DNA of 64,000 nucleotides from the human T2T-CHM13v2.0 reference genome, Homo sapiens, in the NCBI RefSeq assembly GCF_009914755.1, contig NC_060927.1. One strand, written 5' to 3'. Both the position numbers and the translations under genes were made by a program. How positions within the stretch are numbered: the first letter of the stretch is position 1; each line of letters begins with the position of its first letter. The notes under the pieces were generated by a model. The model worked only from the letters and a program-made list of their open reading frames with translations. It did no database searches and had not been told where the DNA came from. Below are positions 1 through 64,000 of this stretch, piece after piece.

Positions 1-114
1 ATTTTAAACTATAACTTTTTGTCTAAAATAACAAATTAACAAGAATAAATCTAAAACTATCTTTCCAAACAATTTCCCTATTAACTTGTGAAACTCCCTC
101 CCCATCATATGTTT

Positions 115-157
115 CACACAAACACACAGACACACAGACACACGCACACACACACAC
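115..157. repeat. Imperfect (CA)n microsatellite
   Basis: cacacaaacacacagacacacagacacacgcacacacacacac. Confidence 0.85.
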
Positions 158-284
158 TCCTCTATACTAAGCTTGTTTATTTTTCTCAATGTGTGGAGGT
201 ACAGTGCTTTTAAGATTATGCATATGTTCTCAATTATCCAACCTGGATATTTAATAAATGTTGTTACCTGAGATGGTAGATGGA

Positions 285-326
285 GTTTCATCCCAAATGA
301 CTCTCGCGTGTCATTTGGGATGAAAC
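285..326. repeat. Perfect 17-bp inverted repeat with 8-nt spacer
   Basis: GTTTCATCCCAAATGAC (285-301) is the exact reverse complement of GTCATTTGGGATGAAAC (310-326). Confidence 0.95.
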
Positions 327-1000
327 CAATAATAACCTACAAGAACACTAATAGTCATGGCATTGCAGAGATCACAGAACAGAAAGGCTTTCAGACCAAA
401 TTTAGATATTGAATCCCATGATTTATTAAATCAATTTGAAGCACACATCAAATAACAGAATGGAAGAGATAGGGTAAATTAATATATTTAGGATATGATG
501 CAAGTAGGGTAGAAATAATTAGTGAAAACACAAGTTACTTAATAATCTTATAGAATTTGTTTAGGTATATAATCACATGAAAAATGTGTAACACAGTATA
601 TATGCTCTTTTATTACATATTTTTCTATAATAAATCATCTCTACCATTACATGTGAATTTACATAATAATGGTAATGTCTCTAGCATTGCATTGTAATAT
701 TACTTTTGTAATTCCATATTATTAAAAAGTTAGCTATCAATGGCTATTTTTATTGTAAGACATATTGTATAGAAATTGCACAATTGTTAAATTCCCTTGG
801 AGTCAATTTCCTGAAACATAACATTTGAATAAAGGGAAATGTGTCTTCTTGAGAATTTTGAAAAAATATTATATATTGTGTCAATGTACAGTTTCTATTG
901 TCATCACTAGCATGGCTCTTGGGAATTACTTACCACAGAGTGGACATTCAGGGTTACTACTCTTAATAGGTTCTCCTCAAACCTCAACTGGTATAGGATA

Positions 1001-1314
1001 TTTATTTATTTATTTATTTATTTATTTGTATTTCAGAGAATGGATCTTGCTCTGTCACCCAGGTGGAGTGCAGTGGCACAGTCATAACTCACTGGGGCTC
1101 CTAGGCTCAAACCATTTGCCAAACTCAGACTCTAAAGTAGCTGGGATGACAGGTGCACACCACCAAGCCTAGAAAATTTTTTATTTTTTAATTTTTTGTA
1201 GGAAACGTCTCACTGTATTGCCCAGGATGATCTGGAACTCCTAGCTGCAAGGAATCTTTCCTCCTCGGCCTCCTTAACTGCTGAGATTACAGGCATAAGC
1301 CACTGTGCCTGGCT
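1001..1314 (-). mobile_element. Alu, old (AluJ-like), with (TTTA)n tail
   Basis: Antisense Alu dimer tcttgctctgtcacccagg...gattacaggcataagccactgtgcctggct; highly diverged. Confidence 0.9.
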
Positions 1315-1369
1315 GGATTTTACTTTAATTTGCAAGTCTTCATAGACATTATTTTAAATTTGATGTAGA

Positions 1370-1551
1370 CAGTTAACATTTTTAGCAAAGTCTCAGGATA
1401 CAAAGTCAACCTGCAAAAATCACTAGCACTCCAATACACAAACAACAGTCAAGCTGATGGCCAAATCTCGAACAAATTCGCATAGGCAATTGCCACAAAA
1501 AGAATAACATACCTAAGGATACAGCTAACCAGGGAGGTGAAAGGTCTCTAC
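1370..1551 (+). mobile_element. L1 ORF2 internal fragment (primate L1P)
   Basis: tttagcaaagtctcaggatacaaagtcaac...acctaaggatacagctaaccagggaggtgaaaggtctctac corresponds to ORF2p FSKVSGYK...YLGIQLTRxVK. Confidence 0.85.
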
Positions 1552-1555
1552 CATC

Positions 1556-1802
1556 ACTTAAGGTGTGGGTTCCTTATAAAGCGGGCATTTTGGTCCCCAT
1601 TCACTTTTCCTCTCTTTCTGTCTTTTGTTTTCCTGCCCTTCTGTCTTCTGCCAAGGGATAACAGCAAGAAGCCCCTCACCAAATGCTAGCCCCTCAATCT
1701 TTGTCTTGCTAGCCTCCAGAACTGTGAGAAACACATTTCTGTTCATCATAAATTACTCAGTCTCAGGTATCCTGTTAGAGCAGCATAGAATGAACTAAGA
1801 CA
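1556..1802 (+). mobile_element. MaLR LTR 3' half (MST/MLT1A-like)
   Basis: gcctccagaactgtgagaaa...cagtctcaggtat...gaactaagaca terminus. Confidence 0.8.
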
Positions 1803-2149
1803 GCCTGGCATGAGAGGTCAAAGTCCAAGCAGGGTGAGGAGACAGTCCTTGTAGTGACAACAACATGGAGAATGTAACCTCAAACAGTTTTCAAAGAGCA
1901 TCCATACAGAGTGATAATTGGCATAGGATATCTGCGCCCCAACGTAGTGAAAAGTGTATCCACATGGGGAAGGAGGTGATAATGAAAATGGGGCATTTGT
2001 TACATACAAGGGAATTGATCAAATAAGTAAATATAATAAGGATGATGAAAACCAGATTTCTTACTGTCAAAGAAAAAAATTCTAGCTATAGAAAGACAAG
2101 AAATCTAGACAACAACTGTGGTGCTATTTGTATATTTGCATATATTTGT

Positions 2150-2280
2150 TAGATACATATATTTGTTAGATATACATCTCTATATTTCTGGACGGTATAT
2201 ATACACACACACATATATATATGTACATATGCATGCATATGTGTTTATGTACACACATACACACACACACACACACACAC
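2150..2280. repeat. (TA)n/(CA)n compound microsatellite
   Basis: Visible TA- and CA-rich runs. Confidence 0.8.
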
Positions 2281-3109
2281 AATCTCCTAGCTCAGCATGT
2301 TTGGCAATAATCACATTTCTATAATAATGAGTACAGTTATCTCACTGGAAAAGAAACCCAGCCTTCTTATAGAAATGGCTGATTTTTAGCCTGGGTTGGG
2401 GAAAGTATAAGATGAGCTTGGAGCGTCTCATGCTGAAAAGCAAGAAAATGTTTAAATAATGTAGGAGATATATCCAAATGCATCAAAAGTCAGTTTCATT
2501 GGGTCATCACTGACCAAACTAAGGATAATTTGGTTATCAAAATCATGGTAATAATATATTATTTTGCACTGAATATAATAGGAAACCATTAACATATAGA
2601 TTTAAATAAATTAGCAAATAGAGAGTTTGATAAAAAAATGGGATATTTTGTAGAGTAAAAACAGCTCCCCACAAAAAATTATATTATTATAACATATTAC
2701 AAAGTGGGGGTAAAACAGTAGCTTCATAGTGAAGTTTGGCTGATAACACCTTAAGTGATCCAAGTGAACATCAGCAATAATTGGACAAATTGATACTGCA
2801 TGAAACTTGATGGAAGCAGTGAAAAAATATACAATTATGACTGTGATAATTCTGTCTGAAAACCTTATAATGAGGAAATATTAGACAAACTCAAGTAGAG
2901 AGACAGTTTGCAAAATAACTGGCCTATAATCTTCATAAATGCCAATGTCATGAAAATCAAGGACAGATTGAGTAAACGTTCCAGACTGAAGGAGACTAAG
3001 GAAACAAAACATTTAACTGCAGTGGATGATGCTGATGGAAACGTTTGCTATAAATAATGTTCTTTAGATCTTTGACAAAACTTATAGAGGTTCTGAGCAT
3101 TAGAAGACA

Positions 3110-3668
3110 TAATAAAGAGATTCCATGATTGTCCCAATGACTCCCACCCCTGGTTTTCACAATCTAGTGTAATTCCCTTCCTTTTAGTGTGAGCTGGACT
3201 TAGAAACTCATTTCTAATGAAAACTATATAGCAAAGTGATAGGATGCCTCTTACAAAGAGAATGGGGCTCCCACCTTGTGCTACATCTGTTGCTTTTTCA
3301 CTTTTTCACTCCGTTGGAAGTTTACTGCCATACTGTTCACTGGTCTATGGGAAGGCCCAGCTGGCAAGGATGTGAGGGAAACCTCTGACTAATAGCTCTT
3401 GGGGAAGTGTCTCCTTCAGCTCAACAACCTATGAACAACTGAACCCTGCCAATGACCAAGTGAGCGAGCTTGGTACCAGGTCCTCCCTCAGTTGAGTCTT
3501 TAGACGAGACCACAGCCAGAGTAAATACCTTGCTTGCAAACATAGGATACCACTGGAAAACGTAGCAAGCCACACTTAGATTCCTGATCCACAGAAATTG
3601 TGAAATTAAAAAAGTTTATTGTTTTAAGCCATTTTGTTTTGTAAATGCAGTAGTAGATAACTATTACA
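3110..3668 (+). mobile_element. MLT1F-like MaLR solo LTR inserted in L1MC
   Basis: gtgtgagctggacttag, ggcaaggatgtgaggg, gattcctgatccacagaaattgtga...gttttaagcc...agataactattaca. Confidence 0.75.
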
Positions 3669-3786
3669 AATGGTTGTAGTATCAGTGTTTAAATGCAGTA
3701 GTAGATAACTATTACAAATGGTAGTAGTATCAGTGTTTAAGTGCAGTAGTAGATAACTATTACAAATGGTTGGTAGTATCAACGTT
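3643..3786. repeat. 48-bp tandem repeat, 3 copies
   Basis: Unit aaatgcagtagtagataactattacaaatggttgtagtatcagtgttt starts at 3643, 3691, 3739. Confidence 0.95.
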
Positions 3787-6700
3787 AATTTGTTGATTTT
3801 GATGATTGTATTATGGTAATGTAAGAAAATGTCCTCATCTGTAGAAAATTCGCACACACATTTTGGAGGGTAATTTCTTGGCAAACTACCCTCTAGTGAT
3901 TTGAGAAGAAACATTTCTTTGTAATACTTCTAACATTTTATTTTTCAAAAAAGGTTTGAAATGAAAATTAATATAATAAAGCATGGAGATTTTTTACTGT
4001 CTGATCCCTTTCTTCTTGGAAATACTATTATTTCCTGGAGTTTACTTTTGATTGTATATCGAGAAAATAATATTTACTTATCTAGAAATCATATTGTTTT
4101 CCATGGATTTAAGAAAGGGGAGATCAAATATCAAAGTGAATTGTGTGAGTTCAATAGCTAACCCAAATATCTCTTTTCTCTTTATTTCTGAGGGAAGATT
4201 TGATGATGCAGAAATTATTCACTAAAGTATATAACATTTATGTTACTTGCAGAAATGTATCCCTCCATTACTATAGATAGTTAAGAGTTAACTGAGCAGA
4301 AATAAAATTGCATATAACAGGTGAGAAGAGAGAATAATGACCTGCAGGGCAAGCTCATTGTTTTTCTGATTACACAATAGCCATTGCTACCTGAGAGAAG
4401 AAATTTGGAAAAATGATAATTGTCATTAGGCATTAGACTTCACATTAAATATTTAGATATTTTATTTTCCATAATTCTGTTTTAAACCATGCATTTCAGC
4501 TTCTCCATATTTATATTTTTATTTAAGCAACACTTCTTTAAAAAGTGGTCATTAGATAATATAAATATCTATCTTTTACTCCTAAAATAAGAAGAGAAAT
4601 AGAATTATTGATGTGCTGTAAACCCATATTCATGGAACTTTTATTACTGAGTTAATAGTAACTACTTTGGAAGTATTTCTACGAACATTTTTTTCTATTG
4701 AAAAATGTGTGCTCTGTGTAGATGTAATTCTGTATTAAAATTTTATTTTTTTGAATTATTTTAAACAATTTTACTACGTTTGATTACTAATTACCACCTG
4801 CTCAGATAAATGAAATCTATGAATAGTCAATGAGACTCTTTGTGATCAGCACAAATTCTATAGTATCTATAAGTAACATGAACAATCACATAGTATAGGT
4901 CAAGCTTAGGCAATCCATAGTTTTTGTGTTTTCAAGAGAAACATGAGTCAATACTAAGGACAATATGCCTTTACACCATGTTCTTGAATTTTTATTTCTG
5001 TTCCTTTCTTTCTACTTTCTTTTTTGTGCATCTCCTGCTTTCTTCATTTATAGCCTCACTTCTAAATATTTTGTTCTGTTTTTGTTTTCTGAGCCTATTT
5101 CTGCTGCTGCTTCTTATCATTCAACATTACCCTGCAAAGATGAATTCAGGTAAGATATTCATATCTTTTTCAAGACTACCTTTGATAATACTATTGAAAA
5201 AAAGTAGGACCATATGATTTAAAAATAATTAAAGAACTTAAGAAAGTTAGTAGCAACTGTAAAGCCAACTGTGATGTAAGACTTTTATACATGATTTCTA
5301 TGCTGTAATGCTCCTTGCATTTTTCAACCCAAGGATGTGATCAAGACTACTTACTTTGATATCTGGGCTGCATAATTTATGTCTTCAGAGGAAAAGTCAC
5401 ATGGAATAAAGACAATGTACATCAGCCCTCATCTTCAGTGAAATAGGGAACTCCAGCCATCCTGCTGTTCTCCAGGACCATATAACAATATTAGAGTTAT
5501 GAAACTATTTATTAGAATCTCAGTGTTAAGAAATTCTTCTTAAATCCTTGGAGGTCCGTGTGGCTTTTTGTAAACATCTTAATTTTAGGAAATTTGGCAG
5601 AATGTTTAATTACCAGAAGGAGAACATGCTATTAATCAAATTTGGCATTGCTACCATTACAAATAAATGATTGTAGGCTAATTGAGAATTTAATTACTTC
5701 ATTCAGACGTAACATTGTTTGATTTCTCTTTTGAAATCTTCCCCAAATAAAGATGGCACAATAACATCTTGAAGAAAGTACTGATAAACCTCATTTAATT
5801 TGTTTTTTATCCATTTTAAGATTCTACTTCTATTAAAAAGGAACAGCTTGTTGATAAGAAAGCAGTCCAGTATTATGACAGATTCAATCTCCCCAAATGA
5901 CTGACTTTCAGTTTGGCTCCAGTGAAAGATTATTGCCTGAGATGATATTTATTTTGCTAGTTCTCATATAGTTCAAACTCCATAGTTGAGTCAAAATGTT
6001 AAAAGAATAAAATGGTCAGAGAACTCTGAGAAATCTTATTAATTTTGTAATGGTGTTGAGAGCTTAACCAAATCTTTTTCTTCCGTAAAGGAATTGCTTT
6101 GAGCAAATCAGAGGGCTTTTCTTTTTAACTGTTGAAAAGGGGTAGACCTTTCTCTGGTTTGCTATGTATGGAATAATAAATGTGAAACCTAGGAATGTCT
6201 TAGGGAAACTTGTCTATGTTAATTGTGATTTTGGGGATACACACACTCAAATATGCATAGACACGTGTGTGTGTATACACATATAAATATATAAAACTAC
6301 TAATATGAATGAACAGAGAGTAGAAATAAACCAAGTGCGGGAAATTCCCATCTAACTTCTCTTGCCTGTGTAATAATCTTTGTCATGACCTACCATGGTA
6401 ACAATAATAAAATATTTAGATACATTTAGACTCTCAACCCACATTCTGCTGCTTTTTTGTGTTTATGACTGTGATAAGCACAAATATAACTTTAGCTGCT
6501 ATTAAACAGTATAGAAATGCCACAGAGCTGTTGTTTATGAAAAATTCATATGGTATTTTATGATTAAATCCAGGGGTCAATAGTAACAAAATGTCAACTG
6601 GTAAAGGAATGGCAGGTGTGGTGAAGAATAGGTATTATTCTAAATATCTAGAAATAATACATAATCAAAACTTCCCTATTTTATTCATTCCATGTTCGCA

Positions 6701-6984
6701 TTATTTTCATACAGTGCACCCAGGTCCACACTGGTGATCAAAGAGATCTGCTGTTGTCCTTAGGCCATGGGTGCTGAGAGACGATGGGCTAATACCATGA
6801 AAATCCATGGACCTACTCATATCTATGAGTTCTTTTTTGTATCTATAATTCTACTTTGAATTGACCCCTTGTGAAAGTTAGATGATAAATGTAGTTCATA
6901 TTTGCTTCACTCCAGTTTCTCTGTATGTGTTTTTCAAAAATCTAAATCCCTAAATACTTTTCCATGTCTTCTCTGTTCTTCTAT

Positions 6985-7095
6985 TTAGTTCACAAGTAAT
7001 AATTAAATATTGAGTGTTTATGGTGAGCCAGGCACTCAGCTAAGTGCTAGTTACACTTTGGATAAATAATGTTTTTAAAAAGTGAAAATTCCTGC
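6985..7095 (-). mobile_element. L2 3' end fragment
   Basis: aaatattgagtgtttatggtgagccaggcact...aagtgctag resembles antisense L2 terminus. Confidence 0.55.
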
Positions 7096-7295
7096 TTTTT
7101 TTGGGCGGGGATCAGGGCTCCATGCTTAATCCATTTCTACCTATAACATTTCATCCACTTAGGATTAACGGGTTAGTTTTCTGCTAATTTCTAACAAAAT
7201 AATTATTAACATAGCTTCAATATAACGTATTCATCTTTTGACAGAAGTCTTCTTTGCATACAGTACTCTCTAATTTCTAAATAAATGTTGTATGG

Positions 7296-7718
7296 TGATA
7301 TAGTTTGGATGTATGTTCCCTCCAAATTTCATGTTGAAATGTGATCTCCAGTGTTGGAAGCAGGGCTTAATAGGACTTGGCGTTTGAGTCTTGCGGGTGG
7401 ATCACTCATGAATGGTTTAGTGTCCTACCAGCGGCAATGAGTGAGTTTCTCACTTTATTAGTTCCTTTGAAAGCTTGTTGTTTAAAAAAGCCTGACCCCT
7501 CCTCCTCTCTCTCTGCTTCCCCCTCTCTGCCATGTGACGCACCTGCTCCCCTTCACTTTCTGCCATGAGTAAGAACTTCCTAAGGCTTCACCAAAACTGA
7601 ACAGTTGTTAATGCCATTCATGTACAGCCTGCAAAACCATGAACCAAATAAACCTCTTTTCTTTATAAATGTTTCAGTCTCAGGTATTCACTTATAGCAA
7701 AAAACACAGACTAATACA
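7296..7718 (+). mobile_element. MSTB-like MaLR solo LTR
   Basis: TG...CA termini (tgatatagtttggatg...gactaataca), 423 bp, 5-bp TSD tatgg/tatag, aataaa in typical position. Confidence 0.9.
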
Positions 7719-9967
7719 TATAGTATGCATCTATTTATATGTGCATAAATATAGGCATTAAATATAGCAAGTATAATTTTAGAAGTATTAATTTAGTGGG
7801 TCCCAGAATTTAGAAAAAATATGTCTTCAATAAATTTCTTTCAGAAAATTTTTAAACACCGACCTCAAATATAAGGATTTTCTCCAAAATCATATAGCCA
7901 TTTTTTCCTCTAAAAAGTAGGCACAAGGCAAGGTTCCCTGTAGATTTTTTTTTCTGAATTTCTCTAAGTGAAGGAGGCTTTTAGAATTCTATTTGCATTT
8001 ATCTATCATATAGTCTCCTCTGTGCTTCTTTTTGTGCATCTTTCTCACAGTTAAAACTGACAAAAACATACTATAAATTTATTTTTATTTTACTATTTGC
8101 ATTTTTGGTAGAAAATAAGGTGATATACTTTAAATGCAAAATAAATCATGACATGTAATACACATTATTTATTTAAATTACCCATTTAGACATATTGTTT
8201 ATAGCGTACTTTTCTTTTGAACATGCCATTTTAGAATTCTCTTATGTAGCGTTTCTTAATAACTAAGTACCAATATTTCAAAATTTTCGACATTTTGTTC
8301 CTTTTATATAGAGGAGAGATTACTTTTCAGGGAATCATCATCTCTTCCGATTATAGAAAAGCTAATAATCTGTAATAAAGCTCAGAGTTTAAAATGTTAA
8401 TTATAATAAAAGAAGGAAAATAAAATCCTGAAGAATGGCTCTACCATTTTCCAAGTACTTTAGTCATGAGTCTTGCTACTTCACAGATGCACCAAAAAAG
8501 AGATAAATAGACAGTTTCTGTTGCTGGTCCACACCTTATTCCAGTGAGACAGGGGACAGGGTGGGGATACTGCTTATGAATCAATAAAAATGCTACAAGT
8601 TTGACTGAAATTTCAAATGAAAGCTCTTTGTGCCATGGGATTCTCTAACAGCTCATACAATATAGAGACTGAACATTTAGGGATTAATTTATTTAAAAAG
8701 TAATTTATTTACACTTGTCATCATATTTATTTATTTGTTTAAAATCAGAGAAATTCAACACGCACACTTCAGACCAAGAAGAGCAGATCTTGAAAATGCT
8801 CTAAAAATATTCTAAAATTTTGTTAGCAATTTTGAATTGACAACAGATCTACATAAGATGAGTAACTAAACAATGCAGAAAGGCCACTCGTAGTACGAAA
8901 CTCTTCAAGATTACTTTCCTATTTTGTCTAATATCCAATTATGGAAATAATAATAATACTTGTTGAATACACAAGACATGTTAAAACTTCTTGTCACTCA
9001 TCTCTTTGTCTTTTTTCATCAACAGTTGCCAACAGTAGTTACAGTTAGTCATAGAATAAAAAGAAAAAAGGAAGAAAAAGGAAGTGTGACAAAAGAGGAA
9101 CTGACAGCACTGGGAGTCGGGAATAGCTATAGTCTAGGAAAATGATTCCTGGCAATCTGTTTTACAGCTCTTAGGGAAGTGACAGCAGAAAAGAAAAATA
9201 CTTAATGAACAACAGATTATATGCATAAAGATTTTTACTATATATAAGAGAACCATGTTCAACAATCTAGATGCCTTATTTTCTGAAGTCTTTATTTAGG
9301 TCTTCATCCAACATACATTGACTGAGTGTTTACTATGTACCACATCCTGTTCTAGGCACTTTGAATAGGACAGTGAGCAAAGGAAACACAAATACATGTT
9401 TTCACGGACCTTACATTCTAGGTGGGAAAATGGGAATGAACAAATGAGTTAACTAAATATGTAATACATTACATAGTGTTTGGAATTAGCATATATAGTA
9501 ATAGAAACTTATATAGTGTTACTATATATACTAAATATATAGTAATATCTATTGTGATAAATGTTAAAGAGAAGTATTATATAAAGTACGAAAAGGGTAT
9601 GGAGGAATACAATTTTCGTATGGTGGTTATGAAAAGTATCACTGAGAAGGTGCCTTTTGAATTTGGGGACAGTGAGGAACTCTGTAAGATGTGGGAAAAT
9701 AATATTCTACATGGAGGGATAACAATTGAACGGACTCTGAGAAAATGAGGTGTTACTGTCTGTGTCTGACAAAGAATATGGGACAATCTTGTTAGAGGCA
9801 TGTGAAGGAGAAGAAGAGCAGGATAGGACATGAACTCTTGGAGGTGACAAACTAAATTATGAAATGTTTCATAAGCCAATGAAGGATGATTCTAGCTTTT
9901 GTTCTGTATGAAGAGGAAAACATAGAAGGAAAATAATCTGATGTGTATTATAAAAGGACCTCTCTGT

Positions 9968-10082
9968 TGATTGCCATGATGGTTTTATGAGTATATACAT
10001 ACATCGAATATTATTTAAATGAACACCTACAGTATGTATAATTTTTAATGCTAATTATGGCTTAACAAAAGCTGTCAAAAAA
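9968..10082 (+). mobile_element. Old L1M 3' terminal fragment
   Basis: gattgccatgatggttttatgagtatatacat...aaagctgtcaaaaaa resembles L1M 3' end. Confidence 0.6.
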
Positions 10083-10480
10083 TTCCTCTGAGTGCAACGT
10101 TGACAATAGTGTCCCAGGGGCAAGCTGTTGCAGAGGCACCTGTCTGGGATCAATGCAATAATGAAGTTGTGAAATCATAGGACCTTGGACCAAGATGAGA
10201 TCTGTGAAGATGATGAGAAGTGAGCATGTGCTGGATACATTCAGAAACTGATGAGTATATCAAGGTTTTCTGTCTAAGCAACTATGAGGATAGGTTTCTT
10301 ATTACCTAGGACACAATAGATTAAACGAGAAGCAGGCTTGGGTATGGACTAACAGGAGCTCAATTTTAGAAGTGTTATGACTGAGATTCCTAACAAATAT
10401 CCAAGTGAAGCTGCCAAATAGGCAGTTGAAATAAAGTTCAGTTCAGTGGGGCAATACGGGCTGATGATAGGAATTTAGAG

Positions 10481-10575
10481 CTATCTACCTATCTATCTGT
10501 CTATCTATCTATCTATCTATCTATCTATCATCTATCTATCCATCTATCTATCATCTATGTATCTGTCTAGCTATA
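10481..10575. repeat. Complex (TCTA)n tetranucleotide STR
   Basis: ctatctatctgtctatctatct...tca tcta...tcca units. Confidence 0.9.
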
Positions 10576-10854
10576 TATGCATATTTCTCTATATCTATAT
10601 GTCTAGCTAATGCTTAAAAGTATAAAACTGTGTGTTATTACTTAGGAAAAGAGTAGACTATGAAAGAGGGACAAAAATACTAATCTATGGGAGCATTTCC
10701 ATAATTAGAAGTTGGGAGATGATATAGAATCAGTAAAGGAAACTGACAGAAAATGGTCAGAAAATAGAAGGAAACTCGAAGAAGATAGAGTGATTAACCA
10801 TGTAAATTACTATTATTATGCAAAGTAAAGTGGACCTTTAGAAATAACCTTTCA

Positions 10855-11085
<231 letters not shown>

Positions 11086-12445
11086 TTACCTTTCATACCA
11101 TTGAAGTAAGGTCAATGCTAGGCAATTAAGAGGGAAAACCTTATTTGACAAAGTTTAAGAGAGACTAGGAGAGAAATTAGAGGCAGTGAATATAAAAAAC
11201 TGGTTTGCTGGGTTTTTTTCTCTAAAGGGATGAAGAGAATTATGGCAGTAACTGAAGAAGGAAATGGGCTAAACTGTTTAAGGTGGGAACAAACAGCACC
11301 TTTCTATGTTAATAGAAATGAACTGTTAGGCTGAGAAAATTTGATGTCACAATAATTAGGGAAGAATTGCTGGAATTATGCCATTAAGCCATCAAGAGGA
11401 CTTCTGTAAGTGCATGAATATAGAAGTTGATCTTAACTAGGGCATGGATAGCTCATCCAAAGAGAACATAGGATACATGCCTACAAATGCAAATAAGTGG
11501 ATGAATATGGTTGTCCCTTGTAAAAATCCAGGTCTGATTTATTTTTCTTTTTCAATAAAATAGGAAGAAACACTATTGAGTGTAAGGTTGGGGAAAAGGG
11601 TGTTGGAAATATGAGAAGGAAGAAGAAATTATGACATAGGCATTTTAAAGGTAGAAGAGTGAATAAACTAGGGATGTCTAATAATTGCCTGGTAGCATTA
11701 GGACCTACTTGAGGTTCATAAAAACGGATATAAATGAAGAGCAGTCAGCACAGTATCATTATTTTTTACCTTAGCCATGTTCAAAAAAGCAGATGCAGTT
11801 ATGGGGCAGGAAGAGAAAAGATTTAAAAAGGATTTTGGCTTAGTCAAAACGAGAGAGATACAGGGATTGGAGTTCTGAGTCCCATTTTTCTGGCTTCAAA
11901 ACTCTTTGGCTAAATTATTCTACTATATTCTTCCTGAAGCAACCACATAGGTTCTGAGGAGAAAAGGAAAATAAAATATGTCATCTTCTAGATGCTTAGA
12001 GGAGGTAAAAATATGTAGATACCAGAGATTTAAAAAAATTAATTATAACCAGGTTTGTGCTTTCCAGTTAGATTCATGGTACTAGATAGTAAATATTTTC
12101 AAAGTTTCTTTCAGTCCAACTAGACAAAAGTAGATGAACATTGTAAAGGGACCCTCCTCCAACAGATTTTTTACCATATGAGAAAACATATTTTGGCAAT
12201 CTTCCCCTCAGTAAATACAGTAAAGATTGTGTTAATAAGAAAAGAAACCACTTTTGTTAATTTTAAAGTTTTACATATTCTAAGAAAGGCTATTCTTAAT
12301 GTTACTGTTGATGTTCATGTATGTGGCAAACACAATGCCTAATGAAAACTACCATATTTTAGACTCAGTTTTACAGATTCTGTTTTAGAATAATTACAAG
12401 GTTTGACATAGCTGTTACTTGTGTGCCTAAAATTAATACAAAACA

Positions 12446-12563
12446 CTTAAATTTTAATTACAATTAATATAGAAGTAAATATTTTAATTTCAAACATTAG
12501 AAATCTTAAATTTTAATTATAATTAATATAGAAGTAAATATTTTTATTTCAAATATTAGAAGT
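12446..12563. repeat. 59-bp tandem duplication
   Basis: cttaaattttaatta(c/t)aattaatatagaagtaaata...ttagaa starts at 12446 and 12505. Confidence 0.9.
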
Positions 12564-12679
12564 TTGTCTGAAACTTATGACCAAAAATAAAAATTTAGCA
12601 GTTAAATTTGGCCACTTACATCTACTGCACTCTTACTATATTTCACATGCTGTTTTCATATAATTCAGATGCTGTTTTC

Positions 12680-12800
12680 AGTGCTTTACAAGAATTTTCT
12701 CACTTGAAGTACACAACACTCTGAAATAGAAGCTAAAATCATTCTCATTTTACAGAATAAAGCCCAGAGAGGATTTATACAAGGCCATATATCATATCCA
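12680..12800 (-). mobile_element. MIR fragment
   Basis: cattctcattttacagaataaagcccagagagg...caaggccat MIR core. Confidence 0.6.
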
Positions 12801-13809
12801 TTGTAAGAATTTTTGTGTAAATATCATCTGTGTAGATAACCATGCATTCCTTTGTACAAAATATTGCATTATAATTTTTGAAATCAGCTTGTAGTCATTT
12901 GGAATTTGGTATTTGTTCTTTAAAGGAATATTCCAGTTTAATCCAAATGAAAACGCTTTAGGAAAATTCAAATCATGGCCCAATGAGAAGGGAAGGGGAA
13001 AGAAACAAACATAAATGTGAAATGGAAAATAAAATATATTATTAAAAAACACAATTTCACAGATATTTTGTAGAATTCCTTTATAATCTGCCATATTAGA
13101 CAAGACATTTTACACAAATTTATACATACACACAAATAGTATACATGTATTATGTCTACACACAGAAACACAAGTTGAAATACTTGAGCATTTTGCAAAC
13201 TTTCTAGCAAATGCCACTTTTTTGGAAATAATGTTAAAAGGCAAAATCATGTAAGTTAAAGACATGATCGTTAGATAAAATGTACTTTATACGTTTAGCC
13301 TAACGAAATATATGGTAAATTCACTTGAATCAGAAAAATTAAAATGATCTCTCCAAGCTAGTGTGGTTTCTAGCAGACAAAATAAATACACTAGCTGACA
13401 GTTATCAGAAAGTTATTGTGTTATTATATGTTTTTAAGTGTTAGGGTATTAAATATTAGGATATTTAATGCATAATGCAAACATTAATGTAGCATTTTCT
13501 GTTCAACTAATTATGGTGATTGATAGCAATATAGATACACAAGAAAGAATTCCTGACTTGAAAGAGGCCATTGTGTAAAGAAGGGAAATACATATTATTA
13601 TAAATTACAATCTGGCAAAAATAAAGACAGGATGATATGAAAGCCCCTAGAATGAGTATTTGAACCAGATTTTTATGTGTGAATATGCGTATGGATATCA
13701 GAGAATGTTTCACAAAGGAGGTGAGAGAAAGTAGAATACCAAAGATGAGTAGCAATTAGCCAAGTTGAGGTAGACTGTAGGTGGAAAGGAAATTGCTAAA
13801 AGAAATACC

Positions 13810-14460
13810 GTTGCAGCTCTGATTCAAGGCACCAATACCTATCACCTAGCTTATTGCAGTAGCCTGTTAAGTGGTCCTCCTGCCTTTACCTTTTTTCCCT
13901 ACACCCAGTTCTTAGCAACTCAAGTAACACTTAAATTGCTGTCTCTCAAAATCTTTCCATGACTGCCAAAATCCTTAAAAGACCTTCTGGGATTCCTGCT
14001 CCCCTTGCCTTACCACACTGATTCACATCAGCCCCTCTCTTCTTTCTTTCTTAAATGTAACAGGTCGGCTTCTTAGCGTATTTGGACCTGATGTTCTATC
14101 TGCTTTTCCCTATATGACTTACTCCTTATTTTTCTCCGTCTTTATTTAGTGCCACCTTCTCAATGCTACCCAACTTGACCACCAAAATATAAATAAAAAA
14201 ATCCCTTCTATAGTGCATTTTTTTCCTTTTTCCTATACTCTCCCCCCTCTCTTTTTTTCCCATAGCATTCAGTACCTACTAATAAAGCATGAGATCTACT
14301 CATTAGTTATTTTTGTATATAATGTGTTTCCTCTGGGAAAAGGAGATTTTTCAGCTGAAGGAAGGTGAGGATTCTTTCCTGTTTTTACTACTCATGCATG
14401 CCAAGGGCCAAAGGCATTATTGAGCATATAGTGAGTGTTCAATAGATATTTATTGAAGAT
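13810..14460 (+). mobile_element. L2 3' fragment
   Basis: cacctagcttattgcagtagcctgttaagtggtc...gcatatagtgagtgttcaatagatatttattgaa. Confidence 0.7.
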
Positions 14461-15839
14461 CACAACAGAATGGAATGTTACATGTGAGAAGGTACAGAGA
14501 AGTAGCCATCTGACTATCTAGAAACTTGAAGTGGTTCAGAACTTCTAGAATCTTTAAGCTTGAATGTTAATATCAGAGAAATACCATTCTAAAGACTTTG
14601 CAAAGGCTATTTTGACCTGATGCTAAATATAAGGAATACATTTATCTTGAGCAAATAGGATAGAAAAACCTAGGGCTCACATTAAAACATGAAAAATGTA
14701 TGTCAAAAGAGTAAACATTAAACTTTTATTTAGTAAGCATTACTCAGAGATGTAAAACTGTCAGATGCATAGGGCCATATAATAGCCTCAGCTTGTTTAG
14801 CATGGGCTGGAGAGAAAAAAATTGAAAATGTGAACCTCCCTTCACTCCCACTCCAAATTTTAAAAATGTGATACAAATAATGAAAGGTCTGGCCTTATAC
14901 AGAGTTGTATAAAAAATTAGAAGTTACTTTTCCTTGGAAGAGTTTGTAAAAAAGCTAAGTGTATGCCTGTTAAAATAAGTCTATTATGTCCCTGTAGGAC
15001 ACTTAAGTTAATTGCAATAACAAGCTATATATGATTTTATATTAGAAAAAAATCCTTGGCTTCTTGTGAGACAAAAAGACAAAAGGTAAAGGAAAGCTTT
15101 TTGTCATACAGATTTTCTATTAAATCTCTCTCTCTCTCCCTTTTTCTCATACTTTTTCTATTATAAATTAGAAATAAAGTTTAAATCACTTAGAAGATTA
15201 TTTTTTATACCTAAGAAGCCAGACAGGAGTATAATCTATTCTGAAATTCATGAGAAAATCCTTTAAAATGTCAGACAACAGTTAAAACACTCTATGATTA
15301 GGGCATATTTTAATTTTCTTAATGTCAAAACTCTGCTGTGGGAAAAGCTTATGCACACTCATTTGATATTCACATGAGCTGATATTAAAATGGAGCCATA
15401 CTCTCAGAAGTATCGATATCAGGGATTGAGAATATCTTTAAAAAAAAGACCAGTCTGACCTTCAGGGAAGTCAGTACAGAATGAGTTGAACCAGAAATAA
15501 AATCACTTTTCAACAATATACAGCATAATTTATTTTTAAGGGAGCTGAGCAAGGGTGGGTCCGCTTTTTTTTTCTTTTAAAGGTGTTGCTCACTAAATAC
15601 ATCCCCATCTAATAATAGGGACTGACCTAGGAGGGTCTTAGTATGGGTTGCATACAATGATTTTAAGTGTAACAGGCTATTATTCTTTCAAATGAAGCAT
15701 GAGGGGCAATGGACGGGCTCTGTGAATATCTTCCAGACACAGATAGACAAAGGCAGACAAATTTAGTGCCTTTAACAATTTGTAAATATTTCTTAATATC
15801 ATGCAATGTACCAGGTGCTAACCAGTAGATATTTTCTTT

Positions 15840-16500
15840 CATTGAGCTCAGGCTTCATAAGTGCCTTTTACTGTCCTGGGCACTGTGCTGTAAAAGGCCC
15901 TGCCCTCAGGGTGTTACATTTTAGTGAGAAGGACAATAAAAATATGCCAATATTTAAGTAGGGATCAGGACTATGAAAAAATGGCAAGCAGGATATGGGG
16001 ATACAATATGACAGGGAAGTCACTCTTTTTTTTTTTTTTTTTTTTTTTCCTGAGACAAGAGTCTCGCTGAGTCGCCCAGGCTGGAGTGCAGTGGCGCAAT
16101 CTTGGCTCACTGCAAGCTCCGCCTCCCGGGTTCACGCCATTCTCCGGAGGGAAGGCACTCTTTTTGATAGCAGTCAAGAAAGTTCACTTAGAAGAGGGAA
16201 CATTGTAGCAGTAACCCAAGAAGTTGGAGTCAAGCCACGTGAATATAATGGAGAAGGGCCTGTTTGGAAGAGGGGATAGCAAGATCAGTAACATTGAGGC
16301 AGAAAGATGCTTTGCATATTTTTGGAAAAGTAGATGCCTAATATGGCTGCAACACAGAGAAAAAGGCAGAAGAGTCATAGGTGGTGAAGTAAGTACAAGA
16401 GTCACATAGTTTCATGTTATGGAAGATCTTGCACACGACCTTGCCACTAACGAGGGTTTTAGACATTTTACTCCTTGTGAAGAAAAGCCATTGGAGAGCT
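15840..16500 (-). mobile_element. L2 fragment hosting a short AluY
   Basis: ctgggcactgtgctg...ccctgccctcaggg...acattttagt antisense L2 motifs. Confidence 0.55.
16027..16147 (-). mobile_element. Severely 5'-truncated AluY (part of right arm plus tail)
   Basis: gcaagctccgcctcccgggttcacgccattctcc (AluY diagnostic); TSD agggaagtcactct / agggaaggcactct. Confidence 0.93.
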
Positions 16501-18189
16501 TATGTAACTGGATTCACACTTAAAAAACTACAAAGAGTGAACATTCAGCCTCCTGTAATTTATATTCTCGTTGCTTTGACTACAAAGAAATGAACTTGAA
16601 TTTGGGGTTGGTAACAGCAGCAACTAAAGACAAAACTGTACATGACCTCATATTCTACTATTGGTATTAGCAGGTACTGGTTCTTTCTATTTTAAATATA
16701 AAAGGTCATAGTTGGCAGGGAAATCTGAGTCTTTTATACATACTGTTTCCACTCAAGAGAAATTTTGACCATGGCCTCCTTAGAGAGGGCAAAAGAAACC
16801 ACAAAAAAAAAGAAGATGCTTTGCAAACAAAATAAAAACAATAAAAAATAGCAATGCCGTCATGTATTGGACAATATCAATACAATTGTTGAAATGTTAA
16901 AATGGAACATGTAAAAATATAACAGAAAACAACCAAAAGCAAAAAACCTAATGTAATCCTTAAAAGTACATTTAAGACACGTGAAGAAAAATTAGACAAC
17001 CATGGCCAACTTAAAATAATGCACACATAACTGAGCTCCTTCTGAATAATCTGACTTAACTGAGATATGTACAAGAAATACTTTTCAAAGTAGTGACCAG
17101 ACTCCTTGGAAAGATACTGGTTAGGAACTTCAGGAAACTCCAGTAACATGCAAATTTTGTGTATGGATAACAAGTTTAAAAAACCCTTATTGGCTTGCTT
17201 AATAGACGAATAGCAAATAGCCCTTACTTATACACAAAATTGAAATCCATGTAGTTATCTGTTATTTATTTGTAAGAATCTATGTTATTTATTTATAAGA
17301 ATGTACGAAAGGACTTTCATTCTTGAATTATTTTGCAGCCCAGCAGGAAATATAGGTCCCACACTGAAAAAAACTATTCAAGTCCAAAAAATTGGAGTCA
17401 TATCTTGACATAACAGTGGATATGTTAATATTTTTTGGCTAACACAACAAAAAAATTAGGTAATGAGGATACTGGGAATATTTACATTCAATGTCAGATG
17501 CAAAGTACTATTTTTTAAAAAATGTAGGGTTAAATTAAAAACACTGATTTTGTTGAATCTTCTTTTAATATATGTTGTACTAATATTATGATTTACTGTT
17601 TTACTTGTATTTATTTGCATTCTGTGTTAAAACCTTGATTTTTCCTTAAAATAACAAAAAATAAGTTGAAGAGAAAATAAATGTGCGTTATCAGATCTTT
17701 GGATCACATATATTCAAAATAATGAGTTCTGTTCATTTGATATTATTTGGATACAAACATACTTTTTTTTCTTTAGTTCCTAGACCATAAAATAAACTCA
17801 GAAGTCAAATAAAAATTTATATCCAGGTATTGCTATTTTAGTTAAGTATAATCTTTAACTTTTCCATTAGTTTTTGTGAGACTGATTTTTATTTTATGAG
17901 AAAAATATTTAATATATTTGAGAAGAGTAATGCTAGAAGAATTTTTCAAATTGTATCTTTATCTCACATAAGTGGATATATAATGAATCATAAGTTATAT
18001 AGCCAATTGCCAGATAACTGGCATTGCATATTACATTTGTTTTTTAATATATATTTCTAGATTTTATAATGATTACTGGAATATATCCTCCCTACAAGTA
18101 TGAACTACAGCTGTCTTGTTTATTCATGTATTTCTATTGTGTTGAATATTCATTTGTAAAGAAATGAATGGATAATATTTCTCAGTACA

Positions 18190-18975
18190 TCTTGGCTCCT
18201 CTCTACCCTTTAAATTTCCCTTGTTGTTATTGTGTCAAGGCCTTGTATATTACGGCTTGCTTTATGATCTTCCCAAGTTGAGTCTGTATCTTGATATATT
18301 TTTCTTAACAGAGATGCTTTTCTTTTTAATTCTGCTTCCATATTCTCATAGCTTCAAGTATTTTCTATGCATCACTGACTTCCAAATTTATAATTTCAAC
18401 CTGGTCACTTCTCCATGCTCCACACTTCAGGCCACATTTCGTGCTTGGTATCTCCACTTAGATGTTCCATAGCCATCTCAAGTTTACTATGGCCAAGTTG
18501 GCATATTTGATTGCACTCATCTACCCCAGATATTTTCCATCTGGTCTTCCTTATCTTGGGGATCAAGCTTGAAATGTAGATGTCTCTTTTTGATGTCTTT
18601 ATATCCCTTATCTGCATGCCCAAAATATCAGCAAGTCCCATTGGCTATTTGTCAATACAGATGCTTCTTGAATTATAATGAGGTTGTGTCTGTAGAAACC
18701 CATCATAAGTAAAAAAGTCAAAGTATATTTAATACTTCAAAAATAAACATTATAAAGCCAAAAATCCTATATTAAGCCATCCTAAGCCAGAGAGTGTCTG
18801 TATATATTGAATTTATGCATACTTTCTATTTTTACTATCATCAGCAGCCTTGATTTAGGCCACAATCCTCTTTCGTCTTAATCACCATAATTTATCTCTA
18901 ACTGATTCACTTCCCATTTATACTATTGCCTTCCTATACAACATTTTCTACATAGTAGTCAGAATGTCTTTTTAA
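18190..18975 (+). mobile_element. L2 fragment
   Basis: tcatagcttcaagta...tgacttccaaatttata...tctccacttagatgttccatagccatctcaa. Confidence 0.65.
18658..18800 (+). mobile_element. Tigger4/MER46-like MITE
   Basis: TA|cagatgcttcttgaattataatgaggtt...gtgtctg|TA; CAG...CTG termini with TA TSD. Confidence 0.75.
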
Positions 18976-18979
18976 CTAT

Positions 18980-19290
18980 TAACACTGCACATTTAAGGTG
19001 CAAAATTTGGTGTTTTGATGTGAAATCACCTGTGGAACTATCACCACAATCAAGATAATAACTGTACCCATCACCCCCAAAGTGTTTGTAATCCCTCCTT
19101 CATGCTCCGCCCACTCTCCTTTCTACTCCATCCTCAGTTACCCACTGACCTGTTTTCTAAGGATTACAACTTATATCATAAGTAGAAATAATAAGTTGAT
19201 TTAGAGAGCATGTACTCTTGTCTGCCTGACTCCACACAACATAATTATTTTGTGATTTCTCCATGATGTTGCATATATCAGTAGCTGGGA
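18980..19290 (-). mobile_element. L1ME-like 3' end
   Basis: accacaatcaagata...ccatcacccccaaa...ccactgacctgttttct...gttgcatatatcagtag. Confidence 0.7.
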
Positions 19291-19432
19291 ATGTTTTTAA
19301 AGAAACATTGTTATCTCTTTTCTATTTAAATATGTCTATTACTCTTACATGTAGTGGATATTTGCTCTGTTTATAATTGTTAAATATATTTGAACACCCT
19401 TACGGCATTTACAAAATGTCCATGTTGTAAAT

Positions 19433-19863
19433 GGAATTTGTTTCCTATGCTTCTGTAGCACATTACCACAAATGCAGTGGCTTGAAGTGACACAAATGTA
19501 CTCTGCTCCTGTTCTGGAGGCCAGAAATCTAAAATGAGTCGGCATGGCTGCATTCCTTCTGGAGGTTCTAGGATAAAATTCATTTCCTTGCCTTTTCTAG
19601 ATTCCAGAGGTCCCTTGTGTTCCTTGGCTCATGACTCCTTCCTCTATCTTCCAAGTCTGCACATGGCTCCTTCAGTCCTCTCTGAACTCTCTTTCCATTC
19701 TTATATCTCTTTATCTCTCTCTCTCCTTCTCATTCTCTCTCTCTCTCTCTCTGACACACAACTGTAAAGTCCCTTTTGATATGTGAGATAACATATTCAT
19801 AGATTCCGGGAATTAGAATGTGAATATCTTTTGAGGAGCCACAACATTATTCAGCCTACCATA
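19433..19863 (-). mobile_element. MLT1C/D/E-like MaLR LTR
   Basis: ttaccacaaatgcagtggctt...gttctggaggccagaaatctaaaat...cattattcagcctacca. Confidence 0.8.
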
Positions 19864-21349
19864 TGAGCCCTTCAACTTTAAAGTAAAATTAAAATTGACT
19901 CTTCAAGGCTTCCTTACCGCCAGAGTGTAGGCATATATTCTAACTTCCACCAATCAGAGTCATTTGTGCAAGTTTACAATTTGGAGAGAGGAAAATGAGA
20001 AAGTAGAGGGGAATTTATCTTTTGTTGTGTATGGGTGGATACGTTTCTAAATTCTCAGGGGTAGCGGCAGTGTAACTTCTGGATCCCAGTCCTGAATAAT
20101 GTCAGTGGGCACTTTATTGTCTATAAAAATTGCACTGTTGATGTCAAAAGATGACAACATGAAATTTTTGTTAGAGGGAACCCAAATATTTTGTTTTGGC
20201 AATTTTTTCCTAAGGAGTTCTTTGGTCTACCCATTTCTTCTTCTTCTTTCTTTCTTTTTTTTTTTTAAGTAGATACTCTTACTGATATGAAAATTGGTCC
20301 TTAAAGTGGTTTCTGATGAGAGATCCAAAAGAAAATGAGAATCTGAAAATGAATATGAGACCTGGATGCTCCAAGAGCCCTGAGGTGGTGGCTACAACTA
20401 TACAATTGGACTTTAATCAGTACATGGAATAAAGTGGCAGAACAATTAATTAAAGTATTTCCTGGTTTCTCTGGAAAGAAATGCCCATGGAAGAACATGC
20501 TTTGATGACATTATGATTTGCATAAGGAATATAAGAATTAAGGAGTTGTTTCTGAAGTTGTGTTAAAAATTGAGAATTATGAGCTCAATATCCAAAATTT
20601 TAGTTGAAGGAACTCATAGAATAGATAATTTTTTTATTAGTGTAAAAGAATGTTAACTAAAATTGAATAACTGAGATGCTCAAAGGTCATGTTGAAAATT
20701 TTAATTTCAACGTAATTGGGATCATAGCCTCACCAAATCTCTTTTATGATGAAGAAGGCATTGATAGGCAAAGAGTGGGGCCCTCTGATTTGCAATAGGG
20801 CATATGGAACTGTTCTTTCCACTCAGTGTTCTCAGCCTTAAGCCTTCCTACTTCTCCTCCACCAACAAAAACAGCACCTCTTCCCCTGGCTGATGATGCT
20901 GATTCTCCTTTGCTTCATGACACTGTCATGACATCCCTTGATGCCATTAGTCTGCTTGGAAAGCTACTTCTCACTTCCCACCCAACACCTTTATTAACTT
21001 TCATAGCTAGAAATGATGGCCTCCATAACCCAGGAGGCCAATTATTAAGTTAAATATTGGAGAAAAAGACACACCTGGAATTTATATCAATCAAAACATA
21101 TATATAGCTATGAATGAATTCTGAAGACCAGAAAAATAATAATTTCATTTTTATTCAGGCTAAATGAATCCAAATATGTACATTTACCAAACATTCTAGA
21201 GCCAGGGTTTAAATTCTATCAGGTGTGAATAGCTCTACTTTATTTTAATATTTATTTATTTATTTATTTTTCAGAATTTTAAAATAAATACAGACTCTGG
21301 TGGCCTATGAAAAACAACGTTGATACACTAAAATTTCATAATGTAATGT

Positions 21350-21775
21350 TGTTAAATAACATTTACAGGAGGCCATTGGTTGAACTGAGCTTCTATACTA
21401 GGCATCAGTGGACCAAACCAGAATGGAGTTACTCATGCTGGGTTTCACATAATCAAACTGAACTTAAAAACAGGCCAGTTTTTCAGAAAACAGAAGAGTC
21501 ACGGCAACCAATCAAAAGGGCCTCAGTCAACCCCAGTCAGCATGTTAAAGAAGTCCTCTCTGCTTTAACCCATAGAACGAAAGTAACGTGAAGTAACTTG
21601 GTATTCACAAATCTGCTTCCTGTACTAAGCTGTTTCCTTGTTCTTGCAAAAGCCTCTTTACCAAAATTGACTATTCTACCAGGCCCAGCAGAGCCCCTGT
21701 CTATTTTGTAATGAATTGCTAATATAAGCCAATTCAATCTTTAAAAGTAATTTGTTAATTTCTTTTTCTTTCACA
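21350..21775 (+). mobile_element. ERV1 solo LTR (MER31/MER67-like)
   Basis: tgttaaataacatttacaggaggccattgg...ctttcaca; TG/CA termini and exact 4-bp TSD ATGT. Confidence 0.85.
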
Positions 21776-24642
21776 ATGTAGATGACGAATGCAAAGATTC
21801 AGGCAGCCAGAAATGTTGAAATGAATTTATCTTATGAAATGTACCCAACCACCCACTAAACCTAACTGTATTCCTAGCGGGGACTCAGATAATCAAGATC
21901 CCTGGAAAATCAAACTGCCTTCCTCACAGGCTAGAAATGCAAGTTTATACTTTGCCATTGTAAAGAGCTTTTGGTGTGCCAACAGGCATGTTACCAGATT
22001 CATAAGGCTGGACATTCTTTATATAGTTTCATAGTAGGTAGCAAGGTGTCAGTGTGTTAATAGGTGCATACAATTTTTTCTACCATTTTTTGTATCTGAA
22101 ACTTTGACATCATTTATTCTATGTTAAATATCTCAAATGTTAGAATAGAGCTTCAGAAAAGAATATATGTATTTTCTGCCCTCTTATTCTATATAATCAA
22201 AGACAGAAAATCCAAATAGACATTGTCATTAACCAAATCTAATATATTAGAAAGTAATCACAATATGTCATAATAATGTGCATGTCTTTGTCTTGTATTT
22301 CTTTGCCATGATACAGTGAACATAATTTTCATCTAATTGTAATAGTAACTCACACTAAGATATTATGTTTGTATTTAAATAATATTTATTATTAAATTTA
22401 GGGGGGAAGTAAAAAGAGAAATATGTAAATGAAAGACTTCTAAGATTTAAGTGCAGGTGTAAAGGTGAAGAAGATAATATAAGGCAGGTATTTTGTGTGT
22501 TGAGAATAAAAATAATGTGCTTGAGGTTACTTTATTTGGGGAAGAAATATCAGAAACAAAGAATGGGGAACTATGAAGAATGAAGGATGCATTTAAGGGA
22601 AAGCAGTACACTGCTGGGGGGCAATGGGTTCACTGCCATTCAAACTTAAGAAGACTTGGCACAAACCTCAAAACTATCTGTACCAGCAACAGAAGATGAA
22701 TCTGTAACTCCTGTCCCCTTTTATTCAGGGGGTGCTTGTGGAACATTAATTCCCTTGCATTTCCATGCTCATGCAGGAAAGCCACACTGGTTTCCTTAGG
22801 CATCCCAAGATTGCCGTTACCAAGAAATCTTTTGGTCTCTGCTCTTACCTCGATGAAGACTCCTCAACATTCTGATTCTCATGATGGCATGTTACAGAAT
22901 GGTGGTCTAGGAGAGAAAGACATTGATTCAATTGCTTTACTCTAAGGAATGCTTTTAAATTTGTGCAATATTCACTCAGTTGATTTTCTTGAGTGAAAAA
23001 TTAATCTAGATGCCATTAGCATAAAATATACTTAGAAATGCATTTCAGTTTGAATATAAAACTGGTAATTAGAGAACTTTGCATATAAAAAAGAAAACTC
23101 TTCACCTGGAATAACCCAGTGCCTGCTGTTCATTTGCATATCCTCACTTTACAGATTCAGGCAGTCAGAATATGCTAATAGCTGCACCCATTTCATATCC
23201 TAATACAGGAAATCCAATCGCTCAATGATAGGCATAGATGTGAATTACAGAGAATCTCTAAAATTGCTTGAAAATGAAAAAGTATTTCTCGCAGTTTTGC
23301 ACAAGTTCTCAGGGAGACCTTTCATGAGCTTCAGCGAGCAGTCCATCAGCACCAGTTTTAAGCTGCAGAAATGAAATCTTTCTACCACAGGAATATGTAA
23401 TCTGAATTTTTATCACCTCTTTTTCCTACCAAATCTAATCCTCTATTCTTAAAGAGTTGATCAATTTAGCTCCACCTTATAAAAAATCTACATATGTTCT
23501 GTTTCGATATAGGAAAAAAATTCTATGGTGGCTAATGCAATGTTCTTGGTTCAAATTAAGCAGCAGCAATTTTAATTTAGCTAAATAACCTTACTTGACT
23601 CTCTGCAATTACACTAAACCTCTATTTAATCTCACACATTAGAGTATCAAGCTTTATCCAAGACATGGTTCAAAATTAAGGTCCTCAATACCTACACCCA
23701 AAGATGTAAATTTAATCAGTCCAGGTGTGGCTTATGTTTTTGTTTTTAACAATCACCTAAATGATTTCAATTCTGCATTGGGAAATCCTACTTTAAGTTG
23801 TTAAAAAAATAAGACTTGTACAGTACATACATCAATAATATGTAAGAGTTATTAGCAGCATACATCTATATAATAAATCTAAACCAAATAGTCTCATATA
23901 TTCCAATGACTGCCTTCTCTCCAGTTCCCAAACAGATATAGGCAGCATGAGAATATAATAACAGCCAGTTGTAAATTGGAACATTGTATCCTAACTACAA
24001 AGTGTTAGAGGAGAAACTGCCAAATGCTTAACCCCCTTTATGGTTATTTGGGGTATCATGAAATCAAATCATGAAATTTCTCATTGGGTTAGAGGGGAAT
24101 AATGTCAATCACTTAAAATCAGTTTTATAAACCACTTGGGGATAATATCCCAAAGTGTGAAAACTTAGCACATGTGTTAACATCATATAAAATTTTATGT
24201 ATAATTAACCCCAATTCCATTTTGGGTTTCATGCTTTATTTGGCTATTCATTGCTGTCCATGCAGTTCTTGAACCTAGAAATGATCCAGTAAGTCTACAG
24301 TGGAATGAGTGTTGCTCATGAATAGATTTTTGGAAACTACACATTTACTCAATTTACTCAGACCCAAATGGCATTTCCCTTTACTTTCTTATTTTGTATG
24401 TCACATAGCCATTTGTATTAGAAGCCAATTGAATGGGCCTGGTGGCAATGTTTCAAACTGGAGATCCCTGCCCAGTGAGATAGTTTTAACACCTCATTGC
24501 TTGAACGATATTTTGGAAAACGTCCCAGTTCTACCTCGAAAACAGAAGGGACTGGGAAAAGACGTGTCTGTCAACAGGGCTCTATATTACCACTTCAGTT
24601 TCTGTCAAGTAGTCCACTAATGCATTTACCTTCCCTTCTTAG

Positions 24643-24765
24643 TTATTCACTGTACAAGCATCAGGCTGTTGGCTGATGAACAGCTTGCTGTCAGTGGGGC
24701 AGCAGTCCAGACAGAACACACATATCTCAGCTGCCTACGGGAAGGAAAAGCTGCAACTATTCCAT
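24643..24765 (+). other. Candidate 123-nt cassette exon (motif-based only)
   Basis: Branch-like CACTAAT 24615-24621, pyrimidine tract plus TAG 24640-24642, donor CAT|GTAAGT at 24766; unique sequence. Confidence 0.35.
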
Positions 24766-27700
24766 GTAAGTGGAATAATTAGTGGCCATCATTTGAAAGG
24801 GTCAAACTTAGTACAAATGAAAGTAGAATGAGCATCCCACTGTTTTTGAATCCACAATTTAAAGTCAGATTCACAGTTTAAAGAATGTCTCACCTCTGTC
24901 TGTTTGAAGTTGGTTTGATGACTGAGAACGTAAACTTGGCACATTATGACCAGCATGCCAAATACGCAGAAATCGCAACTGGACTGAGCAACATATTTGT
25001 GATGGATAAATGGGATACATTTCACTCTTCAGCCTTTCAGTATGAGTTCAACTAAATTCTCATGGGACAGTAAACTTCTCCAATAATGGATATTTCATTC
25101 TTTAGTTCCTCAGTGTATTCATATTAGTTTAAGAAAAACACATTTGTTATTGTTTTCATTATAATTCGTTACTAACAAATAAATAAAAAGTATATTGTAC
25201 ATTAAGAGCCTGAAAAATAATTAGAAGTGCCAACTGGAACACTCTACTTTTTAGTTGCCTTTTTTAAAGGTCTATTGTTTCAACATACCTTATATCTGGT
25301 CTACTGTATTTATTCCTTGTTTCCCATTCATTATAGATTTACTTTATTAGGTATGTTGCATGAGAATGAAGCTAAATTAAAAATTAGAAAAAAATTTACA
25401 TATCAACTTTTTATTGATTTTTTCCTTCTTAATAATGCAATATTTAACATAACACAGGATTCACCTTTGAGAAAGCTGATTCAGAAAACATATTTATTAG
25501 TATCAAATCAGTTTCTGAACGTACACTGACAAATTTAGAAAATTATTATACACATTGAAGCAATACAACTGTGTTTTCAAAAGTGATATTAAAAACTCTT
25601 CACTTTGTCACAGTGAAACTATCCAGCTGTTCTTTTCTTTTAAATTTACAGTTTAAATAATTTAAAGCAATTGTAATAATGTTGATTGGCCATAAGGCAT
25701 ATCTGGTTAAAGTTTTTCAGTAACTTCTAGACAAATGGCCAAAACTTGCAAAATTATTGTTCATTTTTTATTCAAATTAAATGAAAGATTGCCCTGAAAT
25801 ATTCCAACGTAATAAGTTGGAATAAAGTGGAAAGGGAAATAGATTTTTTCAAAGAACACTTGTATTTAAATTGATACTAAGAAATAATATCATTTCACCA
25901 GTTAACACTTTCATAATGCTGAGATATAAAAGAAGCTTGTTATCTATAAGCAGGCAGATGTTCCTGAATTAATTCATGTACATCACTGGGAATTTGGTCT
26001 TTAGGTAAAATAAAATTTATCATACTAGTTATAAGGCAGAGAAATATTAAAAAGAAATCCTATGTGATTTATTGGACTCAGAAGAGCTGGAATAGGTAGA
26101 AATAATTCTCTTAATTAAGCATTCTTGTTGATGAGTTATTTTGTTTTATCAAATGTGTCAATCTTTCTCAGTTTCAATAATATTTTAAAAAATTATATTT
26201 AAGTAAAAATATATGTATTTGGAATATAAATAAAATACGTTTAGGAAAATTAATATGTATTGAAAAAGTATCAGATGCTGTACTAGAACTACAGTTAGTC
26301 TATTCTATAAACTAATTCTAAATTGCTCAGCAGTATACTAGAATCAACATAATATGCCCTACCCAATATATTTATAATCTAGTTGAAGAGATGGTATAAG
26401 AAAATTGAAAAGAGATTACAATTGTGTATTTCAGTAACCTCAGTTTGCTATTAGTGTATACTAGTATACTCTATGATACCACTCAATATTTCTGTACTGT
26501 GCTACTCAGTGAAGGGTAAGACCTCTAAGTAAAAGGCCAATTAGTAAAATGTAAAAGTGCTAAGTCATGTCTTCAGGAGGAAATGAACTCTGCAGGATGG
26601 TTAGGTTTTGAATAAAGAGAAGCAAGAGCATCTCAGAGATAAGAGAACTACATAGGTCAGAGTGCAAGAATGTGGAAAAAACGAATATGAATGTAGAGTA
26701 AGGAAACTGATGTAAGTGCATGTACCTAGCTTGTTTCCTTAACCTAAGGCTTCTTTTAGGTATCAAATATGAAATTATCTGGGAAGAAATAATACATATG
26801 GATCCTAAGAATGGAGAAAGCAAATAAAGTCTTTTTTTCCACACAAAGAATTTCAGAAGTGAAAGGGCACAATTTTTTTTCACTTCATTTACTAAAATTT
26901 GTCAAGAAAGTGCCTTGAAATGTTTCCAAATTTTCTATAAGAATTCCTATCATTACTTTGAACAACCACTAATAATCTGAAATTCCTGTCGATTTTATTT
27001 TCTGAATGAATTCCCCAACTTTTAATGCTCCCATACCTATCCAGGGTCAGAATTAAAAGACAAAAATGTGATAACTAAAAACAGTGTCTTCTTTTTCCAT
27101 CTTCAAATCCATTTTTGTCCAACCAACTCTTTCCTTAGGCTGCTAAATTTAAAGATTTTTCTATATCCACATATTAATATTGGAAATAAAATAAAATATT
27201 CTCTTCTAATTTTATGTGGACATTTTTCTTCCTCTTATTGCATTATGTCCATTTATTTCTGGTTTCTTTTCCTAATTTTAAGGTATTAATTTATTTTTCT
27301 CAAAATTTAATTTTATGATGCTGAGAGATCATAAATATAGAGAAATAAAAAGTAGGAGAGTATGAAATGAAGGGGAAAAATTTAAAAATTTAACTATAGT
27401 TTTTTTCTCCTTGCTGTTCATTTTATTAAAAAGCCAGGATCATTTACTATAGCTGACCAGGCAAATCTTGAACACAATAATGAAAACTAGAGGAAGTTCA
27501 GAAATAGTTAATGATAAAACAAGAGAAAACCAAAAAGTTGTGAGAAAGATAAACAGAAATATTTAGTTAAAATCACATTTTATATTCTTCCAATGCCTAG
27601 GCTAAACATGTTGTATTAATTCTGTATTTTGTTCAGATACATAGCATTCTCTAAAATTGTACCAAACAAAACTGATGAAATATCCCTTATTAAAATATCT

Positions 27701-27884
27701 CATTTACCAAGATGCTTTATTTCTCTGCTACACAGAAGAAAAAAAATCCCTCAAATATCTAGAACTGAAACAAATAAAAGAGATTTCCTGGTCAAACTTG
27801 AATTACAGATTTAAAAAATGAAGCATAGAATATTTATAACTTTTCCAAGAAAGCTCAGGTAAAAAAAAAAAGAAATAACCTTAA

Positions 27885-27992
27885 ACTATATCCTGCATAT
27901 CTATATCTAATCTATATCTCTATATATCTAATTTATATCTAGATCTATATCCATATGTCTAGATCTATCTATCTATCATATATCTAATCTAT
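27885..27992. repeat. Low-complexity TATC/TA repeat
   Basis: atatctatatctaatctatatctctatatatct... Confidence 0.75.
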
Positions 27993-28084
27993 TTCTCCAT
28001 TCTTGTGCTCTTTATAACATACAAATTTACCTCATACAAAGCAATGTAATTAAATTACATAAACATTAATATCACACACACAAT

Positions 28085-28205
28085 AAAGAAGAAAAAGGAG
28101 GAGGAGGAGGAAGAAGAGAAGTAGGGGAAGGGAAGAAAAAAGAGAAATAAGAAAGTATTTAAAAAGAAGTGAAAAGTGAAAGAAATGAAGGGAAGAAAGT
28201 GATAA
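28085..28205. repeat. Polypurine GA-rich tract
   Basis: aaagaagaaaaaggaggaggaggaggaagaagagaag... Confidence 0.8.
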
Positions 28206-28316
28206 GGACTTTTTTAAGTGCTCAAAGAACATGTGGGAGATAGTCTATTATATTTGCATAGTGTAAGGAGCTTTAAGAAATCTACTGCCCACTGAAAATT
28301 TTTAAAATAAGATGGC

Positions 28317-28625
28317 ATTGAGGGCCAATTCTTCATTGTATTTCTACATATCTTGTGACCACTTTTGCCTCAGAATACCTTTCTGAGGATGTCTACACGG
28401 TATTTATCAGGTTTGTTCTGTATAACTTTCATGGGTCCTGGGCAGGGTCAGAGTTGGGAGGAAGAAACTAATGCAAACCTTAACATGCATTGGTTCCTTT
28501 GCAGTGAAATAAAAAATAAAGTCCTTTGTCTCTGACTCAGACATTTTATGTTCTCTGCCAGCATCAATGGCACTGTAGCAGGATTACTTGTTAGCTTACA
28601 AGTACCACAGAACTTTCTCAATTTC
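28317..28625 (+). mobile_element. Degraded ERVL-type LTR (MER76-like)
   Basis: aataaagtcctttgtctctgactcag...ctgccagcatcaatg...acttgttagcttacaagta. Confidence 0.55.
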
Positions 28626-30846
28626 TAACTGAGGGCTACCTCTCTTTAGGGGAAGTGTCTATCAGGGTCTTATGAAGACGCAGGGTATGTAATATACCCC
28701 TGTATATTAAATAAGTTATCATTGTCTTTATAGTGAATGAAATTGTAATCAGTTTAATCTATTCTATAGTACCATGTGGCTAAATAGCTTTATTACTTTT
28801 TCTGATGTGTGATGTGATAGACAGTGATTTCTTGCTAAAAATATGGCATATCTGTAATGAGCACATTGTGATCTTTGCCGGGATAATGGTCAAGCTTGAT
28901 TTTTCATGTTTCTGGGGTTGGGGGCACAGCTTCAGCTTCCAAGCCTGTCAGTCTGTGCCCATTCATTAGCACCAAAATTGTTCTAGGATCTAGAATCCAG
29001 TCGAGAGTAATTGGTAGCTGGCTTGATTGAACCTGCTATCATGCCTGTACCTGCTTTTTACAGCAAAGCATCAGATGTTAGAATATTATTTGTCAAGCAC
29101 ACAGTGAGATAAAGAATCTGGAGATGCTATTTTTCCATGTCACAAAAATTAGAAAAGATATTCTGGAAAGATAATATAGTGTACAGCTGGGTCAATCTTG
29201 CAGGCCAAAATGGAATGTCAAAGTGTCAGTTGTGATAATTATAAGATACATTGTGATTAAATGGACTTCCATCTGGAGCACTGGCAGAAGAATTATGCCT
29301 TGAGAAATTATGCCTTGAGAGATATAACTCAAAGGGCTAATGGCAGTTGGTAGTGAGTAACTCCTGAACACATCCAATTGACTACACAGCAGAATTCAGA
29401 TTGACAGTCACTGACCAAGTTTGGCACTCTGCTGAGATATGGCTATGATAGGCATCAATTAATTCATTGTTAAAAACAAAAGGTCCCTCCAGGCAATGTT
29501 AATAACTAAGAGTATACAACTTAGAATATGCATTTTTATTTGTTATTTAACTTATTCCTAAACAAATTGTCTTTTTACTCTCTCAATTAGAACATCACTG
29601 TTTTTTCAAAAAACAGGAATTACATGTATCTAAATGAACTCAAGCAATTGAAGCAGTTTTGCTATAAGATATTCATATTTCTTGTATGAAAATGACATTG
29701 ACGTGATCTTCAGGTATTCTTGTTTCCTCTAACAACTGAATATACATCTTAATAAAAATATGTAACTAGAGCTTATGGCAATTCTCAAAAATTTTAAAAT
29801 ATCACTTTGGTCAGTCAATAATATGTGCTAGGTGCATTCCAGTTCCAAAATATTATTGAAGGTGATACAAACAAAATAAATTGTATAAATGCTGAGGTTA
29901 AAATGCTTACAGACTAGTTGGGAATACATAGCATATGTCTTTGAAAAAAAGGAATTAAATGTATATAGGGAATGATATATTCAGGAGTATAAATGATTTC
30001 ATATTATAATGTTCAATATATACTGAATATTGTCTGCAAAGTTAATTGAGAAGGATATAAAGAGTGAAATGATAAAATATAAACCTTAAGTCCATATGAA
30101 TAGTCATGACTTTCTTCTCTGAACACTACTATCAGGTATAGTTTTCTCCACTGGAAGACTTAATTTAGATACAATTTTAATTTGAAAAGATATTGTATCA
30201 AATGACAGCTAGCGCATAGATTTTTACAAGCCATTGGATCAACATGACTGTGACTCATTACAAAAGCAAATGCTTATTTATCTACATTAATCTCTACTCT
30301 TCTAATTAAAAAAATATGTTAGAGGAAGTCAATATGCTCTGGGCCATGTGAGTCACCAAGAAAGGTATTAATTATTGATATAATTTACGGCATTTCTTAT
30401 TTCTAGCACTGGATATACATTTTACCCAAATCTACCCATTTCACACAGCTTATACAACATCTTGCTAAGATTCAAATATAAACTGCAACCCACAACATCA
30501 TTGTAAGAATTTAAAATCTCATGTTAATAAGATAAATGTCCATGACTAATTTTCTTTCTAGGTGTTCATATTTTCTTTGACTTGCATCCCTTTTTCAACT
30601 AAATGAGAGATTAGGGCTTGATTTTTACTGAATTGTGATGTCTTTTTTTCTTTTTTCCTCTTTCTTTTGAATATTATTCATTTGAAGAATGTGGAATCTC
30701 CACTGAAAAATGAAAATTACATAAAATTCATCAAGAGATTTGTATATTATTTCATACATTTAAAGTATTCTATTTTTTCACTACTTACATTAGGTATATC
30801 CTGTTTTCTCAGCAAATATATCTATTTCTCAGGCAATGTATTTCTA

Positions 30847-31143
30847 TTTTTTTTTTTTTTGAGACAGGTTTGTGCTCTGTTGCCCCAGCCTGTAGTACAG
30901 TGGCATAATCTCGGCTCACTTCAACCTCCACCTCCCAAGGTCAAGCAATTCTCCTGCCTCAGCCCTGTGAGTAGCTGGGACTACAGGCATGGGACACTAT
31001 GCCTGGCAAATTTTTGTATTTTTAGTAGAGACGGGGTTTCACCATTTTGACTAGGCTGGTCTCGAACTCCTGACCTCGAGTGATCCGCCCATCTCCGTCT
31101 CCCAAAATTCTGGGATTACAGGCATGAGCCACTGCACCCAGCC
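30847..31143 (-). mobile_element. Alu (AluS/J, full length)
   Basis: Poly(T) then gagacagg...gagccactgcacccagcc. Confidence 0.93.
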
Positions 31144-32189
31144 CATTTTTGTATTCTTTAGTTTACATTCTCACCTTGTTATTTTGAACTTAGCTCTGTT
31201 TTATTTGCTGATTTTCTAAAGCTTGTAAGAAATGAAATGCTGGCAATATGGAAATGAGGCCTGGCAGAGGGTTGTTGAGATCTCCTGCTACTCAAAGAGA
31301 TATAAAATAGATAAGACCATGAAACAAAATGTCCTTCTGGGTATTGGCAATTGTAATGCAACTTCTATTGCAGTTAAAACAGTTTAGCTTCCAAGTACAA
31401 AGACTATTTTTTGGTTCACACAGCTGTTCCAACAGATTGTCTTCTTGAGCGAAGTACAGGAAGAGATAAGAAGTGGGTATTTGTAAGTGAAATCTGAATT
31501 TAATTATTTCTTAATTAAGAGAATGTTGTTCAATGATACCAAAGCACAATGCAAGAAAATAGAATCAAATGGCTAAAGAGATTTTCTTTAAAGCAATACA
31601 ACATTAAACCAAATGTTGAAAGTACATCCAGTGAAGATAAAGAGCAATGAAAGATTTGAGAAAAGACCTGACAGAAGATAAGTTATATCAGGTGCAAAAC
31701 TCATCATTTTGTTTTATTACTTTTCTGACATTAATTATAAAAGACAGGTGACCTGCCAGCCGAGAACGGTGTATTCATAGAAACTGTGAGAAAGTTTTAG
31801 ATCCTGTAGCAACTCCATTGGGAACAAAGCCCAAGATTTCAAATTGATTTTACCAAGACTATCATAAATAATGATGTCAGCACTAATCAGCTATTCAAAA
31901 CATTTAACAAAAAATTGCCAATTAATCCTTGTACTGTTGATAAATAATGCTTTCATTTACCAAGGCACAGAGAGAAACAACTTAAGTATTACTAAATTCT
32001 CTAAAGTTTCTAAATGTTAAGCAATAATAAAACCTCCCCTTTCCATTCTCACTTCTATCTTCATACATCCAAAACACACATACAGTTGGACTTCAATAAC
32101 TGTAGTCCCACAATAAATAATTTGTGAAAAGATTTCATTTTCATCACAATAGAATTACTTCATAACATTGAGTATAGGCACAGCTAACA

Positions 32190-32475
32190 ACGCCTATAGC
32201 ATATAATCTTGCAGTTTTCTTCTTGTTAGCCCGTCCCACCCCACTCTATCCCACTTTCTGGTCTGCAAAGTCCAAATTAGATTTCTTCTCAGACAACATT
32301 TTAGCACCCTGATCATTATCTCCCTATAATATAAACAATTTTGCAGTTTTGTTTTTATATGTATTATTTCATAATTACCCATCTACTCTATTAGCAAAAT
32401 CCATGTAAGAAAAGATCATGTTTATTTTGTTCAGCACATAGTAGGTGTTCAATAAATGTTTATTAAATGAATGGT
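32190..32475 (+). mobile_element. L2 3' end
   Basis: cagcacatagtaggtgttcaataaatgtttattaaatgaatg. Confidence 0.7.
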
Positions 32476-33645
32476 TTATCTAGAGAGATATGCAGTTATT
32501 ACTCTTTATACAAGGTGAGAGTGTCAGAAACTCAAATTGTGTTCTAAAACTGAAAATGTACTTTAAAAATGTTTACACTCTAAAAAACATTTAAGTAAAT
32601 AAACATATACATGTACATATTCAGCATCAGTGTTGATTTAAACAATATGAGTAGAAAATAGCAAAATTATTTTAAAATATTTTTAAAGACTTTCTCCCTC
32701 CCCCAATTCTAATCCATATCATTTGAACTCAACTAAACACATTATTTTACTCCTTGCTTCTCAGCTATGGAAAAAATGTGTTAAATTTTGAAAAGGAACA
32801 TAAGAGGTAACAGAGAAGTGACAATGAGTACCATTTATTGAAAACTTATTAAATGCCATTAAATCCTTAAAATGGCAAATATATAAAGCAGATATTATTA
32901 GTATGCCTATTTTACATATAATTAGTATGCCTATTTTAAATATTAACAGACTTACATAGCTAGTCAGTTATAAAGATATCTGTCTTCACGAGGTAGTGTA
33001 TCTTAGCAAAACAGTGTCTGAAGACCTCTTTTAAATTATTACTGCAAATCATCTTGGTAGGATCAATAGTCCTGTACCCACAGCAGATGGTCAACAGATA
33101 CAAGAATTGGCAGCTTTAGGTCAGAGCAGTTAGAAAAGAAATGATGCTAAATATTGGCCAGGATGCAAGCAGCAAGTTATTTTAGCTCCTGTTTACAGTA
33201 CCCATGATAATAGGACAAATCTTAAATAAGATTTATGCAGAGAGGTCAGTGGTTCTGTGGACATGTCATCAAGATGAACGTTCCATAAATACCTGTCCCA
33301 AAAAGTCACCAAAAGACATAAACAGCTACACTGGAAGGGATCACAGTTATGGTCTTCTAGCACTTAAATCTGATTTTCTGAAGGCAGAACTACATACTTT
33401 GGTATATAAATAATGTCTCACAGTCTTCACTTCTCATTGAGGACAAACGTTCCATATTAGTAGCAATGTATGTATCACAAGCAGTACTCCCAACACTTCC
33501 ATCCACTAGCAGGAAATTTCAGCTTTTCTCAGTATTTATCTTTATAAATACCATGCCCCACTTAAGATGCCTACATGTATAAGTCAAATATTCCATAGAC
33601 CCCATGAATTGTTGAGTCCTACACTTGGCCAGACTGGAAGTGTTG

Positions 33646-33647
<2 letters not shown>

Positions 33648-33681
<34 letters not shown>
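33648..33681. repeat. (GT)n microsatellite
   Basis: Uninterrupted GT run of about 17 units. Confidence 0.95.
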
Positions 33682-33683
<2 letters not shown>

Positions 33684-33780
33684 TGGTTTTGGTTGTGGGG
33701 ATGAAGTCTAAATTTTACAAAAAGTTTGTCTGATTAATCTCTTGACCATGTAACCTATGAACTTTGGAAAGGTCTTCACC

Positions 33781-34008
33781 AAAATTCTCTGCTCTTGACC
33801 CTGTCTAGTTGTTACACTGCCATCCCTAACCCCTTCAGGAAGCATTTCAGAAAGCCTAGTAACAGAGTTCTTTCTTTTTTTCTTGTTTTCCTTCAAAATT
33901 CTCTACTCTTGACCCTGTCTAGTTGTCACACTACCATCCTTAACCCCTTCAGGAAGCATTTCGGAAAGGCTAGTAACAGAGTTATTCATTTTTTCCTTGT
34001 TTTCCTTC
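33781..34008. repeat. 114-bp tandem duplication, about 91% identical
   Basis: aaaattctct(g/a)ctcttgaccctgtctagttg...ttgttttccttc starts at 33781 and 33895; about 10 mismatches by manual alignment. Confidence 0.95.
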
Positions 34009-34744
34009 ACCACTCATTGTTGGGGAAAAGAGAACCTCTGAACTTAATATTACAGTAAGCAAGTTTCCCCAGATCACAACGTAATGATGGTTAATAGCAA
34101 ATGCTCACCTATTAGAAAGTGACCAAGTGAATATACACTGGTATAATAAACTATATGTATATATATTCACCATATATATGTAACTTTGAAAATAGTTCAA
34201 AGAAGAATAAAATACAAATGAAATATTGACATACTTATGCCATAAACTATTGAGAAAGTTTCTGGCTCTTTAAGTTGTTTGAAACACAAAGAACAACCGA
34301 GAGAGGTCCTTTCTATAGAAGCACATGGTATAAAATGCTAAAATGGCTGAGAGAAACACAACAACAACTTTTTCTTTATTTTGAATATTGTTTGAGCCAT
34401 TTCACAACATGATTTTTACATTAAAATGTTAAAACAGATGGATACTGGAGGATATTGAGACTTGGAGTCTTCCTACAAAGGTAAAGACCAAACACCTTCT
34501 CCTGATAAATAAAAACAAAAAATTAAATTGTCTGATTTTATTTGGCACTTCTCCATTTCACATAAACTATATTCAGCCAAAAATACAGTGTTTGTTCTTC
34601 TTAGGTAATAGTAGAGGATCCAGAAGAAAAAGGAAAGATGCTATAATTTTCATAGATAAAGGAAACATAAATGTATTAAGTATAAATTAACTAGTAATTA
34701 TTCCCTAGCATAATTCTAGAATTGTTTATTAAATGAAAAATATG

Positions 34745-37385
34745 GCCCTCTCCCGTCTCCCTCTCCCTCTCCCGTCTCCCTCTCCCTCTCCCGTCTCCCT
34801 CTCCCTCTCCCGTCTCCCTCTCCCTCTCCCGTCTCCCTCTCCCTCTCCCGTCTCCCTCTCCCTCTCATGCCGAGCCAAAGCTGGACGGTACTGCTGCCAT
34901 CTCGGCTCACTGCAACCTCCCTGCCTGATTCTCCTGCCTCAGCCTGCCGAGTGCCTGCGATTGCAGGCGCGCGCCGCCACGCCTGACTGGTTTTCGTTTT
35001 TTTTTGGTGGAGATGGGGTTTCGCTGTGTTGGCCGGGCTGGTCTCCAGCTCCTAACCGCGAGTGATCCGCCAGCCTCGGCCTCCCGAGGTGCCGGGATTG
35101 CAGATGGAGTCTCGTTCACTCAGTGCTCAATGGTGCCCAGGCTGGAGTGCAGTGGCGTGATCTCGGCTCGCTACAACCACCTCCCAGCCGCCTGCCTTGG
35201 CCTCCCAAAGAGCCGAGATTGCAGCCTCTGCCCGGCCGCCACCCCATCTGGGAAGTGAGGAGCGTCTCTGCTTGGCCACCCATCGTCTGGGATATGAGGA
35301 GCCCCTCTGCCTGGCTGCCCAGTGTGGAAAGTGAGGAGCGTCTCTGCCCGGCCGCCATCCCATCTAGGAAGCGAGAAGCGCCTCTTCCCCGCCGCCATCC
35401 CATCTAGGAAGTGAGGAGCGTCTCTGCCCGGCCGCCCATCGTCTGAGATGTGGGGAGCACCTCTGCCCCACCGCCCTGTCTGGGATGTGAGGAGCGCCTC
35501 TGCTGGGCCGCAACCCTGTCTGGGAGGTGAGGAGTGTCTCTGCCCGGCCGCTCCGTCTGAGAAGTGAGGAAACCCTCTGCCTGGCAACCGCCCCGTCTGA
35601 GAAGTGAGGAGCCCCTCCGTCTGGCAACCACCCCGTCTGGGAAGTGAGGAGCGTCTCCGCCCGGCAGCCACCCCGTCCGGGAGGGAGGTGGGGGGGGTCA
35701 GCCCCCCGCCCGGCCAGCCGCCCCGTCCGGGAGGTGAGGGGCTCCTCTGCCCGGCGGCCCCTACTGGGAAGTGAGGAGCCCCTCTGCCCGGCCAGCCGCC
35801 CCGTCCGGGAGGGAGGCGGGGGGGGGGGGTCGGCCAGCCGCCCCGGCCGGGAGGTGAGGGGCTCCTCTGCCCGGCCGCCCCTACTGGGAAGTGAGGAGCC
35901 CCTCTGCCCGGCCAGTCGCCCCGTCCAGGAGGGAGGTGGGGGGGTCAACCCCCCGCCCGGCCAGCCGCCCAGTCCGGGAGGGAGGTGGGGGGTCAGCCCC
36001 CCGCCTGGCCAGCCGCCCCGTCCGGGAGGTGAGGGGCGCCTCTGCCCGGCCGCCCCTACTGGGAAGTGAGGAGCCCCTCTGCCCGGCCAGCCGCCCCGCC
36101 CAGGAGGGAGGTGGGGGGGTCAGCCCCCCGCCTGGCCAGCCGCCCCATCCGGGAGGGAGGTGGGGGGGTCAGCCCCCCGCCCGGCCAGCCGCCCCGTCCG
36201 GGAGGGGGGAGGGGGGGTCAGCCCCCTGCCCGGCCAGCCGCCCCGTCCGGGAGGGAGGTGGGGGGGGTCAGCCCCCCGCCCGGCCAGCCGCCCCGTCCGG
36301 GAGGGAGGTGGGGGGATCAGCCCCCTGCCTGGCCAGCCGCCCCGTCCGGGAGGTGAGGGGCGCCTCTGCCCGGCCGCCCCTACTGGGAAGTGAGGACCCC
36401 TCTGCCCGGCCAGCCGCCCCGTCCGGGAGGGAGGTGGGGGGGGTCAGCCCCCCGCCCGGCCAGCCGCCCCGTCCGGGAGGGAGGTGGGGGGATCAGCCCC
36501 CTGCCTGGCCAGCCGCCCCGTCCGGGAGGTGAGGGGCGCCTCTGCCCGGCCGCCCCTACTGGGAAGTGAGGACCCCTCTGCCCGGCCAGCCGCCCCGTCC
36601 GGGAGGGAGGTGGGGGGAACAGCCCCCCGCCCGGCCAGCCGCCCTATCCAGGAGGTGAGGGGCGCCTCTGCCCGGCCGCCCCTACTGGGAAGTGAGGAGC
36701 CCCTCTGCCTGGCCAGCCGCCCCGTCCGGGAGGGCGGTGGGGGGGTCAGCCCCCCTCCCGGCCAGCCGCCCCATCTGGGAGGTGAGGGGCACTTCTGCCG
36801 GGCCGCCCCTACTGGGAAGTGAGGAGCCCCTCTGCCCGGCCACGACCCCGTCTGGGAGGTGTGCCCAGCGGCTCATTGGGGATGGGCCATGATGACAATG
36901 GCGGTTTTGTGGAATAGAAAGGCGGGAAGGGTGGGGAAAAAATTGAGAAATCGGATGGTTGCCGGGTCTGTGTGGATAGAAGTAGACATGGGAGACTTTT
37001 CATTTTGTTCTGTACTAAGAAAAATTCTTCTGCCTTGGGATCCTGTTGATCTGTGACCTTATCCCCAACCCTGTGCTCTCTGAAACATGTGCTGTGTCCA
37101 CTCAGGGTTAAATGGATTAAGGGCGGTGCAAGATGTGCTTTGTTAAACAGATGCTTGAAGGCAGCATGCTCGTTAAGAGTCATCACCACTCCCTAATCTT
37201 AAGTACCCAGGGACACAAACACTGCGGAAGGCCGCAGGGTCCTCTGCCTAGGAAAACCAGAGACCTTTGTTCACTTGTTTATCTGCTGACCTTCCCTCCA
37301 CTATTGTCCTATGACCCTGCCAAATCCCCCTCTGCGAGAAACACCCAAGAATGATCAATAAAAATAAAAAATAAAAAATAAAAAA

Positions 37386-37413
<28 letters not shown>
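34745..37413 (+). mobile_element. Full-length SVA retrotransposon (young, SVA_E-like)
   Basis: CCCTCT-type head 34746-34866, antisense Alu-like domain to about 35222, GC-rich VNTR about 35223-36858, SINE-R about 36859-37356, AATAAA and A-rich tail to 37413; TSD gaaaaatatg at 34735-34744 and 37414-37423. Confidence 0.97.
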
Positions 37414-37416
<3 letters not shown>

Positions 37417-37449
37417 AAATATGATAATTGGATGAAATAGACAAACTAG

Positions 37450-38597
37450 TGTTAGCAGCAGACAAATTCATAGGCAGATAGGAGCAGGTGTCTGGTGAAA
37501 CCTGACCTTCAAACCAAAGATAGCCTGAAGCATGAAAACCGGGCTGCCAGTTTCCAGTAGAATCCACAACCTGGAGTGAGAACTTCATTGATACCTTTCA
37601 CCCAATTAAATGGTGGTTTCTAGGCCCACCCATGGACCGATCAGCATGCAATTCTTCTTGCCCATGGACCAGTCAGCATGCACTTCCTCCATTCTGAGCC
37701 CATAAAAACCTGAGACTCAGCCACACATTGGGACTACCCACCTGCAGGTAGCAGCTTCTCACTTCGGGTCTCCTCCCTGCTGAGAACTGTTCTGTCACTC
37801 AATAAAACTCTTCTCTGCCTTGCTCACACACCAGTTGTTCATGTAACCTCATTCTTCCAGAACAGTGAGACAAGAACTCAAGACCTGTGCAATGGCAGGT
37901 GCAAAAAGGTCTGTACACTTTTCTGGCCAGCTCGCGGAGCTGCGGGTGGTAACATACTTCCCTTTGTTGGACTGCAGAAGTGAACAGCTGCAACCCTTTT
38001 GGGATACCAGACCTTGGGATTCACCCAGCCAGACCTGTAACACTATAGACCTCCCACCCTCTGCACTGGGTGGCTGCCCCATGTGAGAGGAAGTTGAGGT
38101 AGGGCCAGGCCAGCCTGGGAATTGTGGGCCAGAGTGAGATGATGGGACTGAACTAGCTGAAACACGCTCCCTCTGCTCACTGAGCTGTGGGCAGTGGGTG
38201 CAAGAGAGCTGTAGCACAATCCCTGACCCCCTTGGGACTCTGCAGTTGCTGGTCCCTGCAGCAGAAGCCACTTGCAGTACACTTGGTCCAGCTGCACCTT
38301 TGCATGAAGCCAGTGTCTGGGCTGGTGCCTGGAGCTGCCCACCCAGCCACAGCAGCCAGTGTGCCTGGCTATGTATAGTGGCTGGATCCTGCACTTGCTC
38401 ACTCATACACACCTCGTCACGCAGCACCTGGCTCTCCCTTGGTGGGCATGGGATCCAGACCGGTAGCATGAGCTGAGTGAAGCATGCCAGGCCAAATGGG
38501 TGGAACAAACCCAGCATGTGCAAGCAAAACTTAAGAAGAGGCATTGCTGGTTAGAGGTTTCCAGCTGGCAAAGCAACACCTGAAGAATCTCGTGACA
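37450..38597 (+). mobile_element. ERV1 solo LTR, MER52/LTR27/LTR28 group (1148 bp)
   Basis: TG...CA termini (tgttagcagc...ctcgtgaca), exact 4-bp TSD CTAG, cccataaaa TATA-like motif, AATAAA 37801-37806, terminal gaggtttccagctggcaaagcaacacc. Confidence 0.88.
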
Positions 38598-38789
38598 CTA
38601 GAAATGAGCATATGTTTTCTCAAAAGAAATCATGCAACTTTTGTTTTCTTTTCTATTTGTCAATGCATTGTCAAAATTTTAGTGTGGGGAAGATAGAAGA
38701 CAACCCTTCAAAAAAATCTTTATGATTTTGTGAATATTATGTATGTTATATCAATGCATGATTTAGCTAAATGTATTCTTAACTTGTTA

Positions 38790-39105
<316 letters not shown>

Positions 39106-39239
39106 GGTTTTTTTTGAAGGTCAACATTAAGGTGAGAGGACATCTCCAGTAAAAACTTTTTTTCTATTATAATGACTACAATTATTAATGTCTTCAATTT
39201 AAAAAAATAAAGTATACTTCCCAAATTTGCATTTTTTTG

Positions 39240-39410
39240 TATTTATTCAGCAAACATTTAATTTATTAACTGCCTAGTTCAAAGACAAAGAAGAGACAAT
39301 TCTCATCCTTGAGAAACTCAGAGACTAGTAGGGAGGACAGACATACATAAAAACCTACCATAAAATGTGAAAGTGCTATAATGAATGCATGTGTCTGTGA
39401 TTCAGTGGGA
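39240..39410 (-). mobile_element. L2 3' fragment
   Basis: atttattcagcaaacattta...cttgagaaactcagagactagtaggga. Confidence 0.5.
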
Positions 39411-40011
39411 AAACTAATGCATTATATGACAGAAGTGATGGATTGATTACAAGATCAATAAGAATCAATAGTGTGATGACTGCAAAAAAAAAAATCAAAC
39501 AAAATTTTAGCCTGGAGTTTTTTATGCTTAGCACTCAAAATGAAGAAGAAAAACCTTTTAAAATACAATTTACAAATTTGACCACATCTGGACTGTTCTA
39601 ACTCTGAGTAGAACTTTCAAAATGGTATCTGGGTTACCAAAGGTTTGTGACGTGATAATACTGAGTTATAAAGAAAATGGAACTGTTTAGCACAGAAAAA
39701 TGTTTTACAGGGCACATAGATACATGAGAATCATCTTTAAAATTTGAAGAGCTGTCATATTAAAAAATACATATATTTCCCCCCCACTGTAGAACTAAGG
39801 TATCCTGAAATGTTGCAGGAAAGAAATTTTTGATATGACACAAAGTACTGTTCTGTTTTCTAATAAATAGAACTATTCAGGAATTAAAAGAGCTTCTAAA
39901 CTTACTCTTTCTGAATGCTCTCAATTTAGAGATGGCATATGATTTGTCAGGGTTGTTACAGCGTGACTTGATGCATTGGGTGGGAGAGGGAACTAAAGCT
40001 CATCTCTTTTC

Positions 40012-40055
40012 CTCTCTCTCACACACACACAGACATACACAGACACACACACACA
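40012..40055. repeat. (CT)n(CA)n microsatellite
   Basis: ctctctctcacacacacacagacatacacagacacacacacaca. Confidence 0.8.
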
Positions 40056-40633
40056 AATCAAACATGAATTTATTTGCTCAAACATTCTCAACATTCACAT
40101 ATGCACACAGTAGATTATATGAACAAAGACACAGTAACTGTGTGCAGAAGAGATTATTGGAATGGCCTGCTTAATCTTTGAAACTGGAACTATTATTTAG
40201 GCAGGGAAAATATTAGGACCTCTAGAATCGTAGCTTATAGTAGTAGCATCTGATCTGTCTTGCTATGAATTTCTGTTTTATTTTTCACCTGATCCTTATT
40301 TACAGACTCTTGCCACGTTCCCCAGTCCCAAACCCATTCTCCCAGTTTGATTTCTATTTACAGCCATGTTTTAAAAATGTGTTTGTTTGTTTACTTGTTT
40401 TTAAACCTGTGTCTGAGTTCTCATCATTGAAATCTGCTTAGTTCCCCACCTTTTCTAAGATCCCATCATCCCTGTTTTCTAATCCACTACTCCTAAGTAC
40501 TTAGTTGCTGCATTTTTAGACTGATAATGATGCCTATGTCCCACTTGTTTGTTATTGGTCTTTCCTGGAACCAGTTTCCTCTTTTTTATATTAGTGTTGG
40601 TTTCTGAGCAGGTCTCCCCAACATTATTGAACC

Positions 40634-40845
40634 TTTTTTTAATTATACTTTAAGTTCTAGGGTACATGTGCACAATATGCAGGTTTGTTACATATGTATA
40701 CATGTGGCATGTTGGTGTGCTGCGCCCATTAACTAGTCATTTACATTAGGTATATCTCCTAGTACTATCCCTCCCCCCTCCCCCCACCCCACAACAGGCC
40801 CCAGTGCGTGATGTTCCCCTTCCTGTGTCCAAGTGTTCTCATTGT
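40634..40845 (-). mobile_element. 5'-truncated L1PA 3' end
   Basis: ttatactttaagttctagggtacatgtgcacaa...gtgtccaagtgttctcattgt; TSD core ttgaacc at 40627 and 40847. Confidence 0.93.
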
Positions 40846-41319
40846 CTTGAACCATTTTTGAAGGTTACTTAAAGTCCCGGGTATTGGCCTCCTGCCTCTC
40901 GCTGTAAATATAATAGTATAAACTTAAAGATGGAATGACCAAAGTAATATAAAACCTCATATAGCAGTAAAAACCTAATACTGTAGGAAAGTGGAATAAA
41001 GAATTTAGATAATTAAATTACTTACAATTAGAAGAGACAAGAAAATGGAAGAATTTTCACAAATATGAAGACTAATACATTTAAATCGAGAGTGTTTTTA
41101 GATCACTTATATGGCTTCCTCAGTAATCACTAAATTCTTTATATCATTTGTCATATATTTTTACATCAATTAGCCAAGTATATATGTTTGTATTATTTTA
41201 ATTGTAAGTGACATATGCCAAAATGTGAAATTGGCTGAGCGTAAGTAGGTTTGGAGGAGCAAGGTTCTTTCTGTTACAGAAACTTATTTTGATATAGCAA
41301 CAAAACAGTTATTTTGCTA

Positions 41320-41398
41320 TTAGGTTAGTGCAAAAGTATTGCGGTTTTTGTCATTGAAAGTAATGGTAAAAACTGCAATTGCTTTTGCACCAACCTAA
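41320..41398. mobile_element. MADE1 (Hsmar1-derived MITE)
   Basis: TA|ttaggttagtgcaaaagta...cttttgcaccaacctaa|TA; palindromic TIRs and TA TSD. Confidence 0.95.
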
Positions 41399-41668
41399 TA
41401 TTTTCTACAGCGTGTGGGGACTCAGACTCTTGAAGCTGCAGCATTCGAAAACCTGGTAGAAAAAAGTGAGGATATAAGTTTGCATTAATTTCAATTTGTT
41501 ATTTTTTGTGTGTGGTCTTAATAGAAAAAGACAAGTTCTCCTGAAAAGTAGCACCTATTAGCAAAGATGATTTTAATTTTTTTAAAGAGGCAAGGATTGT
41601 TAGTTTTTATTAGGTAAGTCTAGTAATAACCCCTACATTTCAATGTCATATATTAGTAGAGGTTTATA

Positions 41669-41967
<299 letters not shown>

Positions 41968-43590
41968 GTTTTGTAGCTAATTCATGTGACATGTTGGCTA
42001 TATGTTGACTACAGATGTGCAGCTCTACATCACTTGACTTTTAACCTGGGGTCCAGTCTAGGGGTGTAGCTTTTACTTTGGTTGTGTGTCCGAAGGAAAA
42101 GGGACCAGGATGGGCCATGTCATGACTCTTCCAAACTACTGATTAGGTGTGGCATCCCTTAATTCTATTCATATTCTATTGGCTAGAAACCTAAGTCACA
42201 TGACCACAGGGCAGGGAAGCACACTACTTAAATGAGGGTAGGAACAGCCTGGAATATGTAATCTCTTTATCGATAAGGAAGGAAATAATTAAAACAAAAA
42301 TAATAATCTACTGTCTGCTATCTAGCTTTCATGTATTGATTTCCTAACTCTGCATGCAAACCACATTTACACATATATAGGGAAGATGCCATAAAACTTC
42401 TATTCCATCAAGACTCAGATTTGAAGTAAAGGATTTGGAGTTAGCATATACATTAGGTCTGGATGTGGCTCTTTCTCATCTGGATACCTAAAAACTAAAG
42501 TATGAGAACATAGAATGGTAAAGGAGGGACGGGTATCTTCTATAAATACTTATCTTTTTCTTCAGAAAATGCAAGTTAATAATTACTAATCCATAAGAAA
42601 TCTAAAAATATTTTGGGAAAGATGTTTTAAGAACCCTCTCTCCTGGTTGCAGAATATGTTTCTTTTTAATGCCCAGATTCTACTCCCTGTGATTAGCTCT
42701 AGGATTTTTCCACCAGGAGGCTCTTCATTGTCCATTTTATTTTTGGACAAATTTGAAGGAGACATTGGAGAATAGGCTATCCTTGGGGGCTGATCATCTT
42801 TCCTAGGTAGCTTTCTGTTCACAACTTTTGATGTCTCACACAAAATCTACCTTCTTCAGGAAAAAATGATGATGAAATACAATAGGTCATTCAGGTGGTA
42901 TTAACAGTGCCAAGCCACCCTCTGATCACAGTTTCAAATTACCTTTGTGCAGAGGCCATAAAATTGAGATCAAGAGATGGACAAGGCACCTATTACTAGA
43001 CAGATCAAAATACCCTGGCTACAATCAGCATTCGGTCTGTGATTTGACATGTTCACTTTGGTTAGAAGCCCAAGGAACTGATTAGAAACAAATACTGAAA
43101 GCAACTAAGCGACAATTAATAGAATTATACTATCAGGCAAGCCACAAGCTGAGGAAAGAGAAACTAATTGTTGCTCAGATTGTATAAAAAGCTCTGCATC
43201 TGCATACTACCAACAGTAAGTGAACTGTTGAAGAAGAGTAGACCCTGAAAGATGAGACCTCAGAAGAGGCATTCTTTATAGGATCCATTTTAGAAATTGC
43301 AATGGAGGGCAAATGAAACATAGGTTCATCACATATCAGAAGCCTATGAAAATGGGTTTTCTGCCATTGCAATTAAAGGAATATTAAATAAGATAAAATT
43401 TCCCCCATTATACCTACTTTTATTAATTATCTAAAAAGTACATTAGGTATCAAGATATAAGTATTAATTCTTTAAATTGCAAACAAGTTTCTTATTTTAT
43501 GGATTTTTTTTCTTTCTTCTGCAGAGAACTATAGCAGGTAGAGAAATGTTGACAAAGATGTACACTGTCCTCAGTTGGGCACATGGTAGG

Positions 43591-44053
43591 TGTAGTAGAT
43601 TGCAAAAATTATTGAAATTTTTCATCCTTCTATGTAATCAGGACTTTTGCTATGTGTCACAGTTTCTTTTACTAAAGAGACACAGTATATTTTTCTTCAT
43701 CTTGGATTTCTGTTTGACTATATGACTTGCTTTGGTCATTTTTTTAAAACAAAGAATTGTCACTGTGCCAGTTCCAAGTCTAGATGTTAGAGAGACTTTC
43801 ATATATCTGCTTATCTCACTGCACTTCTACCTTTGTTATGAGCAGAACATGCCTGGGCAGACCCATGTCTCAAGAAGAAAGATATTGGAAGCAGACCTGA
43901 ATTCCTGAGGTCTGACCAGGACCAATAACAATATCCAGTACCTTCCAACCAAGCCCAGTCTAGATCAGTCATTATCCAGTACATCCACAGAAGCATATGC
44001 TTAATGAAATTGTATTGTGTGTTATATTTACTGTGGCTGTAATTAGGTAATAC
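43591..44053 (+). mobile_element. MLT1H-like MaLR LTR
   Basis: tgtagtagattgcaaaa...tgacttgctttggtca...gtgccagttccaagtctag...taataca. Confidence 0.7.
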
Positions 44054-44440
44054 AGTAGAATGACATATCTCTGCACTTTTAAAACCCAGTCTTGGTCATG
44101 TGTATTCTTTTGCCAATAAAATTTTAGAAACCCAGTATGCAATTTGCAGATCTTTCTGTGCCATGACAACACAAGTATTCTGAAGAAAGGGAATTCCATT
44201 AATCTGGATCTTTATGTGAAGAAAAGATAAAGCAGAACCAAGATAGGTCTGCCATTGAAAAACACATATTGTTATTAGACCAACCTAACTGGTAAAATAA
44301 GTGTGTTTTCTTTTCTTTGCAAAATATTTAAGGGTAGAAAAATAAAATGTAACATAGTCTAAAATAAGATGATTGTTATTAAAATATTATGGAAGGACTT
44401 CTTTTCCAAAGAAGAACTGACAATAACAAAATAATTGGTA

Positions 44441-44748
44441 GGCTGGGCGAGGTGGCTTGTGCCTATAATCCCAGCAGCACATTGAGAGGCTGAGGCAGGC
44501 AGATTGCTTGAGCTCAGAATTTTGAGACCAGCCTGGGCAACAAGGCAAGACCCTGTCTCTACAAAAAATACAAAATTAGCTGGGTGTGGTGGCGCATGCC
44601 TGTAGTCCCAGCTACTTGGGAGGCTGAGGTGAAAGGATCGCTTGATTTCAGGAGTGGGAGGCTACAGTTAACTGTGATCCCACCACTGCACTCCAGTCTG
44701 GCCAACAGAGTGAAACCTTGTTTCAGAAAAACAAAACAAAACAAAACA
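44441..44748 (+). mobile_element. AluJ with (CAAAA)n tail
   Basis: gattgcttgagctcag and ggatcgcttga J-type features; TSD aaaataattggt on both sides. Confidence 0.92.
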
Positions 44749-45254
44749 AAAATAATTGGTTATGAAAATACTTGGTCAATTGAAAATAGTATGACATAAA
44801 AATAAGTATGCACTTTCTGCATGTTCTGATGAAGAATTTTAAATCTAATCTCATGGTTGTATACTCTGAATGAATGATAATGGTTTATTTTCTCTAAGCA
44901 GGCAATTAGAACATTTTAATGGTACGTAAGGGGCTTTATTTAGCTCACAAAACTATATTGAGTATTGATTTTTTTGTACCTGCTTCCTTATAAAATAAAA
45001 ATCTAGCCTTAAAAAATAAATTTGATTCTACTATATCCTAAATAGTGGGGAAAAAAATCAATGTTACAAAAACATATGGATGGTTAAGGACAGTTACCCA
45101 GAAACAAGAAGAAGAACATACACCTGCATAAACCAGGTGCTAAAATAAATTGCTCTTTCATAAATATTTAATGTGTCATCCTCTATGTTAAGCACTGTGC
45201 ATTCATTATCTCATTCATAATTGAGTTAAGTATGATAATCACCAGTTTTAGACC

Positions 45255-46005
45255 ATGATAAGGGGGGACCCATGCCCTTTAGTTGGGGCACTCATGCTTT
45301 AGCAGGCTCCACTCTGTCTTCTGGACACGTCCCTCTTTCCAAGGTGCAAGGAGACTGAGGTATCAAATGTATGTGCCTCCTTGTAGCTCATATTCTGCAT
45401 TTTAGACTATGATTTAAGTAAAACTATTTTGAAACTCTTTGTCCAAAATATCCCACATCTACTTTCAAGGCTTGGGCAATCCTCTTAGGGGTGTCCATCC
45501 TTCCAAGTATTTACTATGTTGCCAGGGTGTGTGTGCACGATTCTAGGTCCACATGATGTCCAAGAGGCAGCTGCTGGAGGAGACTGCAGATGCAGGTTGG
45601 TGGTTCTGGCTGTACCCTCACATGTGCTTTTAAGACCCTACATGGTCCATGAAAGTGCCAGGTGCTAGGTGTCAAAGAGGAATGAGCTGGACTCAGGCTG
45701 AACTTCCTTGACTCACTACCTATGACATAGGATACCAATGAGTTCCAATATTTTTTATTTAAAATCTGACCTATCGGGCAACCCGCTCGGGTCTCCTTCC
45801 ATGCTGTGGAAGCTTTGTTCTTTCACTCTCCACAATAAATCTTGCTGCTGCTCAAAAAAAAAAAAAAAATGACCTATCAAGTCATCTCAAAAGTACTGTA
45901 TTTATGATGGTAGAAGGGTAAAAATCTTATTAACAGTTTATTAGTTTGATTTGTAACTTTAAAAAAGATACCTGAACTGTGGGTTTCCATTAGTACTACT
46001 GCCCC
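45255..46005 (+). mobile_element. MER115-like hAT-Tip100 relic
   Basis: 3' end taacagtttattagtttgatttgtaacttt...tgtgggtttccattagtactactgcccc resembles recalled MER115 consensus. Confidence 0.5.
45776..45869 (+). mobile_element. Retroposed ERV9/LTR12 transcript 3' end (78 nt plus A16)
   Basis: ggcaacccgctcgggtctccttccatgctgtggaagctttgttctttc...AATAAAtcttgctgctgctc then poly(A); flanked by tgacctatc on both sides. Confidence 0.88.
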
Positions 46006-46310
46006 ATTGTACATATGAAAAGACTGGGGCTTAGATTAAGCCAATTGCCCAATTTCACATACCTATTAAAGGACAGAGCAGGAACTAAAGTGAAAACCTA
46101 CAGGATTGTAAAGCTCTGTGTGCTTGCCCAGTTGAATCTCACACTTTCTGTGAATGAAATGATGAAACAAAGCAGGTATAGATTTGAGGGATATAAGAAG
46201 GATGACAAGTTGTTTAATTTTACCAATTATGGTACAGATTATACATACATCTACTTGGGAGATGTCTTAGCTCAAACCTTTCAGTGATTTATCTGCTTTA
46301 CCACAGCTAA

Positions 46311-46748
<438 letters not shown>

Positions 46749-46901
46749 CCTCTAATGCCTTACACAGTGCCAAACACAAAGTAGGTATTCAATTAATAAT
46801 ATCACATCTCTCTTAAAAAGATATAATCTCATAGAAGACATGTTTCTACCTTCATATGTTTACATAAATGAATAAAATAATAAATTAAAAAAATTATTAG
46901 T

Positions 46902-47202
<301 letters not shown>

Positions 47203-48948
47203 TTATTAGTAATTACTTCCACCATCTGCTCTGAAATTATTAAAATCCTGTAATAAAAACAACAAGCCTCAGTAGGATTTACAAATATTTCATTGTTTTA
47301 CCAAGAAACAGTGATAAATTTGGTAGATTTGGGATAATTACATTGTCATCTGTTTAATGTTAATTTTAAGCCACTAGTCCAAAAGGGAGACTAAGAAATC
47401 TTGAATAAAATAACTACTTTTCATAAGCTAAATATTTTATTTTGTTCATTTATTCAAATAAAATCTATCATTTCTCCATTCTTTCAATAATTTTCATTTT
47501 CAAGCATATATTATGATAGTCACTATGTAGTTTTAGTCAAATACGATAATTTCTTTAAAATTTCCTTAACATGCAACAATCATTATAAGAGCATCAAATT
47601 TGATTTTTAAAATTCAACAAGAAAAATTCTGATTTTCGATTTAAATAAATTATATTTAAGCTTTATGAAATACTTAACCTGCATTAGACATGGTTTGCAT
47701 CAATTATCATATTTTAAAGTATATGTTTTCAAATATTAAACTAAATATAGTTTTATTCTTGAGTATTATCACTTAATGCTTCAAAATCAATTATATATGC
47801 AATGAAAAATTTTAAAGGATAGTTTATTATAATTAAAAGTTTAAAAATGCCAAATTATTATGAAATAGACGGCAGCAAATTTTTGTATATTCATTTTACT
47901 CAGCTGCAAAATGCAAATGAAATGTATCTTTTTTTGTATGTGGAGCTACTATGTTATTTTGTTCCTTCTTTGTACATACATCTGAATCTAGCAAACTGTC
48001 ATCTCTTGGGAAACTATTATTTAAAAATTTATTAAAATATTATGTTTTATTAAATACATTTAGGAACTACTCAATCTGATATTTCCTTTCAGAGACTGAG
48101 TTGTAAGCAAAAGTATATATATACTATCAGAAAAATTCTACACTATAAAATATACTCATATTTTCCTAATTTCTCCATTCATGAAACAGTTTTTTTGGTG
48201 AGCATTTACCTCCATATGTCATTGTAAAATTTATTAACTAAACAAGTTAAATTTATAAGTTGTTAATTGAAAATGATTTCAAACAAGTTTCTAATATTGC
48301 AGAACCATTTCAGAATACTCCTATGCTAGCTTTCAATCAAGTCAGGATAATTGTTTTCATTTTATGTACAAAATAGTTGCTTAGCTGTTTCTGTTTCTTA
48401 CAATATTTTAACATTTTTTGAAGTACATTTACATCAGTAGAGTATCAAATTTGACCAACTTCTTTACCCATTGGATTCGAAATTACTCACTAATTAACGT
48501 TATGTTTACACCTCCCCACCCCCCGCACATTGTCTTTGAAGTGTATTTTGACATATTAAAACCCACCCTTTTCTAATGTTATGTTTCAAATATGAAATGC
48601 TTTTTTCCCAAGCACAGCTTTTCTAGTAAACAAAATACAAATAAGTGATTATTTGTAGCCTTTCTGACATGCATTTATACATTTCAAACTGTAGGTGCAG
48701 AATGTCAAAGTAATGGCATGCAAAATAAAAAAGAAAAAGTTTCTTACGGATTCCTTCAAAAATAGACAGGAGTCATAGGAAGAAAGTGATAGGGATTGAT
48801 TGCCCACAAAGTAGATATGTGTATAATAAACTGAAAATAGTTACAATGAGATCTCAGTGGGTTTGAAGGAAAGCATATAGGTCAGTGTTTTGAATCAGGG
48901 GTACACATCAATAATTTCTAAGGAGCTTTTAAAAATAAATGTGCTCAG

Positions 48949-49414
<466 letters not shown>

Positions 49415-49829
49415 TTATACACATAATGACCCTAAGTGTTATCTAAATGACGTATGTCTTAAAAATTTTACTGCTTTTATACTTGCAGCTGAGTAATTAC
49501 TTCAATATTGATTTCCTACATTGTTTTATTCTTTCCAAAAACAAAAGCACTCTTCTATACTTCAGCGTGCATATGACTGCCTCTCTGGTACTTTGGATGT
49601 GAACTCACTGTGATTTCTGAAACCACCCAAAAACTGCACTGACTTGAAATCATAGTTTAGCGAAAGCTCATTTGCAGCATCTCTCATCTCCAGAACATAA
49701 AGTTGTTTCAAGTGAATAGTATCATAGAATTGAAATCAGAGTATTGCCTGGTCACCCTCAGTGTCAAACAATGACTAAACAAAAGACTGCGACAAAATGT
49801 ATTGATAGTTTCTTGTTTGTTGGGACCCC

Positions 49830-49965
49830 CCACCCCTTCATGGAGAGGAAAACTGAGGTACAAAGGGCTTAAGTTGCCAAGGCCGTTAATAGTAACACCA
49901 ATAGAGCTGGCATTTAAATCTAGAAAGTCTGACTTGGAAGTTTATGCTTATAATCATTATGCAAA
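49830..49965 (-). mobile_element. MIR
   Basis: gaggaaaactgaggtacaaagggcttaagttgccaagg...agagctggcatttaaatctag...gtctgact. Confidence 0.7.
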
Positions 49966-50173
49966 GCAGAATACTCTGTGTATTTTTCAAATGACTGGAA
50001 GAACCCCAGAAAACCTAATCATATTACCTAAAGGTCATATGGTATAAAAATGATATTTTCTTTTACTGTGCTCTTGGAGCTGTAGCACACCACCTCTCTC
50101 ATTAATCCTTTATTTCAAGCACAATGTCATCTAGGATCTGCACATTCTTCCTGCTACTTTGGCTGTGCTGTAG

Positions 50174-50533
<360 letters not shown>

Positions 50534-51471
50534 TAGCTGTCCGGAGCTTCCAGCCTTCAGAGGCGAAGCTTTTCTGTGTTCCAAATAAACAAGACTAATT
50601 TGATATACCGCTATTATTTTAAAAAGGAAGAAAAGCTATCACTCCATAAGGAAACAAATGCATATTCTAAACACAAACTGCTGAAATTTGTTAGAATGCC
50701 TAATAAACTATGATAGTAAGAAACTAACACCTTTGCTGATGGTTAGAAGAACAGAGTATTTCCTAGTTCTAAGCAACTGGTAATACCTACTGAGGTCTGG
50801 AACAGAATTGCTGTTTACACACAGATGGTCAAGAGACCAAGGACAAAATATGGGGAATGGGAGATCCTTAACGCCAGAACAGGATAGATAATAATCTCAG
50901 TTTACAGCACTTTTTATCTTCCATTCCTTGGTTTAATGAGAAATTCAAACTACTTAGCCACCTACTTATTTTGCCATTGGTCTCAACATAAGGCTGACAT
51001 TAAAGAAAAAACACTTTCCTTGGTTTCAAATATATTTATTTATTATAACATATTTAGAAAATAAACGTTTCAATTGCTGGTAATTTTTTTTGTCTATGCC
51101 TTTGCTTAAATTGACATTTATATTTGACTGATCATTAAGAGATCTTTATGTAACATATGTATATATTTGATGAGTAAAAGATTTTATGTATTATATATAT
51201 TTTGCTAATTATTTTTAGTTTGCTCAACTTTTGTTTTCACTTTAAATATTTTGATGTGTAGTTCTTAATATTTTTGTGGCCCAAAACACAATTTTTAAAA
51301 TTGATTGTACACATAGAAACGCCTTTCTCTTTCTGAAAGCAGAGTGAAAATTCATCTACATCTTCTTGTAGTCATTTTTAGGCATTTCCTTTGTAAGTTC
51401 ATCTATGATTTGTCCTATTGAATTGTAGCCAGTTGCTTTGACCTGAATTTCTTCCCTCTTGTACTTTATAC

Positions 51472-51495
51472 AAAAAAAAAAAAAAAAAAAAAAAA
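51472..51495. repeat. A24 mononucleotide run
   Basis: Uninterrupted A run with no adjacent retroelement body. Confidence 0.95.
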
Positions 51496-52287
51496 TCACA
51501 GTTTTTTTCCAAATAGCTTTAGTTACAGGGGAACAGTAACTGATTCTGATGTTTACATGAAGAGCTATTTCTGATTTATTTTCTTGTCCTTGAAAACTAC
51601 TTAAATTCTTTATGTTTTGAAACAAGGGAGAGAGAGGGGAATGTTTGAAAGTTTAATAATAATTAATTGGTATTTATATTTATTACTATACATGTAATTA
51701 ATATAATGCAACAATATATAAAGAAAACATTGTTTTCAACAAGATAATATTTAAGTTAGTAATATGAAGTTTCATACTACAGGAAGTTACTGGCAGAAGG
51801 ACATATACATTTTTCATTACTGCATATTTAATTTGGTAATTATCACCATAAAGTTGTAAAGGAATCACTTTGTGATAAAATAAGCTTACCTTCAAAAAAA
51901 GGTATTCATTTACTTAAAAAAAGGATAAAATAATGATTAAGAAAAGTTCTCCACTTCTCTGCTCAACATTCTCCAAGCACATGATAATATAAGATATAAA
52001 TACAATCGTGATTTTCTGCTGAGAAAACTTTTACGTTTGTAAGTAATTGCTCTTTCTCTCTTCTCCCTCACCTGTCCACACACACATATCCTCACGCTCC
52101 CATCCATAACATAGTGCCTGGTTTAGATTAAATCGAGCATTAAGCAATGTTGAGGAATTATTGTGATTATAGCAAAGACAATATATTTTAAAGAAAAAAA
52201 GAGTGAGCCAGAATTCAATGCTCTTGTGCCTTAAAAGTAGTCATTTAATAACCGTAATTGCTTACTGTCCAGAAAAAAATGTCAAAC

Positions 52288-52628
52288 TGTTGTAGGACTT
52301 TCTCCTTAGTTCAGCTAAAAACAGTGTCCTTGTCACACAACCATGAGATTAGGCTCGTAGACACTTTGAAGGGTGAGAAAAATGGAATTTATTGGGAAAA
52401 AAGGAAAAAAAGTGGGGGAATCAGAGACTGTCAGCAAAGCAAGAGTTCTGCTAGCTGGTTTCCTGCCTCACACATTGAATCCCAGGTACCACCAGGAACA
52501 GGAGATACCAGGCTCCTTTCCCCTGCAAAGGGTGCAGACTTACCAAGGCTCCACCCCGGTGCAGACTCCTCCCATGCACACTGTAGTTGAAGCTTCTGCT
52601 AGGGAGCCCTTTATACTTGGCTGTCTCA
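52288..52628 (-). mobile_element. MER61-like ERV1 solo LTR (341 bp)
   Basis: Reverse complement begins tgagacagccaagtataaagg; TG/CA termini; TSD aaac/aaat. Confidence 0.85.
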
Positions 52629-54815
52629 AAATTATTTTGGGACTGTCACATTTTGACGGACTATTTTGATTGAAAAATATGTTTCAGTAACCATAACTTT
52701 CTTCTGCCCAAACTTATTTTAATATTTAAAAACTTCAGATATATTCTAAATTAAAGAGCTACACTTAATTATAAAAAGTAAATGTTTGCTTAAAATTAAT
52801 TTGCATACATAAACATTTCACAAAAATTTTACGGTGTTTCTATAAAATTTCTACAAATTCCAAATAAAATTAAGATCTCTATCTAGATTACTTCAGAAAA
52901 ATATATTGCTGTCTAGAAAGTAAATGGTCCTTTAGATGTTTGGTATCCAACTTGACTATTTATCAATTTTCCAGAAAACTGCTTATACTTTGCCTTCCTT
53001 TTCAATATTTATATTAGTGTTTTAGATTTAAAAGTGATTTTCTTGTAGCAAGTATGACACTATGTTAAGGAAGAAAATGTGTAAATTCACATTGCTTAGT
53101 AACAAGCTTATGTTAATATTTTACACCTCAACCATGAAAGAAAGTGGTATTAAGCTTACATATAATTTATCCAGTTAATTTACAGAAACACCTCTCCATA
53201 ATAAAAGAAGCTTCACTTCACAGCTTTTATTGTCAGAAAATATCGTTTATATTACCTATAAGGATATTATAATATTTGATCTAGATTATTATATTTGTAA
53301 GAATTGCCTGTAATTTGGTTGTATTTTAATTAATACAGAATCAACTTAGATATGATAAAGCTAAATCCAATGAAATATATATGCTAGATCTTAAGATAAG
53401 GTTTAATTAATGATATTGCACACCAGATTCTATCCATCATATAAACTATTGTGATCAGTCATATCATACTGCAAATTGGCAAAGGAGGTTGTTGCAATAG
53501 TTGTTTTAGAGACCTTCAGATTTTCATTTTATACAGAGATATTTTTATATCTATATTAATTTTGTTAATGATAATTAAATAGCAAAAAACTGAAATATAA
53601 TCAGATTTTATATACACAATCTACTTTACAAGAAAGATCCATAATAAAATAAATTCTCAAATTATTTTAGCTTGTTATTCTTTCCAACTTTATATTAGTT
53701 TTAGCTAAAATTAAGAATTTCCACCTAAAACATCTATAATCTCTTAGTAAATATGGAATACTTCTTAAGTATATCCTGACATGCTTTTACTAACTGGAAG
53801 TTCGTCATTTCTACTTAATCCTTCTGAACTTAACATTTTCATTATGGCTTATTTATATATACAGAGATAAATTTGTATTCAAAATAACATAATTTTTACT
53901 TGTATATTTCCTCATGCTAAGATGTATTTTACTTTTGGAAATAGGTTTAATGGATCTTTACTAACTATAATAATCTGTTTTCATGAGTTTCAAAGAGTAT
54001 AGACTTTAATGTTGATGTATATTGATAATCACCTATTTTATATTGAACTTGTGATTGAAACTTAACTTTTTTTTACATTTTCCTAGCATTTTATTTGTTA
54101 ATATATATTTTTCAGGGTGTCAGTGTATTCTTTTCCAATTTTTAAGCTTTCACATACATGGATGTTCTATTTATTTTTACCCTTGTTTTCTTAAATAATT
54201 TCTACAACTTGAACACTGTTCAAAGCATTTTGCTGTATTATTTATGTCCCAATATATGGTGCAGTATATACCTATACATTGTCAATTCAGGGAAATTACA
54301 CCAGAGACATGACTATGTCATAGACATGACTATAGTCTATGACTATAGACACAAAAATCTGGCTCAACTCTCAGGTACTATCTGGACTTATGCTGGTACA
54401 ATTTTTACTAATATATCCTGAAAGAAATTTTATTTGAGGAATAAAAATATTTTATATAGCTGACGTTCACTGAAGGGTTCTATTTAAAGTGCTGATTATA
54501 AGGAAAGTACATCAGTTGCTATTTCATTTATCTAAAAGATTTCTCTGTACATAGTTTTATTTTGTTTTATTTTTAGATGATTTTCTAAGGCAGTTGGCTT
54601 TCTAAGAAAACACTAATGTATCAATAATCCAATAGTTCATAGTTATATCTTCTTATGAAGAAAACATAAATATCTGAAGTTTGAAAATGGAAATCAACAA
54701 TTAATAGTACCTTGTTTAAGAGAGATCAAATTTATCTTTCAAATTTTGACAAAAAAAATATAAAAGTGAATATGTGATATAATGGTGGATCAACTCTTAA
54801 GAAAGAAGTATTTTG

Positions 54816-56688
54816 CTCTCCCTCCCTCTCCCCCCCCCTCCCCCTCTCCCGCTCCCCACGGTCTCCCTCTCCCTCTCTTTCCACGGTCTCCCTCTGATGC
54901 CGAGCCGAAGCTGGACTGTACTGCCGCCATCTCGGCTCATTGCAACCTCCCTGCCTGATTCTCCTGCCTCAGCCTGCCGAGTGCCTGCGATTGCAGGTGC
55001 GCGCCGCACGCCTGACTGGCTTTTGTATTTTTTTGGTGGAGACGGGGTTTCGCTGTGTTGGCTGGGCTGGTCTCCAGCTCCTAACTGCGAGTGATCCGCC
55101 AGCCTCGGCCTCCCCAGGTGCCCGGATTGCAGACGGAGTCTCGTTCACTCAGTGCTCAATGGTGCCCAGGCTGGAGTGCAGTGGCGTGATCTGGGCTCGC
55201 AACAACCTCCACCTCCCAGCCGCCTGCCTTGGCCTCCCAAAGTGCGAGATTGCAGCCTCTGCCTGGCTGCCACCCCGTCTGGGAAGTGAGGAGCGTCTCT
55301 GCCTGGCCGCCCATCGTCTGGGATGTGAGGAGCCCCTCTGCCTGGCTGCCCAGTCTGGGAAGTGAGGAGCGCCTCTTCCCGGCCGCCATCCCATCTAGGA
55401 AGTGAGGAGCGTCTCTGCCCCGCCGCCCATCGTCTGAGATGTGGGGAGCGCCTCTGCCCCACCGCCCCGTCTGGGACGTGAGGAGCGCCTCTGCCCGGCC
55501 ACGACCCTGTCTGGGAGGTGAGGAGAGTCTCTGCCTGGCTGCCCTGTCTGAGAAGTGAGGAGCTCCTCCGCCCGGCAGCCGCCCTGTCTGAGAAGTGAGA
55601 AGCCCCTCTGCCCGGCAGCCACCCCGTCTGGGAAGTGAGGAGTGTCTCCGCCCGGCAGCCACCCCGTCCAGGAGGGAGGTGGGGGTCAGCCCCCACCCGG
55701 CCAGCCACCCCGTCAGGGAGGGAGGTGGGGGGTCAGCCCCCGCCTGGCCAGCCACCCCGTCCGGGAGGGAAGTGGGGGGTCAGCCCCTGCCCAGCCAGCC
55801 GCCCCATCTGGGAGGGAGGTGGGGGGTCAGCTCCTGCCGGGCCAGCCGCCCTGTCCGGGAGGGAGGTGGGGGGTCAGCCCCCGCCCAGCCAGCCGCCCCG
55901 TCCGGGAGGGAAGTGGGGGGTCAGCCCCTGCCCGGCCAGCCGCCCTGTCCGGGAGGGAGGTGGGGGGTCAGTCCCTGCCCGGCCAGCCGCCCTGTCCAGG
56001 AGGGAGGTGGGGGGTCAGCCCCCGCCCGGCCAGCCGCCCCATCCGGGAGGGAGGTGGGGGGGCGCCTCCACCCGGCCAGCCGCCCCGTCCGGGAGGTGGG
56101 GGGCACCTCTGCCCGGCCGTCCCTTCTGGGAAGTGAGGAACCCCTCTGCCTGGCCACCACCCCGTCTGGGAGGTGTACCCAACAGCTCATTGAGAACGGG
56201 CCTTGATGACAATGGCGGTTTCGTGGAACAGAAAAGGGGGAAAGGTGGGGAAAAGATTGAGAAATCAGATGGTTGCTGTGTGTGTGTAGAAAGAAGTAGA
56301 CATGGGAGACTTTTCATTTTGTTCTGTACTAAGAAAAATTCTTCTGCCTTGGGATCCTGCTGATCTATGACCTTACCCCCAACCCTGTGCTCTCTGAAAC
56401 ATGTGCTGTGTCCACTCAGGGTTAAATGGATTAAGGGCAGTGCAAGATGTGCTTTGTTAAACAGATGCTTGAAGGCAGCATGCTCGTTAAGAGTCATCAC
56501 CACTCCCTAATCTCAAGTACCCAGGGACACAAACACTGCGGAAGGCCGCAGGGTCCTCTGCCTAGGAAAACCAGAGACCTTTGTTCACTTGTTTATCTGC
56601 TGACCTTCCCTCCACTATTGTCCTATGACCCTGCCAAATCCCCCTCTGCGAGAAACACCCAAGAATGATCAATTAAAAAAAAAAAAAA
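54816..56688 (+). mobile_element. SVA retrotransposon body (older, SVA_C/D-like)
   Basis: CT-rich head, Alu-like domain, VNTR about 55256-56172, SINE-R about 56173-56674, A14; more CpG decay than the first SVA. Confidence 0.96.
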
Positions 56689-57280
56689 GAAATCAGTGGG
56701 AAATCCAGACTGCATAGAAGGAACTGTATATCTTGGCCTCTTTTAAGATTAAGACAATATCTACATAGGCCTTATTACAGTCAACATACTGTTCTTGTAA
56801 CTGGAGAGCAGCCAAATCTTTCTTTCCAACTCACACTCAAGCTAAATTCCTAACTTCTAAAAACTGGCTGACTGGTTGGTAGGAAGAAACACTGCACCTT
56901 GACAATGTTCTTAGAGTCACTGTCCATGTTGTAACCTATTTAATTCTTGGATTCACAAACACTGGAGTCATTTCGTTATTATACTTTGATGGTGAAATCT
57001 GTACTCACCTCAAACACTTCCTCCTAGACTCACACAATTTCTCCCCTTCCCAAATATTCTTGGGGTCTGTCTTCAATTATAAATGCTCAGAATACGAGTT
57101 CCATCTTTTCATTTTCCCCACAGTTCTTTGCTCAGACTCAAATATTGCGTGTAATGCCACTGCCACTCGGTCGGCCTGGCAAATATTTATCTTTCAAGCT
57201 TATCCTGATCACCCTTCAAGAAGGCGAGCTATAGTAAGACATAATAAAATGATTGTTGTTTTTAAAAAAAAAAAAAAAAA
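56689..57280 (+). mobile_element. 3' transduced sequence plus terminal poly(A) of the SVA insertion
   Basis: TSD aagaaagaagtattttg at 54799-54815 recurs exactly at 57281-57297; AATAAA 57243-57248 precedes poly(A) starting at 57264. Confidence 0.93.
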
Positions 57281-58063
57281 AAGAAAGAAGTATTTTGAAT
57301 CATTGGAAGGCTATGTAGTTTTAATCTTAGCTCATATTTTACTCATTCTTTGGTGATAGGTTCTTATGAAAATCTCTTCTATATATATAAAAAAAAGAAA
57401 TTTTACAGGGCTATATCTGACCACAGAGGAGAAATCCAACATTTCAGTGATAATACCCGTAGTTGTTTGAAAAAAAATTAAAAGAAATCTAATTACCACG
57501 ATTAAGAAAGTAATTGGAAGAGTTAAAATTGCTCAGTCTTGGTAATCATAAGCAGAATAGCCTGATATTCAACATTTCCAGCCACAGCTATTGCTTTATC
57601 AGATGACTGACATAAGAGTTACATCATTCTTGTTGAGAGAAGGATAACATTAGGACAAATAAGTGGCACTGACGAAATAATTACCTAGCTTGTTAAAACT
57701 AATCTGCATGATTAATGATTTTTTAAAGCAATGAGACTCTTATATGTGCCAATAAAGAAATCATAGAACACAATGGAGAGTAGTTTTGTGAAATGAATAG
57801 TCGTTTAAATAAAAAATTTTTCTTTTCTTTTTTAAAACAGTGCTTTAATTTTAAAATTTAAATAACAAAACTTCACTATAGAGGGTCCTTATAACTCCTC
57901 CATTTCAATTTTTTATCACTTATCACAGAAATCTAGACAGCAGTGGTACTTTTTTGTTATAATCTCACTGATATATAGGGTCAAGTAGTAGTCATTAGCA
58001 ACATCCTTCATTTATTTCTCAGGTAATCACATCTCTGGAAATGTCCTTTCAAAAATATGTTTG

Positions 58064-58109
58064 ATTATCTTTTTAAAATAGACTTTTAATTATCTTTTTA
58101 AAATAGACT
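58064..58109. repeat. 25-bp-period tandem duplication
   Basis: attatctttttaaaatagact at 58064 and 58089. Confidence 0.85.
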
Positions 58110-58239
58110 ATTCTCCTCTTTCTTCTGCTTTTGTTTTTTAACATTATGACTGCAAGTATTTGAAGGTCAAGATTATTTTCTTATTTTGTAAAGATATGTT
58201 GTGGTTAAAAAATAGACACAAAAGTTAGTGGTTTTGTAG

Positions 58240-58760
58240 GAAGTTAATTTGTTACCATCATTACATAAACAAATCTGCCCTCAGGATTACAGATCAGATG
58301 CTCCTCAACTGTGTTTGCTCAGCTCCAAGTGGTCACACACAAACCCAGACTCACAGAGGCTTTGCCATTGAAAAGCTGGGGCAGTTAAGGTCACTGCAGT
58401 TATCTCCATGCCAGTCAGCTAGAAAGGAGAAAGGGCATGGAGAATTTCATATGGGAGGTGCTTAGAAATCAGACCTAAAAGCAGGTAACATCATTTCCAC
58501 TTAAGATGGATAACCAAGTCAACTTAACTTGCCAGGGCCTCCTCAGCTTTAGGACTGAAAGTAGATAGTCGTGGTAACCCCCTCAGTCACGGGCAAAGAA
58601 AGATGATTAGTCACCCTATTTTCACTCACTTTCCCCTGTGGAGAACTCAGTCCCATGGCCACACCTAAAGATAAGAGGACAAGGAATCTCAGAGATTGGC
58701 TCTACGGTTCAGAGAAGGAGGTGGACTATGGACTTGGTGGACTGCTGACAATGTCCTCCA
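58240..58760 (-). mobile_element. Old MLT1J/K-like LTR relic
   Basis: cacttt...gagaactcagtcccatggccacacctaa motif of old MLT1 LTRs. Confidence 0.45.
58505..58618 (-). mobile_element. MER81-like hAT MITE
   Basis: ccccctcagtcacgggcaaa...tagtcacccta terminus. Confidence 0.6.
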
Positions 58761-59324
58761 CAGAGGGCTCCATCGTATTAATCTTTCATCCAAAACCTCT
58801 ACCTTGTTACTTGGCTTAGATAGAGCAAGAACTAAATAAATGTCAGTGAAATAAAATTAATGGCACAGGCATTGCTTTGCTCCTTTAAACTTAAAAAAAA
58901 AAAAAAAAACCTGAACAAATATACTTCTTTCTGTATTAAGCTCTAGTATAAGCCTTTGTTCAAAAAAAAATCTCTAACATAATGATTTGACATTATTAAT
59001 GAAGTCAGCTTTCCATCCCAATGCTCGGTCTTCTCAGTCTCAATTAATCAGCTAGTCTTGAATTTAACAAAGTAGCAAAACATATTTTCCTTAAATGGCC
59101 TATTCACAATTATATTTAATCACTCCTTCCTTTTTTGATCTTGGAAGCTCATCCATTTTAGCTGAATGTCTAACACTTAATTGGCAGGATGCTCTAGTAG
59201 AAAGAACAAAAATATGCTAGACTTAGATGATCTCAGTGTTATCCCTACAGCTAGATGATGTTAAACATGTCACTTAAACTCTCTGGACCTAATTTTATTA
59301 TCCTTCAAACTACAATATGCTATA

Positions 59325-59622
59325 TAGTTATGCACTATATAACTGTTTTGCTCAATGAAAGACCACATATGCAATGGTGATCCCATTGATTATAGTGTCA
59401 TATATTTATTGTACTTTTCTATGTGTAGATATGTTTAGATAACACAAATACTTACCGTTGTGTTACAATTGCCTACATAGGCTATATCATCTACTCTATG
59501 TGTATAGTACGTTATACCATCTAGGTATGTGTAAGTACACTCTATAATGTTTGCACCACAATAAAATTGCCGAAGGTTGCATTTCTCAGAACATAGCTCT
59601 GTCATTAAGCAACACATGACTG
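59325..59622 (+). mobile_element. Tigger3a/MER47A-like MITE
   Basis: cacaaatacttaccgttgtgttacaattgcctaca...catttctcagaac...cacatgactg|TA. Confidence 0.85.
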
Positions 59623-60795
59623 TATTAATAAAATGTCTTGTCCACTTAAAAGGGCTATGTTGAAAACAAAAATTAGACAATGTAAACAGAGTAGTAATGA
59701 ACAGTAAAGTGTTATGAGGACATCGGCTCTCTTTAACCATAATGTCTACTTGTTGAATTGTGGAAAGCATTACGCTTGCATTTCAGAACTATAATGTAAT
59801 GCAGATTTCAGGAATCTTTGCTTGTTAGCATTCTCTCATTATTGCAGGTAAAAATCAATAGTGAAACATCATGTTATTGGGACTTTTTTCTTTCCTAACA
59901 CCTCAGAATAGAATAAATGATTTTTTTCCAAACTTGGAAAAACATTACTTTCATGCTTATTAAGAGAAAGTTGATAATTTTTAGTTACATCCAGACAACA
60001 TATGCTTAAAAAATTACAGGATGCTGACTTATTAAGAAAAAGATTTTTTAAGTGATAAATTTGTTTATATAATATAAAATTATCTGCCCCAATTAAAAAG
60101 TGTTAAGAAAAAATATATATTAATATATGAGAATAATTGATACTATAGAATAGATTTTAGTCCATGCATAAGGCAAGCATTTTTATGTCTCAATTTCTTT
60201 GCATTTGAATTGATCAGAAACACTTAAGACTACTGTGTGATAATATATTGAAAATGGAAGAAACATGTAGCAGAAGGCTAGTAGAAAAGGCAAGAGTAGG
60301 CTTAGAACAGTGGTTTTTAAGTTGTCTTTTGGGCAACTCAGAATACTTCATCTGCCAAACAGGGAGTAGAAGGTGAAACAGTAGCCAGGGCTAAAACTGC
60401 CGCATGTATTTCACTCATAGCAGTGCTGCTTTTATCTGATGTACATATGCTTAGGATAAAGAAATTTTACTCCTTTAAGGGGATTTTTAAAACACTTTTT
60501 TTTCAAATAAGTCTTTAAAACTTTTATTTATTAAAGAATGATCTACACATTGCAAAAATTTGATCAAGTGCCAATCAAGCATGCTGGAGAGAGTGTAAAT
60601 GCATAATGAACTTTTGTAAACTACCTTATGTTTTTATATAGTGAAGGAGTGTCTAAGAAATATTCTAAAATGGAAAAAAGGTAAAAATACATAAACAGGA
60701 AAGAACGTTCATAAAGTTGAACACATAATCAGAATCAGCTGAAGTTGACTCATTCAGGATGAGAGAAAAGCCGCGAAGGAATACCTGAAGTAAAA

Positions 60796-60838
60796 TGATG
60801 TCATGGCTCAGATCTGTCGTGACACTTGCCATGGTAAC
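60796..60838. promoter_or_regulatory. Candidate CRE-like plus RFX X-box motif pair
   Basis: TGATGTCA 60796-60803; CTTGCCATGGTAAC 60825-60838 (one mismatch to GTTRCCATGGYAAC). Confidence 0.3.
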
Positions 60839-61068
60839 CACCACCTAGAGATGCAGCATCTTCCTGTCAAGGTGCTATGCTTAGAAGAATCACCAGGCAG
60901 ATTAAAAAAGTCCTGGTATGGCAGGATAAATTAACTTATTGAGTCTGTTAGTTCAGGTAAATACTATCAGTAGTTAATACTGAAAGCCTGCTTCCTATGT
61001 GCCAGACAGCTTCTTAAGAATATACATTCAGTGTTTCATGCTGATATTTCAAAATTACTATTCCCGTG

Positions 61069-61466
61069 TGTGCTAGTCTATTTGGGTTGCTATATATCAT
61101 AGAGAAGGTGGCTTATAAACAACAGACATTTATTTCTCACAGTTCTGGAAACTGAGTTCACATTTAAAGCCCCAGAAAATTCAGTCTGGTAAGGAAATTC
61201 AGTCAGGTAAATAAACTCAGAATGGTAAAGGTTCGTTTTCTGGTTCACAGGTCGTTGCCTTCTCACTGTGTCCTCACATGGTGGAAGAGGCAAAACAGTT
61301 CTCTTGCATCTCTTTTATAAAGGCACTTATTCCATTCATGAGGGCTGCACACTCATAGCCTAATCACCTGACTGAAAAACCCACCTCCAATTATGATCTT
61401 ATAAGGTATTAGGTGTCACCATGTTAGTTTTTCCGGGGAGGGGACACAAACACTCAGTTCATAACA
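61069..61466 (-). mobile_element. MLT1A-like MaLR solo LTR
   Basis: ggtggcttataaacaacagacatttatttctcacagttctgga...ggacacaaacactcagttcataaca; TSD ccgtg/ccatg. Confidence 0.88.
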
Positions 61467-62859
61467 CCATGTACTGAAAACAAGAGTAAATTTTAGAGAG
61501 TGTGTGTTTTTATTTTTTTTCCTAAGGCCACACAAATGGTAAGTGGTAAAGTCAAAATTTCAAATGGTTGGGACAAAGTTTTCAAACTCAATACTATATT
61601 TCCTTTTAAATTAATGTGATATTTCAATACCTTCCTCCAAAATAAAATTATTATTTTTTTACTCCATTTCCTCAAACCCAAAATGTCATGTTCTTTTACA
61701 GTTTTAAAAAGGTAGATTGGACAAATTTGTCACTTTGGATCCATTTTAATTGATAATTTGGAGGCAGCATAAGCCCAGTGTTTGTATTCAGGCAAGCTTG
61801 GATGAAGTTCCGAATCAATCTCTATTCTAACTTGTGATATAAGGACAATAAAATTTATTGTGAAGGAAGATTTTAAGGTGTAGATGATATAACACATAAA
61901 AGTGTTAAGTCAGGGGCCTGGTAGCTCTATAAATGTGCTTGCTCTCCTTAATTTCGTGGTTATGTTATATTCACAATGTCCTCTGTCATATGTGTAAACA
62001 AAAGGCTTATGGAATTTGGAATTTGTTTAGGGCTATTATTTGATTCTTAAAATCTGAACAGAATTCAGACTAAGGTTAATCCCACCTGTCTCTTAATGGA
62101 TGAGATTTTTATATTAGTTGGATGAATGCCATAGACTCTTTATTATGTGGTGTGATACTATTTTAAAATATTAACATTTCCTTTTGTTTCAGAAATGTTC
62201 TGATAACCCACTCTTTTTGCATTTAGGGAGATAAGAGGGGAGAGTGCCTATGTGCACTGCTCTCAAAGTGTGGTTGTTACATAGAAAAGCGGAGAAAAAG
62301 TAGAAGGTAATTTGGATTTTGACCTTCAAAAGGTCTAAACAAAAGGTAAGCTTTTCCTGCCACAGATGAATTCAGATTCTTTAAGGCAAAAGCAGAGGGC
62401 AAGAATCAGACACTGAGTTGCCTATGAAGGTCCCTGTTGAGGAGTTCTGGAAATGTATTTTCTACCCATAATGAAGACAAAACCCCAAAGGAAGAACATA
62501 GTCTTTAATTAAATTTTAGAATCCATAGCAGAAGAATTTTGAACTTTGTTTCCCTAATGGGACTGAGGAAATCAGCAACTTTCTAGAATTTTATCATGTT
62601 TTGCTATGATTCAATAACAATCAACTAGATATTATAATATGTTCTATCTATTCAGAGAGGCCCTGAAACAATCGTCCTGAATTTGCTGCAGAGCTACACT
62701 TACATGGTTACATGGGAGTGCTCCAGAGTTCTCCAGGGCTCTCCAGAAGAGTCTCAGGGATATTTGGGGAATATCTATAGATTGGAAGAGTTTTGTACTC
62801 AGGATTAGGAGGACACTGAATGATTTACATGGGTTCTTTACCATATGGGAATGAGGATC

Positions 62860-63024
62860 TGAAGCCATGCCAGGCAAGGTGTAAGTCACACACTCCTACA
62901 CTTAACGAATAAATTATGCTCTAACTATTACAACGTTTCTCTTTTTCTCTAGCAGCTAAATAAGCACTGGCCTAGAAATCAGCGATATCAAAACAATTAC
63001 AACTCATCCAGCTCTCAGATGCTT
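62860..63024 (+). mobile_element. Isolated internal fragment of a MER4-like LTR
   Basis: Aligns to about 63800-63958 (cctacacttaa.gaataaa...ctctagcagctaaa...aaaacaattacaactcatccagctc). Confidence 0.8.
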
Positions 63025-63389
63025 TGAGAAATTCAGAGGATATATGACAATAACTGTAAACTAGTGGAGAAGAAATAGAAAAAAAGAAGGGTACACAGAC
63101 AAGATTTGAACATGGATAGTTATTGCTCCGATCTTCGATAAAACCATTTGAAAATGGACAGAGTGTAAAATAAACCTGAAATCATGAAGTAAAACCTGTT
63201 TGGACTAAGTTTACAATTAATTAGCTAAAAGTATGTTGTTGCTCCTAAATAGAAAAAAGTTTGCGTTAGGAAAGTTCAATTAAAAAAATAGAGGACATCT
63301 CTATATCTCCCTCATATTTGTGGATTTTGCAATTTGTATGCACTGTAGTATTCCATATTTTCCTCATCTTGCTTGATGTATTCTTATCA

Positions 63390-63566
63390 TTACTGTACAT
63401 GAGTTGAGAGCACAGCAGAGTCAGATTGCCTGAGTTTAAATCCTGGCTTGACACCTTATTAGCTGTGTGACCCAAGGCAGAGAAACTTGGTCTTTCTATG
63501 GCTCAGCTTACTCATCTGTAAAATGGAGATATTTAGATTACCTACCTAACAAGTATATTATAAAGA
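63390..63566 (+). mobile_element. MIR, interrupted by MER4-like LTR
   Basis: gagtcagattgcctgagtttaaatcctggct...agctgtgtgacc...ctcatctgtaaaatgg. Confidence 0.8.
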
Positions 63567-64000
63567 TGTAAACTAAAAACAAAATCATAAGCTTCTCCAC
63601 TTAACAGAGAGGGCAGCCCCAGAAAACAATAAACTGAATTTCTGACCATGTTGGAATGGGAGGTCAGACATGCCTCATTATCCCCCCTCCCTTTTGTGGT
63701 TTAGACACAACAACACAGCACCATTAATGTTAAAATAGATATTATGAGAGACAAAGAAGATTATTCGTGGCAATAAGATACCAAATTATAAACAAGACCT
63801 AAGACCATGCCCAGGAAGGAAGTGTTAAACCACACACCCCTACACTTAAAGAATAAACTATGTTCTAACTGCTACAAGGTTTCTCCTTTTCTCTAGCAGC
63901 TAAACAAGCATTGGCATAGAGATAAGCAATATTAAAACAATTACAACTCATCCAGCTCAGGGAAACTGATTAACTGACTCTGTGTTCCAACAGCCATAAC
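63567..64000 (+). mobile_element. MER4D/E-like ERV1 LTR, runs off window end
   Basis: tgtaaactaaaaacaaaatc...gggaggtcagacatgcctcattat...aataagataccaaattataaac. Confidence 0.8.

What the first reader, a model, noticed from the sequence alone, without database searches (positions are those of the whole stretch)
54799..57297. SVA-mediated 3' transduction: 575 bp of DNA imported from another locus
Seen: the 17-bp sequence AAGAAAGAAGTATTTTG precedes the SVA (54799-54815, after TT|) and is absent after the SVA's own A14 (56675-56688). It recurs exactly at 57281-57297, after 575 bp of non-SVA sequence (56689-57263), an AATAAA (57243-57248) and a second poly(A) starting 15 nt later. Established: this double-tail structure is diagnostic of 3' transduction, the route by which SVA duplicated the AMAC1/SLC35G genes. 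Inference: the true insertion is 54816-57280, the cargo is a copy of the source element's downstream flank, and it is a barcode for the parent SVA and any siblings. Repeat annotation would treat it as native unique DNA.
Basis: partly seen in the sequence, partly recalled or inferred. Interest (0 to 1): 0.8.

Follow-up and report, generated by a model that had tools for sequence, protein, structure and literature searches.

The report
SVA insertion carrying chr2-derived 3' cargo
A full-length SVA retrotransposon on human chromosome 3 dragged along about 575 bases copied from chromosome 2 when it jumped, an ordinary example of a well-known process whose parent element is no longer present in this genome.

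Summary
An exact 17-bp direct repeat (54799-54815, 57281-57297) brackets one insertion: a full-length SVA (54816-56688, ending ATT+A14), 575 bp of non-SVA DNA (56689-57263), an AATAAA (57243-57248) and a 17-A tail starting 15 nt later.

The cargo has one other copy in T2T-CHM13, at chr2:38390836-38391409. It is 98% identical (12 differences in 574) and runs on there with no poly(A).

The twist is that CHM13 has no SVA at or within 10 kb of the chr2 site. The chr2 site is an "empty" source. Its junction is TT|GAAA, an L1-endonuclease-type site and the only such hexamer in the 2 kb upstream of the poly(A) site. This favours a real, now-lost source SVA over reverse-transcriptase template switching.

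A related SVA on chr5 has the same build: ATT+A14, a 585-bp cargo from chr4 and an empty source at TT|AAAA.

Divergence of about 2% suggests an insertion several million years old. The cargo has no ORF and no RNA family match. The region is a gene desert.

Verdict: a genuine, ordinary SVA 3' transduction of low novelty.

The parts
54799..54815 (+). 5' target-site duplication, AAGAAAGAAGTATTTTG; the target reads ctcTT|AAGAAA, an L1-endonuclease-type site
54816..54877 (+). SVA 5' end: degenerate (CCCTCT)n hexamer region
   Evidence: Tandem Repeats Finder gives period 6 at 54822-54877
54878..55254 (+). SVA Alu-like region (boundaries approximate)
   Evidence: Matches ordinary Alus at 68-96%. It is 92-95% identical to the same part of 25 other SVAs. 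There is a weak sub-threshold SRP/Alu match on the minus strand at 55037-55220.
55255..56139 (+). SVA VNTR (units of about 40 and 47 bp; the 3' boundary is approximate)
   Evidence: 55255-55668 period 40; 55648-56096 period 47; family D1
56140..56674 (+). SVA SINE-R region
   Evidence: 97.2-98.3% identical over about 533 bp to 29 other SVA copies. A 445-bp query gave 1532 first-look candidates; all 40 scored were 98-100%.
56672..56677 (+). The SVA's own poly(A) hexamer, here the ATTAAA variant rather than AATAAA
   Evidence: The variant 3' end occurs at 303 genome places, against 664 for the AATAAA form.
56675..56688 (+). Internal A14: the tail of the source element, read through
56689..57263 (+). 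Transduced cargo copied from chr2:38390836-38391409
   Evidence: 12 differences in 574. No ORF of 40 aa or more and no Rfam match.
57243..57248 (+). AATAAA used for polyadenylation of the read-through transcript
   Evidence: It is the only AATAAA or ATTAAA in the cargo and is conserved at the chr2 source.
57264..57280 (+). Terminal poly(A), 17 A, absent at the chr2 source
57281..57297 (+). 3' target-site duplication, identical to 54799-54815

Best explanation
A single L1-mediated (target-primed reverse transcription) insertion spans 54816-57280.

Proposed sequence of events:
1. A full-length source SVA once sat on chromosome 2, immediately upstream of CHM13 chr2:38390836, in + orientation.
2. 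Its transcript ran past the SVA's own ATTAAA signal and genomic A-tail.
3. The transcript continued through 574 bp of chr2 flank and was cleaved about 15 nt after the next AATAAA.
4. L1 ORF2p nicked chr3 at ctcTT|AAGAAA and reverse-transcribed the whole RNA.
5. This left SVA + A14 + cargo + A17 flanked by a 17-bp target-site duplication.
6. The source SVA is not in CHM13. It most likely never reached fixation and was lost.

Shown: the anatomy, the chr2 origin of the cargo, the direction of copying, the empty source site and its endonuclease-type junction.

Inferred: that an SVA once occupied the chr2 site, the read-through itself, and the age.
For: 1. An exact 17-bp direct repeat brackets the whole composite and occurs nowhere else in the window. 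0 of 100 shuffles gave 2 matches.

2. There are two A-tracts. The second lies 15 nt after an AATAAA. A review names two A-tracts as a typical feature of a 3' transduction (PMC4859970, passages).

3. The cargo matches chr2:38390836-38391409 at 98% over 574 of 575 bases. The whole-genome search gave 3 matches: this copy, the chr2 locus, and a 48-bp local chr2 repeat. A 25-mer from the cargo start hits 2 of 2 places, chr2 and here.

4. chr2 carries the same AATAAA but continues into unrelated sequence where chr3 has poly(A). So chr2 is the donor.

5. The SVA alone has no flanking repeat of its own (...GTATTTTG | SVA | GAAATCAG...). This argues for one event, not two.

6. The chr2 junction reads ccTT|GAAATC.
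   - TT[AG]AAA fits 27 of 23,568 positions in the chr2 flanks.
   - It fits 1 of 2,068 positions in the 2 kb upstream of the poly(A) site, and that one is the junction.
   - An SVA inserted there by L1 endonuclease explains this.

7. A related SVA (L010, chr5:63.90 Mb) has the same build.
   - It has ATT+A14, a 585-bp cargo, A9 and the repeat AAGAATGCAAGC.
   - Its cargo matches chr4:80792865-80793449 with 10 differences in 585.
   - That source is also empty, and its junction is gTT|AAAATTTATG.

8. In a survey of polymorphic SVAs, source elements were found for 84% of cargo-carrying insertions. For the rest the origin could be inferred although no SVA was present, and the authors suggest loss from the population or low allele frequency (PMC12593883, passages).
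Against: - No SVA is seen at the chr2 source. blastn of the 1,873-bp SVA against 23.6 kb around the site gave hits only to SVA positions 71-440, the Alu-like part, and these were ordinary Alus. Nothing matched the VNTR or SINE-R. So the defining progenitor is inferred, not observed.
- The source's own target-site duplication cannot be delimited.
- With about 2% divergence the event is probably old. An SVA present at the source then and absent now needs loss by drift or a precise deletion.
- A candidate splice acceptor (ctgccctcag) lies 10 nt upstream of the cargo start on chr2. The cargo could therefore be most of a terminal exon of a chr2 transcript, which would also suit a template-switch origin. 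I could not see chr2 annotation.
- No other ape or human assembly could be searched.
Confidence: 0.85

Rival explanations
1. Template-switch chimera. During one retrotransposition event L1 reverse transcriptase first copied the 3' end of a polyadenylated chr2 transcript. It then jumped to the poly(A) tail of an SVA RNA. This gives the same SVA-A(n)-cargo-A(n) order without any SVA ever having sat on chr2.
For: - CHM13 has no SVA at or within 10 kb of the chr2 donor site. The same holds directly upstream of the chr4 donor of the sister element.
- Template switching between an mRNA and an SVA RNA has been proposed for an SVA-CKS1B copy (PMC12593883, passages).
- A splice-acceptor-like ctgccctcag lies 10 nt upstream of the cargo start on chr2.
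Against: - Both donor junctions sit exactly at TT|RAAA endonuclease-type sites, with background frequencies of about 0.05-0.1%. A jump has no reason to prefer the TT on the uncopied side.
- On chr2 the first copied base is G, not A. Microhomology with an A-tail therefore does not explain the breakpoint.
- An A-tract separates the SVA from the cargo. The published template-switch case was argued partly from the absence of a poly(A) tail separating its concatenated 3' cargo segments.
- From general knowledge, not a count made here: read-through transductions are far more common than such chimeras.
Confidence: 0.09
2. Two separate insertions. A 5'-truncated retrocopy of a chr2 transcript landed first and made the 17-bp duplication. 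An SVA later landed exactly at the retrocopy's 5' edge.
For: Only the empty source site. Orphan transductions without an SVA are described (PMC12593883, passages).
Against: - The SVA has no target-site duplication of its own. The 17-bp repeat brackets the whole composite.
- The SVA would have had to insert at the exact junction base, without a duplication.
Confidence: 0.02
3. DNA-level duplication or gene conversion between chr2 and chr3, unrelated to retrotransposition.
For: None beyond the 98% identity.
Against: The chr3 copy ends in a poly(A) placed 15 nt after AATAAA that chr2 lacks. It abuts an SVA tail and lies inside a target-site duplication.
Confidence: 0.01

Closest known systems
SVA-mediated 3' transduction (for example the events that duplicated AMAC1/SLC35G genes)
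   Same: An SVA, an internal A-tract, unique flank from another locus, a poly(A) signal, a second tail, and one target-site duplication round the whole. The T2T repeat preprint describes the SLC35G5 to SLC35G4 case as an SVA_C 3' transduction.
   Different: The cargo here carries no gene: there is no ORF of 40 aa or more and no RNA family match. It landed in a gene desert. The progenitor SVA is absent from the assembly.
L1 3' transduction
   Same: The same read-through and target-primed reverse transcription logic, and two A-tracts as a typical feature (PMC4859970, passages).
   Different: The carrier is the non-autonomous SVA, mobilised in trans by L1.
Cargo-carrying SVAs with no SVA found at the inferred origin
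   Same: In PMC12593883, source elements were found for 84% of cargo-carrying polymorphic SVAs. For the rest the origin could be inferred although no SVA was present, and this is attributed to loss or low allele frequency.
   Different: That survey covers young polymorphic insertions. This one is about 2% diverged from its donor and so probably much older.
SVA-CKS1B template-switch chimera
   Same: An SVA followed on its 3' side by sequence from another transcript.
   Different: That case lacks a poly(A) tail separating its concatenated 3' cargo segments and carries a processed, 5'-truncated mRNA. Here an A14 separates the SVA from the cargo, the cargo is collinear with unspliced genomic DNA, and the donor breakpoint is an endonuclease-type site.

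Membership tests
SVA retrotransposon | Composite order: (CCCTCT)n, Alu-like region, VNTR, SINE-R, poly(A) | tested here: met
   The hexamer region and VNTR were found by Tandem Repeats Finder. The Alu-like part matches Alus and other SVAs at 92-95%. The SINE-R is 97-99% identical to many SVA copies that end in A-tails. The tail is A14. The subfamily (A-F) was not determined, because no reference consensus was available.
L1-mediated (target-primed) insertion | Target-site duplication of about 7-20 bp flanking the insertion | tested here: met
   An exact 17-bp repeat, with only 2 matches in the window and 0 of 100 shuffles reaching 2.
L1-mediated (target-primed) insertion | Insertion at a TT|AAAA-like endonuclease site, with a 3' poly(A) | tested here: met
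   The target reads ctcTT|AAGAAA and the terminal tail is A17. The consensus motif itself is recalled, not taken from a call.
3' transduction | Two A-tracts: the element's own tail, then non-element sequence ending in a second tail downstream of a poly(A) signal | tested here: met
   A14 at 56675-56688, AATAAA at 57243-57248, and A17 from 57264. The hallmark is stated in PMC4859970.
3' transduction | The cargo has a donor locus elsewhere that continues without poly(A) | tested here: met
   chr2:38390836-38391409, 98% identical, 574 of 575 bases. chr2 reads ...gttgttttaagacatttt... where chr3 has poly(A).
3' transduction | A progenitor element sits directly upstream of the donor sequence | tested here: not met
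   No SVA VNTR or SINE-R match within 10 kb either side in CHM13, and the sequence upstream of the junction is unique DNA. This is one haploid genome only. Absence now does not show absence when the copy was made, so I keep the filing. Published surveys also accept inferred origins that have no SVA.
3' transduction | The progenitor's own 3' target-site duplication forms the start of the cargo | not testable with these tools
   This needs the filled source allele. What can be said is that the cargo begins at a TT|GAAA site, as a duplication made by L1 endonuclease would.
Template-switch chimeric retrocopy | The 3' part is a 5'-truncated processed RNA joined directly to the 3' end of a second RNA, with a breakpoint unrelated to endonuclease sites | tested here: inconclusive
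   The cargo is unspliced and collinear with genomic DNA. The breakpoints of this element and its sister fall on TT|RAAA sites, which argues against this family. Transcript annotation of chr2 could not be consulted.

The most novel reading that the evidence does not exclude
This element and its chr5 relative may be the surviving traces of short-lived, never-fixed source SVAs. Such sources would have read through their own poly(A) signal and then vanished. The chr2 and chr4 sites would then be 'ghost' source loci, recognisable only from the cargo their offspring carry. The link to a weak own signal is untested here. Both elements carry the ATTAAA hexamer, which is found at 303 genome places against 664 for the AATAAA form.
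Probability: 0.3. Interest if true: 0.35.

Novelty: already known. Interest (0 to 1): 0.18.

Why it matters
It matters little beyond annotation. The 575 bp at 56689-57263 should be labelled as retrotransposed chr2 sequence, not native chr3 DNA. It is a paralogue that could mislead read mapping or orthology calls.

It also records that an active SVA once sat at chr2:38390835/6.

SVA 3' transduction is a textbook process, and CHM13 has been screened for such events genome-wide. I could not check whether this particular event is in those tables.

The cargo carries no gene, and no gene is annotated in the window. A functional consequence is therefore unlikely.

Tried and rejected

- **Papers not held under the ids I tried:**
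  - Xing et al. 2006.
  - Damert et al. 2009.
  - The id I recalled for the journal version of the T2T repeat paper. A title search did not find that version either.
  - What I say of these papers is recalled or taken from other papers' reference lists.

- **Supplements:**
  - The supplement of PMC9311842 was too large to read.
  - The one held supplementary file of PMC6191304 does not contain the 17-mer.
  - Supplement 1 of PMC12593883 has no hit for 'chr2-383', 'chr2 383', 'ATL2' or the cargo start. This is a weak negative, because I do not know the GRCh38 coordinate.

- **Siblings with the same cargo:** none. The whole-genome search gave only this copy, the chr2 donor and a 48-bp local chr2 repeat. 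The 25-mer hit 2 of 2 places.

- **A private marker in the ATTAAA 3' end:** rejected. 303 genome places share it.

- **Whether ATTAAA-type SVAs carry long cargo more often:**
  - 30 loci were scanned. Six had no 5' end inside the locus.
  - A flanking repeat more than 100 bp past the SVA end was found in 2 of 8 ATT-type loci (two of the eight are duplicates of each other).
  - It was found in 1 of the 16 others whose 5' end lay inside the locus.
  - The sample is too small to conclude anything.

- **Identical A14 in three ATT-type elements:**
  - I considered it as a sign of a shared RNA 3' end.
  - I set it aside because up to four of the sister element's A's can come from its chr4 donor, and old A-runs shrink to similar lengths (recalled).

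- **Function in the cargo:** Rfam and ORF scans found nothing.
Full report
**Observation**

- AAGAAAGAAGTATTTTG lies at 54799-54815, after ...caactcTT.
- An SVA follows from 54816 and ends ...caagaatgatcaATT plus 14 A (56675-56688; A-run counted).
- Next come 575 bp of non-SVA sequence (56689-57263), with an AATAAA at 57243-57248.
- An A-run of 17 starts at 57264, and the same 17-mer recurs at 57281-57297.

With up to 2 mismatches allowed, the 17-mer has exactly these 2 matches in the 64-kb window. The expected number was 0.09, and 0 of 100 dinucleotide shuffles gave 2. The repeat finder lists the pair as family D9.

The SVA alone has no flanking repeat. The sequence before it ends GTATTTTG, and the sequence after its A14 begins GAAATCAG. 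The duplication therefore belongs to the whole 54816-57280 block.

**Anatomy of the element**

| Part | Coordinates | Evidence |
|---|---|---|
| Degenerate hexamer region | 54822-54877 | |
| Alu-like region | about 54878-55254 | |
| VNTR, units of 40 and 47 bp | 55255-56096 | |
| SINE-R | about 56140-56674 | |

- The Alu-like stretch matches ordinary Alus at 68-96%. It is 92-95% identical to the same part of 25 other SVAs; 2 further hits at 71-72% were plain Alus. It also gives a weak, sub-threshold SRP/Alu match on the minus strand (19.9 bits against a gathering score of 70).
- A 445-bp SINE-R query found 1532 first-look candidates in the genome. All 40 that were scored were 98-100% identical.
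- Over 535 bp, 29 other copies are 97.2-98.3% identical.

This is a full-length SVA. I could not assign a subfamily, because no reference consensus was available.

**Origin of the cargo**

A search of the window's own genome with 56689-57263 gave 3 matches:
- the cargo itself;
- chr2:38390836-38391409 on the + strand, 98% identical over 574 of 575 bases;
- a 48-bp, 86% local repeat just downstream on chr2.

A 25-mer from the cargo start hits 2 of 2 places, chr2 and here.

The pairwise alignment has 12 differences in 574 and no gaps.
- Three are at CpG sites.
- Three are adjacent (56957-56959).

chr2 keeps the AATAAA and reads on as ...gttgttttaagacattttgttttg..., where chr3 has poly(A). chr2 is therefore the donor and chr3 the retrocopy.

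The used AATAAA is the only AATAAA or ATTAAA in the cargo. The read-through stopped at the first canonical signal.

The refutation condition (single-copy cargo) is not met.

**The twist: an empty source**

Directly upstream of the chr2 match the sequence is unique DNA...ctgccctcaggaatgccTT|GAAATCAGTGG....

blastn of the 1,873-bp SVA against 23.6 kb around the site gave hits only to SVA positions 71-440. These were ordinary Alus. Nothing matched the VNTR or SINE-R. CHM13 therefore has no progenitor SVA there.

Two readings remain:
- a source SVA that was polymorphic and later lost, or that is absent from this haplotype;
- reverse-transcriptase template switching from a chr2 transcript onto an SVA RNA.

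**Telling the two apart**

The junction favours a lost source.
- A source SVA inserted by L1 endonuclease would make the cargo begin at a TT|AAAA-like site (motif recalled). The chr2 junction is TT|GAAA.
- TT[AG]AAA fits 27 of 23,568 positions in the chr2 flanks.
- It fits 1 of 2,068 positions in the 2 kb upstream of the poly(A) site, and that one is the junction.
- The first copied base is G. Microhomology with an A-tail therefore does not explain the breakpoint.

A second, independent case behaves the same way. Among the 30 best SINE-R loci, 8 (this window included) end CAATTAAAA rather than CAATAAAA.

One of them, L010 at chr5:63.90 Mb, has the same build.
- It has ATT+A14, a 585-bp non-SVA stretch, A9 and the repeat AAGAATGCAAGC on both sides.
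- Its cargo matches chr4:80792865-80793449 with 10 differences in 585.
- That donor site is also empty and reads gTT|AAAATTTATGAG.
- A diverged local paralogue 1.4 kb upstream on chr4 is continuous across the same point. The empty arrangement there is therefore native.

Two breakpoints on TT|RAAA sites are hard to get from template jumps.

The published SVA template-switch case was argued partly from the absence of a poly(A) tail separating its concatenated 3' cargo segments (PMC12593883, passages). Here an A14 separates the SVA from the cargo.

The same paper found source elements for 84% of cargo-carrying polymorphic SVAs. For the rest, the origin could be inferred although no SVA was present, and the authors attribute this to loss or low allele frequency.

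I put read-through from a lost source at about 0.85 and template switching at about 0.09.

**Points against my reading**

- The progenitor is inferred, not seen.
- A splice-acceptor-like ctgccctcag lies 10 nt upstream of the cargo start on chr2. The cargo might therefore be most of a terminal exon.
- I could not consult chr2 annotation or any other human or ape assembly.
- Only one haploid genome was searched.

**Age (inference)**

The cargo differs from its donor by 12 of 574 (2.1%), and the sister's cargo by 10 of 585 (1.7%). SINE-R copies differ pairwise by about 2%.

Against the roughly 1.2% human-chimpanzee divergence (recalled), this suggests an insertion older than that split. With only 12 differences the range is wide.

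**Function**

- The cargo has no ORF of 40 aa or more and no Rfam match.
- No gene is annotated in the window (hub note).
- The repeat mask stops at 56700.

**Comparison with what is known**

Two A-tracts, with the source's target-site duplication carried inside the cargo, are given as typical of a 3' transduction in PMC4859970 (passages).

The T2T repeat preprint screened all 7,069 SVAs annotated in CHM13 and reports 55 highest-confidence SVA 3' transductions. It describes the SLC35G case as an SVA_C 3' transduction (passages). Its tables were not readable, so I cannot say whether this event is listed.

The kind is fully known and the instance is ordinary. The only mild points of interest are the orphaned source and the look-alike sister element.

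Noticed in passing
L010 (G000:C5:63901402-63904846, SVA on the minus strand); donor in L039 (G000:C4:80792865-80793449): A second SVA with the same ATT+A14 end carries a 585-bp 3' cargo from chr4 (10 differences in 585), A9 and the repeat AAGAATGCAAGC. Its donor site is also empty in CHM13 and reads TT|AAAA.
   Followed up: yes
L009 (G000:C6:100821505-100824949, SVA on the minus strand): ATT+A14 is followed by TTAAAGTAG, then an A-rich tail, then the 14-bp repeat AAGAAGCTTAATTG that also precedes the SVA. This may be a 9-bp ultra-short transduction.
   Followed up: partly
genome-wide; window 56672-56677: The SVA 3' end with ATTAAA (CCCAAGAATGATCAATTAAAAAA) occurs at 303 places in CHM13. The AATAAA form with the same flank occurs at 664 places. 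The variant therefore marks a large sub-lineage and is not a private marker.
   Followed up: partly
L002 2075-2125 (G000:C2:38391413-38391460): Just past the poly(A) site the chr2 donor repeats 48 bp of the cargo (gtaactggagagcagccaaat...) at 86% identity. This is a small local duplication.
   Followed up: no
L039 20-150 versus 1440-1575 (chr4): A stretch of about 135 bp spanning the chr4 donor junction is duplicated 1.4 kb upstream at about 91% identity. An Alu and other sequence lie between the two copies.
   Followed up: partly
L021 (G000:C22:5936871-5940315) and L035 (G000:C21:5828437-5831881): Two ATT-type SVAs have identical 5' and 3' flanks on the short arms of chr22 and chr21. They are presumably one insertion copied by segmental duplication. 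No target-site duplication was found within the loci.
   Followed up: no
L012, L027 and L032 (AATAAA-type SVAs): L012 and L032 show short non-A stretches (about 12-15 bp) between two A-tracts. L027 has a flanking repeat 217 bp past the SVA end. These suggest further short or medium 3' transductions.
   Followed up: no
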